Of a DNA stretch of 63,605 nucleotides, positions 1 through 63,605 are shown piece after piece (the stretch's first letter is position 1; each line of letters begins with the position of its first letter). Both the position numbers and the translations under genes were made by a program. Where the stretch lies: sequence record SRR31156797_1603; one strand, given 5' to 3'. Under the pieces are notes generated by a model. It made no database searches. It had not been told where the DNA came from and saw only the letters and a program-made list of their open reading frames with translations.

Positions 1-421
1 TGTCTACCCAGGACAAAAAGTTGTCGTCAGTGGTAGTTCCGCAACGAGTACAAGTACAACAACGAGCACGACCGTCAGCAGCCAAACCAGCAGCAGTGCT
101 GCAGGCAACACCTATACGGTGGCAGCGGGTGATTCAGTCTGGTCAGTTGCCAATAAACACGGGATTTCGATGGACCAATTCCGCAACTGGAACAACATCA
201 AAAATGATTTTATCTATCCAGGACAAAAGGTGGTCGTCAAGCAAGGCGGCACAACAGCTACTACCAGCACTTCAGCGACAAATGGTACTTACAAGGTCGC
301 ATCGGGTGATTCCGTTTGGGGGATCGCAGATAAGTTTGGCATCACGACGGATCAATTTATTCAATGGAACAATATTCAAAATAACTTTATTTACCCAGGA
401 CAAACAGTTAGGGTAAAATAG
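1..421 (+). CDS. LysM-repeat cell-wall protein (autolysin-like), 3' end only
   Basis: The frame from base 2 reads VYPGQKVVV...[40 protein letters not shown]...[19 protein letters not shown]. This is two complete LysM repeats plus the end of a third, joined by Ser/Thr linkers. The 5' part lies outside the window. Confidence 0.9.
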
Positions 422-422
422 A

Positions 423-451
423 TTGCTATTCCTAATGATTTTTGTTAGGAT
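423..451 (+). promoter_or_regulatory. sigma-A promoter of the leuS leader
   Basis: TTGCTA-17 bp-TAGGAT with an extended -10 TG, directly upstream of the T-box leader. Confidence 0.65.
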
Positions 452-473
452 AAGTGCAAAGAAACTTTCACGT

Positions 474-714
474 TTGAGAAGGAATAGTAGAAGTACGGTG
501 GGACTTTTAGAGAGTGCATGGTTGGTGGAAATGCACAGCACACCTTTCGAACTCGTCTTCGAGTGATATCTGACTGAACCTGATTTGGCTAGGCAGATAC
601 GGCGATGGCCGTTAAAACATCGAGGTCTGCTTTTTTGAGGAGCAGATAAACTTAGGTGGTACCACGTTGATAACGTCCTATAAAAATCATAGCGATTTTT
701 ATAGGACTTTTTTT
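474..714 (+). promoter_or_regulatory. T-box riboswitch (Leu specifier CUC)
   Basis: AGTA, AGAGA and GGTGGAA stem I motifs; GAA-CTC specifier at 549-554; T-box AGGTGGTACCACG at 654-666; terminator GTCCTATAAAAATC/GATTTTTATAGGAC plus T-run at 675-714; lies upstream of leuS. Confidence 0.95.
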
Positions 715-769
715 AAGTTTTGCTGGTTGATTTGACGAGCAAAGCACCAATTTTTAGGAGGAGTCCATC

Positions 770-3184
770 GTGAATTACAATCACAAAGAAATCGAAAAAA
801 AATGGCAAAAATATTGGGCAAAGAAAAATGAGTTCAACACCCATGATGAGCCGGACAAACCAAAATTTTATGCGCTAGATATGTTCCCATATCCATCCGG
901 ACAAGGATTACATGTCGGACATCCAGAAGGCTATACGGCTACGGATATCTTGAGCCGCTTCAAACGCAGCCAAGGGTACAATGTACTGCACCCAATGGGC
1001 TGGGATGCCTTTGGTCTGCCTGCCGAACAATATGCACTAGATACAGGAAATGATCCAGCGGAATTTACGAAGAAAAATATTGAGACCTTCCGCCGTCAAA
1101 TCAATGCGCTAGGGTTCAGCTATGACTGGAATCGTGAAATCAATACGACAGATCCTGAATATTACAAGTGGACCCAATGGATCTTTACCAAGCTTTATGA
1201 AAAAGGGTTAGCTTATGAAGCCGAAGTTCCGGTAAATTGGGTACCAGAGCTTGGAACTGTGATCGCCAATGAAGAAGTCATTGACGGCAAGAGCGAACGG
1301 GGCGGCTATGATGTGATCCGCAAACCGATGCGCCAATGGATGCTAAAAATCACGGCATATGCTGATCGTTTGTTGGACGATTTAGAAGAAGTTGATTGGC
1401 CAGAAAGCATCAAAGAAATGCAACGCAATTGGATCGGACGTTCTGTCGGAGCCAACGTAACGTTTAAAGTGGCAGGGATGGAAAAAGACTTTACCGTCTT
1501 TACGACTCGCCCAGATACCTTGTTTGGTGCGACCTACGCTGTATTGGCACCAGAACATGAGCTAGTGGCTCAAATCACTACCCCAGAACAAAAAGCAGCC
1601 ATTGATGCCTATGTAGAAGAAGCATCGAAAAAATCTGATTTGAACCGAACAGATTTGGCCAAAGAAAAAACCGGTGTCTTCACTGGTGCCTATGCCATCA
1701 ATCCCGTGAATGGCAAAGAGATCCCGATTTGGATCGCCGATTACGTTTTGGCTTCTTATGGAACAGGTGCGATCATGGCGGTTCCTGCCCATGACGAACG
1801 TGACCACGAATTTGCCAAAACATTTGGCTTAGAGATCATTCCTGTATTGGCAGGGGGCAACGTGGAAGAATCTGCCTATACCGAAGATGGACTGCATATC
1901 AATTCAGACTTTTTGGATGGGCTAGACAAAGAGACAGCCATCGAAAAAATGGTTGCATGGTTGGAAGAAAATCACGTTGGGAAAAAAGAAGTCAGCTATC
2001 GTCTTCGCGATTGGTTGTTCTCTCGTCAACGGTATTGGGGGGAACCAATCCCAATCATCCATTGGGAAGATGGGACGACCACAGCGCTTTCTGAAGATCA
2101 GCTGCCGTTGCGTTTGCCAAAAACCGACAATATCAAACCAAGCGGTACCGGTGAATCACCATTAGCCAATGTCACGGATTGGGTCAATGTCACCGATCCA
2201 GAAACTGGGAAAAAAGGACGTCGCGAAACCAATACGATGCCGCAGTGGGCTGGAAGCTCATGGTACTTCTTGCGCTTTATTGATCCTCATAATAAGTCTG
2301 TTTTGGCAGACTATGATAAATTGAAGCGCTGGATGCCAGTCGATATTTATATCGGTGGCGCGGAGCACGCTGTCTTGCACTTGCTCTATGCTCGCTTCTG
2401 GCATAAATTCTTGTATGATATCGGTGTTGTGCCAACGAAAGAACCATTTGAAAAATTGTTTAACCAAGGGATGATCCTTGGGGAAAACAATGAAAAAATG
2501 TCGAAATCCCGCGGCAATGTCGTTAATCCTGATGATGTCGTCAACCAGTACGGTGCGGATACTTTGCGTCTATATGAAATGTTCATGGGCCCACTGGATG
2601 CATCGATTGCCTGGAATGAGAATGGCCTCGAAGGCAGTCGCAAATTCTTGGATCGTGTGTGGCGCTTGATCGTCGATGAAAATGGCAAAATGCGCGACCG
2701 CATCACGACATTCAACGATGGCAAATTGTCGAAAGTTTACCATCAAACAGTTAAGAAAGTGACGGAAGATTATGAGCAGCTGCATTTCAATACGGCGATT
2801 TCCCAATTGATGGTCTTCGTCAATGAAGCCTATAAAGCCGATGCCTTGCCTTACGAATATGTCGAAGGATTTTTGCAGCTATTGGCTCCGATCGCACCGC
2901 ATATCGGGGAAGAGCTCTGGTCGATCCTCGGAAATGACAATGGGATCTCTTATGTGCCATGGCCAACCTATGACGAAAGTGCCCTAGTGGAAGATGAGAT
3001 CGAAGTCGTCTTTCAAGTCAACGGCAAAGTTCGTGCCAAAGCAATGGTTCCAGCAGACGCGGAAAAAGCAGTGCTTGAACAATTGGCCCAAGAAAACGAA
3101 CTTGTCCAAGAACAGCTCCAAGGAAAAACGATCCGCAAAGTGATCGTCGTACCCAATAAATTGGTCAATATCGTTGCAAACTAA
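770..3184 (+). CDS. leuS: leucine--tRNA ligase
   Basis: [14 protein letters not shown] (HIGH-type) and KMSKS motifs, 804 aa, AGGAGG RBS, Leu T-box upstream. Confidence 0.99.
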
Positions 3185-3197
3185 ACGCTAAAAAAGT

Positions 3198-3236
3198 AGC
3201 TGCCTAACAGGTCAATGGTCTGTTAGGCAGCTTTTT
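3198..3236 (+). terminator. intrinsic terminator of leuS
   Basis: AGCTGCCTAACAG/CTGTTAGGCAGCT stem followed by a T-run. Confidence 0.85.
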
Positions 3237-3250
3237 GGTAGCGACAAAGA

Positions 3251-3289
3251 AAAAAAGTGTTACTGAGTGGTTCTCAGCAACACTTTTTT
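3251..3289 (-). terminator. intrinsic terminator of the 76-aa ORF
   Basis: AAAAAAGTGTTACTGAG/CTCAGCAACACTTTTTT stem next to the stop codon. Confidence 0.75.
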
Positions 3290-3290
3290 G

Positions 3291-3521
3291 TTATTTTTTG
3301 CGAATGATACCATAGAACAAAGTGGCTGTTGCGACCAATGGAATCAAGATCACTAGTAGAAAGCCGTTTGGATACGTAGCGCGAGTGAAAATTTCTGATG
3401 AAGCATCACTTCCGCCAAATAGATGATTGGAAATCATGAACTGAGCCATCATAGCAACGATTGCGACAAAACCAATTGCAGCACCAGTACCGACGAATAA
3501 TTTTTTCTTTGCGTTGTTCAT
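3291..3521 (-). CDS. small two-TM membrane protein, unknown function
   Basis: 76 aa with two hydrophobic segments and basic termini. It has its own RBS (AAAGGGG), a TTGAAC/TATAAT promoter and a terminator. Confidence 0.75.
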   Translation of the reverse strand: MNNAKKKLFVGTGAAIGFVAIVAMMAQFMISNHLFGGSDASSEIFTRATYPNGFLLVILIPLVATATLFYGIIRKK

Positions 3522-3741
3522 TACATTTGCCCCTTTTATAGTCTCTATGTACCATTATACAAAATTTGGATACGTGTTCAATCTGATTTTGTCAAATAAT
3601 TGATTCGTAATACACTTGAAATATTTCTGACATATTTAAGCGCTAAAAAAGCCAAATTTCCGCTTGTTAGCGATCATATTATTCGCTGATCCTCACAGAC
3701 TCTCGTATAATAAAGAAAGAGAAAAGAAAGAGGGGACGTAC

Positions 3742-4041
3742 ATGGAGTATCAATCATTTGAAGGCCAAACGGCTTTTTTTGAAGATTATGCACGGATTGC
3801 CAAACCTGGCTATGAAGAAGAGGCAGTCACTGCCGATGTCTTGGAACAGTTGAATCAACAATTAACAGAAGAAGAGCTGTTTTACCGTTTAGCAGCCGAA
3901 GATGCCAAAGAAGGGCAAGTCTTTTTGTTTCCTTTCAGCAAGCGAATGTTTACCGAAGACCTTGACGCTGCCATTTCAACAGAATTCCGTTATGATGGCG
4001 CACCCTATGTCTATGAGACTTACGAAGACGAACAACCTTAA
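3742..4041 (+). CDS. acidic hypothetical protein (99 aa)
   Basis: GAGGGG RBS before ATG 3742, TATAAT upstream, terminator downstream; very Glu/Asp-rich. Confidence 0.75.
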   Translation: MEYQSFEGQTAFFEDYARIAKPGYEEEAVTADVLEQLNQQLTEEELFYRLAAEDAKEGQVFLFPFSKRMFTEDLDAAISTEFRYDGAPYVYETYEDEQP

Positions 4042-4050
4042 TCACGCAGG

Positions 4051-4096
4051 AAAAAAGCTTTCAGATGATTTAATGGATCATCTGAAAGCTTTTTTT
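4051..4096. terminator. bidirectional terminator
   Basis: AAAAAAGCTTTCAGATGAT/ATCATCTGAAAGCTTTTTT between convergent genes. Confidence 0.85.
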
Positions 4097-4113
4097 GTTG
4101 AGAAAACTTGTTG

Positions 4114-5634
4114 CTATTGGTGCTTGGCTTGCTGCTGCGCTAAGGTCAAGTCACCGATGTAAGGGACTTTTTTTCCAGCGACTTTCAAGTATTGTTCGGC
4201 GCCTTTGCCCGCAATAATCACGATATCACGACCGTCTGCTTCAGCGATCGCCAATTTGACGGCTTGAGCCCGATCCATCTCATGAATGATGGCAACTTCA
4301 GGATTGGTGATAGCATCTGCAATTTCTTTTGCGATCGCAGCTGCTTCTTCAAAATCAGGATCATCGCTGGTCAGGTAGACTTTGTCCGCATATTCTCCTA
4401 GCGCTCGTCCCATATCTGCTCGGCGAGATTGGGCTTTTCCGCCAGCACTGCCAGTGACAAAAAGCAGGCGACCATCTGGGCGTAATTGACGGGCAAGTTC
4501 ACTTAATGATTGGAAGCTCAGGTAATTGTGGGCATAGTCAACGATCATGACGGCGCCATTTTCTTTTTCTAAAACGATCATTCGTCCAGGGATGATCACT
4601 GTCGGCAGGACTTTCTGAGCGTCCTCACGAGAGGCACCCGCTAAGCAGGCAGCCAAAATCGCCGCTGCGGCATTCTCATGGTTGAAAGAACCTAAGATCC
4701 CCAGTTGATATTCACCAGAGACTTGCAAGACATCAGAAGCAGCTGTCAGGGCAAAACTCTTTAGGTCCATTCCTTCTTGGACGACATAATCGGCGTCTGA
4801 ACGTCCGTAGGTGATATAAGGAACTTGATGGACTTCACAAGTTTCTCGCAGCAAGTGGTAGTGATCGCTTTGACGATTTAAAATCATTTGTTTGCTGTTG
4901 CGGATCAGTTCCCGTTTGCAGTAAAGGTAATCATCATAAGTCGGGTGTTCCACCGGTCCAATGTGATCAGGCGAAATATTCAAGAACGCGCCAATATCAA
5001 AGGTAATACCGGCGACCCGTTTGGTTTTATACGCTTGAGAAGAAACTTCCATTACAAGATGGGTCATGCCGTTTGCAACAGCCTCAGCCATCATTTTATA
5101 AAGATCCAGTGTTTCGGGAGTCGTCAACACTGCTTCATTAAAGGTTTTTCCATCGACTGAGTTTTCCTCCGATGAAAAGAATGCTACTTTTTGACCCGTC
5201 GATTCTGCTAAAATCGCCCGAGCAAAATAGGCGCAGCTGGTTTTGCCTTTTGTGCCAGTGATGCCGATGGTCACTAGCTGTTCTTGCGGGTTACCATAAA
5301 ACGCTTGAGCGATCACTGCCATCGTTTCTCGAATGTCCGTAACAATGATCCCGTAGGTTGCGAAGTTGTCATAAGGTGTTTCTGAAATGTAGCACTGAAT
5401 GCCTTGATCAATGGCGGCGGCCAGGTAGCTTTCTTTAAAAGAAGCCCCTTTACAGAAAAAAAGCGTTGCCGCATTGGCCGTTCGCGAGTCGTAACTTAAG
5501 GAGGTAAAGGCAATATCAGTCATTTCTTGCGGCACGGTATAAACCCAATCAGTGGGGGTGATGATTTCTTTTAATAGGTTTTCCTGCAATAAGAGTTTGC
5601 GGATCTGTGGCACGGTAATGAGTTCCTTTTGCAT
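4114..5634 (-). CDS. murE: UDP-N-acetylmuramoyl-L-alanyl-D-glutamate--L-lysine ligase
   Basis: GITGTKGKT P-loop plus LTTPE, MEVSSQ and DYAHN motifs. DDPD replaces the DAP-type DNPR motif, which fits Lys specificity. Confidence 0.93.
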   Translation of the reverse strand: MQKELITVPQIRKLLLQENLLKEIITPTDWVYTVPQEMTDIAFTSLSYDSRTANAATLFFCKGASFKESYLAAAIDQGIQCYISETPYDNFATYGIIVTDIRETMAVIAQAFYGNPQEQLVTIGITGTKGKTSCAYFARAILAESTGQKVAFFSSEENSVDGKTFNEAVLTTPETLDLYKMMAEAVANGMTHLVMEVSSQAYKTKRVAGITFDIGAFLNISPDHIGPVEHPTYDDYLYCKRELIRNSKQMILNRQSDHYHLLRETCEVHQVPYITYGRSDADYVVQEGMDLKSFALTAASDVLQVSGEYQLGILGSFNHENAAAAILAACLAGASREDAQKVLPTVIIPGRMIVLEKENGAVMIVDYAHNYLSFQSLSELARQLRPDGRLLFVTGSAGGKAQSRRADMGRALGEYADKVYLTSDDPDFEEAAAIAKEIADAITNPEVAIIHEMDRAQAVKLAIAEADGRDIVIIAGKGAEQYLKVAGKKVPYIGDLTLAQQQAKHQ

Positions 5635-5833
5635 CGTTGTTCTCCTTCATTCCTCTAAAGATTTCTCTTATTATAGCATAACTCCTAAAAACCGCCGTTT
5701 AGGAGGGAAAAGTTTTCTTTTTTTTCTTCTTATTTTGAAGAAACTTTAAGATGTTGCAAAAATAGATTGCGACCAACTCTTTTTCGAATTAAAATGGAAG
5801 GGATATGTTTGTAGAAAGTTGGAGATAATGGCG

Positions 5834-7480
5834 ATGGATAATCACATGCGTTCAGTGTCAAAAGAATTAACTACACAAGAAAAAATGGCTCAAGGATCTG
5901 CTTGGATGACAATGGGCAATATCGGTTCACGTTTGCTTGGCGCCATTTACATTTTACCTTGGTATTATTGGATGGGGGCAAATGCCGATAAAGCAAATGC
6001 GTTATTTGGGATGGGCTATAATGTTTACGCCTTATTTTTAATGATCTCAACTGCTGGGATCCCATCGGCAATTGCCAAGCAGATTTCTTTTTATAATTCT
6101 CGCCAAGAATACCGCACTAGCCAGAAGCTCTTTTTAAGGGCCTTCCAATTGATGGCAGGCTTTGGCGTGGTGACCGCCGGAATCATGTATTTGGCAGCCC
6201 CATGGTTGGCAACGGCTTCAGGAGGTGGGGAAGAATTGATTCCTGCAATGCGCTCATTGAGCATTGCACTATTGGTCTTTCCTTGTATGAGTGTTATGCG
6301 AGGATACTTCCAAGGAAACCAAGACATGAAACCTTTTGCGATCTCGCAAGTTGTCGAACAAATCGCCCGCGTCTGCTATATGCTTTTGGCGACCTTCATC
6401 ATTATGCGGGTTATCGAAGGCGAATACACGGCGGCTGTGACGCAATCGACCTTTGCCGCCTTTATCGGTGTCTTAGCCAGTATTTTGGTTTTAGGCTATT
6501 ACTTCCAAAAGCAACGGGTGCGGATGGACGTCTTAGTCGATATGAGCAAAGAAGAAACCGTGTTGCAAACCAAAGAATTGGTTTTAGCGACCATCAAAGA
6601 AGCGATCCCTTTTATTATCGTTGGTTCTGGGATCACGATTTTAAAATTGGTGGATCAATACACCTTTGTGCGGATCATGAGTAGTTTTACTGAATTTTCA
6701 AATGATCAGCTCTTAGAATTAATGGCGATCTTCGGTAGCAACCCTGATAAGTTGACGATGGTGGTTATCGGATTAGCTACTTCCATGGCTTCAACAGGCT
6801 TGCCTTTGATCAGTGAAGCAGTCGCCAAAAAAGACAAAAAGAACTTAGCTAAATTGATCAGCAACAACTTACAATTGTATTCCTTTGTAATGTTCCCAGC
6901 GACCTTTGGGATGATCGTGCTGTCTTATCCCTTATACACCTTGTTTTATCGTCCAGATGCGTTAGGAGCGAGCGTTTTAGTCGCTGCCTGTCTGTCTGGT
7001 CTGGTCTTGGGCTTGTTTATGCTTAGTTCTAGTATGCTGCAAGGAATGTACCACAACAAAGAAGCCGTTGTTTTCTTCTTTGTAGGGTTGCTGGTGAAGT
7101 TGATCCTGCAGTATCCAGCGATTCGGTTGTTCCAAGTTTATGGCCCATTAGTTTCCACGACGATTGCTTTAGGGATCGTCTGCTGGCTGAACATTCGCAA
7201 GATGATTCGCAAAGGCCATTTCAATGTAAACTTAACGTTGCGACGGACGTTATTGATTGGCGCGATGACGATCATTATGGTGATCGCAGCGTTGATCGCC
7301 CGCCAACTCTTTGGTCTCATCTTTAGCTCTGAAAGAAAAGTCCAAGCCTTTATCTTGAGCTTGCTAGTAGCAGGAGTCGGTGGCAGTGTGTACATCTACA
7401 TTGCGCTGAAATTGCGTTTAGCTGAAAAACTACTCGGCTCATCAATGGTTCGTTTACGCCAGAAATTACACATCAAATAA
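5834..7480 (+). CDS. murJ: MOP-family flippase (YtgP/MurJ type)
   Basis: Multi-TM protein with SRLLGAIY, STAGIPSAIAK, RGYFQG and SQVVEQIAR motifs; divergent from murE. The start could be 5819, 5828 or 5834. Confidence 0.85.
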   Translation: MDNHMRSVSKELTTQEKMAQGSAWMTMGNIGSRLLGAIYILPWYYWMGANADKANALFGMGYNVYALFLMISTAGIPSAIAKQISFYNSRQEYRTSQKLFLRAFQLMAGFGVVTAGIMYLAAPWLATASGGGEELIPAMRSLSIALLVFPCMSVMRGYFQGNQDMKPFAISQVVEQIARVCYMLLATFIIMRVIEGEYTAAVTQSTFAAFIGVLASILVLGYYFQKQRVRMDVLVDMSKEETVLQTKELVLATIKEAIPFIIVGSGITILKLVDQYTFVRIMSSFTEFSNDQLLELMAIFGSNPDKLTMVVIGLATSMASTGLPLISEAVAKKDKKNLAKLISNNLQLYSFVMFPATFGMIVLSYPLYTLFYRPDALGASVLVAACLSGLVLGLFMLSSSMLQGMYHNKEAVVFFFVGLLVKLILQYPAIRLFQVYGPLVSTTIALGIVCWLNIRKMIRKGHFNVNLTLRRTLLIGAMTIIMVIAALIARQLFGLIFSSERKVQAFILSLLVAGVGGSVYIYIALKLRLAEKLLGSSMVRLRQKLHIK

Positions 7481-7549
7481 AACTAGAAGCAGCCGCTGAG
7501 CCTCCTTTGTGAGACCTTGGCGGCTGTTTTATATGAAAGGAAGAAACCG

Positions 7550-8269
7550 ATGCGTTTAGACAAGTTTTTAGCGGATATGGGTTATGGCTCCCGCAAAGAA
7601 GTGAAACAGTTGATCAAAAAAGGTCTCGTGACCGTCAATGGACAAGTCATCAAGAGTGACAAAGCGCAAGTACTAGAAACACAAGATACCGTTTGTTTTG
7701 AGGGGGAACCCATCGTCTATCAAAGCCAGTTTTATTATTTGCTGAATAAACCCGCTGGAGTGATTTCGGCAACCGTCGATTCCTATGAAGAGACGGTCTT
7801 AGATTTGTTTTCTGAAGAAGCGTTTCGCGAAGATTTGTTTCCAGTAGGACGGTTGGATAAAGACACCGAAGGCTTTTTGCTGATTACGAACGATGGCGGA
7901 TTGGCGCATCAATTATTGTCGCCTAAGAAGCATGTGGAAAAAGAATATTATGCCCAAGTCGAGGGAATCATGACAGCGGAGGATCAAAAAACCTTTGCCA
8001 AAGGCATCAAATTAGACGGCGAGTGGACCTTGCCGGCTGAACTGCAGATCCTCAACGTCGATGAAGACGAAACGCGCAGCGAAATCAAACTGATCCTCCA
8101 TGAAGGCAAGTTTCATCAAGTCAAACGGATGGTCCATGCAGTAGGAAAAGAAGTCGTTTATTTGAAACGGATTCGCATGGGAGGCCTGTCCCTGCCAGAT
8201 GATTTGGCATTAGGCGAGTATCGGGAATTGACTCCTGAGGAATTGGCGAAGCTGCAAGAGCGAGGATAA
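7550..8269 (+). CDS. RsuA-family pseudouridine synthase
   Basis: S4 domain MRLDKFL and catalytic GRLDKDTEG motif. Confidence 0.95.
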   Translation: MRLDKFLADMGYGSRKEVKQLIKKGLVTVNGQVIKSDKAQVLETQDTVCFEGEPIVYQSQFYYLLNKPAGVISATVDSYEETVLDLFSEEAFREDLFPVGRLDKDTEGFLLITNDGGLAHQLLSPKKHVEKEYYAQVEGIMTAEDQKTFAKGIKLDGEWTLPAELQILNVDEDETRSEIKLILHEGKFHQVKRMVHAVGKEVVYLKRIRMGGLSLPDDLALGEYRELTPEELAKLQERG

Positions 8270-8464
8270 GACGATCGGCGAGCTAAAGAAATTCTTATGA
8301 AAGTTGTTATTCGGCTGCAATATTTGTAAAAAAAGCCCGTTTTATAGGTGATTTACATGAAAGTTTGCAACAATAGACTTTAAACTGTTGGAAAAACCCT
8401 CTTTTTTTTCATGAATAAGCATGTTAAAGTAGCCAAGCTACTAAAAAAAGAAGGAGTTACCTCA

Positions 8465-9487
8465 TTGAAGAAAAAGATTTTTTTATTGCTCGCCCTTACG
8501 TTGCCGCTTTTCCAGCCAGCTATCAGTTATGCTGCTGAAACCAAGAGCAGCGAGGAACTGACGGTTTTGACCACAGAACTAGCCTCTTATGAAGACGAAG
8601 TCACCACCAGCCAACAGAAAGTCACAGCGTTGGAAAGTCAATTAGCGGATTATCAGGAAGAATTAAGCCAATTGGCAGAAGAAAGCAAGGAAGTTCAAAC
8701 GCAGATCACTGCACTGAATGATCAAAAAGCCCAGCACCAAGGAAGCCAAGCGCAAAGCAGTCTGGTAGTCGATGGACCGCAAGCCACGATCCAGCAACTA
8801 CGCAAGTTTAGTGAACAACAAGCGGCTTTACGGGAAGTGAACCAACAATTGGCGGAAAAAGAAGCCGAACAACAACGAATCACTTCGTACCAAACCTTGA
8901 CGCAAGCCCAATTAGTACATAGCGAAGAACAATTAGCAACAGCCAAAAAAGAATTGCAGTCCCAACAAGAGCAGCTGCAGCAGACGCAAGCCCAAGTGCA
9001 AGACCTACAAGAAAAAGTGGAGCAAGAAGCAAAAGCAGCTGAAGAAGCGAAACAAAAAGCCAAAGAAGCAGCGGAGAAAGCGGCAGCCAGTGAATTTTCA
9101 CTGCCAATCACTGGCTCCGTGTCGATCTCCAGCGGTTTTGGTACTCGAGCAGACCCGACTGGTTTTTCAGGGACGCAGCATGACGGGATCGACTTCACAG
9201 GTCAAGCGGGGGAGAAGATCGTCGCCGCTCGTGATGGACAGGTAGAAGATGCTGGCTATGGCCCAAGCACTGGAAATTACGTGATTTTGGCTCACGATAA
9301 TGGCTTTTACTCGTATTATTTTCATTTAACAGCTGTCAGTGTCTCAAAGGGGGCGACCGTTGCAGTCGGCGACCAAGTCGGTACGATGGGGACGACTGGA
9401 AATTCGACAGGCGTCCATCTGCACTTTGGACTGAGTAAGACGATGTGGTCAGATTTCGTTGATCCAGCAGCTTACTTACCGCTATAA
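8465..9487 (+). CDS. secreted coiled-coil protein with an M23 peptidase domain
   Basis: AAGGAG RBS before TTG 8465; signal peptide; long Q/E-rich coiled coil; HDGID (HxxxD) and HLH zinc motifs. Confidence 0.9.
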   Translation: MKKKIFLLLALTLPLFQPAISYAAETKSSEELTVLTTELASYEDEVTTSQQKVTALESQLADYQEELSQLAEESKEVQTQITALNDQKAQHQGSQAQSSLVVDGPQATIQQLRKFSEQQAALREVNQQLAEKEAEQQRITSYQTLTQAQLVHSEEQLATAKKELQSQQEQLQQTQAQVQDLQEKVEQEAKAAEEAKQKAKEAAEKAAASEFSLPITGSVSISSGFGTRADPTGFSGTQHDGIDFTGQAGEKIVAARDGQVEDAGYGPSTGNYVILAHDNGFYSYYFHLTAVSVSKGATVAVGDQVGTMGTTGNSTGVHLHFGLSKTMWSDFVDPAAYLPL

Positions 9488-9526
9488 ACCAAAATACCAA
9501 GTAGAAGCATGGAGAAAATCATCTGA

Positions 9527-9581
9527 AACCAAAAAGCATGACTGACAAGAGGGATTCCTCAAGTCGTCATGCTTTTTGGTT
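9527..9581. terminator. bidirectional terminator
   Basis: AACCAAAAAGCATGAC/GTCATGCTTTTTGGTT between convergent genes. Confidence 0.8.
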
Positions 9582-9583
9582 GC

Positions 9584-10438
9584 TTACCACAAGCCCGGTT
9601 GAGCGATGATCACTAACTGTTCTTTGGTAAAAGGATGCTCTAGATGCAATTCGTAGCCATGCAGCAGCAAACGTGGCGCTGATTTGTTTTGGTAAAGCGG
9701 GTCGCCAACGACTGGATGACCGATGCTGGCAAGGTGGACGCGAATTTGGTGGGTCCTACCAGTTTCTAACACACAATACACATTGGTTGTCTTTTGTTGG
9801 GCGTGGGCGATGGTTACATGGGTGACGGCTGACTGACCGTTGCGGGAGTCAATGATCCGCTTGCGACGATCGTGACGGTCACGACCGATTTTTTTGGCGA
9901 TCGTTTGATCTTGCGTAAGTTTCCCCCAAACAGTGGCTTGATAGCGACGGAAAATCTGTTTGTTTTCCAGCATTCGGCCCAAGATCGGCAACACCAAAGG
10001 ATTTTTTGCAAATAAAACCACACCGCTGGTTTCTTTGTCTAGACGATGGACCACATAAGGCTGCTGCTGTTTCGGCGCAAGGTAAGCAGCTGCATCATTC
10101 AACAGAGTATCGGCTTCTAATGGCTGATTGGGGTGCGTCTTGACCCCGGCAGGCTTGTTCAGCACCAATAAGTGTTCATCTTCAAAAAGTACGTCGACTT
10201 TGTCCGCTTGGCCTAACTGGATCGGCTGGTAGCTGTAATCACTGTCTTCAATGATCAAAGTGATTTGATCGCCGCCACGAACTTCTTGATGAAACATCGC
10301 GGGCTGCTGATTGACGGCCACATTTTTCCGTGTGCGCAGAAAATGGCGCACTTTTCGTGGAACGAGCCACTCCTGTTCCAACAAATCGCGAAGCGGCATG
10401 GGCGGGTGATTTTCGGGTAAAGTCATGGTGTATTCCAT
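9584..10438 (-). CDS. RluA-family pseudouridine synthase
   Basis: VHRLDKETSG, LETGRTHQIRVH and GDPLY motifs. Confidence 0.95.
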   Translation of the reverse strand: MEYTMTLPENHPPMPLRDLLEQEWLVPRKVRHFLRTRKNVAVNQQPAMFHQEVRGGDQITLIIEDSDYSYQPIQLGQADKVDVLFEDEHLLVLNKPAGVKTHPNQPLEADTLLNDAAAYLAPKQQQPYVVHRLDKETSGVVLFAKNPLVLPILGRMLENKQIFRRYQATVWGKLTQDQTIAKKIGRDRHDRRKRIIDSRNGQSAVTHVTIAHAQQKTTNVYCVLETGRTHQIRVHLASIGHPVVGDPLYQNKSAPRLLLHGYELHLEHPFTKEQLVIIAQPGLW

Positions 10439-10629
10439 AATATCGTCCTTTCTTTGCTATTCGCTACCGACTATTATAGCATCTTTAAGCTTTTCTTATA
10501 AAAAAAACAATAAAAAACAGAGTATTCAATGCTAGAATAATAAAGCATTCTTTTCGAATGAAATTACGTCTAGAGCCGTATAACAAAGAAAGTCATTTAT
10601 GCTACACTTAACCAAAGGAGCGTGAAGTA

Positions 10630-12792
10630 ATGGATTGGAAACACATCCTTCACAAAATAAAGACCGGTTGGCTGACCTTTTGGCGCTGGTTAAAACCGTA
10701 TTTGCAGCAATTTCATCAATGGCGCAAGCGGGTTTGGAAAAAATACCACGTAAATAAAATTTTTATTTTACTTAGTTTAGTTGCTATCTTAATCATGAGC
10801 GGGTATTTATTTTATATCGCCAAAAATACGAAAGTCAGTGAATTAGAGTCAGGTCTGAAAGAATCGACGGTGATTTTTGATGCCAATGGTGATGAAGCAG
10901 GGCAGTTGTACTCGCAAAAAGGCACGTACGTTTCTCTTGATGCCATCTCCAGTGATGTGGTTAACGCTTTGATCTCAACTGAAGACCGCAACTTCTATAA
11001 TCACCACGGGTTTGATATCAAAGGGATCGCTCGGGCAGCCCTACGTCTGCTGGTCAACCGCAGTGCCGAAGGCGGTGGGGGAAGTACCATCACCCAGCAG
11101 CTTGCTAAAAATGCCTATCTGTCCTTGGATCAAACCTTTAGTCGAAAAGCCAAGGAGCTTTTCTTAGCGATCGAGATCGAGAAGAAATATTCTAAAGATG
11201 AGATTTTAGAAATGTATTTGAACAGTTCCTATTTCGGCAACGGGGTTTGGGGCATTCAAGATGCCTCGCTAAAATATTTCGGTGTCAATGCTTCTGAACT
11301 AAGCGTGGGAGAAGCTGCGACGTTGGTGGGGATGCTCAAAGGTCCTTCGATCTATAACCCGATCGACAATCTGGAAAACGCCACGAACCGTCGCGACACC
11401 GTCTTGAGTTTGATGGTGGATAACGGCAAGTTGGACCAGTCCGTTGCTGACCAAGAATCACAAGTTGCCTTAGCCAATTTACTTTATGATGGATTTGGCA
11501 ATTCAGAATCTGGCTATAAGTATCCTTATTATTTCGATGCGGTCATCGACGAAGCCGAATCCTATGGGTTGGACGCCGATGATGTCATGAATCGCGGCTA
11601 CAAGATCTATACAGCCCTGGATCAAAACTACCAAGCACAAATGGAAGCTGCCTATAAAAACGATGCCTTGTTCCCTGAAAATGCCGCTGATGGCACGATG
11701 GTGCAATCTGGCTCTGTCGCACTTGATCCGAATACCGGTGGGGTGCAAGCGGTGGTGGGTCGTCGTGGTGAGCACGTCTTTAGAGGATTTAATTTTGCCA
11801 CGCAAATGAAACGTTCACCAGGTTCCACGATCAAACCGATCAGCGTCTTCGCCCCTGCCCTAGAAGCTGGGTTTGAACCGGACAGTGTCTTGAAAGACGA
11901 GCCCCTTGATTTTTATGATGCTCAAAACTTTGACGGGACCTATGCTGGCGAAGCAGTCATGTACCAAGCCCTCGCCCAAAGTTTGAATCTGCCAGCAGTT
12001 TGGCTGCTGCATGAGATCGGCTTAGATCGCGGGTATAGCAAAGCACAAGAATTCGGTCTTTCCTTGACCGAAGCCGACAAATATTATGGCTTAGCATTAG
12101 GTGGTTTGGAAAAAGGGGAATCTCCAATGACGATGGCAGCAGCGTATGGCGTTTTCGCTAATGGCGGGTATTACTACAAACCGCATTTGATCACCAAAAT
12201 CGTTGATTCAACTGGTGCCGTGATCGTTGACAATACGTCTGTGCAAGGCAAACGCGTGATTTCTAAAGAGACCGCTGATAAAATGACGAGCATGATGCTA
12301 GGAACCTTCTCTAACGGGACGGGGGTTAGTGCTAGTCCGTACGGCTTTACGATCGCCGGTAAGACGGGTACGACAGAGACCAACTTTGATGCTTCTAAGG
12401 TCAATGACCAATGGATCGTCGGCTATACTCCTGATATGGTTCTGTCAACCTGGCTAGGATTTGAACATGTGAGTGAAGATCATTACTTAACGGGAACTAG
12501 CGGACAAGTTGTTGGGAAAATATTTAAAGCAGAGGCCGAAAGCTTACTGCCTTATAGTCAAGGCACCCAATTCCAAGTTGCAGACGCTTATTGGACAGGC
12601 GGAAAATTAATGGCAGCCGATGAGGTACCAGATCCTGATAGCAGTACGTCACAAAATAGCAATGATTGGCAACAAACCATCGATGACTTTGCCGAAAGCG
12701 CCAAAGAAGGTATGAAGGAATTCGGCAGCAAGATCAAAGAAGGAACGAAAGAATTGTTTGGCGGCTTGTGGAATTCCATTAGTGGAAATTAA
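10630..12792 (+). CDS. pbpF: class A penicillin-binding protein (PBP2A/PbpF type)
   Basis: N-terminal TM; transglycosylase motifs EDRNFY, GSTITQQL and RKAKE; transpeptidase motifs STIK, SLN and KTG. Confidence 0.9.
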   Translation: MDWKHILHKIKTGWLTFWRWLKPYLQQFHQWRKRVWKKYHVNKIFILLSLVAILIMSGYLFYIAKNTKVSELESGLKESTVIFDANGDEAGQLYSQKGTYVSLDAISSDVVNALISTEDRNFYNHHGFDIKGIARAALRLLVNRSAEGGGGSTITQQLAKNAYLSLDQTFSRKAKELFLAIEIEKKYSKDEILEMYLNSSYFGNGVWGIQDASLKYFGVNASELSVGEAATLVGMLKGPSIYNPIDNLENATNRRDTVLSLMVDNGKLDQSVADQESQVALANLLYDGFGNSESGYKYPYYFDAVIDEAESYGLDADDVMNRGYKIYTALDQNYQAQMEAAYKNDALFPENAADGTMVQSGSVALDPNTGGVQAVVGRRGEHVFRGFNFATQMKRSPGSTIKPISVFAPALEAGFEPDSVLKDEPLDFYDAQNFDGTYAGEAVMYQALAQSLNLPAVWLLHEIGLDRGYSKAQEFGLSLTEADKYYGLALGGLEKGESPMTMAAAYGVFANGGYYYKPHLITKIVDSTGAVIVDNTSVQGKRVISKETADKMTSMMLGTFSNGTGVSASPYGFTIAGKTGTTETNFDASKVNDQWIVGYTPDMVLSTWLGFEHVSEDHYLTGTSGQVVGKIFKAEAESLLPYSQGTQFQVADAYWTGGKLMAADEVPDPDSSTSQNSNDWQQTIDDFAESAKEGMKEFGSKIKEGTKELFGGLWNSISGN

Positions 12793-12862
12793 AGGAATTA
12801 GGCAACTGCTAGTCTAGAACCTGAGAAGAATGGTATACTAGAAAAAAAGAGGAGGCGTCAAA

Positions 12863-13204
12863 ATGGCAAATATTTATGATACAGCAAACCAATTAGAACG
12901 TGAATTACGGGAGTCAGAACAATTTCAAGATCTGAAAGGTTCTTTCGACCGTTTGAAAGCAAATGAAGAAGCGTACGCGTTATTCAAAGAGTTTCAAGAG
13001 TTGCAACAAAGCCTGCAACAAAAAATGATGGCTGGCGAAGAAATGACGGAAGAAGAAGCGCAAAAAGCCCAAGAATTATCGCAAAAAATTCAACAAGACG
13101 GCATCGTTTCTGACTTGATGCAAAAAGAGCAAGCCTTCAGTTTAGTGGCCAATGACTTGAACCGCATCATCATGGGTCCTGTAAGAGATCTATACGAAGC
13201 GTAA
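12863..13204 (+). CDS. YlbF/YheA-family regulator
   Basis: [17 protein letters not shown]-terminus; usual position between pbp2A and yhaO. Confidence 0.9.
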
Positions 13205-13322
13205 TCGCCAACAAACAAAGACCAAAGAAGCAAGTGAAACTTCAGAGAAATCGGCTGCAACTGCAAGAGTCGTTTCCAAAGAAGTTTCAAAAGCGCTTCT
13301 TTGGTTTTTTTTATGAAAAAGG

Positions 13323-13336
13323 CGAACAAATTTTCG
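13323..13336. promoter_or_regulatory. putative LexA (SOS) box for yhaO-yhaN-yhaM
   Basis: CGAACAAATTTTCG has one mismatch to CGAAC-N4-GTTCG and lies just upstream of the CTGACG-17-TATGAT promoter. Confidence 0.6.
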
Positions 13337-13397
13337 TATTTTGCTGACGAAATGACTGATAAATGTTATGATAGAAGCATTAAGGAGGGAGAAAGAA

Positions 13398-14588
13398 ATG
13401 CGATTTTTACATAGTGCAGACCTGCATATCGACCGGTCATTTGAAGGGGTCCATCTGTTATCTGAAAAAGTGAAGACCCAACTCCCTGCTATCAATCAAA
13501 AAATCATCCGTAATTTGGTGGATGTTGCTTTAGAAAAAGCGGTCGATTTTGTTTTGCTGGCTGGGGATACATTCCATCAAGCACGGCCGAGTCTAAAAGT
13601 GCAGCATGACTTTTTTGCCCAACTGCAACGACTGGGAGAAGCAGAGATCCCAGTCTATATGATTTTCGGCAACCATGATTATTATGATCCGCAACGGTAT
13701 TGGTTTGCTTTTCCAGAAAACGTCATTCTCTTCTCATCGGAAGAAGTTCAAACGGTACAAGGAACGACGAAAAACGGTGAAACCTATGCAATCAGTGGAT
13801 TTAGCTACCAACATCCTTGGATCGCTGAAAATAAAGTAACAGAATTTCCCGCAAGAGCAGCGGTGGATTACCATATTGGGCTTTACCACGGGGATCAAGC
13901 CGGTGAACGGTATGCCCCCTTTTCAATCAGTGAAATGAAGCAAAAAGGCTATGATTATTGGGGCTTGGGGCACATCCATGTACCTAAGACGCTCTCAGAG
14001 CAACCACCGATCCTCTATCCCGGTACGCCTCAAGGAAAGACCAAGAAAGAGCAGGCGACTGGGGTGATTTTGGCAGAATTATCGCCACAAGGACCAACAA
14101 TCGAGCGCTTGGAGATCGCGGAAATCGCTTGGCAAAAGCAAGTGGTCTCCTTAGCGGATGTGACCGCCTCGAATGCCGTATTGCCAGCGATCATCGAGCG
14201 CTTAAAAAGTCCTCGTTCGCGCTTGCTGCATCTGGTGTTGACCGATGTGCAGCAGCTGCCGCCAGATTGGTTTCCAGCTGCGGAAAAAAATGAATGGCCG
14301 ACCTACCTCAATGAACGGTTGGCACAAACAGAGCCGCTGCAAGTAATCTATGCCCTTGAAGTCGAGCAAGCCAATGAAGACAAGATCGCATTGGCGGTAC
14401 CACAAGACTATATGCTGCAGTTTTTAGCGATGTATGAGTCACCAGAGATCTTTGCGGACCGACTGTCCGATCTATTGCAGCATCCGCTGATCCAGCGGGG
14501 GATCACCCATGAATCATTTCAAGAAGAAGTCTTGCAGCAAGCCAAGCAATTGTTGAAAGACGACTTTCAATGGGAGGAGCAGTCATGA
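13398..14588 (+). CDS. yhaO: SbcD/Mre11-like metallophosphoesterase
   Basis: HSADLH, AGD, GNHD and LGHIH motifs. Confidence 0.9.
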   Translation: MRFLHSADLHIDRSFEGVHLLSEKVKTQLPAINQKIIRNLVDVALEKAVDFVLLAGDTFHQARPSLKVQHDFFAQLQRLGEAEIPVYMIFGNHDYYDPQRYWFAFPENVILFSSEEVQTVQGTTKNGETYAISGFSYQHPWIAENKVTEFPARAAVDYHIGLYHGDQAGERYAPFSISEMKQKGYDYWGLGHIHVPKTLSEQPPILYPGTPQGKTKKEQATGVILAELSPQGPTIERLEIAEIAWQKQVVSLADVTASNAVLPAIIERLKSPRSRLLHLVLTDVQQLPPDWFPAAEKNEWPTYLNERLAQTEPLQVIYALEVEQANEDKIALAVPQDYMLQFLAMYESPEIFADRLSDLLQHPLIQRGITHESFQEEVLQQAKQLLKDDFQWEEQS

Positions 14589-17260
14589 GAATTTTAAAAG
14601 CAGAGATTACCGGTTTTGGGAAATACCATGAACAAAGCTTTGCCTTTCATCCGCAAAATCAGCTGCTCTTTGGGCACAACGAGATCGGAAAATCGACGTT
14701 GTATCAATTTATTGCCGCCATCTTATTTGGCTTTCCGAAAAAGACAGCCAAGAAAAAAGACTATACCCCCAAAAACGGTGCAGCTTACGGTGGCAAGTTA
14801 TGGTTGGCTCTGGAACCCTTCGGCGAAGTGATCGTGGAACGCTATCGGCATGTAGACCGCGGTCGTGCCAAAGTCCATGTCGCTGGTCAGACGGTCGATG
14901 AGCAATGGCTGGCACAACACCTGCAGCCCCTCAATCGAGCATTGTTCTTCGATGTCTTTACCTTTCAGCAAGAGCAATTGACCCAGATCGATAAGCTAGA
15001 AGAAAATGAGCTGCACCAAGCGTTGATTTCTCTGGGAATCAGCGGCAGTCAAAAAATGCTGCAGCAAGTGGCACAATATGAAACCATCAATCAGCAGCAA
15101 TACAAGCCACGGGGGCAAAAGCTGCCTTTGAATCAGGCGTTAAAACAATTAGAAAAACTGCAAAAAACGATTGCGGAAAAAGAAAGCGAAGAAAGCCGCA
15201 TCCAACAGCAGTATCAGCAGATCGCCCAGTTGCAAGAACAGATCCAAGACTTGCGACACCAGTTTCAAGCATTGAATGAAGCCTATCAGGAAAATCAGCA
15301 GCAGCTGAGTCATTGGGGGCTTTATGAAGAGTGGCAGCAAATGGCACCAGCAGATACGTTAGCCGATCCTCAGCAAGTCCAAGCCATCAAACAGTTTTAT
15401 CAGCAGTATCAGCAGCTGACGGAAGAAATTCGCAAAAAAGAAGCTGAATTAGATCAGTTGGAGCAAGGAAAAGAATCAGATAAGTATTTCTTTTACCTTG
15501 ATCACGAGCACCAAATCAATCACTTGCTGCAGCAGCAAGTGACGATGGCGCGTTTGGCAGATCGTGAAGCAGCGGCCAATCGTCAAGAAGCCGTCGCCAT
15601 CACGGAGCTGAATCGCTTGGTCGAAAAGCGCCAATGGAGCAGAGAATCGCCGCCGCTAGTAACGGCTTCGATCCATGAACAAACCACACGTTTACTACAA
15701 GAACGTGTGCAGTTAGAAGAGCTCGAAAAGCGCATGATGCGTTTAGAAGAAAAAGCGCAGCCTTTGCAAGCCACCGCAGCTCGCTTAGAACAGCAGCATC
15801 CTCAATTGATTGGCCGCAAGCCGGTTTCTCGCTCGCTATGGCCGCTAGGGATCGTCGGTGGGCTGCTAGTAGTGATCGGTATCTTTTTGCCGAGTCCGTG
15901 GCGCTGGCTTGCTCTAGGTGTAGGGATCGCAGCGATCATTGGCAGTGTTTTGCCGTTGATGAAAGCAGCGCCAAACAAACAGCAAGGCATCAAACAGGAA
16001 TGGCAGACGGTTCTCATGCAGCTGGATCTGCTGGGAGAAGAGTTGGCGCAGCTGGGAAATGAACAGCAGCAAAAGCAGCAGCAGATCGATCGTGCCCACC
16101 AAGCCCTGACACCCTTTTTTGGTAATTTGCCGGTGGAAAGCTGGCAGTCGTATTTATTAGCCTATGATGAAGATGTTGCTAGCTATCAAGCCTACTCACA
16201 GCAGCGCAAACAAGCCTATCAAGAACGGCAAGCCGTCGCAGAAGAACTGGCCCCCTTTGACGAGCAGTTCCGACCTTATGCTGAGTGGCTGCCGTTGCAA
16301 AACAAAACCTTGTTAGAAAAAGCAGCGATCTTGCAGAGGTTTAATGAAGAGATGCAAACAATCAAGCTTTCACGACTGCAACAACCTAGCACGCTGCTGG
16401 CCCAACAGTTGACCCGCACCCGCAATGAACGCGACCAGCTGCTTTCCCAGGCCAGTGATCTCTTGCAGCAACAAGGCTTAGATCACCCTGCAGAAATCAG
16501 CCTCTGGTTGAAGCAATGGGAAGCGGCGCAACGCACGCAGCAGCGAGCAGAAGAATTGGCGGTGATGTTAACACCGATTTATCCTAAACCAGTGACGCAA
16601 GCAGAATTGCTGCAGCAAAAAGACCAGATCAAGCAGCAGCAAACACAGCTTCAGGCACAAATACAGCAGTTGACGGAGCAAAAACAGCGTTTGGAATTAG
16701 AAGCAGCAGCTAGTCAAAAAAATGGCACCTTGAATCAGCTTTATCAAGAAGAAAGTGAGCTAAAGGCGGTCATTGAAGAACTTGCTGTGGCATGGGGGAG
16801 TCGTCAGTTGGCGGCTTCGATTTTAACGGATGTCACGACCGAGTTGTCAGAACAGCAATTGCCGCAGCTATTGTCGGCTGCTTCAACCTATTTTGAACAG
16901 CTATCAAACGGACGTTATCAAAAGATTCTTTTGGAAAATGGCTTGTTGGTAGCGGCAAATGCCAGCGAGACGTTTTCGATCATCGACCTGTCCACAGGCA
17001 CGAAGGATCAGTTAATCATGGCGTTACGCTTCGGTTATCTAGCACTGCAAAAAAATCACCCATTGTGTCCAATCATTATTGATGATGGTTGGCTGCATTA
17101 TGATAGTGTTCGTAAGGAACGGTTTGCCGCACTGTTAAAAGAGTTTGGGCAAAGTTATCAAGTAATTTGTTTGTCTTCTGACCAAGAAATGGTAAGCTAT
17201 TATCAGAAGTACCAGCAGCCTATCCAGGATCTGAGTAAAGGAAGTGAAAGATTTGGCTGA
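14585..17260 (+). CDS. yhaN: SbcC/Rad50-like ATPase with coiled coils and an internal TM pair
   Basis: GHNEIGKST Walker A, LSTGTKDQL signature, IIDD Walker B; overlaps the yhaO stop. Confidence 0.88.
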   Translation: MRILKAEITGFGKYHEQSFAFHPQNQLLFGHNEIGKSTLYQFIAAILFGFPKKTAKKKDYTPKNGAAYGGKLWLALEPFGEVIVERYRHVDRGRAKVHVAGQTVDEQWLAQHLQPLNRALFFDVFTFQQEQLTQIDKLEENELHQALISLGISGSQKMLQQVAQYETINQQQYKPRGQKLPLNQALKQLEKLQKTIAEKESEESRIQQQYQQIAQLQEQIQDLRHQFQALNEAYQENQQQLSHWGLYEEWQQMAPADTLADPQQVQAIKQFYQQYQQLTEEIRKKEAELDQLEQGKESDKYFFYLDHEHQINHLLQQQVTMARLADREAAANRQEAVAITELNRLVEKRQWSRESPPLVTASIHEQTTRLLQERVQLEELEKRMMRLEEKAQPLQATAARLEQQHPQLIGRKPVSRSLWPLGIVGGLLVVIGIFLPSPWRWLALGVGIAAIIGSVLPLMKAAPNKQQGIKQEWQTVLMQLDLLGEELAQLGNEQQQKQQQIDRAHQALTPFFGNLPVESWQSYLLAYDEDVASYQAYSQQRKQAYQERQAVAEELAPFDEQFRPYAEWLPLQNKTLLEKAAILQRFNEEMQTIKLSRLQQPSTLLAQQLTRTRNERDQLLSQASDLLQQQGLDHPAEISLWLKQWEAAQRTQQRAEELAVMLTPIYPKPVTQAELLQQKDQIKQQQTQLQAQIQQLTEQKQRLELEAAASQKNGTLNQLYQEESELKAVIEELAVAWGSRQLAASILTDVTTELSEQQLPQLLSAASTYFEQLSNGRYQKILLENGLLVAANASETFSIIDLSTGTKDQLIMALRFGYLALQKNHPLCPIIIDDGWLHYDSVRKERFAALLKEFGQSYQVICLSSDQEMVSYYQKYQQPIQDLSKGSERFG

Positions 17261-17276
17261 TCGGCCAAATAAGCCC

Positions 17277-18221
17277 ATGAAAAAAATTCGTGAATTAACT
17301 GTTGATGAAACGTTTCAACTTTTCTTGCTGATCAAGAATGCCGATGTGCGGATCGCGAAAAACGGCAAAAAATTTATTGCCTTCACCTTTCAAGATACAT
17401 CCGGCACGATCGACGGAAAGTTCTGGGATGCATCAGATGAAGAAATCGCCCGTTTTGAACCCGGGAAAGTAGTACTGCTAGATGGAAAACGGGAGGTCTA
17501 CCAAGGCAATCCGCAAGTCAAAATCATGCATTTGCGTTTAGCGAAACCGGAAGAGCCCCATGAACCAAGCCAATACATGGAAAAAGCACCCTTGCGAAAA
17601 GAAGAGATGGAAGAAGAAATCAGTCAAACCTTGTTTGAGATCACGAATCCTCACTGGAATCGAATCGTCCGTTTCTTACTGAACAAGTATAAAAAGGAAT
17701 TCTTTGACTTTCCAGCTGCGAAGCGCAATCACCATGCCTTCGCCAGTGGATTGGCGTATCATACGACCACTATGCTGCGGTTAGGAAAAGCAATCGTCAA
17801 AGAGTACCCTGAATTGAATGCTTCACTACTGTATGCGGGTATCATTTTGCATGATTTAGGAAAAGTGATCGAGTTGACAGGTCCGATGACGACAGAGTAT
17901 ACCTTGGCGGGGAATCTAGTAGGGCATTTGGTCTTAGTGGATGAAGAAATCACGCAAGCCTGTATGGCTTTGAAATTTGATGACAAAGAAGAAGATATCG
18001 TTGTTTTGCGGCATATGGTTTTAGCCCACCATGGCTTATTAGAATATGGGTCACCTGTTCGCCCCCGCATAATGGAAGCGGAGATCCTCCATCAAATCGA
18101 TAATTTGGATGCTTCCATGCAAATGATGCTGACGTCGATTCGTTTAACGGAACCTGGTCAATACACAGACCGAATTTTTGGCATGGACAATCGGAGTTTT
18201 TATGTACCGAAAGAAGTGTAG
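17277..18221 (+). CDS. yhaM: 3'-5' exoribonuclease YhaM (Cbf)
   Basis: OB fold plus HD domain (HHAF, LHDLGK, HHG). The start is ambiguous (17244, 17253 or 17277). Confidence 0.93.
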   Translation: MKKIRELTVDETFQLFLLIKNADVRIAKNGKKFIAFTFQDTSGTIDGKFWDASDEEIARFEPGKVVLLDGKREVYQGNPQVKIMHLRLAKPEEPHEPSQYMEKAPLRKEEMEEEISQTLFEITNPHWNRIVRFLLNKYKKEFFDFPAAKRNHHAFASGLAYHTTTMLRLGKAIVKEYPELNASLLYAGIILHDLGKVIELTGPMTTEYTLAGNLVGHLVLVDEEITQACMALKFDDKEEDIVVLRHMVLAHHGLLEYGSPVRPRIMEAEILHQIDNLDASMQMMLTSIRLTEPGQYTDRIFGMDNRSFYVPKEV

Positions 18222-18267
18222 CGGTGACCTTGTAGCACGATCAACCAAAGTGAATGACGGAAAGAAC

Positions 18268-18302
18268 AAAAAACCACGCTAGGCTTGCTTAGCGTGGTTT
18301 TT
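18268..18302 (+). terminator. terminator after yhaM
   Basis: AAAACCACGCTA/TAGCGTGGTTTT stem. Confidence 0.75.
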
Positions 18303-18351
18303 CAGATGTTGGAAAAAGTAGCTGAATCGGCAATATTAACCTAATTAGCAT

Positions 18352-18388
18352 AAAAAAAGAAGCGCCGTTACGACGGCACTTCTTTTTT
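18352..18388 (-). terminator. terminator after prsA
   Basis: AAAAAAGAAGCGCCGT/ACGGCACTTCTTTTTT stem. Confidence 0.75.
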
Positions 18389-18391
18389 CGT

Positions 18392-19426
18392 TTATTCAGC
18401 AGAAGAATCTGTAGCACTTTCACTCGTTGCAGTAGAATCATCGGTTGCATCAGTAGCAGAAGAATCTGCCGCTGAGCTGTCCGTTGCATCGGTAGCAGAA
18501 GAGTCAGCAGTTGAATCTTCTGTTTCAGCCGCTGTGATGTAATCAGAAAGCAAGTCTGCTAAGTCAGAGTCTTTCATTTTCACATTAGCTGCTTGCAATT
18601 CTTGACCGATCGTTGCTGCCATAAAGGTTGAATCATTCAACAAAGTGTTTTGAGCAATTTCAGTCAATTCATCTTTGTATTTATCCATATCATTGCCTTT
18701 GTCTTGGTTTTTCACCATTTTCACGATATAGTATTCCGTCGTGTAAGTTGACGTGTTGGTTGCAGAGATCACTTCAGAGATTTCACCATCTTTTAAATCA
18801 AAAGCGGCTGTTTTTACTTCACTTGGTACAGCTGATGAAGTAGAATCGAATTTGATCGTTCCGCCATCTTCTTTTGTTGCCGCATCCGTTGATTTTTCTT
18901 TAGCGATTTCGCCAAAGTCTGCATCATCTTTTTTCGCTTCTTCTAAGACGTCTTTGGCATCATCTTCACTTGCTACTTTGATGATTTGTGCTTCTACTTC
19001 AGGGTGGAAAGAATCCCAAGCAGTTTTCATGTCTTCATCAGTGATATCCATGTTGGCTTTTAAGCCTTCACGTAACGCAAGTTGTTGTTTCAAGTCTGCA
19101 CGGTAAGATTTCACCGTATAACCAGAGGCAGTCAATGTTGATTCAAAGGAATCACTGCCGCCGTATTGCTCAGCCACGTTGTTGAATTGTTCGTCGATCA
19201 TTTCTTCCGTTACGTCATCGCCGTATTTTTCATTAAAGACTTTCAAGACGATCATTTCACGCAACGCTTGTTGATTTTCTGTACTTGTTTTTGCTTTGTC
19301 ATAAAAATCTTGAACAGTGATTTTACCGCCCTTCATTGTTGCGATTTCCTCACTTGAGTTACCACAAGCCGCTAATGCAAAAAGACTCATTGCACTGACT
19401 GCTACTAAAATTAATTTTTTCTTCAT
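18392..19426 (-). CDS. prsA: foldase lipoprotein PrsA
   Basis: Lipobox LAAC, parvulin-like domain (FGEIAKEKSTD), acidic Ser/Thr/Asp repeat tail. Confidence 0.95.
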   Translation of the reverse strand: MKKKLILVAVSAMSLFALAACGNSSEEIATMKGGKITVQDFYDKAKTSTENQQALREMIVLKVFNEKYGDDVTEEMIDEQFNNVAEQYGGSDSFESTLTASGYTVKSYRADLKQQLALREGLKANMDITDEDMKTAWDSFHPEVEAQIIKVASEDDAKDVLEEAKKDDADFGEIAKEKSTDAATKEDGGTIKFDSTSSAVPSEVKTAAFDLKDGEISEVISATNTSTYTTEYYIVKMVKNQDKGNDMDKYKDELTEIAQNTLLNDSTFMAATIGQELQAANVKMKDSDLADLLSDYITAAETEDSTADSSATDATDSSAADSSATDATDDSTATSESATDSSAE

Positions 19427-19541
19427 TCGTTTAAGCACTCCTAATTCTAAAAAGTTTCATAATAATCACTGCACCTACTATACCACTTCTAGAAATGGTT
19501 GGAAAGAAAACAGCGGATGTTTCAAACAAAATTCATAAAAA

Positions 19542-19916
19542 CTACAAATTTTCGATTTGTTTGTCGTCCTCTGCGCTTTGGGCTTGAATCGTCGTGATGT
19601 GCTGATTCAATTGTTCCATTTGGGTTTTTATCCGAGCAAGGCGCGGTTGTGCTTGGAATTTGAAGGCTTCCAAATCTTTCGTGAAAGATTCGGTCACAAC
19701 TGGGATCGTTTCGTCGATCGTTTTGCGGGTTACCATCACAGCATCTTTGAGCTGTTTGACACTGTCATTGAATTCTAAGGTCGCTTCTGTCGTGTCATCT
19801 AAATAGCGAATCAATTCTTCACGGGTTTCATTGCCGCTTTTTGGTGCAAAAAGCAAACCGCCTAAGCCGCCGGCGATGGAACCGAACAAAAGTCCTTTAA
19901 GAAAATTACCGATCAT
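19542..19916 (-). CDS. YtxH-domain protein
   Basis: FLKGLLFGSIAGGLGGLLFAPKSGNETR motif. Confidence 0.85.
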   Translation of the reverse strand: MIGNFLKGLLFGSIAGGLGGLLFAPKSGNETREELIRYLDDTTEATLEFNDSVKQLKDAVMVTRKTIDETIPVVTESFTKDLEAFKFQAQPRLARIKTQMEQLNQHITTIQAQSAEDDKQIENL

Positions 19917-20342
19917 TTAGTTCACCTGCTTTCCAATTTTTTCGGCGATTGCCGCCAGCTCTTCCCCCGTGTAATTCTCTGCATGATTGCCAAAATGGAT
20001 CTTGAAATCATCGTCTTTGCTGTAGCGAGGAATCAAATGGACATGGGAATGGAAGACGGATTGGTACGCCAATTCTTTATTGTTGTTGATGATATTTAAG
20101 CCTTCGATCTCAGGGAATGCTTTTTCGATCGCCCGAGCAATCTTAGGGATACGGGCAAAAACCGCTGCTGCCAACGTTTCATCGTACTCGAAAATATCCG
20201 TCACATGCGTTTTGGGAATGACCAATGTATGACCAGGGGTGACTTGGGAAATATCTAAAAAGGCATAGACTTGCTCATCCTCGTAGACTTTGTAGCTAGG
20301 AATCTCACGATTATTGATTTTACAAAAAATACAATTTTCCAT
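19917..20342 (-). CDS. hit: HIT-family hydrolase
   Basis: CIFCKI and HSHVHLIPR histidine triad. Confidence 0.95.
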   Translation of the reverse strand: MENCIFCKINNREIPSYKVYEDEQVYAFLDISQVTPGHTLVIPKTHVTDIFEYDETLAAAVFARIPKIARAIEKAFPEIEGLNIINNNKELAYQSVFHSHVHLIPRYSKDDDFKIHFGNHAENYTGEELAAIAEKIGKQVN

Positions 20343-20553
20343 TGTAAAAAACCTCCTTGATCTATTACCTCTACTTTACCATATTTTGCTTTTTTTCGTC
20401 TGGTTTCCTCTTTGAAAAAGTCGGAACAAGGCAACTGTTCCTTCAACAAAGGCGCTTTTTTAAAGAAATGCGAAAAGCAAGCGAGAAACGCTTGCATTTA
20501 GATTCCAACAACCCTAGACTTAATATCAGAAATCATTTGGAAAGAAGGAACCT

Positions 20554-21033
20554 ATGAAACCGATCATTAAAGAAACCTTACAGAAAAAAACAACGACTTC
20601 AGCGAAGCTTCGCTACTTAGCCTATGCCTATAAAGAGTGGTTGATCGCGATCACGCTGTTTGTGGTGTTTGCTGGTTCAATCACTTATTCTCTGACACGT
20701 CCGCAAGAAGAAGTAGTCAATGCCGCCATTGTCACTGAAACAGCAATGGACCCTGCGGTGCAAAGTGAATTGGAAGCAGCCGTTGAAGCATGGGCAATAG
20801 ACCAAGGGTATCAAAAAGAAGAGCTGAGGATCAGCCTGGTTTCTTATGCCGAACCAGCCGCTGTCCAAGCCTTTACCACCCGTCTTGCCGCTGGTGCGAT
20901 CCAAATGGTCGTTTTTCCAGCCAGCGAAGCACAAACGTGGCAAGAGCGCTTTGGCAGCCAAGAACTAGCGCAAGAAATCATTACAGTGGGAGAAAATGAA
21001 TTTATCCTGCAAGTCACGAATAAAGAAAAATAA
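20554..21033 (+). CDS. membrane-anchored hypothetical protein
   Basis: AGGA RBS, TTGCAT-17-TAGACT promoter, single N-terminal TM followed by a small extracellular domain. Confidence 0.75.
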   Translation: MKPIIKETLQKKTTTSAKLRYLAYAYKEWLIAITLFVVFAGSITYSLTRPQEEVVNAAIVTETAMDPAVQSELEAAVEAWAIDQGYQKEELRISLVSYAEPAAVQAFTTRLAAGAIQMVVFPASEAQTWQERFGSQELAQEIITVGENEFILQVTNKEK

Positions 21034-21117
21034 ACAACTGTTTTGCCAGCTGACTGAATTGAACAAAAAGAGCCTACGTTGACAAAGAGCCATAATCAGG
21101 CGAATCGGAGGGAAAAA

Positions 21118-21852
21118 ATGACTTTACAAGTAGCAAACGTGACAGGCGGCTATAATCAGCTGCCAGTCTTAAAAAATATTGATTTTACGATCGGCGATGG
21201 GGAGCTCGTTGGCTTGATCGGCTTGAACGGGGCAGGGAAGAGTACGACGATCAAAGAAATCATCGGTTTACTGCAACCTCACAGCGGCACCATCACGATT
21301 GACGGCTTGACCCTTAAAGAAAACCCAGAGCAATACCGCAAACAAATCGGGTATATCCCCGAAACCCCTTCTTTATATGAAGAATTGACCTTAAGAGAGC
21401 ACATTGAAGTGACGGCGATGGCCTACGATCTTCCACAAGAAGAAGCCATGAAGCGAGCAGAACGCCTGCTAAAAACCTTTCGCTTAGAAAACAAACTCGA
21501 TTGGTTCCCGGCAAACTTTTCAAAAGGGATGAAACAAAAAGTCATGGTACTGTGTGCCTTTTTGATTGAGCCGAGTGTCTACATCATTGATGAACCCTTT
21601 CTAGGATTAGATCCTTTAGCGATCAATGCGTTATTGGAACTGATGAATGAGATGAAACAAACCGGGGCATCTATTTTGATGTCCACCCACATTTTAGCAA
21701 CCGCAGAGAAGTATTGTGACAAATTCATCCTCTTGCATAACGGTGAGATCCGCGCACAAGGGACATTGGCGGAACTAAGAAGCCAATTTCAAGCACCAGA
21801 AGCCTCCCTTGATGATCTGTACCTCGCACTGACAAAGGAGAGTCAAGCATGA
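21118..21852 (+). CDS. ecsA: ABC transporter ATP-binding protein EcsA
   Basis: GLNGAGKST, FSKGMKQK and IIDEP motifs; hit-ecsAB synteny. Confidence 0.9.
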   Translation: MTLQVANVTGGYNQLPVLKNIDFTIGDGELVGLIGLNGAGKSTTIKEIIGLLQPHSGTITIDGLTLKENPEQYRKQIGYIPETPSLYEELTLREHIEVTAMAYDLPQEEAMKRAERLLKTFRLENKLDWFPANFSKGMKQKVMVLCAFLIEPSVYIIDEPFLGLDPLAINALLELMNEMKQTGASILMSTHILATAEKYCDKFILLHNGEIRAQGTLAELRSQFQAPEASLDDLYLALTKESQA

Positions 21853-23060
21853 AGCAGTTTTTCTCGCAACGCTTACAGCGGCATCAAAAACAGATGACAC
21901 GCTATTTGCGCTATGTCTTCAATGATCATTTTGCTTTGATCAGCACCTTCTTAGTCGGAGGTCTGGGGCTCTATTATTCTGAATTGCTAAAAACATTGCC
22001 GCGGCCGTTTCCATTAGGCGGCATCATCGTGGTCGCTGTTTGGCTCTTTGTTTTACCGCTGGGACGCTTAGCGACACTGACGAAACCGGCAGATTTGATT
22101 TTTCTGTTAGCCAAAGAAGGACAAATGACAAGTTATCTCAGCCAAGCGTTACGTTATTCCCTCTGGCTGCCCTTTGGGGTTTTATTTTTAGCCGTAGGGG
22201 CAACGATGCCTTTGGTCGTGGTCACAGCAAACAGCACCTTTGCCTCATTCCCATACTTTTTAGGGATGATGTGGCTCTTAAAACTGGGGGATCTTTCACT
22301 ACAACGGATTCGTTTGTATCAAGAAACTCAGCAGCAAGTCAAACAGCAGCGAGGCATCTGGTTCGCAAGTACGTTTGCTGCCACACTTGCCAGTATTTAT
22401 GTAGCACCTTGGCTAGGATTGGGGATCAGCATCCTCCAAGCAATCTGGTTCCTCTTTGGACTGAAAGCCAATAGCCAGCTTTTGGATTGGGACTATATGA
22501 TCCAAGCCGAACAGTCGCGCTTAATGCGTATCTATCGTTTTATCAACTTATTTACAGATGTTCCCCAAATCACGACGGAAGCCAAACGGCGCAAATACCT
22601 CGACTGGCTGCTGGCAAAGATCAAACCAGTGCACAGCAATACGTACCTCTATCTTTACTTGCGCCGAGTGATCCGTGGGGGGCAATATGGCGGGCTTTAT
22701 GTCCGTTTGACTTTGATTGGTGGGTTCGTCTTATTCTTTGTCGATGAGCTTTGGATCAGTCTGCTGATCGGCTGCTTGTTTCTTTATCTGATCGGTTTCC
22801 AACTGATTCCTTTGATCAATGAGTTTCAATACATGGTTTTGACACATCTGTATCCCGTGCCAGAAAAACAAAAAGCCGCAGCGATCAAAAAAATTCTTGG
22901 GGCACTCTTACTGGTGACCGCAGTTCTTTTCGGTGTGATCTGTTGCTTGCGCTTGCCTTTTATTTGGCAAGGCGGTATCGCGTTTCTTGGCTTCTTAGGG
23001 TTTGCGGGTCTTTTTTTAGGCATCTACTTGCCAGGGCGATTAAAGAAAATGCACGCCTGA
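21849..23060 (+). CDS. ecsB: ABC transporter permease EcsB
   Basis: RYLRYVFNDHF and FINLFTDVP motifs; multi-TM. Confidence 0.9.
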   Translation: MKQFFSQRLQRHQKQMTRYLRYVFNDHFALISTFLVGGLGLYYSELLKTLPRPFPLGGIIVVAVWLFVLPLGRLATLTKPADLIFLLAKEGQMTSYLSQALRYSLWLPFGVLFLAVGATMPLVVVTANSTFASFPYFLGMMWLLKLGDLSLQRIRLYQETQQQVKQQRGIWFASTFAATLASIYVAPWLGLGISILQAIWFLFGLKANSQLLDWDYMIQAEQSRLMRIYRFINLFTDVPQITTEAKRRKYLDWLLAKIKPVHSNTYLYLYLRRVIRGGQYGGLYVRLTLIGGFVLFFVDELWISLLIGCLFLYLIGFQLIPLINEFQYMVLTHLYPVPEKQKAAAIKKILGALLLVTAVLFGVICCLRLPFIWQGGIAFLGFLGFAGLFLGIYLPGRLKKMHA

Positions 23061-23164
23061 TCCACAAGTGGCCTCTCTTACAAAAAGCGAACGCATATGC
23101 GCTTGACGGCGACCCATTAGGAAGCTAGAATAAGAGGTACTGCGAAATAAGGAGAGAAGCTAGG

Positions 23165-23944
23165 ATGGATATTCGCTTGGATCAAGATTGGCGTATGCGG
23201 CCAATCAAAGGCGACACCGGGAAAGCCTATATCGGGCTCAAGGACAACGACAAAGTCTTTATCAAACGAAATACGACCCCGATGCTTGCGGCACTCTCTA
23301 AAGAGGGCATTGCACCCAAACTCGTCTGGACGAAACGGACGGGAAATGGGGATACGCTCTCCGCACAAGAATGGCTGGATGGACGGGTCTTAGATCCCGA
23401 TGAAATCGGCCAAAGAAATGATGTCATTGATGTGTTGTATCACTTGCATCATTCAAAAACGTTGGCACAGATGCTAAGCAAAATCGGCGGACAAGTCAGA
23501 TCGCCTGAACAGATGCTGATGGATTATCAGGATCAGCTGCCTTCTGCGGTCGCCCAAAACCGTTTTATTCATTTGGTCACCGAGTATTTAAAAACCAATA
23601 TTCCAGCTTTTGACGAGCAGAAAGCCGCGGTCGTCCATGGCGATGTCAATTATCGAAATTGGCTAGTTTGTCAAAACTATTTGTATTTAGTCGATTGGGA
23701 TTCCGTGATGTTTGCAGATCCGGCAATCGATATCGGCACTATTTTAGGTCACTATGTGCCATTATCTGGCTGGTCTCATTGGCTCGTGCGCTATGGTATC
23801 CACAGCAGCAGCGAAGTGATCGAAAAGATTTATTGGTACGCATTGTTGAGTATGCTGCAAGAGGTCAAAAAATATTATCTGCGAGGCGATTACAAAGCCA
23901 TGAATGCAGAGATTTTACAATTAAAACGAATTTATAGCGAATGA
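23165..23944 (+). CDS. ccrZ: choline-kinase-like phosphotransferase, CcrZ/YtmP
   Basis: HGD and LVDWD kinase motifs; conserved position between ecsB and trmB; TTGACG-17-TAGAAT promoter. Confidence 0.85.
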   Translation: MDIRLDQDWRMRPIKGDTGKAYIGLKDNDKVFIKRNTTPMLAALSKEGIAPKLVWTKRTGNGDTLSAQEWLDGRVLDPDEIGQRNDVIDVLYHLHHSKTLAQMLSKIGGQVRSPEQMLMDYQDQLPSAVAQNRFIHLVTEYLKTNIPAFDEQKAAVVHGDVNYRNWLVCQNYLYLVDWDSVMFADPAIDIGTILGHYVPLSGWSHWLVRYGIHSSSEVIEKIYWYALLSMLQEVKKYYLRGDYKAMNAEILQLKRIYSE

Positions 23945-24001
23945 AGAGAAGATGGAGCGAGGCAATTTGGTTCCATCTTGTTTTTTCGGAAAGGAAGAAA
24001 C

Positions 24002-24658
24002 ATGAGAGTAAGAAAACGTGCAGGTGCAAAAGAGCTGATTGACGCTCATCCAGAATACGTCGTGGCAGAGCCTACTGAATGGAAAGGGCGTTGGCATGAA
24101 CGCTTTGGCAATGATCACCCGCTGCATATCGAAATTGGAATGGGAAAAGGCCAATTTATTACGGAAATGGCGAAAGCTCATCCCGAGATCAATTATATTG
24201 GTGTGGAAATGCAGATTAGTGTCGTTTCGATCGCATTAGATAAAATGATCGAGCAGGAGATCCCGAACTTGCAACTGCTGCATGTCGATGGTTCCGCATT
24301 GACCAACTATTTTGCAGACAATGAAGTAGACCAGATCTATTTGAATTTTTCTGATCCATGGCCTAAGAAGAAGCATGAGAAGCGCCGTTTGACTTCCAAA
24401 GCCTTTTTAGCAGTCGACGAGCAGATTTTACGTCCCAACGGCGAGATCCATTTCAAAACGGATAACCAAGGATTGTTTGAGTATTCCTTAGCGAGCTTTT
24501 CTCAATACGGCATGATTATCAAACAAGTTTGGTTGGACTTGCATAACAGTTCCTTTGAGAACAATATCATGACGGAATATGAAGAAAAATTCTCAAGCCG
24601 CGGGCAGCGGATCTATCGGGTGGAAGCCCAATTTGTGGCAAAAGAACCACAGAAATAA
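24002..24658 (+). CDS. trmB: tRNA (guanine-N7)-methyltransferase
   Basis: [24 protein letters not shown] and TEYE motifs. Confidence 0.97.
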
Positions 24659-24668
24659 ACGAATGATG

Positions 24669-24701
24669 AAAGATGAAGCAAATTTGCTTCATCTTTTTTT
24701 T
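24669..24701 (+). terminator. terminator after trmB
   Basis: AAAGATGAAGCA/TGCTTCATCTTT stem plus T-run. Confidence 0.8.
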
Positions 24702-24746
24702 CTATTCTCAAAGCGTTTGCGTATTTCTTTTTAGGAGGGATAAGTC

Positions 24747-25709
24747 GTGGATATTCGAGCATTCTCAGACGAGTTGATTCTTTATGGAAGACAAGAACGC
24801 ATGCAGGATCTGTCCATTTTGCCTAGCGGTACACAGATGGAGGTGATTTTCAGTAAAAGCTATCTCAGAAAGACCTATCAAGTACTGACCAACGAAGAAG
24901 CTCAGCAGCTGATCACCCGCTTCAAATTTTTAGGAGGAATGGAGGTGGGAGAACGGCGCAAAGCTCAGTTAGGCGCAGTCAGCTATCTGTTAGGCGATCA
25001 GCTACAGCGGTTGCGCGTCTCAACGGTGGGTGATTATCAAGGGCGTGAAAGTCTCGTGATGCGGTTTCTTTATCCTTTGAACAAGGAGCATCTGCGCTAT
25101 TTTTTTGCAGAAGACGTCCAGCAGATCCAACAGACAACCAAACAAAGAGGCCTATATTTATTTTCTGGTCCCACTGGCTCAGGAAAATCGACCCTCATGT
25201 ATCAATTAGCACGGGCAACCAAGGGACAAGTCATTACCATCGAAGATCCTGTGGAGATTGAAGAGCCGCATTTTTTGCAGCTGCAGACCAATTTGAAAAT
25301 CGGACAAGACTATGATGAATTGATTCGCTTGTCTTTACGGCATCGTCCGGACCTGCTTTTGATTGGCGAGATCCGTAACAAAGAGACGGCGCAAGCCGCT
25401 GTACGAGCCGCTCTGACAGGTCATCGAGTATTTGCCACGATCCATGCACGAGGCGTAGCAGAAACCAAGACACGGCTGCTGGAATTGCTAGGGGCAGACG
25501 ATCTTCTGGCGCACGCGTTGCAAGGGATCGTTTATCAGCGATTGTTGCCGAATGAAGTCAACGAACCCCATGGATTGCTGGCGTATCACTTTTATGAGGG
25601 GCAAGTGGAAAAACAGTGGCAGCACGTATTAAAACGAGTGAAAGAAAGTGGGTGGATCACCGATGAAGTTTATGAAAAAGAAGCCCCAGCTACCACGCCG
25701 TGCAACTGA
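24747..25709 (+). CDS. comGA: competence pilus ATPase
   Basis: GPTGSGKST, TIEDPVE, LRHRPDLLLIGEIR and TGH motifs. Confidence 0.93.
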   Translation: MDIRAFSDELILYGRQERMQDLSILPSGTQMEVIFSKSYLRKTYQVLTNEEAQQLITRFKFLGGMEVGERRKAQLGAVSYLLGDQLQRLRVSTVGDYQGRESLVMRFLYPLNKEHLRYFFAEDVQQIQQTTKQRGLYLFSGPTGSGKSTLMYQLARATKGQVITIEDPVEIEEPHFLQLQTNLKIGQDYDELIRLSLRHRPDLLLIGEIRNKETAQAAVRAALTGHRVFATIHARGVAETKTRLLELLGADDLLAHALQGIVYQRLLPNEVNEPHGLLAYHFYEGQVEKQWQHVLKRVKESGWITDEVYEKEAPATTPCN

Positions 25710-26691
25710 AGCCCTCTTGGTCACCTTCACGGTGTTATTGGAGAGTGGCTTTTCCCTACAAGAAAGCCTCCAAGTGTTGCTGCGCAGTCGCCAGTTTTCT
25801 GAACCTGTGATCGAACAGCTGATTGCCCATCTTGCCCAAGGGCAAAGCTTGGCAGCAGCAGTAGCGCCGTTGTCTTTATCGGCTACCGAAAAAAATCAGC
25901 TTTATTTAGCAGAAAGTCATGGGAATCTCACGACGACCTTGCGGCGGATGGTCGACTACCACAAATTGGTCAACAAGCAAAAACAGCTGCTGTACAAAGT
26001 AGCGGCCTATCCGCTTTTGCTACTGGTCTTTTTAGTGGCGGCTCTCTTTGGCATGCATCGCTTTTTAATGCCTCAATTGTTAGCCTCTGGCATGATCGAC
26101 GAAGGTCATTGGGGCATTCGCGCCATCACTTGGGCACCAGCAGTACTTATCCTCTTCTTGTTGGTAAGTGTGCTGCTTTTTGTGATCAGCCGCTGGGTAT
26201 TTGCCCGCCGCACTGCCTTGCAAAAAGCTGTATTCTTCAGCCACCTGCCATTGTTCGGAGCATTGTACACGAGTTATCACACGAGTTTTTTCGCATTGGA
26301 ATGGGGCAAGTTGTTTCAGCAAGGGTTAGATATCCAACAGATCATTGAGTGTATGGAGCACACCAATAAAGCTACCTTGATCCAAGAATTAGCGCGAGAG
26401 TTGCGAGTGACCTTGACACTTGGCGGAGAACTCCCAGAAAAACTTCGTCATTTCTCGTTTCTCACACCAGAATTTTCTTTGATCGTCTTTCAAGGAGAAG
26501 TACGGGGAAAGTTAGGAGAAGAGCTTTTTTTATACAGTCAATTATTGATGGATCGCTTGTTTCAACGAATCGAAAAAGCTATTCACTGGGTTCAGCCTCT
26601 GATTTTTTTGTTGGTTGCTTTAATGATCGTTGGGATCTATGCCGCTATGTTTTTACCAATCTATGGAAATATCCAAGGAGTGATCGAATGA
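25663..26691 (+). CDS. comGB: competence pilus assembly membrane protein
   Basis: GspF-like (LLESGFSL, AESHG, YP, GE, QP motifs). Confidence 0.92.
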   Translation: MKFMKKKPQLPRRATEALLVTFTVLLESGFSLQESLQVLLRSRQFSEPVIEQLIAHLAQGQSLAAAVAPLSLSATEKNQLYLAESHGNLTTTLRRMVDYHKLVNKQKQLLYKVAAYPLLLLVFLVAALFGMHRFLMPQLLASGMIDEGHWGIRAITWAPAVLILFLLVSVLLFVISRWVFARRTALQKAVFFSHLPLFGALYTSYHTSFFALEWGKLFQQGLDIQQIIECMEHTNKATLIQELARELRVTLTLGGELPEKLRHFSFLTPEFSLIVFQGEVRGKLGEELFLYSQLLMDRLFQRIEKAIHWVQPLIFLLVALMIVGIYAAMFLPIYGNIQGVIE

Positions 26692-26993
26692 TAGAAAAGA
26701 AAGTCGCATCTTCTCGCAAGCAGGGGATTTGGCGTGTCAAAAAAGGCTTTACATTGGTTGAAATGTTGGTTGTTTTATTAGTGATCAGTATTTTGGTTTT
26801 GTTGTTTGTCCCAAATCTTGCCAAGCAAAGAGGAATCATTGATGAGAAAGGAAATGCGGCCATCGTGAAAGTGGTGGAAACCCAGATCGAACTCTTTCGT
26901 CTGAATGAAAATCGGGAGCCCTCGAGAGAAGAATTGATCGCTGAAGGGTATGTATCTGAGGAGCAATATGCGATTTATGAGCAAGGGGACTAA
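26688..26993 (+). CDS. comGC: major competence pilin
   Basis: Prepilin motif KGFTLVEMLVVL. Confidence 0.93.
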   Translation: MIEKKVASSRKQGIWRVKKGFTLVEMLVVLLVISILVLLFVPNLAKQRGIIDEKGNAAIVKVVETQIELFRLNENREPSREELIAEGYVSEEQYAIYEQGD

Positions 26994-27441
26994 GGGCTGT
27001 CGACGTTGCTCTTTTGCTGGTTTTACTTTAATAGAAAGCCTTTTGGTCCTCATGGTCAGTAGTATGTTTCTCTTTTTTCCCGTCGTGGCCATCGAGTACT
27101 ATCAACGATCTGCTGAAGTCTTAGGCTTTTGTGCACGCTTAGAAAAAGGCCTCTATACCATACAGCAATCGGCCATCATCGATAACACACAAACCCGAGC
27201 CGTTTATCAAGCAGCGCCAACGCCAACTGTTTCATTTTATGGCGCTGCAACTGAGCCGGTCACCAAGATCGAAGTCCCTCCTCAACTAGCGATGCAGGCG
27301 TTTCCCGATATTCTTTTTAGTAGTCAGTCCGGCAACAATAGCAGTCTGCGAAGGATCGTTTTCTATTGGCAGGAGAAAAAGCAAACCATCAGCTATAAGT
27401 TTTTATTTGGGAGCGGACGCTATGAAAAAATCGTTGAATAG
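26968..27441 (+). CDS. comGD: minor competence pilin
   Basis: AGFTLIESLLVL prepilin motif; start approximate. Confidence 0.85.
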   Translation: MRFMSKGTKGCRRCSFAGFTLIESLLVLMVSSMFLFFPVVAIEYYQRSAEVLGFCARLEKGLYTIQQSAIIDNTQTRAVYQAAPTPTVSFYGAATEPVTKIEVPPQLAMQAFPDILFSSQSGNNSSLRRIVFYWQEKKQTISYKFLFGSGRYEKIVE

Positions 27442-27736
27442 CGGGTTCATCTTAGCAGAAAGCCTGATTGGCTTTGGGGTGTTGGCAACCTGTGTGTTAT
27501 TGTTTTTAGCGATGCAGACCGCTTCACTGACGCAAAGTGCGGCATTGCAGGAAAAAGCCCAAATGCTGCGGGTGCTGTATGAAGAAGTCCAGAACCACTC
27601 CTTTGATGCGTCAACCATTACCTACACGACGCAGCGTCAGACGGTCTATCAAGTTCGCTTTTGGCAAGCAGCGCAGCATCAACAGGCACGCATCCAAAGT
27701 GGCGAACAGCTCTGGGAGATTGTGTATGAAGAGTAA
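27422..27736 (+). CDS. comGE: minor competence pilin
   Basis: SGFILAESLIGF prepilin motif and operon position. Confidence 0.8.
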   Translation: MKKSLNSGFILAESLIGFGVLATCVLLFLAMQTASLTQSAALQEKAQMLRVLYEEVQNHSFDASTITYTTQRQTVYQVRFWQAAQHQQARIQSGEQLWEIVYEE

Positions 27737-28151
27737 AGGCTTTACTTTGTTGGAGTGTCTGTTGTCTTTATGGGTATTGGCGATCTGCTTATTGATGATC
27801 AGCGGGATCGTCAAGCACCTCGCACCGGTCAATCAGCAGATCATGGCTCGCAAAGATCAAGAATGGCATGTTTTTTTGTTTCAGTTGGAACGGGAATTAA
27901 GTACCTGTGTCTATCTATCAGTCAGCGAGAACACGCTATATTTGCGAAGCAGTCAAAACAATTCGGTAACGATCGATCGCATCAACCGCGTGTTGCGGAA
28001 ACGGGACAACAATGGCTATCAACCGTTGTTGACAGAAGTGGCAGATGTGTCTTTTGAGAAAATTGGCGCAGCGATCCGCTTTACCGTTTCCTTTGAGAAT
28101 GGAGACCAGAAAATTGGACAATGGAAAATACACTCACAAGAGGCGGCATAA
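27726..28151 (+). CDS. comGF: minor competence pilin
   Basis: KGFTLLECLLSL, EWHVFLFQLEREL and GYQPLL motifs. Confidence 0.88.
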   Translation: MKSKGFTLLECLLSLWVLAICLLMISGIVKHLAPVNQQIMARKDQEWHVFLFQLERELSTCVYLSVSENTLYLRSSQNNSVTIDRINRVLRKRDNNGYQPLLTEVADVSFEKIGAAIRFTVSFENGDQKIGQWKIHSQEAA

Positions 28152-28485
28152 AGGCGGTATTTTACTCACAGCATTGTTGTTTGTGCAGCTGTTGAGCTTG
28201 ATGTTATTGCTGGTGTTAGAAAACAGCCGCACAACAGCCCTTTTTTATACAAAAACCATTGAAACCTATGAAGCCCGTATTATGAGTGAACTTTTCCATG
28301 CGGAATTCTTGCAAAACGAGTTGGAAGATCGAGGGACACGGTTTTATAATGTAGGAAAGTTGACTTATGAACGGCAAGGACAGAGCTTACAGATCGAATG
28401 CTATGTCAAAAGTCGGCGATTTACTTTTACCTTTTTGTTGCCTGAAGAGCAGCCTGAAATAGACACAGATGACCAAGAAGAATAG
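28114..28485 (+). CDS. comGG: minor competence pilin
   Basis: KGGILLTALLF motif lacking Glu5, last in the operon; start 28099 or 28114. Confidence 0.8.
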   Translation: MDNGKYTHKRRHKGGILLTALLFVQLLSLMLLLVLENSRTTALFYTKTIETYEARIMSELFHAEFLQNELEDRGTRFYNVGKLTYERQGQSLQIECYVKSRRFTFTFLLPEEQPEIDTDDQEE

Positions 28486-28491
28486 TACAGG

Positions 28492-28521
28492 AAAAGGATG
28501 GTTGTTTCGACCATCCTTTTT
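28492..28521 (+). terminator. terminator of the comG operon
   Basis: AAAAGGATGGT/ACCATCCTTTT stem. Confidence 0.8.
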
Positions 28522-28652
28522 CATACAGAAATAGAAAAAGAATGTTTACAGCTTCACAAATTATTCTAAACGAAAGCGATTGATTATTTTGGATGAATCG
28601 GCTAAAATTAAACAGGTATATATGTTGTTATAGTTTTGAAAAGAGGTGCAAG

Positions 28653-29657
28653 ATGTCCGCAGAAAAAATGGAAACGTCTTTTCATTTGACCGTTGAAGCG
28701 ATCCAACTGCTTCAAAACGCATTGGAAACGTCTTTTTTTGATGCTTACGTAGAGACGATCGAAAATTTTGTTGATCAATACCAAGTTCGCGTGATCGATG
28801 GGGTACCAGATGAAGCAACTGCTGCTCGTTTAGAAACCATCTATCAAGAAATTCGAGCAATGGAACTATCGGCAGAAGAAAAACGCAAGCTTGCGCAGTT
28901 GGTTTTGTTGAAAGGCAGCCAAACGGAGCGCCTGCAGGCCAATCACCAACTGACACCAGATAGTCTTGGGTTTTTATTCGTCTATTTGATCGAGCAGTTG
29001 AGTAGTGCCGATCAACCAGTGAAACTTCTTGATTTATCGGTAGGCATGGGGAATCTCTTATTGACAGTCTTGCTGAATCTGCAATTAGCCAAGCGTCCAG
29101 TAGAAGGAACCGGTGTGGATATTGACGAAACCTTGTTGGCGATCGCAGCTGCAACTGGCGAATGGACCAAAGCGCCCTTGCATTTGTTCCATCAAGATGG
29201 CTTGCAAGAGCTTTTGATCGAACCGATGGATCTGGCGATCAGCGATCTACCGGTGGGCTATTACCCACAAGATGACAAAGCCCGCAGCTTTATTACGGCG
29301 GCTCCAGAAGGACACAGTTACGCCCATCATTTGTTGATGGAACAAGCGATGAACTATGTCAAAGCTGGCGGTTACGGTTTGTTCTTACTACCAAGCAATT
29401 TCTTGGAAACGGAACAGAGTGAATTTTTGAAAAAATGGCTGAAAGAAAAGGTTTATTTGCAAGGAATGATTCAGCTTCCTGAAGAACTCTTTAAAAATGA
29501 ACATTCACGTAAAAGTATATTGCTTTTACAAAACCACGGAGGGACAAGCAAACAAGCAGAAGAAGTCTTGCTGGTCAAGCTAGCCTCACTGAAAGAACCA
29601 AAGAACATCACAAAACTTTTTGAACAATTTGCGGCTTGGAAAGCAGCAAATCTGTAA
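28653..29657 (+). CDS. ytxK: class I SAM-dependent methyltransferase (YtxK family)
   Basis: ANHQLTPD, DLPVGYYP and HSYAHHLL motifs; comG-ytxK-ackA synteny. Confidence 0.88.
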   Translation: MSAEKMETSFHLTVEAIQLLQNALETSFFDAYVETIENFVDQYQVRVIDGVPDEATAARLETIYQEIRAMELSAEEKRKLAQLVLLKGSQTERLQANHQLTPDSLGFLFVYLIEQLSSADQPVKLLDLSVGMGNLLLTVLLNLQLAKRPVEGTGVDIDETLLAIAAATGEWTKAPLHLFHQDGLQELLIEPMDLAISDLPVGYYPQDDKARSFITAAPEGHSYAHHLLMEQAMNYVKAGGYGLFLLPSNFLETEQSEFLKKWLKEKVYLQGMIQLPEELFKNEHSRKSILLLQNHGGTSKQAEEVLLVKLASLKEPKNITKLFEQFAAWKAANL

Positions 29658-29681
29658 TATAATTCGGATAAGGAGATCATC

Positions 29682-30866
29682 ATGTCAAAAACAATCGCAA
29701 TCAATGCTGGAAGTTCAAGTTTAAAATGGCAATTATATCAAATGCCAGAGGAAACAGTTGTCGCTAAAGGAATCGTTGAACGAATCGGTTTGAAAGATTC
29801 TATCTTTACCATCAAATATGGGGAAGATCAAAAATTCGAACAAATCATCGATATCAACGATCACGAAGTAGCTGTAAAAATGTTATTGGATCAACTGATC
29901 GAATTAAACATTTTAGGTGCTTATGATGAAATCACTGGCGTCGGTCACCGCGTCGTTCACGGCGGAGAAGATTTCCCTGATTCAGTTGTGATCACAGACG
30001 AAGTGATGGAACGCATCCAAGCATTGGCTGAATTTGCGCCATTACACAACCCAGCAAACTTGATGGGGATCACTGCTTTCAAAAAAATCTTGCCTGAAAT
30101 CATCAGTGTCGCTGTTTTTGATACTTCTTTCCATGCAACGATGCCAAAACACAATTACCTATACAGCTTGCCATTAGAGTACTATAACGAGTTTAAAGTA
30201 CGTAAATACGGCTTCCACGGTACAAGCCACCGTTATGTTTCTGAGCGTGCGGCAGAAATGTTAGGCAAACCAATCGAAGAATTAAAAATCATCACTTGCC
30301 ATCTAGGGAACGGTGCGTCGATCACTGCAGTTGACGGCGGAAAATCAGTAGATACATCAATGGGCTTCACGCCGTTAGCTGGTGTAACGATGGGAACACG
30401 TTCTGGTGATATCGATCCTGCTGTTTTGCCTTACTTAATGGAAAAATTAGATTTGAACATCGATGAAATGGTGGATGTTTTAAACAAAAAATCTGGTTTA
30501 TTAGGCTTAACTGGTATTTCCAGCGACATGCGCGATCTAGAAGCAAACTACGACAAAGAAGAAGTCAAAGTTGCTTATGACGTCTTTACTGACCGCATCC
30601 GTAAATACATCGGTGGCTATGTAACGACCATGAACGGTGTCGATGCGATCGTCTTTACTGCTGGTATCGGTGAAAATGATGCCCACGTCCGCAGCGAAGT
30701 TATCAAAGGCATGACTTGGTTTGGTTGCGAATTAGATGCCGATCAAAATGCAAAACGCGGCGAAGAATTAGTGATCTCAACTGAAGAGTCAAAAGTCAAA
30801 GTACTTTTGATCCCAACAGATGAAGAATTAATGATCGCTCGTGATGTGGAACGTTTACGCGGCTAA
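29682..30866 (+). CDS. ackA: acetate kinase
   Basis: [28 protein letters not shown] and TDEELMIA motifs. Confidence 0.98.
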
Positions 30867-30894
30867 GCGAAAACATTTCTTAGAATAGAAGCTG

Positions 30895-30931
30895 AAACAC
30901 ATGCAAGAGAAATGCTTGCATGTGTTTTTTT
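30895..30931 (+). terminator. terminator after ackA
   Basis: AAACACATGCAAG/CTTGCATGTGTTT stem plus T-run. Confidence 0.85.
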
Positions 30932-31164
30932 GTAGGAAAGTCCGCAAAACGGGACTAGAGAGAAAAATTGGTGAAGACCATTTTCTAATTTTTTAAACAG
31001 AAAATTTAATAATTATACATATGAAAATTGGCTCATACTGCACCTAGGTGGATGGCTTCTCATTTTGCTTTCATTTGAATTTAAATTTCCTTCCTTTTTT
31101 ACAAGATGTTCTCAGGGAAATACCCTTGTAAAAGTTGCCAAATGGGAATAAACTGGCATTTGTG

Positions 31165-31179
31165 AATTTTCAGAAAAAT
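31165..31179. promoter_or_regulatory. CodY box upstream of dtpT
   Basis: AATTTTCAGAAAAAT is a 14/15 match to AATTTTCWGAAAATT, about 45 bp before a peptide transporter start. Confidence 0.75.
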
Positions 31180-31223
31180 TCCGCTATTTTATTTTCATTA
31201 ATTTTTATAAGGGGCCATTACAT

Positions 31224-32684
31224 ATGGAAAAAGAAAAAACATTCTTAGGTCAGCCGCGAGGGCTGTCGACGTTATTCTTCACGGAAATGTGGGAACGATT
31301 CAGTTATTATGGTATGCGGGCGATTTTGGTGTACTTCATGTACGATGCAGTTGCCAACGGCGGCTTAGGGTTGCCAAAAGGAACGGCTGTGGCGATCATG
31401 TCGATTTACGGTTCCTTAGTGTATATGTCAAGTATTGTTGGCGGTTGGATCTCGGACCGTCTTTTAGGATCAAATAAATCCGTCTTTTATGGTGGGATCT
31501 TGATCATGTTAGGACACATCGTCTTGGCAACACCTTTAGGGATTCCAGCGTTGTTTGTGTCCATGATGCTGATCGTCATCGGAACCGGACTCTTGAAATC
31601 CAACGTGTCGGGTATGGTGGGGCATTTATACAGCAAAGACGATATCCGTCGGGATGCTGGTTTCTCAATTTTCTACATGGGGATCAATATCGGTGGCTTG
31701 TTAGCACCGATCATCGTCGGGATCTTAGGACAAGAGGTCAACTACCACTTAGGCTTTTCGATTGCTGCTATCGGGATGTTTATCGGTTTGGTGCAGTATT
31801 ATGTGCAAGGAAAAACCACGTTGAAAAGTGTAGCGATCGCGCCAACGAATCCCTTATCGGCAGCCGAAAAGAAAACCTTCTTCCGAGCAGTCGTTCTGGT
31901 TCTTCTCGCATTGGCAGTGTTGTTTGGCGCAGCTGCTGCAACGGGCCATCTGACGGTTGATTTCTTCATCAACTTCATCAGTGTTCTAGGTATTTTCTTG
32001 CCGATCTACTACTTTACCAAAATGCTGCGTTCGAAAGATGTCACACCAGATGAAAAGAAAAAAGTGTTGGCCTACATTCCGCTGTTCTTGTCAGCGATCG
32101 TCTTTTGGTCCTTAGAAGAACAAGGCTCATCGATCTTGGCATTGTTTGCCGCTGACCGTACGCAATCAACGTTATTCGGCATCAATATTCCAGCAAGTTT
32201 GTATCAAACCTTAAATCCACTTTTTGTCGTCTTACTGACACCTGTCTTTGTCTGGTTGTGGACCAAACTAGGTTCTCGCCAACCCCGGACAGAAGTGAAG
32301 TTTGCCATTGGTTTGGTCTTAGCCGGTTTGTCCTTTCTATTGCTAATGCTGCCAAGCCTCTTGTTTGGAGTAGAAGAACGGGTCAGCCCATTATGGTTGG
32401 TATTGAGCTTCTTCATTATGATCGCGGGGGAAATGTGTCTTTCACCTGTGGGCTTGTCGGTGACGACCAAACTAGCGCCGAAAGCTTTCGAAGCACAAAC
32501 CTTGGCGATTTGGTTGTTAGCAGACGCTTCTTCACAAGCCATCAATGCGCAAATCGCTCGGTTCTATACACCACAAACAGAAGGGATGTACTATGGCATC
32601 GTCGGCGGAGTAGCCGTTGTTGTCGGCATCATCTTGTATTTAGCTAGAAAACCGATCCGCAACTTGATCGGCAACATTCATTGA
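31224..32684 (+). CDS. dtpT: di-/tripeptide:H+ symporter (POT/MFS)
   Basis: EMWERFSYYG (ExxERFxYY) and FYMGINIG motifs. Confidence 0.95.
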   Translation: MEKEKTFLGQPRGLSTLFFTEMWERFSYYGMRAILVYFMYDAVANGGLGLPKGTAVAIMSIYGSLVYMSSIVGGWISDRLLGSNKSVFYGGILIMLGHIVLATPLGIPALFVSMMLIVIGTGLLKSNVSGMVGHLYSKDDIRRDAGFSIFYMGINIGGLLAPIIVGILGQEVNYHLGFSIAAIGMFIGLVQYYVQGKTTLKSVAIAPTNPLSAAEKKTFFRAVVLVLLALAVLFGAAAATGHLTVDFFINFISVLGIFLPIYYFTKMLRSKDVTPDEKKKVLAYIPLFLSAIVFWSLEEQGSSILALFAADRTQSTLFGINIPASLYQTLNPLFVVLLTPVFVWLWTKLGSRQPRTEVKFAIGLVLAGLSFLLLMLPSLLFGVEERVSPLWLVLSFFIMIAGEMCLSPVGLSVTTKLAPKAFEAQTLAIWLLADASSQAINAQIARFYTPQTEGMYYGIVGGVAVVVGIILYLARKPIRNLIGNIH

Positions 32685-32693
32685 TCAAAAAAT

Positions 32694-32763
32694 AAAAACT
32701 TGATTTTCCGCCTATGCATGGATTGAACAACCCATGCTTACTGTAGGAAAATCAAGTTTTTTT
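32694..32763. terminator. long bidirectional terminator between dtpT and the ABC-F gene
   Basis: AAAAACTTGATTTTCC/GGAAAATCAAGTTTTT outer stem with a GCATGG/CCATGC inner stem. Confidence 0.8.
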
Positions 32764-32779
32764 GTTGCGAATCAATGTC

Positions 32780-34363
32780 TTAGTCAATCAATGGGCTTAG
32801 TGGCTGGCGTGTGATCTGCTGCTGTGCAATGACCAGGGCTTCTTGGAAGTGCTGCTGCAAAAAGTAGCGGTCATGGCTGACTGCCAGCAGGGTTCCTTGA
32901 TAATCTTGCAGCATTTCTTCAATTTCTTCTCGGGCATAGCTGTCGAGGTGATTGGTTGGTTCATCCAAAATCAGGACGTTGATTTTTTCTAAAAAGAGTT
33001 TCAGTAACGCCAAACGGATTTTTTCACCACCGGATAGATCTTTGATTCGTTTGGCCACATCACCTTGATAAAAACCACTTTTGGCTAATTGCCGACGAGC
33101 CGTTTCTTCGTTTCCTGTCAATGTATGGACGTAGGCTAATAGGCGGCTCTCGGGATCGGCAAACTGCAGCTGCTGGGGCAAATAGCCGATCTGTAAGCTG
33201 CTGCCGCGCTTGATAGTGCCGCCGCTAGGAAGCTCCTCACCGAGAAGTAATGTGAGTAAGGTTGATTTTCCGGTACCATTGTCGCCGATGATGGCTAGAT
33301 GCTCCCCACGGTAGACCGCAAAACTGCTGTCTTTGAATAAGACTTGGCCGGCGTATTGCTGGTGCAAATCGTGAACGATGAACACCTCTTTGCCTGATTT
33401 TCCGCCATTTGCCAAGCCTTGCAGCCGATTTTTCGGGGGCGCTGGCGGTTTGACCAGTGTAAGTTTCGCTAGGCGGCGTTCCAATTCTTTGGCTTTTTTG
33501 AAGAAGGATTCATTGTCTCCTTCATGGCCCCACTGACGAAATCGACGAATCATGACTTTCAGTCGCTGAACTTCTTTTTGCTGCAGTTCGTAATTTTTGG
33601 TCAGCTCCGCCAAGCGAGCTTCTTTCAAGACACGAAATCGGCTATAGTTCCCAGGATACTCAATCAGGGCGCCTTCTTCCAGTTCCCAGGTCTTGGTGGT
33701 GACTTGATCAAGAAAGTGCCGATCGTGAGAAACGACTAGGACCGCTTTTTTCGTATTCTGTAAATAATTTTCCAACCAGCGGATACTTGAAAGATCCAAG
33801 TGATTGGTTGGTTCATCCAGTAACAGCAAGTCAGCATCGGTGACTAACACTTTAGCTAAAGCGACTTTGACCCGTTCACCCCCGCTAAGGTCTGTTAACC
33901 GTGCGTCCTGCCGATGGGGAATTCCTAAGCCTTGTAAGATCGCGAAAATTCGGTCTTCTAATCCATAACCGCCCAACTCTTCAAAGCGCTGCTGCAACTC
34001 GCCATAACGGATCAGACACTTCTCTAAATCAGTATTGGGTTCTGCCATCAAGGCTTCGTAATGATTCATTTGTTGTTTGAGTTCTTGAATGTTAGCAGCA
34101 GAATGGAGCAGGTAGTGGGTAACGGTTGCTTCAGAAACTGTCAGCTCTTGCTCGACCGTCCCGATCCTTAAGCCTTTTTGGCGGCTGATAACGCCGCTAT
34201 CGACGCCTTCACTGCCAGTCAAGATTTGTAAAAAGGTTGATTTGCCCGTTCCGTTGATGCCGACTAAGGCAATTTTTTCCCCAGCTTCGATTTGGCAGGA
34301 TAACTCCTCAAATAACGGATTCCCGCCGATGGTTTTTTTAATAGCAATTGCTTGTATGATCAT
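32780..34363 (-). CDS. ribosomal protection-like ABC-F ATPase
   Basis: Two NBDs (GINGTGKST and GDNGTGKST; LSGGE twice; LDEPTNHLD twice), no TM segments, inter-domain linker containing RQWGHEGDNESFFKKAK; AAGGAG RBS before ATG 34363. Confidence 0.9.
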   Translation of the reverse strand: MIIQAIAIKKTIGGNPLFEELSCQIEAGEKIALVGINGTGKSTFLQILTGSEGVDSGVISRQKGLRIGTVEQELTVSEATVTHYLLHSAANIQELKQQMNHYEALMAEPNTDLEKCLIRYGELQQRFEELGGYGLEDRIFAILQGLGIPHRQDARLTDLSGGERVKVALAKVLVTDADLLLLDEPTNHLDLSSIRWLENYLQNTKKAVLVVSHDRHFLDQVTTKTWELEEGALIEYPGNYSRFRVLKEARLAELTKNYELQQKEVQRLKVMIRRFRQWGHEGDNESFFKKAKELERRLAKLTLVKPPAPPKNRLQGLANGGKSGKEVFIVHDLHQQYAGQVLFKDSSFAVYRGEHLAIIGDNGTGKSTLLTLLLGEELPSGGTIKRGSSLQIGYLPQQLQFADPESRLLAYVHTLTGNEETARRQLAKSGFYQGDVAKRIKDLSGGEKIRLALLKLFLEKINVLILDEPTNHLDSYAREEIEEMLQDYQGTLLAVSHDRYFLQQHFQEALVIAQQQITRQPLSPLID

Positions 34364-34386
34364 GATCTCTCTCCTTGAGACCACTC

Positions 34387-34462
34387 AAAAAGGCCATGGA
34401 TATCCATGGCCAGTGTTATTTAAACTCAGATTTTTTTGAGAAAAATACCTTGAGATGGCCAT
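34387..34462 (-). promoter_or_regulatory. attenuator (terminator plus antiterminator) between the leader ORF and the ABC-F gene
   Basis: Perfect palindrome GGCCATGGATATCCATGGCC (34392-34411) followed by UUUUU on the minus strand; competing ATGGCCA at 34456-34462. Confidence 0.75.
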
Positions 34463-34467
34463 TGATT

Positions 34468-34596
34468 TTACGTAATTTTAACTGTTTTGGACAGATTAGT
34501 CCCGTCAACAGCAACTGTAAAACCAATTGCATGGCTAAATGCGATATGGTATCGTTGGTAATTTTCATTACTTGTTATTTTAGTCATGCGCATCAT
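34468..34596 (-). CDS. 42-aa leader peptide of the ABC-F gene
   Basis: AAAGGAGG RBS at 34607-34614, TTGAAC-17-TACACT promoter at 34659-34631; peptide MMRMTKITSNENYQRYHIAFSHAIGFTVAVDGTNLSKTVKIT. Confidence 0.75.
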   Translation of the reverse strand: MMRMTKITSNENYQRYHIAFSHAIGFTVAVDGTNLSKTVKIT

Positions 34597-34676
34597 GGTC
34601 GTTTTCCCTCCTTTGTGTCTTTGTCTTTTCAGTGTACCTGAAAGTATCAGAAAGTTCAACCAGGACTGGCGGTTTC

Positions 34677-36677
34677 TTAGCGTTCCTCGATGCGTAATTC
34701 TGTCAGAGAGCTTTCTTTCATCTGACCGATGACCAAAGGAACGGTCTCATGAACCACATCGCTGTATTCTAAGCCGAACCAGCGTTCAGGTGAAATAGTA
34801 TGGCGTTTGATAAAAAGCTTCGTCTGCATGACTTGCTTCTGCCATTTGCTTAATGCAGTTGCATTCGACAGCTCTTCTTCGATCATCACGAATTGGAAAT
34901 CACCCACATTGCGTCCAGGCGTTAAGGAATAGCGTTGCGGCTGCAGCGGCAAGCGACCATCTTTCATCAATTCTTGAATGATTTGGCGAATGTAGAGATT
35001 GACTTCTTGCGGCACCCGAAAGCCGAGATAAAGCTTTAGTTTAACGATAAAATCGGTATCTGCCATCGAAACTTCATATTTTTTCGTATAAGGTTCATCG
35101 GTGACTTCCACATTGACGAACCAATACACTTTGGCACGCTTCGGCCGTTTGTCTAAAATGGAATAGATGAACTGCTGACCGATCTGATCGTCTTGCAGTT
35201 TAGGAACCATGAAGACGACGTTCGTCTGAGATAATGGCAAAGAATCATCTTCCCGCAACTGTTTCAATTGAGGGATGTAGGTAGAAAGTGCAACTTCTTC
35301 GGCAGCATTTTCTTGAATACGATTGCCCCATTCCCAAATCAGCATCACACCGATGATCACGCTGGCTAATAAGATGGCAACGTAACCGCCATGGAAAAAT
35401 TTCGTCGCACTAGAGATAAAGAAAATGCCTTCGATTGCTGCAAAAAAGAGCGTGATGAACGGTGCCAAGAAACGGGTCTTCTTGTTTTGGTGCAAGTAGA
35501 AATACAGCAAAATAGTGGTCATCAACATCGTTACCGTAATGGCCAATCCATAAGCGGCTTCCATCCGAGTAGAGGTCTGGAAGAATAAGACCACGCCGGA
35601 ACAGGCGATCCACAGCAAGGTGTTCAAGGCAGGAATATACATTTGCCCGATAGACGCCCCCGGATAGATGATTTGCATCCGCGGCAATAGTTTCAACTTG
35701 ATGGCTTCAGAAACCAAGGTAAAGGAGCCAGACAGCAGAGCTTGCGAAGCAATGATGGCAGCGAGTGTGGCGAAGCTGACACCAAAGACTGTCCACCCTT
35801 GCGGCAACGCTTGGAAAAATGGGTTCAAGTTTTCGATTTCTTGATAAGTCGGGTTTTGATAGACTTGCAGCAGCCACGCCGCTTGACCAAAGTAATTCAG
35901 CATCAAGCAGATTTTGATATAGGGCCAGCTGGCATAAATGTTTTTTTTGCCCACATGACCTAAGTCCGAGTAGAGGGCTTCCGCACCAGTAGTCGCCAAA
36001 AAGATATTGCCGAGAATAAAGAGACCAGCGCTGTTATCGGGACTAAAGAGCAGATTGATCGCATACCGGGGATCAAGGGCCCGAATCACCGAAAGGTCAC
36101 CGGCAAAGTTCATCACACCGACGATGCCCAAGAAGGTGAACCAGCCTAGCATGATCGGTCCGAAGGCTTTGCCGACAAACTCAGTCCCAAAGCGCTGCAG
36201 GGCAAAGAGGACCAATAAGATTGCTAAGGTGATGCCGACGATGATCGATTGGTCATTGCCGAAGCGATCAAAAAAGGCTGGAATCCCCCGTAATCCTTCG
36301 ATGGCAGTGGTTACGGTCACGGCTGGCGTCAATACCCCATCTGCTAGCAGGGCTGCGCCCCCGATGATCGCTGGAATAATCAAGTAGCGGCTGTTTTTAC
36401 GAACTAAGGTATAAAGGGAAAAAATCCCGCCTTCTCCATGGTTATCCGCGTTTAATGCGATCAAGACGTACTTGATCGTCGTTAACAAGGTCAGCGTCCA
36501 AAAGACGAGTGAGACGCTACCTAAGATAAAATCGGGCGTTAAGGTGCGGAGTCCGCCATTATCCTCCACCAGGGCTTTCATTACGTAAAGTGGGCTCGTA
36601 CCGATATCACCGTAGACCACCCCCATGGCGACTAAAAGTCCGCCGGCGGTCACTTTTTTCATTTTACTTGAACTCAT
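34677..36677 (-). CDS. kup: KUP/HAK/KT potassium transporter
   Basis: GVVYGDIGTSPLY, GEGG, ADGVLTPAVTV and GAEALYSDLGH motifs; GGAGG RBS before ATG 36677. Confidence 0.96.
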   Translation of the reverse strand: MSSSKMKKVTAGGLLVAMGVVYGDIGTSPLYVMKALVEDNGGLRTLTPDFILGSVSLVFWTLTLLTTIKYVLIALNADNHGEGGIFSLYTLVRKNSRYLIIPAIIGGAALLADGVLTPAVTVTTAIEGLRGIPAFFDRFGNDQSIIVGITLAILLVLFALQRFGTEFVGKAFGPIMLGWFTFLGIVGVMNFAGDLSVIRALDPRYAINLLFSPDNSAGLFILGNIFLATTGAEALYSDLGHVGKKNIYASWPYIKICLMLNYFGQAAWLLQVYQNPTYQEIENLNPFFQALPQGWTVFGVSFATLAAIIASQALLSGSFTLVSEAIKLKLLPRMQIIYPGASIGQMYIPALNTLLWIACSGVVLFFQTSTRMEAAYGLAITVTMLMTTILLYFYLHQNKKTRFLAPFITLFFAAIEGIFFISSATKFFHGGYVAILLASVIIGVMLIWEWGNRIQENAAEEVALSTYIPQLKQLREDDSLPLSQTNVVFMVPKLQDDQIGQQFIYSILDKRPKRAKVYWFVNVEVTDEPYTKKYEVSMADTDFIVKLKLYLGFRVPQEVNLYIRQIIQELMKDGRLPLQPQRYSLTPGRNVGDFQFVMIEEELSNATALSKWQKQVMQTKLFIKRHTISPERWFGLEYSDVVHETVPLVIGQMKESSLTELRIEER

Positions 36678-36705
36678 TGACTGTTTTCCCTCCATTTTAA
36701 ACTGC

Positions 36706-36825
36706 AAAAAGACCTAAGCGGCCCCTTGCCACTTAGGTCTTGCAAGAAACATCTTAAACCAGCGGATTCCCGCTTGCTGTTGATCTAAGATCATGGAACG
36801 ATCCATGTGCTACTCCCCTAAAGTG
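36706..36825 (-). promoter_or_regulatory. yybP-ykoY family riboswitch with a terminator expression platform
   Basis: Minus strand reads UUAGGGGAGUAGC...CAUGGA/UCCAUG...AUCUUAGAUCAACAGCAAGCGG GAAU CCGCUGGUUUAAGAU...GCAAGACCUAA, then terminator AGACCUAAGUGGC/GCCGCUUAGGUCU-UUUU. Promoter TTGACA-17-GATAAT at 36859-36831. Confidence 0.88.
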
Positions 36826-36947
36826 TTCTTATTATCTTTGTTTTTGCAGCTCCTGTCAATTGATTTGATAAAAATGGCAATAAACATTTTTCTTTTACTG
36901 CTTTTCAGCGTAAGATAACAATAGGTATGGAATAAGGAGGCAGGAAA

Positions 36948-37703
36948 ATGATTGAGATCAAGAATCTGACGAAACAGTATGGACCCAAAAAAGCATTGTC
37001 TGATCTTTCCCTGACAATCCGTCAAGGGGAGATCTTTGGCTTTCTGGGACACAACGGGGCAGGGAAGTCGACAACGATCAAAAGCTTAGTTAGTATTTTG
37101 CAACCGACGAGTGGGGAAATCTTTTTTGACGGTCAATCCCTCGTGGAACATCGGGAAGCGATAAAAAAACAAATTGCCTATGTGCCGGACACGCCAGATT
37201 TATTTTTACAGCTAACAGCAGGGGAGTATTGGGACTTGATTGCCGCAGCGTATGAGGTGCCAGCAGCGGAAAAGGCCGAGCGTTTGCAAAAATTAGGGCG
37301 CTTGTTTGATATGCTGTCTCATGAAGAAGAGACCATCGCTAGCTTTTCCCATGGAATGCGGCAAAAAACGCTGCTGATTGGGGCATTGATCCCCGATCCG
37401 GACATTTGGATCTTGGACGAACCATTGCAAGGCTTAGATCCCCAAGCAGCGTATGATTTAAAAGAAATGATGAAACAGCATGCTGCCAAGGGCAAGACCG
37501 TGATTTTTTCTACCCACGTCTTAGACACCGCCCAGCAGTTGTGTGATCAATTAGCGATTTTGAAAAAAGGTGAGCTGCTGTACAATGGCTCAGTGGCAGA
37601 TTTGCTGGCACAGCATCCGTCGCTTTCTTTGGAAACAATCTATCTGCAAATGACTGGGAGAAGTCAAGAAGAAGCGATTCTTGCAGAAGCGGAGGAAGCG
37701 TAG
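36948..37703 (+). CDS. ABC transporter ATP-binding protein
   Basis: GHNGAGKST, FSHGMRQK and ILDEP motifs. Confidence 0.93.
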   Translation: MIEIKNLTKQYGPKKALSDLSLTIRQGEIFGFLGHNGAGKSTTIKSLVSILQPTSGEIFFDGQSLVEHREAIKKQIAYVPDTPDLFLQLTAGEYWDLIAAAYEVPAAEKAERLQKLGRLFDMLSHEEETIASFSHGMRQKTLLIGALIPDPDIWILDEPLQGLDPQAAYDLKEMMKQHAAKGKTVIFSTHVLDTAQQLCDQLAILKKGELLYNGSVADLLAQHPSLSLETIYLQMTGRSQEEAILAEAEEA

Positions 37704-39284
37704 ATGCGAAAACAACAATTTCTGACGCTGACCTCCGTTAATTTGCGGTATGCCAATCCCCAACTGACAGACAAAGCCCGCAAAAAAGGCAAGGCTGGTT
37801 CGACCTTGACCAGTTATTTGTTGTTTCAATATGCGCTTTCTGGAGTGGTGTTTCTGCTAGTCTATGGTTTGACGATGATCACATTGGATTTTAGTCAGAT
37901 GCCGGGCTTTTTTACCTATTATGTCGCTTTGTTCGGGATTTTAGGCTTTTCCCAAGGGATTTCGTCCATTTACAATGTCTTCTTCGAAAGTCAAGATCTG
38001 CCAGCGTATTTGCCGCTGCCCTTTCGACAGAGTGAAATTTTTCTGGCAAAGATCGTGGTGGTATTTCTTACCGTTGCGCCGTTTATTTTTCCTTTGTTGG
38101 TCTTATTTCTCCTGACAGGGATTCGGGCAAACGTCTTTTTCTTGCTGACGATCTTATGGGCGTTCTTGCTGTTCGGCTTGTTTTTAGTCCTGATCTTCAG
38201 CATTTGCAGCTTGATCGTCTTCAGCCTGACGCGCACCAAGTTTTTCTTGAAGCATAAAAAATTGGTCACTAGTTTATTGCTAGGCGTGACGATGCTGGTT
38301 GTTGTGATCGGGGTCTTAATGATGAATCAGGTGAATACCTACGAGGCAGACGTGGTAGACCGAGGAGCGATCAGCTTTTTATTGCCCTTTTATTATGTGA
38401 TGGTGGCGCCGTTTCAAACAACTGGTTTGCTTAGCTTGCTAGGGATCATCGCCACAGCAGGCGTGTTGCTTTTTGCCCTCTATCGGTTGATCTTGCCGAA
38501 GTTTTATGAGCAAGTGGCAGCCGCGGCGCCTAACCAAGGGAGTGTTCGTCGGAAACATAAACCCAATCAAGGCTTGGGCCAGCTGTTGTTTAATTACAAT
38601 TCGCAGTTGATCCGTGATCCGAATTTGATCATGCAAGTCTTTTCTTCCTCGTTACTGATGCCCATCATTTTTTTAGTGTCCTTTGTGTTTACTGGGGTGG
38701 TTCAGTTAAGTGAATTGGATGAGCGATTTATCGGTGTTGTTTTCGTGGCGGGGATCGCCTTGGCGGCACTGATGGTCAACCCGACTTCTTTTATCAGTAA
38801 TTTGATTTCATTGGATCAGGAGAATTTCTTGTTTGTCCGCTCCTTGCCGCTATCGATGAAGCGCTACTTGCGGGAAAAATTCCGCTTTGGCGTCGTTTTG
38901 CAGCTGAGCTTAACGGCAGTCATCGTGCTGGCAGCAGTGCTTTTATTCAAAATGCCGCTGATTTTGGCTGTCTCTTTTCTAGTCGGGGCACTTTGGAGCA
39001 GTTTTCTTTTGTGCTTGAAATATTTTGCTCGGGATTATCGATTGCTGCTTTTGGATTGGACCAATATCAGTCAATTGTTTACGAGAGGGGCGGGGAGTCT
39101 TGGGTTAGCCATTGGAACAGTCGCAACGCTATTTCTTTCCGTCATTGTTATCATCCTTTATGGCTTTGCTGCGACTTCGATTGATTTTTGGTTATTGAAT
39201 GGTCCGGTTTTCTTTGTGATCCTCTTGACCAGCGTCCTTTGGATAGCCCATTATGACCATAGATTTTGGCGTCGTTTTTCCTAA
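37704..39284 (+). CDS. ABC-2-type transporter permease
   Basis: About 12 hydrophobic segments with internally repeated halves (YLPLPF and RSLPL); abuts the ATPase gene. Confidence 0.85.
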   Translation: MRKQQFLTLTSVNLRYANPQLTDKARKKGKAGSTLTSYLLFQYALSGVVFLLVYGLTMITLDFSQMPGFFTYYVALFGILGFSQGISSIYNVFFESQDLPAYLPLPFRQSEIFLAKIVVVFLTVAPFIFPLLVLFLLTGIRANVFFLLTILWAFLLFGLFLVLIFSICSLIVFSLTRTKFFLKHKKLVTSLLLGVTMLVVVIGVLMMNQVNTYEADVVDRGAISFLLPFYYVMVAPFQTTGLLSLLGIIATAGVLLFALYRLILPKFYEQVAAAAPNQGSVRRKHKPNQGLGQLLFNYNSQLIRDPNLIMQVFSSSLLMPIIFLVSFVFTGVVQLSELDERFIGVVFVAGIALAALMVNPTSFISNLISLDQENFLFVRSLPLSMKRYLREKFRFGVVLQLSLTAVIVLAAVLLFKMPLILAVSFLVGALWSSFLLCLKYFARDYRLLLLDWTNISQLFTRGAGSLGLAIGTVATLFLSVIVIILYGFAATSIDFWLLNGPVFFVILLTSVLWIAHYDHRFWRRFS

Positions 39285-39306
39285 GGGAAGCGACGCTTTG
39301 CTTTTT
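39269..39306 (+). terminator. terminator overlapping the permease stop codon
   Basis: GCGTCGTTTTTCC/GGGAAGCGACGC stem plus a T-rich tail. Confidence 0.65.
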
Positions 39307-39387
39307 CTATTTAAGGATGGATAAATTAACTATTTATTCAGAAAATTCAGAAAAACTATTTACAATCAAAAGGAAACATGGTTAGAT

Positions 39388-39527
39388 AGGAGTACCTATT
39401 ACTTTGCTTTCATTTTTTGCTGTACAAGTTTGGATAACCGACTTGTCAAAGAGCTGTGACCAAAGGCAAAAAGACCAATGAGACCTAAGTGCTCGTTGAC
39501 TCTTTTGCTTTTGTCACGGTTTTTTTT
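39388..39527 (+). ncRNA. candidate small RNA
   Basis: Insulated between two terminators; promoter-like TTTACA...TGGTTAGAT, a pyrimidine-rich tract, two hairpins and a T-run. The -10 element is imperfect. Confidence 0.45.
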
Positions 39528-39531
39528 GCAC

Positions 39532-39557
39532 AAAAAAACCTGCCGTTCGTCGGCAGG
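39532..39557 (-). terminator. terminator of the universal stress protein gene
   Basis: ACCTGCCG/CGGCAGGT stem preceded by an A-run on the plus strand. Confidence 0.8.
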
Positions 39558-39568
39558 TCGTCTAGCTA

Positions 39569-40048
39569 TCAAGCTTTGGTGTGGTCTTTTTCTGGGATTT
39601 TGTTTTCTAGATCTGTCCGCACAACTAACACATCACAGCCAGCATGGCGAATGACATACTCAGACACGGAACCGATAAAGATTCGTTCCACGGCATTTAA
39701 ACCAGTGGCACCGATCATAATCAAATCGATGTTGTGATCTTCGGGCAATTGTTTGGCAATGATTGGTTTTGGCGAGCCGTATTCAATCACTGTTTTGACT
39801 GCAGTTACTTGGTGTTTGCGGGCATAATCCTCATAGTCTTTCAAAGTTTGTTTGGCCATTTCGGTTGCTTGCTCAGCAAGCATGCCGTCAAAAGAAGAAA
39901 CGGTTTGAAAGGCCCGAGTGTCGATCACATGTGCTAAAACCAATTCAGAATCATTCCGCTGTGCCACATTCACGGCTTTTTTGAAGGCTAATTCTGACTC
40001 GCTAGACCCATCGACGGCTACCATGATTCGTTGATATTGTTGTAACAT
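39569..40048 (-). CDS. universal stress protein
   Basis: YQRIMVAVDGS and GATGLNAVERIFIGSVSEYV motifs. Confidence 0.95.
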   Translation of the reverse strand: MLQQYQRIMVAVDGSSESELAFKKAVNVAQRNDSELVLAHVIDTRAFQTVSSFDGMLAEQATEMAKQTLKDYEDYARKHQVTAVKTVIEYGSPKPIIAKQLPEDHNIDLIMIGATGLNAVERIFIGSVSEYVIRHAGCDVLVVRTDLENKIPEKDHTKA

Positions 40049-40112
40049 AAGAAACACTCCCATCTGTTATCTTCTACTTTTATTGTAATGCTTTTTTCTG
40101 GAAAAAGAAAAC

Positions 40113-40403
40113 CTAATCTTCCTTTTTTTTCATTTTTTGTGCCAGCAAGATGCTGAACGAAGCGGAAGAGAGCAGCAACAACGCCAAATAAAACAAGGCA
40201 ATCAGCTCTCTATCGACAAAGCCCACAACCAATGCCACTACGCCTAAAAGGAAATGAATGAGACTATAGGTTTTTAAGAAGACTTTATTCGCCTCAGTAG
40301 TAGGGATCAAAGTGAAAAAAATCGCTTGTTTGGCATAAAGCAAATAACTGGTGCCGAATAATACGAGTGCCACGATCGTAAATAATAGAAGAATCATAAA
40401 CAT
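40113..40403 (-). CDS. small three-TM membrane protein
   Basis: 96 aa, hydrophobic, basic C-terminus, AGGA RBS, TGcTATACT promoter. Confidence 0.8.
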   Translation of the reverse strand: MFMILLLFTIVALVLFGTSYLLYAKQAIFFTLIPTTEANKVFLKTYSLIHFLLGVVALVVGFVDRELIALFYLALLLLSSASFSILLAQKMKKKED

Positions 40404-40524
40404 ACGCCATCCTATTCTAAGTTGATAGGTTTAGTATAGCGAACCCTAGAAAGAATAGCAAAAGCCACCCTTACTTTGATATCAGATGGAGGACGTTGCA
40501 CGGTTTCTAACGGCTAGAAAACGC

Positions 40525-40553
40525 AAAAAAGCCATCTGTTAAAAACAGATGGC
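40525..40553 (-). terminator. terminator after 6S RNA
   Basis: GCCATCTGTT/AACAGATGGC stem with a U6 tail on the minus strand. Confidence 0.8.
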
Positions 40554-40565
40554 ACATTCTAAAAA

Positions 40566-40768
40566 GAATGGGTAATATCCGTTGATGCCGTTCTTTTTCC
40601 CATAGTATTGATCCCGCAAATTCTAGCAGGTGGGTTCCACGGTCTAAGCTTCGAACTACCAAAGGAAAAGGCATGTTACCAGCATTGACACAAGACGGAT
40701 CCCAAGATATCAATAAAAATGTTCGGTCAACACACAAAAGGGACAACTCGTACATCACAGAATTCCCA
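40566..40768 (-). ncRNA. ssrS: 6S RNA
   Basis: About 200 nt with paired ends and Firmicute 6S motifs (GUUGACCGAACAUU, GGGAUCC, GGAACCCACCUGC, GCGGGAUCAAUAC, AACGGCA); TTGCAC-17-TACTAT promoter; rarA-6S-usp synteny. Confidence 0.93.
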
Positions 40769-40812
40769 CCCTTATAGTAGCATAGGAATGACGAAGGTGC
40801 AATAAAGTTGTT

Positions 40813-40826
40813 TGAAAACGATACCA
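40813..40826. promoter_or_regulatory. cre (CcpA) site upstream of the 6S promoter
   Basis: TGAAAACGATACCA has one mismatch to TGWAANCGNTNWCA and lies 10 bp upstream of the -35. Confidence 0.65.
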
Positions 40827-40851
40827 AAAAGTCACTATTTTTTCTAAGCAC

Positions 40852-42129
40852 CTAGTTTTTTTTCTTTCGTTGCTGCAATTGTTGGTACCGTTGGCCCAAC
40901 GCTTGCTCATATTTACCGGTGGCTTTCGGTTGATAATAGTGGGTACCTTTTAGCTTATCAGGTAAATATTGCTGATCGACCCATGCATCATCAAAATTAT
41001 GTGGGTATTGATAGCCAACTCCTCGATTCAAGCTTTCGGCGCCTTTGTAATGACTGTCTCGTAAATGATCCGGGACATCGCCAGCTTTACCGCTACGAAT
41101 ATCTGCGATCGCTGCATCCAATGCCATGTAGGCCGAGTTGGATTTTGGTGACAAACATAGATCGACCACCGTATCGGCCAAAGGGATCCGAGCTTCCGGC
41201 AAGCCCAAACGTTCAGCGGCTAACACAGCATTGACGGTTCGAGCAGCGGCTGCTGGGTTAGCTAAACCGATGTCTTCATAACCGATGACCATCAAGCGCC
41301 GACAAATGATCGCCAAATCGCCTGCCTCTACTAAACGACCTAAGTAATGCAGCGCACCATCCACATCGCTGCCGCGAATCGATTTTTGAAAAGCAGAGAT
41401 CACATCATAGTGGGCATCCCCATCTTTATCATGGGTCAATGCTTTGCGCTGTACGCACTCTTCGATGATCGCTAAGGTCAAATGAATAATGCCGTCTGGT
41501 CCTTTTGGTGTGGAACGGGCAGCGAGTTCTAAGCCATTGAGGGCGCTTCGTAAATCACCGTTGGTCGCTCGCGAAAGATGCAAGCGGGCATCATCGGTCA
41601 ATACGATGGTTTCTGATCCAAGTCCGCGAGTTTCATCTGCTAAAGCTTGATCAATGGCGGTCAAAATATCTTCTTCTTGGAGCGGTTTGACTTCAAAAAT
41701 CTGTGTCCGACTGCGAATCGCTGGATTGATCGTAATGTAGGGATTTTCCGTCGTGGCACCGATCATAATAATCTTGCCGCTTTCTAAATGGGGCAGTAAA
41801 AAGTCTTGTTTTGTCTTGTCTAGTCGATGGACTTCATCAAGCAATAAAATGACAGTACCGCTCATTTTGGCTTCCTCTGCCACGATTTGCAGGTCTTTTT
41901 TTGTATCTGTGGCGGCGTTCAGCATGCGAAACGCATAGCGTGTCGAGCCGGCGATCGCACTGGCAATGCTGGTTTTTCCGGTTCCCGGCGGTCCGTATAG
42001 AATCATCGAAGAAAGCATTTTGGCTTCGACCATTCGGCGAATGATTTTCCCCGGGCCAACCAAATGCTGCTGTCCGACGACTTCATCTAAGTTCCGTGGC
42101 CGCATTCGATAAGCAAGTGGCTGCTGCAT
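40852..42129 (-). CDS. rarA: replication-associated recombination protein A (MgsA)
   Basis: PLAYRMRP, GPPGTGKT, LDEVHR, ATTENP and ISAFQKSIRGSD motifs. Confidence 0.97.
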   Translation of the reverse strand: MQQPLAYRMRPRNLDEVVGQQHLVGPGKIIRRMVEAKMLSSMILYGPPGTGKTSIASAIAGSTRYAFRMLNAATDTKKDLQIVAEEAKMSGTVILLLDEVHRLDKTKQDFLLPHLESGKIIMIGATTENPYITINPAIRSRTQIFEVKPLQEEDILTAIDQALADETRGLGSETIVLTDDARLHLSRATNGDLRSALNGLELAARSTPKGPDGIIHLTLAIIEECVQRKALTHDKDGDAHYDVISAFQKSIRGSDVDGALHYLGRLVEAGDLAIICRRLMVIGYEDIGLANPAAAARTVNAVLAAERLGLPEARIPLADTVVDLCLSPKSNSAYMALDAAIADIRSGKAGDVPDHLRDSHYKGAESLNRGVGYQYPHNFDDAWVDQQYLPDKLKGTHYYQPKATGKYEQALGQRYQQLQQRKKKN

Positions 42130-42165
42130 AAAACGATCCTCTCCTTTTCCTGTAAGTATAACATA

Positions 42166-42179
42166 AGAACGTACATTCT
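42166..42179. promoter_or_regulatory. putative LexA box in the rarA promoter
   Basis: AGAACGTACATTCT has one mismatch to GAAC-N4-GTTC and lies just upstream of the extended -10 TGtTATACT. Confidence 0.55.
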
Positions 42180-42345
42180 CATAAACAAGCTGATTTGCGT
42201 CCTTACGAAAACAAAAGGGCGCGTATTTTCCACTCAGTCAGCAAAAAACAGGTTCGTTGAAAAGAAATCGTTGAGATCACCGCAACTCTGTAGTCAAAGA
42301 TAGTAAGTTGACCGAGAATTGTGTAGAATAAAGAGGGTGATGAGA

Positions 42346-43044
42346 ATGGATGAATTAATGGCACTATTTGCGACACAGCCGACAACGACCATCGCACGTG
42401 CCTTATTAGGAATGTATTTGGAACATGAGACCCCAGAAGGAACATTAGGTGGGTATATCGTGGATTGTGAAGCGTATCTAGGTCCCGATGATCTGGCGGC
42501 TCATAGTGTGGGCATGCGAAACACACCAAGGGTTCGGGCGATGTATCAGGAACCCGGCACGATTTATTTATATACGATGCATACGCATCGAATTGTCAAC
42601 TTTATTACGCAACCAAAAGGCATCCCACAAGGAATCATGATTCGCGGGCTAGAACCGGTGGATGGGATTGACTTGATGGAACAACAGCGACAAAAAACGG
42701 GACCGGATGTAGCCAATGGCCCCGGGAAACTAGTACAGGCACTACAGATTCCAGCTGAGCTTTACGGCGAATCGATTTTTACGAGTCCGCTGCATTTGGT
42801 TCCTGAGCGCCGACGTACCCCAAAAGAAATTTTGGCATTGCCTCGAATTGGTATCCCGAACAAAGGGGAGTGGACTCAGATGCCGCTTCGATTTGCGGTA
42901 GCTGGTAATCCTTATTTAACAAATATACGAAAAGCCGCTGTTCAGCAAGATCATGGCTGGCTAGAAAGAAGGAATAGTGATGGCGAAAGAAACGATATTG
43001 ACTTACTTAGATCAGCGATTAACGAAAAAAATCTCCGATTATGA
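42346..43044 (+). CDS. DNA-3-methyladenine glycosylase (AAG/MPG family)
   Basis: IVDCEAYLG, AAHS, PGTIYLY, NGPGKL and PRIGI motifs. Confidence 0.93.
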   Translation: MDELMALFATQPTTTIARALLGMYLEHETPEGTLGGYIVDCEAYLGPDDLAAHSVGMRNTPRVRAMYQEPGTIYLYTMHTHRIVNFITQPKGIPQGIMIRGLEPVDGIDLMEQQRQKTGPDVANGPGKLVQALQIPAELYGESIFTSPLHLVPERRRTPKEILALPRIGIPNKGEWTQMPLRFAVAGNPYLTNIRKAAVQQDHGWLERRNSDGERNDIDLLRSAINEKNLRL

Positions 43045-43468
43045 TGTGGCGATCGATTGGGATGCCAAAAATCATACCATCGAATTGGTGTTGCGCTTGT
43101 TTGCCGAAAATCCTCAACAAGTCCAAATCGACGATGCGCAAGGTGTGGCATCAGAGGAAGCGATCATTGAATTTGAAGATGGGATTTTGTTGTATGATCC
43201 ACAAAAATCAACGTTTGATGAAGAAGATTATTTAGCGACGATTCCTTATGCAGGAAAAAAAGGGATCCAAAAAGCGTTGTTAGACGGATTGGTTGATTAC
43301 ATTCAAGAAATTTTAGAAGAAGGCCAAAGCGATCTGCTTGATTTCTTGAACGATGACAGTGAAGAAGCGATCTTTGAATTGCGATTCAACGAAGAAGCAT
43401 TTGTGGAGAAAATGACGAACTATCAAGCCGGGGCTGGGGAAACCATGATCCCGTACCCTAGTTACTAA
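42980..43468 (+). CDS. DUF3013-family protein
   Basis: Acidic protein with DWDAKNHTIE and EGQSDLLDFL, ending in YPSY; upstream of prmA. Confidence 0.85.
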   Translation: MAKETILTYLDQRLTKKISDYDVAIDWDAKNHTIELVLRLFAENPQQVQIDDAQGVASEEAIIEFEDGILLYDPQKSTFDEEDYLATIPYAGKKGIQKALLDGLVDYIQEILEEGQSDLLDFLNDDSEEAIFELRFNEEAFVEKMTNYQAGAGETMIPYPSY

Positions 43469-43479
43469 GGAGAACGAAC

Positions 43480-44427
43480 ATGAAATGGAATGAAGTAACC
43501 GTAGCGACAGCTAGCGAAGCAGTGGAAGCAGTCGCCAATATTTTAATGGAACACGGAGCAAGTGGGGTAGCGATCGAGGACGTTTTAGATGTCGAAAATT
43601 TTAAAAGCGATGCGTATGGCGAAATTTTGGATAAAGAAACCTATACGACCTTAGAAGAAGGTGCGCAAGTCAGTGCCTATTTCCCAGAGACGATTTTTTT
43701 GCCAGAAGTGCTGCCGACGATCAAAGCAGCCATCGACCGTCTGCCGGAGTATGGTTTGGCAATCGGCAAAAACACCATCACAACGAGCGAGGTCGTGGAA
43801 GAAGCATGGGCAACGGCCTGGAAAAAATATTACCATCCAGTCCGTATCTCCCGCTATCTGACGATCGTGCCGAGCTGGGAAAACTATCAACCGCTGCAAG
43901 AAGATGAAAAGATCATCACCCTTGATCCGGGAATGGCCTTTGGGACCGGCACGCATCCTACGACACGCTTGACATTACAAGCCCTAGAAGTCTACTTGCG
44001 GGGCGGTGAAACCGTCTTAGATGTCGGGACGGGCTCAGGGGTGTTAAGTATCGCCAGCAAATATTTAGGTGCCAAAGACGTGTTTGCTTATGATCTAGAT
44101 GAAGTCGCTGTGAGGTCCGCCCAAGAAAATATGGCGATGAACCCCATTGCTCACGATGTGACCGTGCAAGCCAATGACCTTTTGCAAGGGGTGACGGTCC
44201 CTGCTGATCTTATCGTTGCCAATATTTTAGCGGATATCATTTTATTGATGATCCCTGATGCATGGCGTTTATTGAAGCAAGAGGGCACCTTGATCGTTTC
44301 TGGGATCATTGAGACGAAAAAACAATTAGTGATCGATGCCATGATCGCACAAGGCTTTGAGATCGATCAATTGTTCAATCAAAAAGACTGGTATGCGATC
44401 GCCTTTAAAAAACCAGAGGTAGAGTAA
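43480..44427 (+). CDS. prmA: ribosomal protein L11 methyltransferase
   Basis: DPGMAFGTGTHPTT, DVGTGSGVL and ANILA motifs. Confidence 0.97.
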   Translation: MKWNEVTVATASEAVEAVANILMEHGASGVAIEDVLDVENFKSDAYGEILDKETYTTLEEGAQVSAYFPETIFLPEVLPTIKAAIDRLPEYGLAIGKNTITTSEVVEEAWATAWKKYYHPVRISRYLTIVPSWENYQPLQEDEKIITLDPGMAFGTGTHPTTRLTLQALEVYLRGGETVLDVGTGSGVLSIASKYLGAKDVFAYDLDEVAVRSAQENMAMNPIAHDVTVQANDLLQGVTVPADLIVANILADIILLMIPDAWRLLKQEGTLIVSGIIETKKQLVIDAMIAQGFEIDQLFNQKDWYAIAFKKPEVE

Positions 44428-44428
44428 G

Positions 44429-45184
44429 ATGCAGCGATATTTTTTACAGGAGCCTTATGAAGCAAAAGCGGTGTTTGCCGTTTCGGGAGAACCCTTCCAC
44501 CATATGATCCGAGTGATGCGCATGACTCCCGGCACGAAAGTCGGTTTAGTTTTTGAGGATCATTTGGCGATCATCGCCAAGATCAAAGAGGCCGATGAAG
44601 AAACGGTTTACTTAGAGGAAGTCGAAAAAGAACAGCAGGACAAGGAATTGCCGCTGCAGGTCACGATCGCTAGCGGCTACCCGAAAGGCGACAAGCTGGA
44701 CTTGATCGTTCAAAAAGGCACGGAACTTGGGGCGGCAGCATTTATCGGTTTTCCTGCGCAAACTTCGGTCGTGAAATGGGATCAAAAGAAGTTACAGAAA
44801 AAGCAGCAGCGGCTGCAAAAAATCGCCCAAGAAGCGGCGGAGCAATCCCAACGGCAGATCGCACCAGCCATCACACTGCTGGATAACGCCAAAGCATTTT
44901 GGCAAAGCCTCAGTCAGTACGATGCGGTCCTAGTGGCTTATGAAGAATCAGCCAAGCAAGGAGAAGCAGCGATGCTGCTGCAAGTGATCACCGAATTGCC
45001 CGTTGGTAGCAAAGTTTTAGCGATCTTTGGCCCAGAAGGCGGTCTGACCCCCTCCGAAATCGAAGGAGCCCAGGAAAACAACGCTAAATTATGCGGGTTA
45101 GGCCCTCGGATTTTACGAACAGAAACAGCACCGTTTTATTTTTTAAGTGCTGTCAGTGTGCTAACGGAATTAAAGAGGATGTGA
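44429..45184 (+). CDS. rsmE: 16S rRNA m3U1498 methyltransferase
   Basis: QKGTELG, EAAEQS, GPEGG and LGPRILRTETAP motifs. Confidence 0.97.
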   Translation: MQRYFLQEPYEAKAVFAVSGEPFHHMIRVMRMTPGTKVGLVFEDHLAIIAKIKEADEETVYLEEVEKEQQDKELPLQVTIASGYPKGDKLDLIVQKGTELGAAAFIGFPAQTSVVKWDQKKLQKKQQRLQKIAQEAAEQSQRQIAPAITLLDNAKAFWQSLSQYDAVLVAYEESAKQGEAAMLLQVITELPVGSKVLAIFGPEGGLTPSEIEGAQENNAKLCGLGPRILRTETAPFYFLSAVSVLTELKRM

Positions 45185-45188
45185 GTTG

Positions 45189-45854
45189 ATGAATAAGAAC
45201 CAAGAAGCAATCAGTGTCCGTTTGTTGACGGCCGATCTGACCGACTGGGTCTTGAAGGATTTTATCAATCAATATAAAACGGCTTTAAAGGAAGTCGTCG
45301 TTTTGCCTAGTGCCATTCGGCGGGCGAAAATCTTGGCACAAGGCTCTTCCTTACAAATCGGCGCAGTGATCGATTACCCCCTTGCCCAAGGAACACTGGC
45401 AAAGGTAGCGTTTGAAATCGGTCGGGCGTTTATGGAAGGTGCCGATTTTTTGGAAGTCTGGCTACCGGCTTCTTCCTTCATGGAAAATGATCGTGGCTTT
45501 GCGGAATTGACCGAAACGATTCGCTCCTTGACCTTGACAGGAGGGGAGATCCGCTTAGCTGTGCAAACCGAGATCATGAATGAATTGACGAAGATCCAAG
45601 TGGCACAACGCTTGAAAGAAGAAGCATGGCCAAAGATCGTGTTAGGACAAAAACAACCACTAGCAGAAGCATTGCACGACGTGAGCTTGTTTTCCTTAGA
45701 TGGTGGCAGTCAACTGTCGATCCAGATCAATCCTGACACAATAGATGAACAAGCTATGCAATCACTACAGGCTGCCGGCGCCGAGAAAATCGGGCTCTCG
45801 TATCATGTTTTTGAAGAATTGCTTAAGGACAAGCCGGCACCCGATGTGCTTTGA
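45189..45854 (+). CDS. divergent deoxyribose-phosphate aldolase (DeoC)-fold protein
   Basis: VIDYPLAQG, EGADFLEV and AGAEKIGLS align by eye with DeoC VIGFPLG, GADEID and AGAxRIGTS; the catalytic lysines appear to be absent. Confidence 0.7.
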   Translation: MNKNQEAISVRLLTADLTDWVLKDFINQYKTALKEVVVLPSAIRRAKILAQGSSLQIGAVIDYPLAQGTLAKVAFEIGRAFMEGADFLEVWLPASSFMENDRGFAELTETIRSLTLTGGEIRLAVQTEIMNELTKIQVAQRLKEEAWPKIVLGQKQPLAEALHDVSLFSLDGGSQLSIQINPDTIDEQAMQSLQAAGAEKIGLSYHVFEELLKDKPAPDVL

Positions 45855-45864
45855 ACAACAGCGA

Positions 45865-45893
45865 TTGAAAAATAGCTGAAAAATTTGTATAAT
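45865..45893 (+). promoter_or_regulatory. sigma-A promoter of rel
   Basis: TTGAAA-17-TATAAT, about 150 bp before the rel ATG. Confidence 0.8.
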
Positions 45894-46041
45894 AATACTA
45901 CTAAATAAGAACTGCAGGTTAGACAGGAGTCCCATGCTTAGAACGTTTGTCCGCAAGGCTTTGGGTGCGTGACGAAACGTTAACAGCGACTTCTGTCTGC
46001 CTTTTTGATAGCACAAAAAAGAAAAGCAGGAGGCGGAATGA

Positions 46042-48252
46042 ATGGCAAAAGAAGTTATATTGACCGGGCCCAATGTCATCAAATTGGTCGCTCATTATAT
46101 GAGTGAAGAACATGTTGCCTTTGTCCAAAAAGCATTAGATTACGCGACAGAAGCCCATAAAGAACAATTCCGTAAATCCGGCGAGCCTTACATTATTCAT
46201 CCAATCCAAGTTGCGGGGATCTTGGCAGAATTGCAGATGGACCCTCATACCGTTGCAACTGGTTTTTTGCATGATGTCGTCGAAGATACCGATGTGACGT
46301 TAGCCGATCTGAAAGAAGAATTCGGTGCCGATGTAGCGATGCTAGTGGATGGCGTGACCAAGCTGGGTAAGATCAAGTACAAATCTCATGAAGAACAATT
46401 AGCAGAAAATCATCGGAAAATGTTGATCGCCATGGCGCAAGATTTACGGGTCATCATGGTCAAACTGGCTGACCGTTTACATAATATGCGTACGTTGAAA
46501 CATCTGCGGGAAGACAAACAACGCCGCATCGCCCAAGAAACGATGGAAATCTATGCCCCATTGGCTCATCGTTTAGGGATCAGCCGAATCAAATGGGAAC
46601 TAGAAGATATTTCTTTGCGTTACTTGAATCCACAGCAATATTACCGAATCGTGCATTTGATGCAGACCAAACGAGAAGAACGGGAATCCTACGTTTCCGA
46701 AACCGTGGAAGAGATTCGGATCGCTACGGAGGAACTAGATATCTATGCTGAGATCTATGGTCGACCAAAGCATATTTACTCGATCTATCGCAAAATGAAA
46801 GACCAAAAGAAACAGTTCAATGAAATTTATGATTTGTTGGCGATCCGAGTGATCGTTGACTCCATCAAAGATTGTTACGCGGTTTTGGGAACGATCCATA
46901 CAAAATGGAAACCAATGCCTGGGCGGTTCAAGGACTATATCGCTATGCCAAAAGCCAACATGTACCAATCGCTGCATACGACGGTCATTGGTCCCAAAGG
47001 CAATCCTGTCGAGATCCAAATTCGGACCCATGAAATGCATGAGATCGCTGAATTTGGGGTTGCTGCGCACTGGGCCTATAAAGAAGGCAAGACCGAAAAA
47101 GTCCGAGCCGACAAGATGACCCAACAAGTTGGCTGGTTCCGTGAAATCTTGGAACTGCAAGATGAAAGCTATGATGCTTCTGAATTTATGGAAGGTGTCA
47201 AAGGGGACATTTTCAGCGACAAAGTCTATGTATTTACGCCAAAAGGTGATGTGACGGAGTTGCCTCAAGGCTCCAGTCCACTGGATTTTGCCTATAGCAT
47301 CCATACCGACATCGGCAACAAAACTACTGGTGCCAAGGTCAACGGCAAAATGGTCCAATTAGACTATAAGCTGAAAAATGGCGACATTATTGAGATTCTG
47401 ACATCACCGAATTCCTTTGGGCCAAGCCGCGACTGGGTCAAACTAGTGGCTACCAGCAAAGCGAAGAACAAAATCAAACGATTTTTTAAAGCCCAAGATC
47501 GTGATGAGAATATCATCAAAGGACATGAGGCAGTGGTTCGTACCTTACAAGATATGGGCTTTGTGCCAAAAGAATTCTTGACGAAAAGCAAAATGGCGGA
47601 AGCTTGCGAACGATTCAATTATCAAACAGAAGATGACCTGTTTGCCTCTGTCGGCTATGGGGAAGTCAGTCCCACGACCTTAGCCAACCGTTTGACCGAA
47701 GAAGAACGGCGCGAGAAACAAATCGAGAAGCAAAAGCAGCAAGTCCAAGAGATGATCAATCAACCGGCGAAAAAAGAACCAGAAAAAATGAAGGTTCGTC
47801 ACGAAGGCGGCATTGTCATTGAAGGGGTCGATAACTTGTTGATCCGCATCTCCCGCTGCTGCAATCCGGTTCCTGGGGATTCGATCGTCGGCTATATTAC
47901 TAAAGGGCGGGGAATCTCGATCCACCGCAGCGATTGCCCCAATGTTCAAAACAAAGAGGCAGCGAACCGTTTGATCGATGTTGAGTGGGAAGATGCCACC
48001 GACATCAACAAAGAATACGATGCCGATCTTGAGATCTACGGCTATGATCGTTCTGGGTTGCTCAACGATGTCTTACAGACAGTCAACACTGTCACCAAGC
48101 GTTTGGTAAGTGTCGAAGCCAAAACCAATAAAGACAAAATGGCAACGATCCGTATCACGGTGGCGATTCAGAATTTGACTCATTTGAAATCGATCGTTGA
48201 TAAAATCAAGCAGATTCCAGATGTTTACAGCGTCAGACGTACGAAGGGGTGA
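46042..48252 (+). CDS. rel: bifunctional (p)ppGpp synthetase/hydrolase Rel
   Basis: HD hydrolase (LHDVVEDT), synthetase (RPKH, YQSLHT, EIQIRT), TGS, CC and ACT domains. Confidence 0.99.
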   Translation: MAKEVILTGPNVIKLVAHYMSEEHVAFVQKALDYATEAHKEQFRKSGEPYIIHPIQVAGILAELQMDPHTVATGFLHDVVEDTDVTLADLKEEFGADVAMLVDGVTKLGKIKYKSHEEQLAENHRKMLIAMAQDLRVIMVKLADRLHNMRTLKHLREDKQRRIAQETMEIYAPLAHRLGISRIKWELEDISLRYLNPQQYYRIVHLMQTKREERESYVSETVEEIRIATEELDIYAEIYGRPKHIYSIYRKMKDQKKQFNEIYDLLAIRVIVDSIKDCYAVLGTIHTKWKPMPGRFKDYIAMPKANMYQSLHTTVIGPKGNPVEIQIRTHEMHEIAEFGVAAHWAYKEGKTEKVRADKMTQQVGWFREILELQDESYDASEFMEGVKGDIFSDKVYVFTPKGDVTELPQGSSPLDFAYSIHTDIGNKTTGAKVNGKMVQLDYKLKNGDIIEILTSPNSFGPSRDWVKLVATSKAKNKIKRFFKAQDRDENIIKGHEAVVRTLQDMGFVPKEFLTKSKMAEACERFNYQTEDDLFASVGYGEVSPTTLANRLTEEERREKQIEKQKQQVQEMINQPAKKEPEKMKVRHEGGIVIEGVDNLLIRISRCCNPVPGDSIVGYITKGRGISIHRSDCPNVQNKEAANRLIDVEWEDATDINKEYDADLEIYGYDRSGLLNDVLQTVNTVTKRLVSVEAKTNKDKMATIRITVAIQNLTHLKSIVDKIKQIPDVYSVRRTKG

Positions 48253-48258
48253 GAAAGA

Positions 48259-48705
48259 ATGCGGGCAGTGATCCAGCGAGTCAGTCAAGCAAGCGTGTCG
48301 ATTGAGGACAATATCGTCGGTGCGATCCAACAAGGGTTCATGGTTTTGTTGGGGATCACCCATGAGGATACAGGCGACGATGTGGCTTATCTCGTAAGAA
48401 AAATCAAAAATCTGCGGGTTTTTGAAGACGAAGAGGGCAAAATGAATCGGTCACTGGAAAGCATAAACGGCGCCGTCTTGAGTATTTCACAGTTCACCCT
48501 TTATGGGGAGACCAAGAAAGGCAATCGCCCTAGTTTCATTCAAGCGGCACCGCCAAGTATTGCGATCCCGCTTTACGAAGCCTTTAATGAAGGTTTACAA
48601 GCCGAAGGCATCACTGTTGCTACTGGAAAATTTGGCGCAGATATGCAAGTCGCCTTGGTCAATGATGGCCCGGTGACGATCGTGATCGATACGAAAGAAA
48701 AATAG
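48259..48705 (+). CDS. dtd: D-aminoacyl-tRNA deacylase
   Basis: [13 protein letters not shown] and NDGPVT motifs. Confidence 0.98.
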
Positions 48706-48712
48706 GGAATAC

Positions 48713-48766
48713 AAAACGAAGGATTTTCTCGCTGGAAAAGAGTGGGAGAATTCCTTCGTTTTTTTT
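48713..48766 (+). terminator. terminator of rel-dtd
   Basis: AAAACGAAGGA/TCCTTCGTTTT stem plus T-run. Confidence 0.8.
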
Positions 48767-49039
48767 ATACTCTCGAAAGCGCTAAGCATTTTTGATGGAA
48801 TCCAAGTGAAATCTAAGTTGAAATCGGGAAATCTTACAAAACTGTTAGCAAAAATTCCATTCTTTTATTTGTTATTTAACATCTTTTTCTTGTTCTTTTA
48901 TAAGGGTTATTAAATGGAAATATCTTTTTCACCCGTTTTTTAATATTTTAAATTCGAAAAACGATCCTTTATTGCGATTGTTCTTGAGGGAGAAGTATGG
49001 AATAATTGTTAAAAAATAATGTCACTGGAGGAAATAACA

Positions 49040-50569
49040 ATGAACTTTTGGCAGCGTGCATTAAAGAGTATCACCAGAAGAAAAGGGAAATCATTTATTT
49101 TATTTTTAGTTCTATTTATTTTAGGCAATGTGATCGCTGGTGCTGTAGCAATTCAACAATCCACTGCCAACGTGGAGCGAGAGACGAAACGCAAAATGGG
49201 GAACGTAGCTACGGTGGAAATGGATTGGGAAGGTTTTGAAAAAGACCATGCGGATGCTTCGGACGAAGAGCGGTCTCAAGAAGATTTTTATCCGAAACCA
49301 CCAGCGCTGGATCTTTATGAGCAAATCGGTCAATTAAGCTATGTGAAATATTTTGATTACCAAAATCAAGCGTGGTTAGAAACAACAAAATTGAAAGCCT
49401 ATACGCCGGAGGATGGCTCGGTCGGCATGGGTGGCAACTATTTCTCTTTGAAGGGCGGAAATTTGGTTGAGCCATTAGACATGCAAGAAGGCTTGATTCG
49501 CTTGGAGGAAGGCGAGGGATTGACAGAAAAAGATGTCAGTGAGTTGACGAACGCGGTATTGATCAGTAAAGAGATCGCAGAATTGAATAACCTGAGTGTC
49601 GGTGATCAATTGGTATGGGATACACGGGCAGAAGTCATGATGGAAGGTGGTTCAAGCGAGGGAGTAAGTGATGATAGTGAGGATGCGACGGACGAAACGG
49701 CTGAGAGTGGCAATCGTGTCGCGACCTTTGATTATCCCGTGACCATTGCAGGGATCTTTTCTGTAATTAAAAAGGATCAAAGCAATCAAAGTAGTTCATC
49801 AGATCAAAGTGATTCACAAAATAGTGATCAGGTATGGCAAGTGATGGAACAAATCAATACCTTTTATGCTAGCAATAATTTAGTGCAAGATTTTAACAAA
49901 TTGCAGTCTGAAAAACTTTGGGGTCAAGAAGTGATCGAAGAAGAGTCAGACGCCTATTATCAACCGATCTTTGTCCTAAATTCAACGGATGACGTCGAAG
50001 CCTTTAAACAAGAAGCCGGTGCGTTATTGCCCCAATATTATCGTGTCATTGCTAATACGGATCAATACGAGCAGATCGCCGGTGGCTTTACTCGGTTAGG
50101 GGTGATCGCAAATTACATCGTGATCATTGCGTCGATCGCAACCATCTTTATTATTTCCTTAGTGGTCTTGCTTTTCTTACGAGATCGGAAACAAGAATTG
50201 GGCATCTATCTCTCCTTAGGGGAAAGCCGTGGGAAAGTCATTGGACAGATCGTGATTGAAGTCTTGCTGGTTAGTTTAGCCGCACTGCTATTGTCCTTAG
50301 TGACCGGGAACTTATTAGGTGGGGCCGTTTCAAATACTTTGATGCAAAACGATTGGATGAGCAATCAAAATGATATGGGCGGTGTTTATTCTGGCGGTTT
50401 GATGGCAGCTGATATTGATTACATGGATATCAAGAATGCCTATCAAGTGTCCTTCTCAGCAGGCTACATCATTACGTATCTGCTGTTAGGTTTAGGAACC
50501 GTCTTGTTCTCAGCTATTTTACCGCTGTTGTATATTTTACGCTTGAATCCAAAGAAAATCATGATGTAG
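49040..50569 (+). CDS. MacB/FtsX-type (YclI-like) ABC permease
   Basis: One TM, a large extracellular domain, then three TMs; RDRKQELGIYLSLGE and LNPKKIM motifs. Confidence 0.9.
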   Translation: MNFWQRALKSITRRKGKSFILFLVLFILGNVIAGAVAIQQSTANVERETKRKMGNVATVEMDWEGFEKDHADASDEERSQEDFYPKPPALDLYEQIGQLSYVKYFDYQNQAWLETTKLKAYTPEDGSVGMGGNYFSLKGGNLVEPLDMQEGLIRLEEGEGLTEKDVSELTNAVLISKEIAELNNLSVGDQLVWDTRAEVMMEGGSSEGVSDDSEDATDETAESGNRVATFDYPVTIAGIFSVIKKDQSNQSSSSDQSDSQNSDQVWQVMEQINTFYASNNLVQDFNKLQSEKLWGQEVIEEESDAYYQPIFVLNSTDDVEAFKQEAGALLPQYYRVIANTDQYEQIAGGFTRLGVIANYIVIIASIATIFIISLVVLLFLRDRKQELGIYLSLGESRGKVIGQIVIEVLLVSLAALLLSLVTGNLLGGAVSNTLMQNDWMSNQNDMGGVYSGGLMAADIDYMDIKNAYQVSFSAGYIITYLLLGLGTVLFSAILPLLYILRLNPKKIMM

Positions 50570-50581
50570 GAGGAACCAACG

Positions 50582-51256
50582 ATGACTTTATTAGAAACCA
50601 AAGCAGTCGATTACTATTACCAAGACGGCGATCAGCGCCGCTATATACTGAAAGAGACCTCTGTTTCTTTTGAAAAAGGGACTTTCTATGCCATCTTAGG
50701 GCAATCTGGTTCGGGAAAAACGACGTTTTTATCCTTGATCAGTGCGTTGGATAGTCCGAAAAGCGGTCAAGTACTTTATGAAGGCACCGATATCGAAAAA
50801 ATTGGGCATGAAAATTATCGCCGCGACGACATCAGTATCATTTTCCAAAGCTATAATCTGATTCCCTATTTAAGTGCAGTTGAAAATGTCTTAGTGCCGA
50901 TGGCGATCACGAAAAATCAGCTGCCAGACAATCAGCGAGAAGTGGCATACAATTTACTGGATTATATAGGCATCACCAAAGAAAAAGCCGATCGGCTCGT
51001 CAATCAATTATCTGGTGGAGAACAACAGCGGGTAGCGATCGCCCGGGCGTTAGCCACCAATGTCGATATCATTTTAGCGGACGAACCAACCGGGAATTTG
51101 GATGAAGAAATGGAACAAGAGATCATCGATATCTTTAAGGAGCTGGCACACGTCCACAACAAATGTGTGATCGTCGTGACCCACGCTAACGAGATCGCTC
51201 AACAAGCGGATGAAGTCTTGTATTTACGTAAAGGTGTGTTGAGTAAACATGAGTGA
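50582..51256 (+). CDS. ABC ATP-binding protein (LolD/MacB type)
   Basis: GQSGSGKT, LSGGEQQRVAIARAL and ADEPTGNLD motifs. Confidence 0.95.
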   Translation: MTLLETKAVDYYYQDGDQRRYILKETSVSFEKGTFYAILGQSGSGKTTFLSLISALDSPKSGQVLYEGTDIEKIGHENYRRDDISIIFQSYNLIPYLSAVENVLVPMAITKNQLPDNQREVAYNLLDYIGITKEKADRLVNQLSGGEQQRVAIARALATNVDIILADEPTGNLDEEMEQEIIDIFKELAHVHNKCVIVVTHANEIAQQADEVLYLRKGVLSKHE

Positions 51257-52796
51257 TTTTTTATCAAATTTTAGCCCGGACAACTATGATGGCAAAAAGA
51301 AATCCGCTGGCAATAGCGAGAAAAAAACTAGCGAACCTGTCGGAGATCAAAATGCAAGAGGCGCGGAGCAAGCGAGCAAACCAGCGGAGCCAACGACGGT
51401 TCACCAATCAGAAGAGCCGACAGCTAGTGAGCCGATGAGTCGCTCGGCAGCCCGTCAACAAACACAGACGACTGAAGCAAAAGCGGCGAGTTCTGGGACT
51501 GAGAAGGTAGCATCAAAGGAACCAGTCAGCCGTTTTGGTAAAGAAGAAACGGAATTTGATCCGACCTACAAAAAGCGTCAGCAGAAAAAAATCTTGCTGA
51601 TTGCTTTACTGACCGCCTTGGCGGTTGCCGTGATCGGGATCGTCTATTATCAGATGACCCATGTGAAGGTGCCGGATTTCACTGCCCAAGATCTGTCAGA
51701 AGCGCGGACGTGGGGCATGGAAGAAGGCGTCGCTATCAAAGTGGAGCAAGAATATGACTTTGACAAAGACGTCAACCAAGTAATCGACCAAAGTGTCGAC
51801 CCTGAGAAAAAAATCAAGAAGGGTGCCACACTGACACTGACGGCGAGTCTCGGGCCTGATCCTGAAGAACGCTTAGAGCTACCGGATTTTCCAGCGATGC
51901 AAGTGACCGAAGCAAAAGATTGGATCGCTAGCAATAAAGCCGAAAACCTCTCTTTGATCGAACAATTTGACGACAATGTAGCAGCAGAAGCTTTTATCAA
52001 ACAAGAGGCGGCCAACAAAGAGCTTGATTTAGCCGAATACAAACGCAAAGACCGTTTGAGTGTCTACTATTCAAAGGGCAAAGAAGTCTTTGAAAAAAAT
52101 ATTGAAGTACCTGATTTTACAGGCAAAGCCAAAAGTGAAGCTTCTGAATGGGCGAAAAAGAATGACTTGAAATACAAAGAAGAAACCGTCTTTTCTGACA
52201 GTGTCGCCCTGGATCTGGTCGTTTCACAAGAACCAGTCAAAGGCAGCAAACTTGCGAAAAAAGAAGAATTTGTGGTGAAGGTCTCAAAAGGCCAAGCTTT
52301 GACCGTTCCAGATTTTTCACAATACACGATCGAAGAAGCCCAAGGACTAGAATCAAAAATCCCGCTGCAAGTCAGCACGGTCTATTCCGATCAAGTGGCG
52401 TATGGTAGTTTCTTGAGTCAGTCGGAGGAAGCGGGCAAAGAGTACAGCGAAAGCGATACTTTGCCAACTGTCAAAGTCGTCTACTCATTAGGTAGACCGT
52501 ATTTGAAAGACATCCGTTTCCAAGCAACGGAAGGCGACTTGCCAAAACTATTCTTTGATGAATACAAATCAAAAGGCGCCAATGTCTATTACGAAATCTA
52601 CTATGTCGATTCGGCGGAACCAAAAGGAACCGTCGTTGAAATGAGCCGCTACGGCGAGTTCATTCCCCTAGAAACGTGGATCACCATCGGTATCAGCCGC
52701 GGCAATCTGCAAGGCAGTACCCAAACACCGCCGGCAGAGGATGGCGGGGAGGCGGATGAACCGGTCAGTACCGCTAGTTCATCTGCTGCCGAATAA
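51249..52796 (+). CDS. bitopic multi-PASTA-domain protein
   Basis: Polar N-terminus, one TM, then four repeats beginning VPDF/LPDF, several with SQ...G...VVxVSxG ends; no kinase or PBP domain. Confidence 0.85.
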   Translation: MSDFLSNFSPDNYDGKKKSAGNSEKKTSEPVGDQNARGAEQASKPAEPTTVHQSEEPTASEPMSRSAARQQTQTTEAKAASSGTEKVASKEPVSRFGKEETEFDPTYKKRQQKKILLIALLTALAVAVIGIVYYQMTHVKVPDFTAQDLSEARTWGMEEGVAIKVEQEYDFDKDVNQVIDQSVDPEKKIKKGATLTLTASLGPDPEERLELPDFPAMQVTEAKDWIASNKAENLSLIEQFDDNVAAEAFIKQEAANKELDLAEYKRKDRLSVYYSKGKEVFEKNIEVPDFTGKAKSEASEWAKKNDLKYKEETVFSDSVALDLVVSQEPVKGSKLAKKEEFVVKVSKGQALTVPDFSQYTIEEAQGLESKIPLQVSTVYSDQVAYGSFLSQSEEAGKEYSESDTLPTVKVVYSLGRPYLKDIRFQATEGDLPKLFFDEYKSKGANVYYEIYYVDSAEPKGTVVEMSRYGEFIPLETWITIGISRGNLQGSTQTPPAEDGGEADEPVSTASSSAAE

Positions 52797-52834
52797 TCTC
52801 GCAACCGACACTTTTTCACACAGCATCAAAAGGT

Positions 52835-52862
52835 AAGCACCCTTCCTTGGAAGGGTGTTTTT
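52835..52862 (+). terminator. terminator after the PASTA gene
   Basis: AGCACCCTTCC/GGAAGGGTGTT stem plus T-run. Confidence 0.75.
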
Positions 52863-52982
52863 ACTTACTAATTGTAAAAAAAACACGAGCGAGCCGCTTG
52901 AAATCGCTGGATCGATAAAGTAAACTTGATGGTAACGAGAAAAAATGGCTCCGCAGTGCCATCTATAGAAGGGACGAAACAA

Positions 52983-54722
52983 ATGATAAAAAAATTACTC
53001 GCGAATGTTGGCAGCTATAAGAAGGACAGCTTGCTGACCCCTGTGTATGTAGCAGGAGAGGTTGCCTTAGATGTCATTATGCCCCTGATCATGGCAATGA
53101 TGATCGACCAAGGGATCGAAAAAGGAGACGCCGGTGTGATTCTAAGAGATGGCGGCTTGCTTTTTTTATGTTCCTTGATCGCGTTACTTTTAGGAACGCT
53201 TGGCGGACGAACGGCAGCGATCGCTTCGGCTGGTTTTGCCCGCAACCTGCGGCACAATCTATTTCGCCGAATCCAAGATTTTTCCTTTTCAAACATTGAC
53301 CGCTTTTCTTCCTCCAGTTTGATCACCCGCTTGACCACTGACGTGACCAACGTCCAAAATGCTTATCAAATGATTATTCGTATTCTGGTCCGCAGTCCGT
53401 TAGTTCTGATTTTCTCACTTGCAATGGTTAGCACCATCAGCCCAGAGCTTATGACGATCTACTTAGTTGTTTTACCGATTTTAGCGATTGGCCTTGCTTT
53501 AGTGATTCGTTTTGCCCACCCGCTGTTTCTAAAAGTATTCCGCATTTATGACCGCTTGAATAATGTGGTGCAAGAGAATCTACAAGGGGTTCGCGTCGTG
53601 AAATCGTATGTCCGGGAAGAACAACAAGAAGAACTGTTTGGCGAAGTGTCCACCGATGTTTATCGGAATTTCACTCTTGCGCAACGAATCGTCTCTTTTA
53701 ACATGCCATTGATGCAATTTGCAGTCTATACATGTATGTTGCTCTTGTCATGGTTTGGTGCCCAGTTGATCGTGGAACAAAGTAGCCTGACGACTGGTGA
53801 ATTAGTCAGCATGTTCAACTACACGATGCAGATTTTGATGAGCTTGATGATGATGTCGATGGCTTTCGTGCAGATTTTGATCGCACGAACGTCGGCAGAA
53901 CGGGTCGTGGAAGTATTAGATGAAGAAAGTGACTTGAAAAATCCCGCCGAGCCAATCAAAGAAATCAAAGACGGCTCCATCATTTTTGAAAATGTCGGCT
54001 TTAGTTACGCCAATGACAAAAACAAGTTGGCGCTGATTGATGCGAATCTACGCATCGAATCCGGTGAAGTCATTGGGATCATTGGTGGAACCGGGAGCGG
54101 GAAATCCACCCTCGTCCAGCTGATCCCCCGCTTATATGATGTGATTGAAGGGCGTGTCATCGTCGGCGGTCATGATGTTCGCGACTATGATTTAGAAGCA
54201 TTGCGGGACCAAGTAAGTATGGTCTTGCAAAACAATGTACTCTTTAGCGGCACCATCAACGACAATTTACGTTGGGGCAATGAAGAGGCGTCGGATGAAG
54301 AGATCCAGCGCGTGGCGACGATCGCACAAGCCGATCCCTTCATTCAAGAGTTTCCTGATAAATATGAAACGCAGATCTCACAAGGAGGGAACAATGTTTC
54401 CGGTGGGCAAAAACAACGGTTGACGATTGCCCGTGCCTTATTAAAGAAACCGAAAATCTTGATTCTCGATGATTCTACTAGTGCCGTCGACACCAAAACC
54501 GATCGCAGTATCCGCGAAGGCTTGAAACGAGAAATTCCGGGAACGACGACGATCATTATTTCCCAACGGATCAATTCGATCGAAGACGCCGACCGGATCA
54601 TCGTAATGGATGATGGCAAAATCAATGGCATCGGTACCCACGAAGAATTGTTGGCAAACAATGCCATCTATCAAGAAGTGTACCATTCGCAGCAGAAAGG
54701 ATTTGGTGAAGGTGAAGAATAG
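52983..54722 (+). CDS. heterodimeric ABC exporter subunit (degenerate-site half)
   Basis: TMD plus NBD; SSLITRLTTDV, VSGGQKQR and non-canonical ILDDS motifs (LmrC/EfrC-like). Confidence 0.92.
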   Translation: MIKKLLANVGSYKKDSLLTPVYVAGEVALDVIMPLIMAMMIDQGIEKGDAGVILRDGGLLFLCSLIALLLGTLGGRTAAIASAGFARNLRHNLFRRIQDFSFSNIDRFSSSSLITRLTTDVTNVQNAYQMIIRILVRSPLVLIFSLAMVSTISPELMTIYLVVLPILAIGLALVIRFAHPLFLKVFRIYDRLNNVVQENLQGVRVVKSYVREEQQEELFGEVSTDVYRNFTLAQRIVSFNMPLMQFAVYTCMLLLSWFGAQLIVEQSSLTTGELVSMFNYTMQILMSLMMMSMAFVQILIARTSAERVVEVLDEESDLKNPAEPIKEIKDGSIIFENVGFSYANDKNKLALIDANLRIESGEVIGIIGGTGSGKSTLVQLIPRLYDVIEGRVIVGGHDVRDYDLEALRDQVSMVLQNNVLFSGTINDNLRWGNEEASDEEIQRVATIAQADPFIQEFPDKYETQISQGGNNVSGGQKQRLTIARALLKKPKILILDDSTSAVDTKTDRSIREGLKREIPGTTTIIISQRINSIEDADRIIVMDDGKINGIGTHEELLANNAIYQEVYHSQQKGFGEGEE

Positions 54723-56583
54723 ACAAGCAGCAAATCCCAAGCGTACATTAAAACGTTTATTGCGAACGATGTTTGGCGACTACAAAGGACAACTCCTATT
54801 CGTCGTTGTTATGATCTTGTTAAGTGCTTTTGCCAACGTTCGTGGTTCGTTGTTTTTACAAGTCGTGATCGACGATCATATCACACCGCTTTTAGGGCAA
54901 GCCAATCCTGATTTTGGCGGCTTGTTTCGGGCGATCGTCCAAATGGCGATCATCTACCTGATTGGGATCTTGGCCGCACTGATCTATAACTTTATGATGG
55001 TCAAGATCAGTGAGGGCACGCAGAAAAAAATCCGTGACCAAATGTTTACACATATGCAGTCTCTACCAGTCGGCTACTTTGATGCCCGCTCAGATGGCGA
55101 CATCATGAGTCACTTTACCAACGATACGGATACGTTGCGTCAAATGATCTCCCAAAGTATTCCAAACTTGATGATGGCGACGGTAACCTTTTGTTCTGTC
55201 TTTATCGCCATGTTCTCCATCAGTGTTCCATTGACTCTGTTCGTGATGCTGTCGGTTATTTTGATGCTGAATGTGATCCGCATCATTTCTCGCCGCAGCG
55301 GCCGCTTCTTTGGCGCACAGCAACGAGATTTAGGCGCTGTCAACGGGTATATCGAAGAAATGATGCACGGACAAAAAGTCGTCAAAATCTTCAATCATGA
55401 AAAAATCGTCATGGAAGAATTTGATGCCTTAAATGATCAACTGCAAGAAAGTGCCACTAAAGCCAATGTCAATGCCAATACCTTGATGCCGATCATGATG
55501 AACTTACTAAATGTCCAATATGTCTTGATCGCCATCATTGGTGGCCTGTTTGCAATCAATGGTGTTTCTGGACTGACGGTCGGGATGATCGCTTCTTTCT
55601 TGCAACTGAGCCGTTCATTGAATGGCCCTATCAGCCAAGTATCACAACAAATCAACTTTGTGATCATGGCATTAGCCGGTGCTGAGCGAATTTTCAACCT
55701 ATTAGATGAAACGCCAGAAATCGATCATGGCTACGTCACACTGGTCAATGCCAAATGGTCGCAAGGTCAACTAGTTGAAACCAAAGAACGAACAGGCACG
55801 TGGGCGTGGAAACATCCCCACGAGGATGGAACCATTACCTATACGGAAGTGACGGGAGACGTGCGGTTTGAAGATGTTGATTTCGGCTATGTCGATAATC
55901 AACTGGTCTTACATGAGATCAATCTGTATGCAGAGCCTGGGCAAAAAGTTGCCTTTGTTGGTGCAACAGGTGCTGGTAAGACAACGATTACCAATCTGAT
56001 CAATCGGTTCTACAACATCCAAGACGGGAAGATTCGCTATGATGGTATCAATATTGAAAAAATCCATCTGGAATCCCTCCGTCGCTCATTAGGAATCGTT
56101 TTGCAAGACACCCATTTGTTTACTGGAACGATTCGCGAGAATATTCGCTTCGGAAAACTGGATGCTAGTGATGAAGAAGTGCTGGCAGCAGCGAAACTAG
56201 CCAATGCCGACATGTTTATCAACCATTTGCCAGAAAAATACGACACCGTGATCACGGGCGATGGCGAAGGGCTTTCCCAAGGTCAACGGCAGCTGTTGGC
56301 AATTGCTCGCGCAGCGATCGCTGATCCGCCAGTGATGATCTTAGACGAAGCCACCTCAAGCATCGATACCCGTACAGAGCGTATCGTCCAATCAGGGATG
56401 GATCGTTTGATGTCTGGACGGACCGTGTTTGTGATCGCCCATCGATTGTCTACAATCCAAAACTCCGATGCCATCATGGTGATGGATCATGGCCGTATCA
56501 TTGAGCGGGGGACCCATGAAACGCTGTTGGCAGAAAAAGGCACCTATTATCAGCTATATACTGGGAAAATCGAATTGGATTGA
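54712..56583 (+). CDS. heterodimeric ABC exporter subunit (consensus-site half)
   Basis: GATGAGKT, LSQGQRQ, LDEATS and AHRLST motifs (LmrD/EfrD-like); start approximate. Confidence 0.92.
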   Translation: MKNRQAANPKRTLKRLLRTMFGDYKGQLLFVVVMILLSAFANVRGSLFLQVVIDDHITPLLGQANPDFGGLFRAIVQMAIIYLIGILAALIYNFMMVKISEGTQKKIRDQMFTHMQSLPVGYFDARSDGDIMSHFTNDTDTLRQMISQSIPNLMMATVTFCSVFIAMFSISVPLTLFVMLSVILMLNVIRIISRRSGRFFGAQQRDLGAVNGYIEEMMHGQKVVKIFNHEKIVMEEFDALNDQLQESATKANVNANTLMPIMMNLLNVQYVLIAIIGGLFAINGVSGLTVGMIASFLQLSRSLNGPISQVSQQINFVIMALAGAERIFNLLDETPEIDHGYVTLVNAKWSQGQLVETKERTGTWAWKHPHEDGTITYTEVTGDVRFEDVDFGYVDNQLVLHEINLYAEPGQKVAFVGATGAGKTTITNLINRFYNIQDGKIRYDGINIEKIHLESLRRSLGIVLQDTHLFTGTIRENIRFGKLDASDEEVLAAAKLANADMFINHLPEKYDTVITGDGEGLSQGQRQLLAIARAAIADPPVMILDEATSSIDTRTERIVQSGMDRLMSGRTVFVIAHRLSTIQNSDAIMVMDHGRIIERGTHETLLAEKGTYYQLYTGKIELD

Positions 56584-56651
56584 TTCTGCCATTGCTACGG
56601 CTTGAAGCTGCAGCGACTGGCGATCTGCCTATTTTCCCCTTGTTTGCAACG

Positions 56652-56682
56652 ACCGATTGGCAGTAAGCCAGTCGGTTTTTTT
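56652..56682 (+). terminator. terminator of the ABC exporter operon
   Basis: ACCGATTGGC/GCCAGTCGGT stem plus T-run. Confidence 0.8.
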
Positions 56683-56784
56683 GCGCAGCTCGAAAAAATG
56701 GTATACTGTCACTGAGACAGCCGTAGAACGGCGGCAGCACGTAAGCAGTTGTGCTGCGGAAAATGGATTCCACGAGGTGAAAAT

Positions 56785-57279
56785 ATGAAACTAGCATTGG
56801 CAAAGATCGTTTTAGACGAAGAATGGTATGAGGTGGTCCAATCGGAAAAAGGGCTAGTGTATTTTGGTCGGCAGCAGGATCATCATGAATTACTCAAATT
56901 CTTTCCATTGGCTGAAATCAGTAGTATAGCTGACCTTGATCCAGTAATTGAAACGCAGCTGCAAGCTTATTTTGCAGGGGAACCAGTGACGTTTACTTTT
57001 GCGTTTGATTTTGTAGGGACACCGTTTCAACAAACCGTTTGGCAAGCACTGACCCAAATTCCTTATGGTGAAACCACTACGTACAGTGACTTGGCGCTGC
57101 GCATTCAACGTCCGACCGCTGTCCGAGCTGTCGCCAACGCAGTGGGGCGTAACCCAATGATGATCGTGGTTCCTTGTCATCGGGTGTTAGGAAAAAACGG
57201 CCGCTTGACGGGGTATCGGGGCGGGTTAGCAACCAAACGCCGACTACTGCAACTGGAAGGGATTCCGTTTAAAGAATAA
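56785..57279 (+). CDS. ogt: methylated-DNA--protein-cysteine methyltransferase
   Basis: GTPFQ, IPYGETTTY, RAVANAVGRNP and active-site PCHRV motifs. Confidence 0.95.
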   Translation: MKLALAKIVLDEEWYEVVQSEKGLVYFGRQQDHHELLKFFPLAEISSIADLDPVIETQLQAYFAGEPVTFTFAFDFVGTPFQQTVWQALTQIPYGETTTYSDLALRIQRPTAVRAVANAVGRNPMMIVVPCHRVLGKNGRLTGYRGGLATKRRLLQLEGIPFKE

Positions 57280-57382
57280 GGAAAGTAAACTATTTATAGT
57301 AAAAAATACTAAAAAGCAATTTCATTTCCTTTTTTCTCTGGTATAATAAAATTGATTCCGGTTACAAGAAGGGGTGGAGGAA

Positions 57383-58888
57383 ATGAACATCGTTGATTTG
57401 CAAAATGGTTCTGATATTCGAGGGATTGCGATCGCAACAGAAAAAGAACAGGTGACGCTGACGGAGCAAGCGGTTCGGCAAGTTGCTTCGGGCTTGCTCA
57501 ACTGGTTGGAAACAAAGGGCAGCGGACCTTTTCGCGTGGCAGTCGGTCGTGACAGTCGCTTGAGTGGCGAAGCACTGCAAGAAGTGTTGATGGCACAGCT
57601 GCAGCAAGAAGGCGTGGCAGTGATCGATTGTGGCTTGGCAACGACACCAGCCATGTTTATGAGCACACAGTTTGCGGATTTCGACTGTGATGCTGGTGTG
57701 ATGCTGACAGCGAGTCATTTGCCTTATTACTTTAATGGAATAAAAATTTTCAGCCGCCAAGGCGGTGCCGAAAAAATGGATATCCACTATATTTTGACCC
57801 ACACTACCGTTCATGAGGCAGCGGAAAAAGGAAGCTATCAGCAAAAAGACCTGCTGACGCCTTATGCCCAAGATCTACTGCAAAAAATTCGCCAAGGGAT
57901 GGGAACCAATGAGGAAAAACCTTTGGCTGGATTAAAGATCATTGTTGATGCAGGCAATGGTGCCGGCGGCTTTTTTGCTGAAAAAGTGTTGCTGCCGCTA
58001 GGGGCAGATACGAATGGCTCGCAATTTTTAGAACCGGATGGGCATTTTCCCAATCATATCCCTAATCCAGACAATAAAGAGGCGATGGCAAGTATTCGTG
58101 AAGCCGTCTTACGAGAACAAGCCGATCTAGGCATTATTTTCGATACCGATGTCGACCGCTCGGCTGTCGTGACCAAAAGCGGTGAGCCCTTGAACCGCAA
58201 CAATATGATTGCTGTATTAAGCAAGATCATCTTAGCGGAACACCCTGGCACGCGTATCGTCACTAATTCACCAACCTCTAATCATTTAAAAACCTTTATC
58301 GAAGCACTGGGAGGGCAGCAAGTACGCTATATTTCTGGCTACCGCAATGTGATCAACAAAGCGATTGAATTGAATGAAGCAGGACTGGATACACAGTTAG
58401 CCATCGAAACCAGCGGGCATGCCGCGTTTAAAGAAAATTTCTTTTTAGATGACGGGGCGTACGTGATCGCCAAGCTCTTGATGATGCTGCCACAATTGCA
58501 ACAGCAAGGCACGACACTGGATGAGCTGATCGCGGCGTTGCAACAACCCGCCGAGACCCAAGAATTGCGCTTTGCGATCCAACAAGCCGACTATCAAGAC
58601 TATGGTCGCCAAGTGATCGCGGATTTAGCCGATCATTTGCTGCCAGGCTGGCAGATCGATCCAGAAAATGAGGAAGGCATTCGCATCAACTTGACAGCGC
58701 CCTATGGCCAAGGCTGGTTCTTGCTGCGAATGAGCTTGCACGAACCACTGCTGGTGCTGCAGATCGAAAATGATGAAGCGGGTCATCTACCGGCAGTCGT
58801 TCAAGCAATCGGTCGCTTCCTATCGCAGTATGAAGCCATCGATCAAAGTAAACTGACACAGTTTTTAGCACAGCAACCAAAAATTTGA
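57383..58888 (+). CDS. phosphomannomutase/phosphoglucomutase family protein
   Basis: NGSDIRG, TASHLP (phosphoserine), FDTDVDR (metal site) and IETSGH motifs. Confidence 0.93.
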   Translation: MNIVDLQNGSDIRGIAIATEKEQVTLTEQAVRQVASGLLNWLETKGSGPFRVAVGRDSRLSGEALQEVLMAQLQQEGVAVIDCGLATTPAMFMSTQFADFDCDAGVMLTASHLPYYFNGIKIFSRQGGAEKMDIHYILTHTTVHEAAEKGSYQQKDLLTPYAQDLLQKIRQGMGTNEEKPLAGLKIIVDAGNGAGGFFAEKVLLPLGADTNGSQFLEPDGHFPNHIPNPDNKEAMASIREAVLREQADLGIIFDTDVDRSAVVTKSGEPLNRNNMIAVLSKIILAEHPGTRIVTNSPTSNHLKTFIEALGGQQVRYISGYRNVINKAIELNEAGLDTQLAIETSGHAAFKENFFLDDGAYVIAKLLMMLPQLQQQGTTLDELIAALQQPAETQELRFAIQQADYQDYGRQVIADLADHLLPGWQIDPENEEGIRINLTAPYGQGWFLLRMSLHEPLLVLQIENDEAGHLPAVVQAIGRFLSQYEAIDQSKLTQFLAQQPKI

Positions 58889-58907
58889 AGAAAAGCAGGG
58901 AACTAAA

Positions 58908-59111
58908 ATGGTGATCTTGATGCTGCTGATCATGGCAGTGACGTATGGTGTGAATTTTTTCTTGTTTCGTTATTTGAACAAACGACCAAAAATCGATGTC
59001 GTTGAACGGTTATCAATGCTATTAGGTGTCAACATGAGTGTGCTTTTTTTCGATGGGATTTTATTGTTTATCGGAAAACTACTAATTGAGACTGTTGAGA
59101 TCATCGAGTAA
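58908..59111 (+). CDS. small two-TM membrane protein
   Basis: 67 aa, AGGGA RBS, followed by a terminator. Confidence 0.7.
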   Translation: MVILMLLIMAVTYGVNFFLFRYLNKRPKIDVVERLSMLLGVNMSVLFFDGILLFIGKLLIETVEIIE

Positions 59112-59133
59112 CCTAGTCGTCCGTTTTTTGTTT

Positions 59134-59173
59134 GCCTCTTCACTGATTCCTCAGGACAGTGAAGAGGTTTTTT
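59134..59173 (+). terminator. intrinsic terminator
   Basis: GCCTCTTCACTG/CAGTGAAGAGGT stem plus T-run. Confidence 0.8.
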
Positions 59174-59270
59174 AGGGTTTGCTAAAAACGGCGATTAATG
59201 TTCGCATTCGTTTTTGATATTTGATAAAGTAAAGAGGAGAAAATTACGCAAAGTGAGGGAATTCACGGAT

Positions 59271-59945
59271 ATGGCAAAAATAATGGTAGTAGAAGATGAA
59301 GCGGTGATTCGCCAACTGATTATCGAAGAACTAGAAAAATGGCAGTTTGAGACCTTTGGCACGACGGATTTCCATCAAGTGTTGACTGACTTTGAAGAAC
59401 AAGAGCCCCAACTGATTTTACTGGATATTAATTTGCCGGTTTTTGATGGCTACTATTGGTGTCAAAAAATCCGCGAAGCTTCCAAAGTACCAATCATTTT
59501 TATTTCCAGTCGCAATACCAATATGGATATGATCATGGCCATGAATATGGGGGCGGACGATTTTGTGACAAAACCTTTTGAGATCGACGTTCTGATTGCA
59601 AAAATCAATGCCTTATTGCGCCGTTCCTACAACTATGTAGAAAGCAGCAGCGAGACGTTAGTGCATAACGGTTTGACCCTCAATATCGACAACAGCAGCA
59701 TGTATATCAATGGCGAAAGCATCGATCTTAGCAAAAACGAATACCGCCTGCTGTATATTTTGATGAAAAATCACGGCAAGATTTTAAGTCGTGAAAAACT
59801 CTTGCGGGCCTTATGGGATGACGAGCGTTTTGTAGATGACAATACCTTGACGGTCAATATCAATCGTTTGCGACGAAAAATCGAACAAGCGGGGATGAAT
59901 GGCTACATTGAAACCAAGGTTGGTCAAGGGTATATCGTACCATGA
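59271..59945 (+). CDS. BceR/GraR-like response regulator (SapR-like)
   Basis: LLDINLPVFDGYYWCQKIR, AMNMGADD and FVDDNTLTVNINRLR motifs. Confidence 0.93.
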   Translation: MAKIMVVEDEAVIRQLIIEELEKWQFETFGTTDFHQVLTDFEEQEPQLILLDINLPVFDGYYWCQKIREASKVPIIFISSRNTNMDMIMAMNMGADDFVTKPFEIDVLIAKINALLRRSYNYVESSSETLVHNGLTLNIDNSSMYINGESIDLSKNEYRLLYILMKNHGKILSREKLLRALWDDERFVDDNTLTVNINRLRRKIEQAGMNGYIETKVGQGYIVP

Positions 59946-60979
59946 CAAAGTGGCGGGTTTTGCGCAGTTTTTTGAAAGATCGTTGGCTGCTGTTTATTGG
60001 CTGGCTGGTCTTTTTCGTGTTGACGGTCTTAGTTTTTTGGCTGACTCCTCATTCCCCGATGGATTGGGGTACAGTCGGCTATCTCTTTTTGATGCAAAGT
60101 GTCTTGATGGTGTTCTTTTTGGCAATCAGCTACTTATCTAAGCGGCGTTTTTGGCAAAAAATCACCCCCAAGCCCGGAGACAGCTTGCTGCAAAACTACT
60201 TGCAAGGAGCACGCTCGGCGGAAGAAGAACGGATCGAATCTTACATCAATCAGTTGATCCGAGAGCACCAAGAATTGATGCAGCAAGTCGTCAGCAATCA
60301 AGAAGAACAAAAGGAATACATCGATTCGTGGGTCCATGAAATCAAAGTACCTTTAGCCGCATCACGATTGCTTTTGCATTCGATCGAATTTGATATTCCA
60401 GATGAAAAATTCATCTTACTAGAAAATGAATTGAACCGCATGAACGAATACGTCGAGCAAGTCTTGTACGTCGCCCGTTTGGACAGCTTTTCAAAAGATT
60501 ATCTGGTCCAAGAAATTTCATTGAAAGCCGTCATCCAGCCGGTTTTACGCAGTCAGGCCAATTATTTTATCCAAAAGAACCTGCACTATGCCGTTGAAGG
60601 TGAGGATCAGCAAGTGTTGACCGATGAAAAATGGCTCGGCTTTATCTTTCGACAATTGGTCAGCAATGCCGTTAAGTACACACCACAAAATGGGCAGCTG
60701 ACAATTCGGATCGAAAAAGATGCCCAAGGAACCTATCTCCACTTGCAAGATAGTGGGATCGGCATTCCTAAAGAAGACATGCGTCGCATCTTTGATAAAG
60801 GCTTTACGGGCGAAAATGGGCGCCAAACGGACACCCACTCGACGGGATTAGGGCTCTTTTTAGCGAAAAGTTTAGCGAAGGAATTAGGCATCGAGCTAAC
60901 GGCTTCGTCGACAGTTGGAAAAGGAACCACCATGACGCTGTTCTTTCCCTTGTTGAGTTATTATGAGGAAAAACGCTAA
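59942..60979 (+). CDS. BceS/GraS-like intramembrane-sensing histidine kinase (SapS-like)
   Basis: Two TMs with a very short loop; WVHEIKVPL, NAVKY, DSGIGI, GFTGENG and GLGL motifs. Confidence 0.93.
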   Translation: MTKWRVLRSFLKDRWLLFIGWLVFFVLTVLVFWLTPHSPMDWGTVGYLFLMQSVLMVFFLAISYLSKRRFWQKITPKPGDSLLQNYLQGARSAEEERIESYINQLIREHQELMQQVVSNQEEQKEYIDSWVHEIKVPLAASRLLLHSIEFDIPDEKFILLENELNRMNEYVEQVLYVARLDSFSKDYLVQEISLKAVIQPVLRSQANYFIQKNLHYAVEGEDQQVLTDEKWLGFIFRQLVSNAVKYTPQNGQLTIRIEKDAQGTYLHLQDSGIGIPKEDMRRIFDKGFTGENGRQTDTHSTGLGLFLAKSLAKELGIELTASSTVGKGTTMTLFFPLLSYYEEKR

Positions 60980-61094
60980 TCTGCTTTTTTTCGAGTATCT
61001 TTTTGTGTTTTTTGACAAAAATCACTTGTCCCTAGAACGTTTTCACTGATACACTAAAGCCTGTGTTTAAAATTGAATGGTAAGGATGAATGAA

Positions 61095-61961
61095 ATGGAG
61101 ATACTCGTTGCATTAGTACCAATGTTTGCGTGGGGCAGCATTGGTTTAGTAAGTGCCAAACTTGGCGGGGATGCGAACCAGCAAACGCTAGGAATGACGA
61201 TTGGTGCCTTTTTCTTTTCTCTGGTCGTATATTTTGTGACGATGCCAGTGATTGATGGAAAGGTGATTTTGATCGGTCTTTTGTCTGGTCTCTTTTGGTC
61301 CGTCGGTCAAAACGGTCAATTCCATGGCATGAAATATTTAGGTGTGTCTGTTGGACTGCCGCTTTCAACCGGCATGCAGCTGATTTTAAATACGGTCGCC
61401 GGTGCATTGTTTTTTGCGGAATGGACCCAGACCCGCGATTATGCATTAGGTGTTAGCGCATTGATCTTATTGGTGATCGGGGCTTATCTGACCGCTCGCC
61501 AAGATGGTGAAAGTCCGGTAGAAGCCGGCAGCAAGATGCTTGATTTTCCTAAAGGATTTCGGGCATTGATCTCATCCACGATTGGGTACGGCGCCTATAC
61601 GATTTTGATTACTTGGGCAGGATTGGACCCATTGGCGATCATTTTGCCACAAAGTGTCGGGATGCTGATCGGTGCCAGCCTATTTGCTTTAAGAAAGACG
61701 AAGGTCGACCGTTTTGTAGGGAAAAATACCTTGTCAGGATTGTTATGGGGCATCGGCAATGTCTGCATGCTGATCACGGTTCAGCAAGTCGGACTAGCGG
61801 TGGGCTTCTCATTGTCGCAGATGGGAATCATCATTTCAACGCTAGGCGGGATTTTTATTCTCGGCGAAAAGAAAACCAAAAAAGAACTGCGGTATGTGGT
61901 GATTGGTTGTCTGCTGGTGATTATCGGCGGTGTTTTGCTGGGGTATATGAAAGCAACATAA
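61095..61961 (+). CDS. glcU: GRP-family glucose uptake protein
   Basis: ALVPMFAWGSI, QQTLGMTIG, PLSTGMQL and LGEKKTKKE motifs. Confidence 0.88.
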   Translation: MEILVALVPMFAWGSIGLVSAKLGGDANQQTLGMTIGAFFFSLVVYFVTMPVIDGKVILIGLLSGLFWSVGQNGQFHGMKYLGVSVGLPLSTGMQLILNTVAGALFFAEWTQTRDYALGVSALILLVIGAYLTARQDGESPVEAGSKMLDFPKGFRALISSTIGYGAYTILITWAGLDPLAIILPQSVGMLIGASLFALRKTKVDRFVGKNTLSGLLWGIGNVCMLITVQQVGLAVGFSLSQMGIIISTLGGIFILGEKKTKKELRYVVIGCLLVIIGGVLLGYMKAT

Positions 61962-61984
61962 ACTTATGTTTTTGAGGAGGAGTT

Positions 61985-63370
61985 ATGGATTTATTTCGAA
62001 AAAAAGTCATACAACGGGAAAGTGTGACGAATTTAAAAAAAGAGTTGAAGTTAAAAGATTTGATTATGTTGGGGATCGGCGCCATTATCGGCACAGGTAT
62101 CTTTGTTGTTACAGGGACTGCTTCTGCTGAGTATGCCGGACCGGCATTGATTCTTTCCTTTGTTGTAGCTGGTATCGTTGTTGTGTTATCAGGGCTTTCT
62201 TTTGCGGAATTTGCTTCTCGGATCCCCGTTTTGGGGGGCGCCTATTCGTATCTGTATGTCGTTTTTGGTGAATTTACCGCGTGGCTGGCAGGCTGGTTTT
62301 TGATTTGCGAGTTCTTATTGGCCGTTTCTTCGGTGGCATCTGGCTGGTCAGGCTATGTGCAAGGCTTTTTGGCCAGTGCGGATATCCATTTACCAACCGC
62401 GTTGACGGGCGGTTATGACCCAAGCAAGGGGACCTACATTGATTTGATCGCTGGTTTAGTCATTATTTTTGTAACCTTGTGGGTCAGCCAAGAAGCGAAA
62501 AAAGCGTTACGTTTGAACAATGCCATGGTATGGGTCAAATTCGGTGTGATCCTCTTGTTTATCGTCTTTGGTGCCTTTTTCGTGGAACCAGACAACTGGC
62601 AGCCCTTTATGCCCTTTGGTTTTTCAGGCGTTTTTAATGGTGCAGCGTTAGTTTTCTTTGCTTTTCTTGGCTTTGATGCCGTCGCAATGGCAGCGGAAGA
62701 AGTCGAAGATGCCAAGAAAAATGTCCCTCGAGGAATCATTGGTTCCATTGCGATCGCAACAGTCCTCTATATCATTGTCACACTGATCATGACGGGAATC
62801 GTGCCGTTTGCGGAATTAGGAGTCAATGACCCGGTGGCTTTTGCAATGCGTTATGTTGGGCATGGGGTTGTCGGATCAATCATTTCTGTGGGTGCGATCT
62901 TGACCTTATTAACAGTGACGATCGCTATGATGTACTCCTTGGCGCGTCTGTTATATGCCATCAGTAAAGATGGGTTATTGCCAAAAGCGATGCAAGCCAT
63001 TGATCCAAAGCATCAAACACCAAAGAAAGCGACCTACATCGCGGGTGTTTTTGCTTTCTTCTTTGCGGCAGCTTTCCCATTGAATATCTTGGCAGAATTG
63101 ACCAACATTGCGGCATTGTCGTATATGATCTTAATGTCCTTAGGAATCATCAAGCTGCGGAAGATGATGGGCCCACCTGCTAAAGGCGAATTCAAAGTAC
63201 CACTGGTACCGTTATTGCCTTTGTTGTCCGTTGCCAGCTGTCTCTTCTTGATGACCCGTCTACAAACGGCGACCTGGATCGTTTTTGGGATCTCCTTAGT
63301 GATCGGAATCGCGATCTATTTTGTATATGGCTATCGTAACAGCGAATTAAATGAGAAAATTGACGAATAG
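61985..63370 (+). CDS. APC-family amino-acid permease
   Basis: GIGAIIGTGIF, AGPA, AEFAS and FFAFLGFD motifs. Confidence 0.95.
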   Translation: MDLFRKKVIQRESVTNLKKELKLKDLIMLGIGAIIGTGIFVVTGTASAEYAGPALILSFVVAGIVVVLSGLSFAEFASRIPVLGGAYSYLYVVFGEFTAWLAGWFLICEFLLAVSSVASGWSGYVQGFLASADIHLPTALTGGYDPSKGTYIDLIAGLVIIFVTLWVSQEAKKALRLNNAMVWVKFGVILLFIVFGAFFVEPDNWQPFMPFGFSGVFNGAALVFFAFLGFDAVAMAAEEVEDAKKNVPRGIIGSIAIATVLYIIVTLIMTGIVPFAELGVNDPVAFAMRYVGHGVVGSIISVGAILTLLTVTIAMMYSLARLLYAISKDGLLPKAMQAIDPKHQTPKKATYIAGVFAFFFAAAFPLNILAELTNIAALSYMILMSLGIIKLRKMMGPPAKGEFKVPLVPLLPLLSVASCLFLMTRLQTATWIVFGISLVIGIAIYFVYGYRNSELNEKIDE

Positions 63371-63377
63371 GATTGTG

Positions 63378-63415
63378 AAAAGGCAAAGACCCGGATGCGG
63401 TTTTTGTCTTTTTTT
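63378..63415 (+). terminator. terminator after the amino-acid permease
   Basis: AAAAGGCAAAGACC/GGTTTTTGTCTTTT stem plus T-run. Confidence 0.7.
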
Positions 63416-63605
63416 ATGTAAATATAGCCGAGCTTCCTATAAGCAGCGTTTTAGGAGGCTTTTTTTGTTATTCAAATAGTGGTCATTTCTGGTGCTGATC
63501 ATTGCAATGACAGTCTTTCTTGATCAAAAGTCCTCTATGAATCTGCTTTTTTTGAGAAATTTTCCAAATGACAGATTCGCTAAAGGTTCATCCAGTATGC
63601 TTTTG

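What the first reader, a model, noticed from the sequence alone, without database searches (positions are those of the whole stretch)
36678..36859. Mn2+-class (yybP-ykoY) riboswitch controlling a KUP potassium importer
Seen in sequence: a TTGACA-17-GATAAT promoter, then a leader with the yybP-ykoY hallmarks. These are GGGGAGUAGC pairing with GCAAGACC (P1/L1), a short P2, and a P3 with the UCAACA...CUGG internal loop that keeps the CA whose A contacts Mn2+ in solved structures. The 3' strand of P1 (AGACCUAA) is also the 5' arm of an intrinsic terminator, so ligand binding should switch kup ON. Established: this family senses Mn2+ (the E. coli alx leader also responds to pH) and usually drives MntP, TerC or P-type ATPase exporters, while Firmicute K+ importers are normally tied to c-di-AMP. 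Inference: either Mn2+ or alkaline stress induces K+ uptake, or this Kup has a metal-related role, or the aptamer (loop CAACAGCAA, no P4) has shifted specificity. I cannot say whether this gene association is already catalogued.
Basis: partly seen in the sequence, partly recalled or inferred. Interest (0 to 1): 0.8.

Follow-up and report, generated by a model that had tools for sequence, protein, structure and literature searches.

The report
Manganese-type riboswitch controlling potassium importer Kup
The leader of the potassium-uptake gene kup is a conserved RNA switch of the manganese-sensing (yybP-ykoY) type, which normally controls metal exporters, so these bacteria seem to link potassium uptake to a metal or alkalinity signal.

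Summary
On the minus strand a TTGACA-17-GATAAT promoter (36859-36831) drives a ~150-nt leader ahead of kup (ATG 36677). The leader has the yybP-ykoY hallmarks: GGGGAGUAGC, UCAACA...UGG and GCAAGACC. It has P1, P1.2, P2 and P3 but no P4. The 3' strand of P1 is also the 5' arm of a strong hairpin followed by five U.

Rfam's RF00080 model scores it only 13.2 bits (cut-off 45). That model also missed 10 of 17 control loci carrying all three hallmark motifs.

My own covariance model finds one high-scoring copy in 71 of 134 genomes of this bacterial family, every one upstream of kup. It also finds kup-linked copies in two further families of the order. Across 43 distinct leaders, 95.5% of cells pair, 18 of 27 pairs show compensatory changes, and the metal-site nucleotides are invariant.

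A sister element with the same three-stem layout precedes P-type cation ATPases, as in the published Streptococcus mgtA Mn2+ switch. It coexists with the kup switch in three genomes.

Best reading: a P4-less Mn2+-class ON switch. The ligand is untested. I found no published report of the kup link.

The parts
36854..36859 (-). -35 hexamer TTGACA
36831..36836 (-). -10 hexamer GATAAT, 17-nt spacer. The transcript is inferred to start near 36824, two or three bases before P1. A GATAAT-like box sits at a similar distance in many related leaders (by eye).
36817..36822 (-). P1 (switch helix) 5' strand UUUAGG
36811..36816 (-). L1 5' strand GGAGUA. GAGUA is invariant in 43 of 43 kup leaders and the first G in 42 of 43. 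It holds the G-G-A that Martin et al. assign to the metal site.
   Evidence: PMC6649816 (passages)
36792..36810 (-). P1.2 5' strand (GC, then A) followed by the P2 hairpin CAUGGA-UCGU-UCCAUG
36751..36791 (-). P3 leg. P3a is AUCUUAGA/UUUAAGAU. The L3 internal loop is UCAACAGCAA (36783-36774) opposite UGG (36761-36759). P3b is GCGG-GAAU-CCGC. UCAAC and UGG are invariant in 43 of 43 leaders.
36745..36750 (-). 6-nt linker GUUUCU where canonical four-way-junction members carry P4. Its sequence varies among the kup leaders.
36732..36744 (-). P1.2 3' strand (U, GC), L1 3' strand AAGA (the A-G-A is 43, 42 and 43 of 43) and the P1 3' strand CCUAAG
36706..36741 (-). Intrinsic-terminator-like hairpin AAGACCUAAGUGGC-AAGGG-GCCGCUUAGGUCUU plus a U tract. 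Its 5' arm contains the P1 3' strand, so the hairpin and P1 are mutually exclusive.
   Evidence: Not called by the simple scanner.
36688..36693 (-). Shine-Dalgarno GGAGGG, 10 nt before the ATG
34677..36677 (-). kup coding sequence, 666 aa (K_trans plus K_trans_C)

Best explanation
The kup leader is a three-way-junction (P4-less) member of the yybP-ykoY, or Mn2+, riboswitch class that turns kup ON.

Transcription starts a few bases before P1. If the two helical legs (P1/P1.2/P2 and P3) dock through loops L1 and L3 around a bound divalent cation, P1 is held closed. Its 3' strand then cannot enter the terminator hairpin, and RNA polymerase reads through into kup. Without the ion, the more stable terminator forms and transcription stops near 36706.

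Shown here: the sequence features, the covarying helices, the invariant pocket, the two mutually exclusive folds, the strict linkage to kup, and the kinship with ATPase-linked and canonical members.

Inferred: the ligand is Mn2+, possibly also Ca2+ as for the Streptococcus mgtA switch. Also inferred is the physiological meaning. Cytoplasmic alkalinisation or Mn2+ excess would raise the signal and so induce K+/H+ symport by Kup.
For: Structure.
- On 27 distinct leaders, 96.8% of cells pair against 26-44% when partners are slid, and 8 of 27 pairs show changes on both sides.
- On 43 distinct leaders from three bacterial families, 95.5% pair against 23-46%, 18 of 27 pairs are compensatory, and 0 of 500 shuffles reach any observed measure (this alignment was fitted to the model).

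Metal pocket.
- L1 5': GAGUA 43/43, the preceding G 42/43.
- L3: UCAAC 43/43, and UGG opposite 43/43.
- L1 3': A-G-A 43, 42 and 43 of 43.
- These are the positions given for the metal sites in PMC6649816 (passages read): L1 G-G-A, L3 C-A with the A N7 contacting Mn2+, and L1 3' AGA.

Switch.
- The aptamer alone folds into P1/P1.2/P2/P3 at -27.9 kcal/mol.
- With the tail added, the best fold has the terminator and no P1, at -50.5 kcal/mol.
- Of 35 distinct platforms, 30 put the P1 3' strand in a hairpin followed by a U-rich stretch, 4 pair it with the Shine-Dalgarno sequence, and 1 is unclear. Both designs give ON logic.

Linkage to kup.
- Model R1 hits 73 of 134 genomes of the family, 71 of them at 57 bits or more, one copy each.
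- 70 of those 71 lie 48-926 nt (median 183) upstream of kup on the same strand. The 71st is at a contig edge next to the Kup N-terminus.
- 8 more kup-linked copies occur in two other families of the order.

Kinship.
- R1 scores P-type-ATPase-linked elements at 32.5-47.3 bits in 10 loci. Pfam confirms the ATPase for 6 ORFs.
- R1 also hits canonical motif-bearing loci from other phyla at 22-40 bits, 35 of 79.
- Genomes G089, G219 and G261 carry both a kup-type and an ATPase-type copy.

Physiology, from papers.
- Alkalinisation raises cytoplasmic Mn2+ and induces the alx riboswitch gene in E. coli (PMC10197570, abstract).
- An E. faecalis kup ktrA double mutant grows poorly at alkaline pH (PMC9945522, passages).
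- kup expression rises at pH 9 with NaCl (PMC12296724, abstract and passages).
Against: - Rfam RF00080 does not reach its cut-off. There was no hit at gathering, none at E<=10 on 451 nt, and 13.2 bits against 45 on 146 nt. Its 3' half does not align.
- No genome of the family has an RF00080 match over the cut-off (0 of 134).
- The simple terminator scan called nothing here.
- The invariant UNAAA linker of the Streptococcus mgtA type is not kept.
- Kup imports K+ and has no known link to Mn2+, so the physiological reason is inference only.
- The main text of an E. faecalis V583 Mn2+-excess transcriptome names only mntE as an induced transporter (PMC3203883, section 13 read). Its Table S1 could not be opened. 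I also cannot tell whether that species carries this leader.
- 46 of the 116 kup-bearing genomes in the family show no adjacent R1 match (one of these, G043, is split at a contig edge). 9 sampled kup upstream regions were empty even with filters off (best 11.6 bits). The switch is therefore dispensable for kup.
- No binding or expression data exist for this RNA.
Confidence: 0.7

Rival explanations
1. Same fold and same ON logic, but the signal that matters in the cell is cytoplasmic alkalinity. It would act on the RNA directly, as proposed for E. coli alx, with Mn2+ only a cofactor. Kup would then be induced to bring in H+ together with K+.
For: The alx riboswitch couples Mn2+ sensing to alkaline pH (PMC13594968 abstract in the search listing; PMC12153347 passages). 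In E. faecalis, Kup contributes to growth at alkaline pH and its expression rises at pH 9 with NaCl (PMC9945522 and PMC12296724, passages).
Against: According to PMC12153347, alx-like switches are confined to Enterobacterales, lack P2 rather than P4, and have a different L3. The kup leader has the canonical L3 core. Nothing in the sequence can show pH sensitivity.
Confidence: 0.15
2. The physiological ligand is Ca2+ or another divalent cation rather than Mn2+.
For: The three-way-junction mgtA aptamer of S. pneumoniae binds Ca2+ with higher affinity than Mn2+ (PMC6649816, abstract). The kup leader shares that architecture.
Against: In the same paper Mn2+ activates read-through much more strongly than Ca2+. 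The kup pocket is closer to the canonical Mn2+ consensus than the ATPase-linked pocket is: GUAGC rather than GUAAC, and UCAAC.
Confidence: 0.08
3. The aptamer has shifted to a non-divalent ligand relevant to K+ biology, such as Na+, K+ or a nucleotide signal like c-di-AMP.
For: The regulated gene is a K+ importer, not a metal exporter. Lactic acid bacteria are reported to lack the c-di-AMP riboswitch (PMC10243994, passage), which leaves a regulatory gap.
Against: No pocket position differs from canonical Mn2+ members. Three genomes hold both the kup-type and the ATPase-type copy with the same pocket. No Rfam family for c-di-AMP, Na+ or Li+ matches. An ON switch answering to K+ would make no sense for an importer.
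Confidence: 0.05
4. It is not a ligand sensor. It would be a conserved attenuator read by a protein or small RNA, or a decaying relic of an Mn2+ switch.
For: The Rfam score is below threshold, and no experiment exists.
Against: A relic would not keep an invariant pocket and compensatory pairs across three families. It would also not evolve two different expression platforms with the same logic.
Confidence: 0.02

Closest known systems
S. pneumoniae mgtA riboswitch (yybP-ykoY family, three-way junction; PMC6649816)
   Same: P1, P2 and P3 with no P4. L1 has G-G-A, L3 has C-A and the L1 3' strand has AGA. A terminator overlaps the P1 3' strand, giving ON logic. Elements of this layout ahead of P-type ATPases occur in the same order and are hit by my kup-leader model at 32.5-47.3 bits.
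   Different: The regulated gene is the K+ importer Kup, not a Mn2+/Ca2+ efflux ATPase. The linker that replaces P4 is variable rather than the invariant UNAAA. The P1.2 pair next to L1 is G-C (GUAGC...GCA) rather than A-U (GUAAC...GGUGA).
Canonical four-way-junction yybP-ykoY Mn2+ riboswitch (Rfam RF00080; the L. lactis, E. coli mntP and X. oryzae types)
   Same: The same three hallmark motifs, GGGGAGUAGC, UCAACA...UGG and GCNAGACC, were found in 121 loci from many phyla. The helices P1, P1.2, P2 and P3 are the same. R1 aligns full-length to 35 of 79 of these loci.
   Different: There is no P4. The score is below Rfam's cut-off (13.2 against 45 bits).
E. coli alx riboswitch (pH-responsive element, yybP-ykoY family)
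   Same: It is also a three-way-junction member, and it ties a membrane-transport gene to alkaline stress through Mn2+ (PMC10197570 abstract; PMC12153347 passages).
   Different: alx lacks P2 rather than P4, acts on translation, has a divergent L3, and controls a TerC-type Mn2+ exporter.
ydaO/kimA c-di-AMP riboswitch of Bacillus
   Same: It works alike only in outcome: an RNA leader with a terminator that controls K+ importer genes.
   Different: The fold and ligand are unrelated and it is an OFF switch (the OFF logic is recalled, not taken from a call). It has no match here, and lactic acid bacteria are reported to lack it (PMC10243994).

Membership tests
yybP-ykoY (Mn2+) riboswitch | Conserved L1 5' strand GGGGAGUAG carrying the metal-site G-G-A | tested here: met
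   Present at 36818-36810. GAGUA is invariant in 43 of 43 kup leaders and the preceding G in 42 of 43. Positions are as defined in PMC6649816.
yybP-ykoY (Mn2+) riboswitch | L3 internal loop with an invariant C-A, whose A N7 contacts Mn2+ in solved structures, opposite a conserved UGG | tested here: met
   UCAAC 43/43 and UGG 43/43. The same core is seen in canonical loci.
yybP-ykoY (Mn2+) riboswitch | L1 3' strand with an invariant A-G-A (GCNAGACC) | tested here: met
   A 43/43, G 42/43, A 43/43. The preceding base varies: A 25, G 14, C 4.
yybP-ykoY (Mn2+) riboswitch | Two helical legs (P1.1/P1.2 with or without P2, and P3.1/P3.2 with or without P4) joined at a three- or four-way junction | tested here: met
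   P1, P1.2, P2, P3a and P3b are supported by covariation and by the single-sequence fold. P4 is absent, which PMC6649816 and PMC12153347 accept as family variation.
yybP-ykoY (Mn2+) riboswitch | The 3' strand of the P1.1 switch helix pairs alternatively with the expression platform | tested here: met
   30 of 35 distinct platforms are terminator-like and 4 sequester the Shine-Dalgarno sequence.
yybP-ykoY (Mn2+) riboswitch | Score at or above Rfam RF00080's gathering cut-off of 45 bits. This is an operational criterion, not a structural one. | tested here: not met
   13.2 bits, with no hit. Control: of 17 loci with all three hallmark motifs, only 7 reach 45 bits, 2 are below it and 8 give no hit at E<=0.001. 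The ATPase-linked elements score 22-38 bits.
yybP-ykoY (Mn2+) riboswitch | Cross-helix A-minor contact of an L1 adenine with a G-C pair of P3.1 | not testable with these tools
   A G-C pair (32 of 43) lies one pair away from L3. Tertiary contacts cannot be computed here.
yybP-ykoY (Mn2+) riboswitch | Mn2+ binding and Mn2+-dependent gene activation | not testable with these tools
   No experiment exists, and the RNA runs gave no usable signal.
yybP-ykoY (Mn2+) riboswitch | Usual association with Mn2+ or cation exporters (MntP, TerC, P-type ATPase). This is typical rather than defining. | tested here: not met
   The downstream gene is Kup. All 71 high-scoring copies in the family are kup-linked.
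mgtA-type three-way-junction subtype (Streptococcus) | [quoted passage not shown] | tested here: met
   A 6-nt linker at 36750-36745.
mgtA-type three-way-junction subtype (Streptococcus) | The linker is the invariant UNAAA | tested here: not met
   The window has GUUUCU, and the linker columns vary among the 43 leaders.
c-di-AMP (ydaO) riboswitch and other ion riboswitch families in Rfam | A match to the family's covariance model | tested here: not met
   No such family appears among the matches.

The most novel reading that the evidence does not exclude
In these lactic-acid-type bacteria the Mn2+ riboswitch fold has been recruited away from metal detoxification. It would serve as a sensor of cytoplasmic ion or pH state that switches on K+/H+ symport by Kup. 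In the window's genus it is the only detectable yybP-ykoY-type element (5 of 5 genomes show one match each; no RF00080 match in the nearest genome). Free Mn2+ would then act as an internal second signal for alkaline or ionic stress. That would fill the role c-di-AMP riboswitches play for K+ importers in Bacillus.
Probability: 0.35. Interest if true: 0.75.

Novelty: new member of a known kind. Interest (0 to 1): 0.6.

Why it matters
Mn2+ riboswitches are known as guards against manganese poisoning that switch on exporters. Here a conserved subclass switches on a potassium importer, and it occurs in at least three bacterial families. That extends the regulon of this riboswitch class.

It also points to a cross-talk between Mn2+ (or alkalinity) and K+/H+ balance that can be tested directly. 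The organisms concerned tolerate high pH and salt as part of their lifestyle, and they are reported to lack the c-di-AMP riboswitch.

There is a practical point as well. The current Rfam model misses this element and many other three-way-junction or non-proteobacterial members, so automatic genome annotation probably leaves these leaders unmarked.

Tried and rejected
- Rfam at gathering threshold over the whole window found only a T-box and a 6S RNA.
- The permissive scan of 451 nt gave only chance-level hits. The best was nqrA-II at 20.2 bits against a cut-off of 55, E 0.52, driven by the terminator stem.
- The window's own assembly is not held. The nearest genome, G001, was used instead.
It gave no named relatives of the window's organism, and 0 of 121 loci had kup. 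I therefore could not verify the family name 'Enterococcaceae'.
- Public RNA runs gave no information on transcript ends, strand or level. The three RNA-labelled runs hold the stretch only as contigs: single contigs of 29 kb and 6 kb span it in X1 and X14, and four short pieces cover it in X13. The raw-read metatranscriptome had 0 reads on it.
- Ten literature searches found no paper linking yybP-ykoY or a manganese riboswitch with kup or potassium uptake. Of the papers that hold both search terms, the four I opened are false positives: author names Kupper and Kuppeveld, an unrelated Trk operon and reference-list entries. For one search I judged two further listed papers by title only, and one paper counted there was not listed.
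- The two founding 2015 papers (PMC4376352, PMC4703321) are not held, so their gene-context tables are unseen.
- I considered and rejected a shifted ligand specificity, because no pocket difference exists.
- I also considered and rejected a diverged leader hiding upstream of kup in genomes without an R1 hit. In 9 regions the best score was 11.6 bits with filters off, and Rfam found nothing at E<=0.01.

Full report
WHAT IS THERE

The finding lies on the minus strand. The only promoter-like site in 36500-37000 is TTGACA (36859-36854), a 17-nt spacer, then GATAAT (36836-36831), matching 11 of 12 positions. About 150 nt downstream is the ATG of a 666-aa ORF (36677-34677). Pfam identifies that ORF as a KUP-family K+ transporter: K_trans 483.5 bits and K_trans_C 57.2 bits.

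Between the promoter and the ATG the RNA reads as follows (coordinates checked):
- P1 5' strand UUUAGG (36822-36817)
- L1 5' strand GGAGUA (36816-36811)
- P1.2, then the P2 hairpin CAUGGA-UCGU-UCCAUG (36810-36792)
- P3, with the internal loop UCAACAGCAA opposite UGG (36791-36751)
- a 6-nt linker GUUUCU (36750-36745)
- UGC-AAGA-CCUAAG (36744-36732)
- a hairpin AAGACCUAAGUGGC/GCCGCUUAGGUCUU ending in five U at 36706
- GGAGGG (36693-36688)

IS IT MORE THAN CHANCE?

The 126-nt leader folds at -50.5 kcal/mol, z = -5.46, and 0 of 200 shuffles fold as well.

A DNA search with the leader found the aptamer core (query positions about 39-131) at roughly 75% identity in 68 of 134 genomes of the bacterial family around the nearest held genome, in 9 of its 17 genera. 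All 30 loci fetched from that search have a Kup orthologue immediately downstream.

An alignment of 27 distinct leaders has 44 invariant columns. On the structure I named (P1, P1.2, P2, P3a, P3b):
- 96.8% of cells form standard pairs, against 26-44% when the 3' partners are slid by 1-3 columns.
- 8 of 27 pairs show changes on both sides.
- One pair occurs as AU, UA, GC and CG.

RNAalifold independently predicts nearly the same helices.

RF00080 gave no match at its gathering score and none at E<=10 on 451 nt. It scored 13.2 bits (cut-off 45, E 0.047) only when 146 nt were given. That alignment fits GGGGAGUAGC, P2, P3 and UCAACA well and fails in the 3' half.

- Of 17 such loci scanned, only 7 reach 45 bits, 2 fall below it, and 8 give no hit at E<=0.001.
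- Within the window's family, 0 of 134 genomes have any RF00080 match over the cut-off.

The current model is therefore insensitive outside its mainly proteobacterial core, and its silence carries little weight.

A MODEL OF THE LEADER ITSELF

I built covariance model R1 from the 27 leaders.

Within the family:
- R1 finds a match in 73 of 134 genomes, 71 of them at 57 bits or more, one per genome.
- Kup orthologues are present in 116 of 134 genomes.
- 70 of the 71 strong hits lie 48-926 nt (median 183) upstream of kup on the same strand. The 71st is at a contig edge beside the Kup N-terminus.
- The two weak hits (41 and 34 bits) precede P-type cation ATPases.

Across the order:
- In an even sample, 20 of 151 genomes gave hits. 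Outside the home family these were 4 of 19 in f2, 4 of 19 in f4 and 4 of 18 in f8. Five other families gave none.
- Eight of the out-of-family loci are kup-linked (f2 and f8), and six precede P-type ATPases. Pfam confirmed the ATPase for three of the six. The other three I judged from near-identical N-termini.

On 43 distinct kup leaders from the three families:
- 95.5% of cells pair, against 23-46% when slid.
- 18 of 27 pairs are compensatory.
- 0 of 500 shuffles reach any observed measure. This alignment was fitted to the model, which favours the structure.

RELATION TO THE KNOWN FAMILY

Sub-threshold RF00080 hits in the family fall into two groups. Three are kup leaders (22-25 bits). At least ten are a sister element that lies ahead of P-type ATPases. 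Pfam on one example gives E1-E2_ATPase, Cation_ATPase_N and Cation_ATPase.

R1 scores those ten sister elements at 32.5-47.3 bits with the same three-stem layout. They are also matched, below cut-off, by Rfam's Streptococcus 'sRNA' family SSRC10.

Martin et al. 2019 (PMC6649816, abstract and passages read) showed the following for the S. pneumoniae mgtA riboswitch, which precedes such an ATPase:
- It is a yybP-ykoY member with a three-way junction in which P4 is replaced by a short linker.
- The metal site is made by the L1 G-G-A, the L3 C-A (whose adenine N7 contacts Mn2+) and the L1 3' A-G-A.

E. coli alx is another three-way-junction member, lacking P2 (PMC12153347, passages).

R1 also aligns full-length to 35 of 79 canonical motif-bearing loci from other phyla at 22-40 bits. 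Where P4 is present it falls as an insertion in the linker. The best RF00080 scorer among my controls (L063, 69.9 bits) itself has only a short linker there.

In the 43 kup leaders the pocket positions are invariant:
- L1 5': GAGUA 43/43, the preceding G 42/43
- L3: UCAAC 43/43, UGG 43/43
- L1 3': A-G-A 43, 42 and 43 of 43

The kup type is in fact closer to the canonical consensus (GUAGC, UCAAC, GCNAGACC) than the ATPase type is (GUAAC, GGUGAGAC). I therefore see no sequence basis for a changed ligand.

HOW IT MOST LIKELY WORKS

The 95-nt aptamer on its own folds into P1/P1.2/P2/P3 at -27.9 kcal/mol. With the downstream sequence included, the minimum-energy fold keeps P2 and P3 but replaces P1 with the terminator hairpin. 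The default state is thus OFF, and anything that holds P1 closed gives read-through.

Of 35 distinct expression platforms:
- 30 place the P1 3' strand in a strong hairpin followed by a U-rich stretch, although the remainder of the stem differs between lineages.
- 4 have no terminator and instead pair CCUAAGUU with AACUUAGG, which overlaps the Shine-Dalgarno sequence.
- 1 is unclear.

Two platform designs with the same logic argue strongly for a working ON switch. The steps shown are the structures, their mutual exclusion and their conservation. The ligand (Mn2+, perhaps Ca2+) and the in-cell response are inferred.

WHY KUP?

This part is inference.
- In E. coli, alkalinisation raises cytoplasmic Mn2+, and that switches on the yybP-ykoY-controlled alx gene (PMC10197570, abstract).
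- In E. faecalis, a kup ktrA double mutant grows poorly at alkaline pH. The authors propose that Kup's K+/H+ symport helps acidify the cytoplasm (PMC9945522, passages).
- kup expression rises at pH 9 with NaCl (PMC12296724, abstract and passages).
- Neither E. faecalis paper mentions a riboswitch (0 occurrences of the word in each).
- Lactic acid bacteria are reported to lack the c-di-AMP riboswitch that controls K+ importers in Bacillus (PMC10243994, passage).

An Mn2+-class switch on kup could thus tie K+/H+ uptake to alkaline or ionic stress. These papers apply only if the window's family is indeed Enterococcaceae, which the tools did not let me confirm.

Points against:
- The main text of an Mn2+-excess transcriptome of E. 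faecalis V583 names only mntE as an induced transporter (PMC3203883, section 13). Its Table S1 could not be opened.
- About 45 kup-bearing genomes of the family lack the switch.

IS IT KNOWN?

Ten full-text searches found no report of a yybP-ykoY or manganese riboswitch linked to kup or potassium uptake. The four co-mentions I opened are false positives. For one search, two further listed papers were judged by title only, and one paper counted there was not listed. A 2022 survey of riboswitches in pathogens lists no Mn2+ riboswitch for E. faecalis or E. faecium (PMC9495176, passages).

I could not see the 2015 founding papers or their supplements, RegPrecise, or older Rfam full alignments. Any of these might already list the association.

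VERDICT

The element is a real, conserved three-way-junction member of the Mn2+ (yybP-ykoY) riboswitch class that acts as an ON switch on kup. The class and the architecture are known. The strict, multi-family link to a K+ importer appears to be new. In the window's genus this leader is the only detectable member of the class. The ligand and the physiology still need experiments.

Noticed in passing
window 464-683 (+): T-box leader, Rfam RF00230, 101.8 bits (cut-off 93).
   Followed up: no
window 40572-40766 (-): 6S RNA (SsrS), Rfam RF00013, 61.1 bits (cut-off 46.4).
   Followed up: no
L031 1509-1630 (+), L034 1500-1616 (-), L040 1500-1620 (-): Rfam's 'Streptococcus sRNA 10' family (SSRC10, RF02617) matches, below its cut-off (34-39.7 against 56 bits), the same stretch as the ATPase-linked yybP-ykoY-like element. 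That sRNA family may simply be the terminated leader of the mgtA-type Mn2+ riboswitch.
   Followed up: partly
L019, L027, L028, L029 (leaders printed): In one genus the kup switch has no terminator. Instead the P1 3' strand CCUAAGUU can pair with AACUUAGG, which overlaps the Shine-Dalgarno sequence. This is a translational version of the same ON switch.
   Followed up: partly
L025 819-1340: Between the riboswitch terminator and kup lies a tandem array of 4.3 copies of a 120-nt unit (97% matches). Other leaders of that genus also have long inserts of 250-490 nt containing similar-looking sequence.
   Followed up: partly
window 36562-36825: In contigs of three other strains laid on 35900-37200, 22 variable places are listed. 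None lies between 36562 and 36825, a span that holds the whole leader and the first codons of kup. With about 2.5 differences expected by chance in the leader, this is only a weak hint of constraint.
   Followed up: no
window 36948-37703 (+) and 37704-39284 (+): Two ORFs are transcribed divergently from the kup promoter region. By eye, the first begins like an ABC-transporter ATP-binding protein (GHNGAGKST Walker A motif). I did not test this.
   Followed up: no
Rfam RF00080 model: The release-15 model is 177 positions long. It leaves the GGGGAGUAGC strand unpaired and has no GCNAGACC consensus at its 3' end. It misses 10 of 17 loci that carry all three hallmark motifs.
   Followed up: partly
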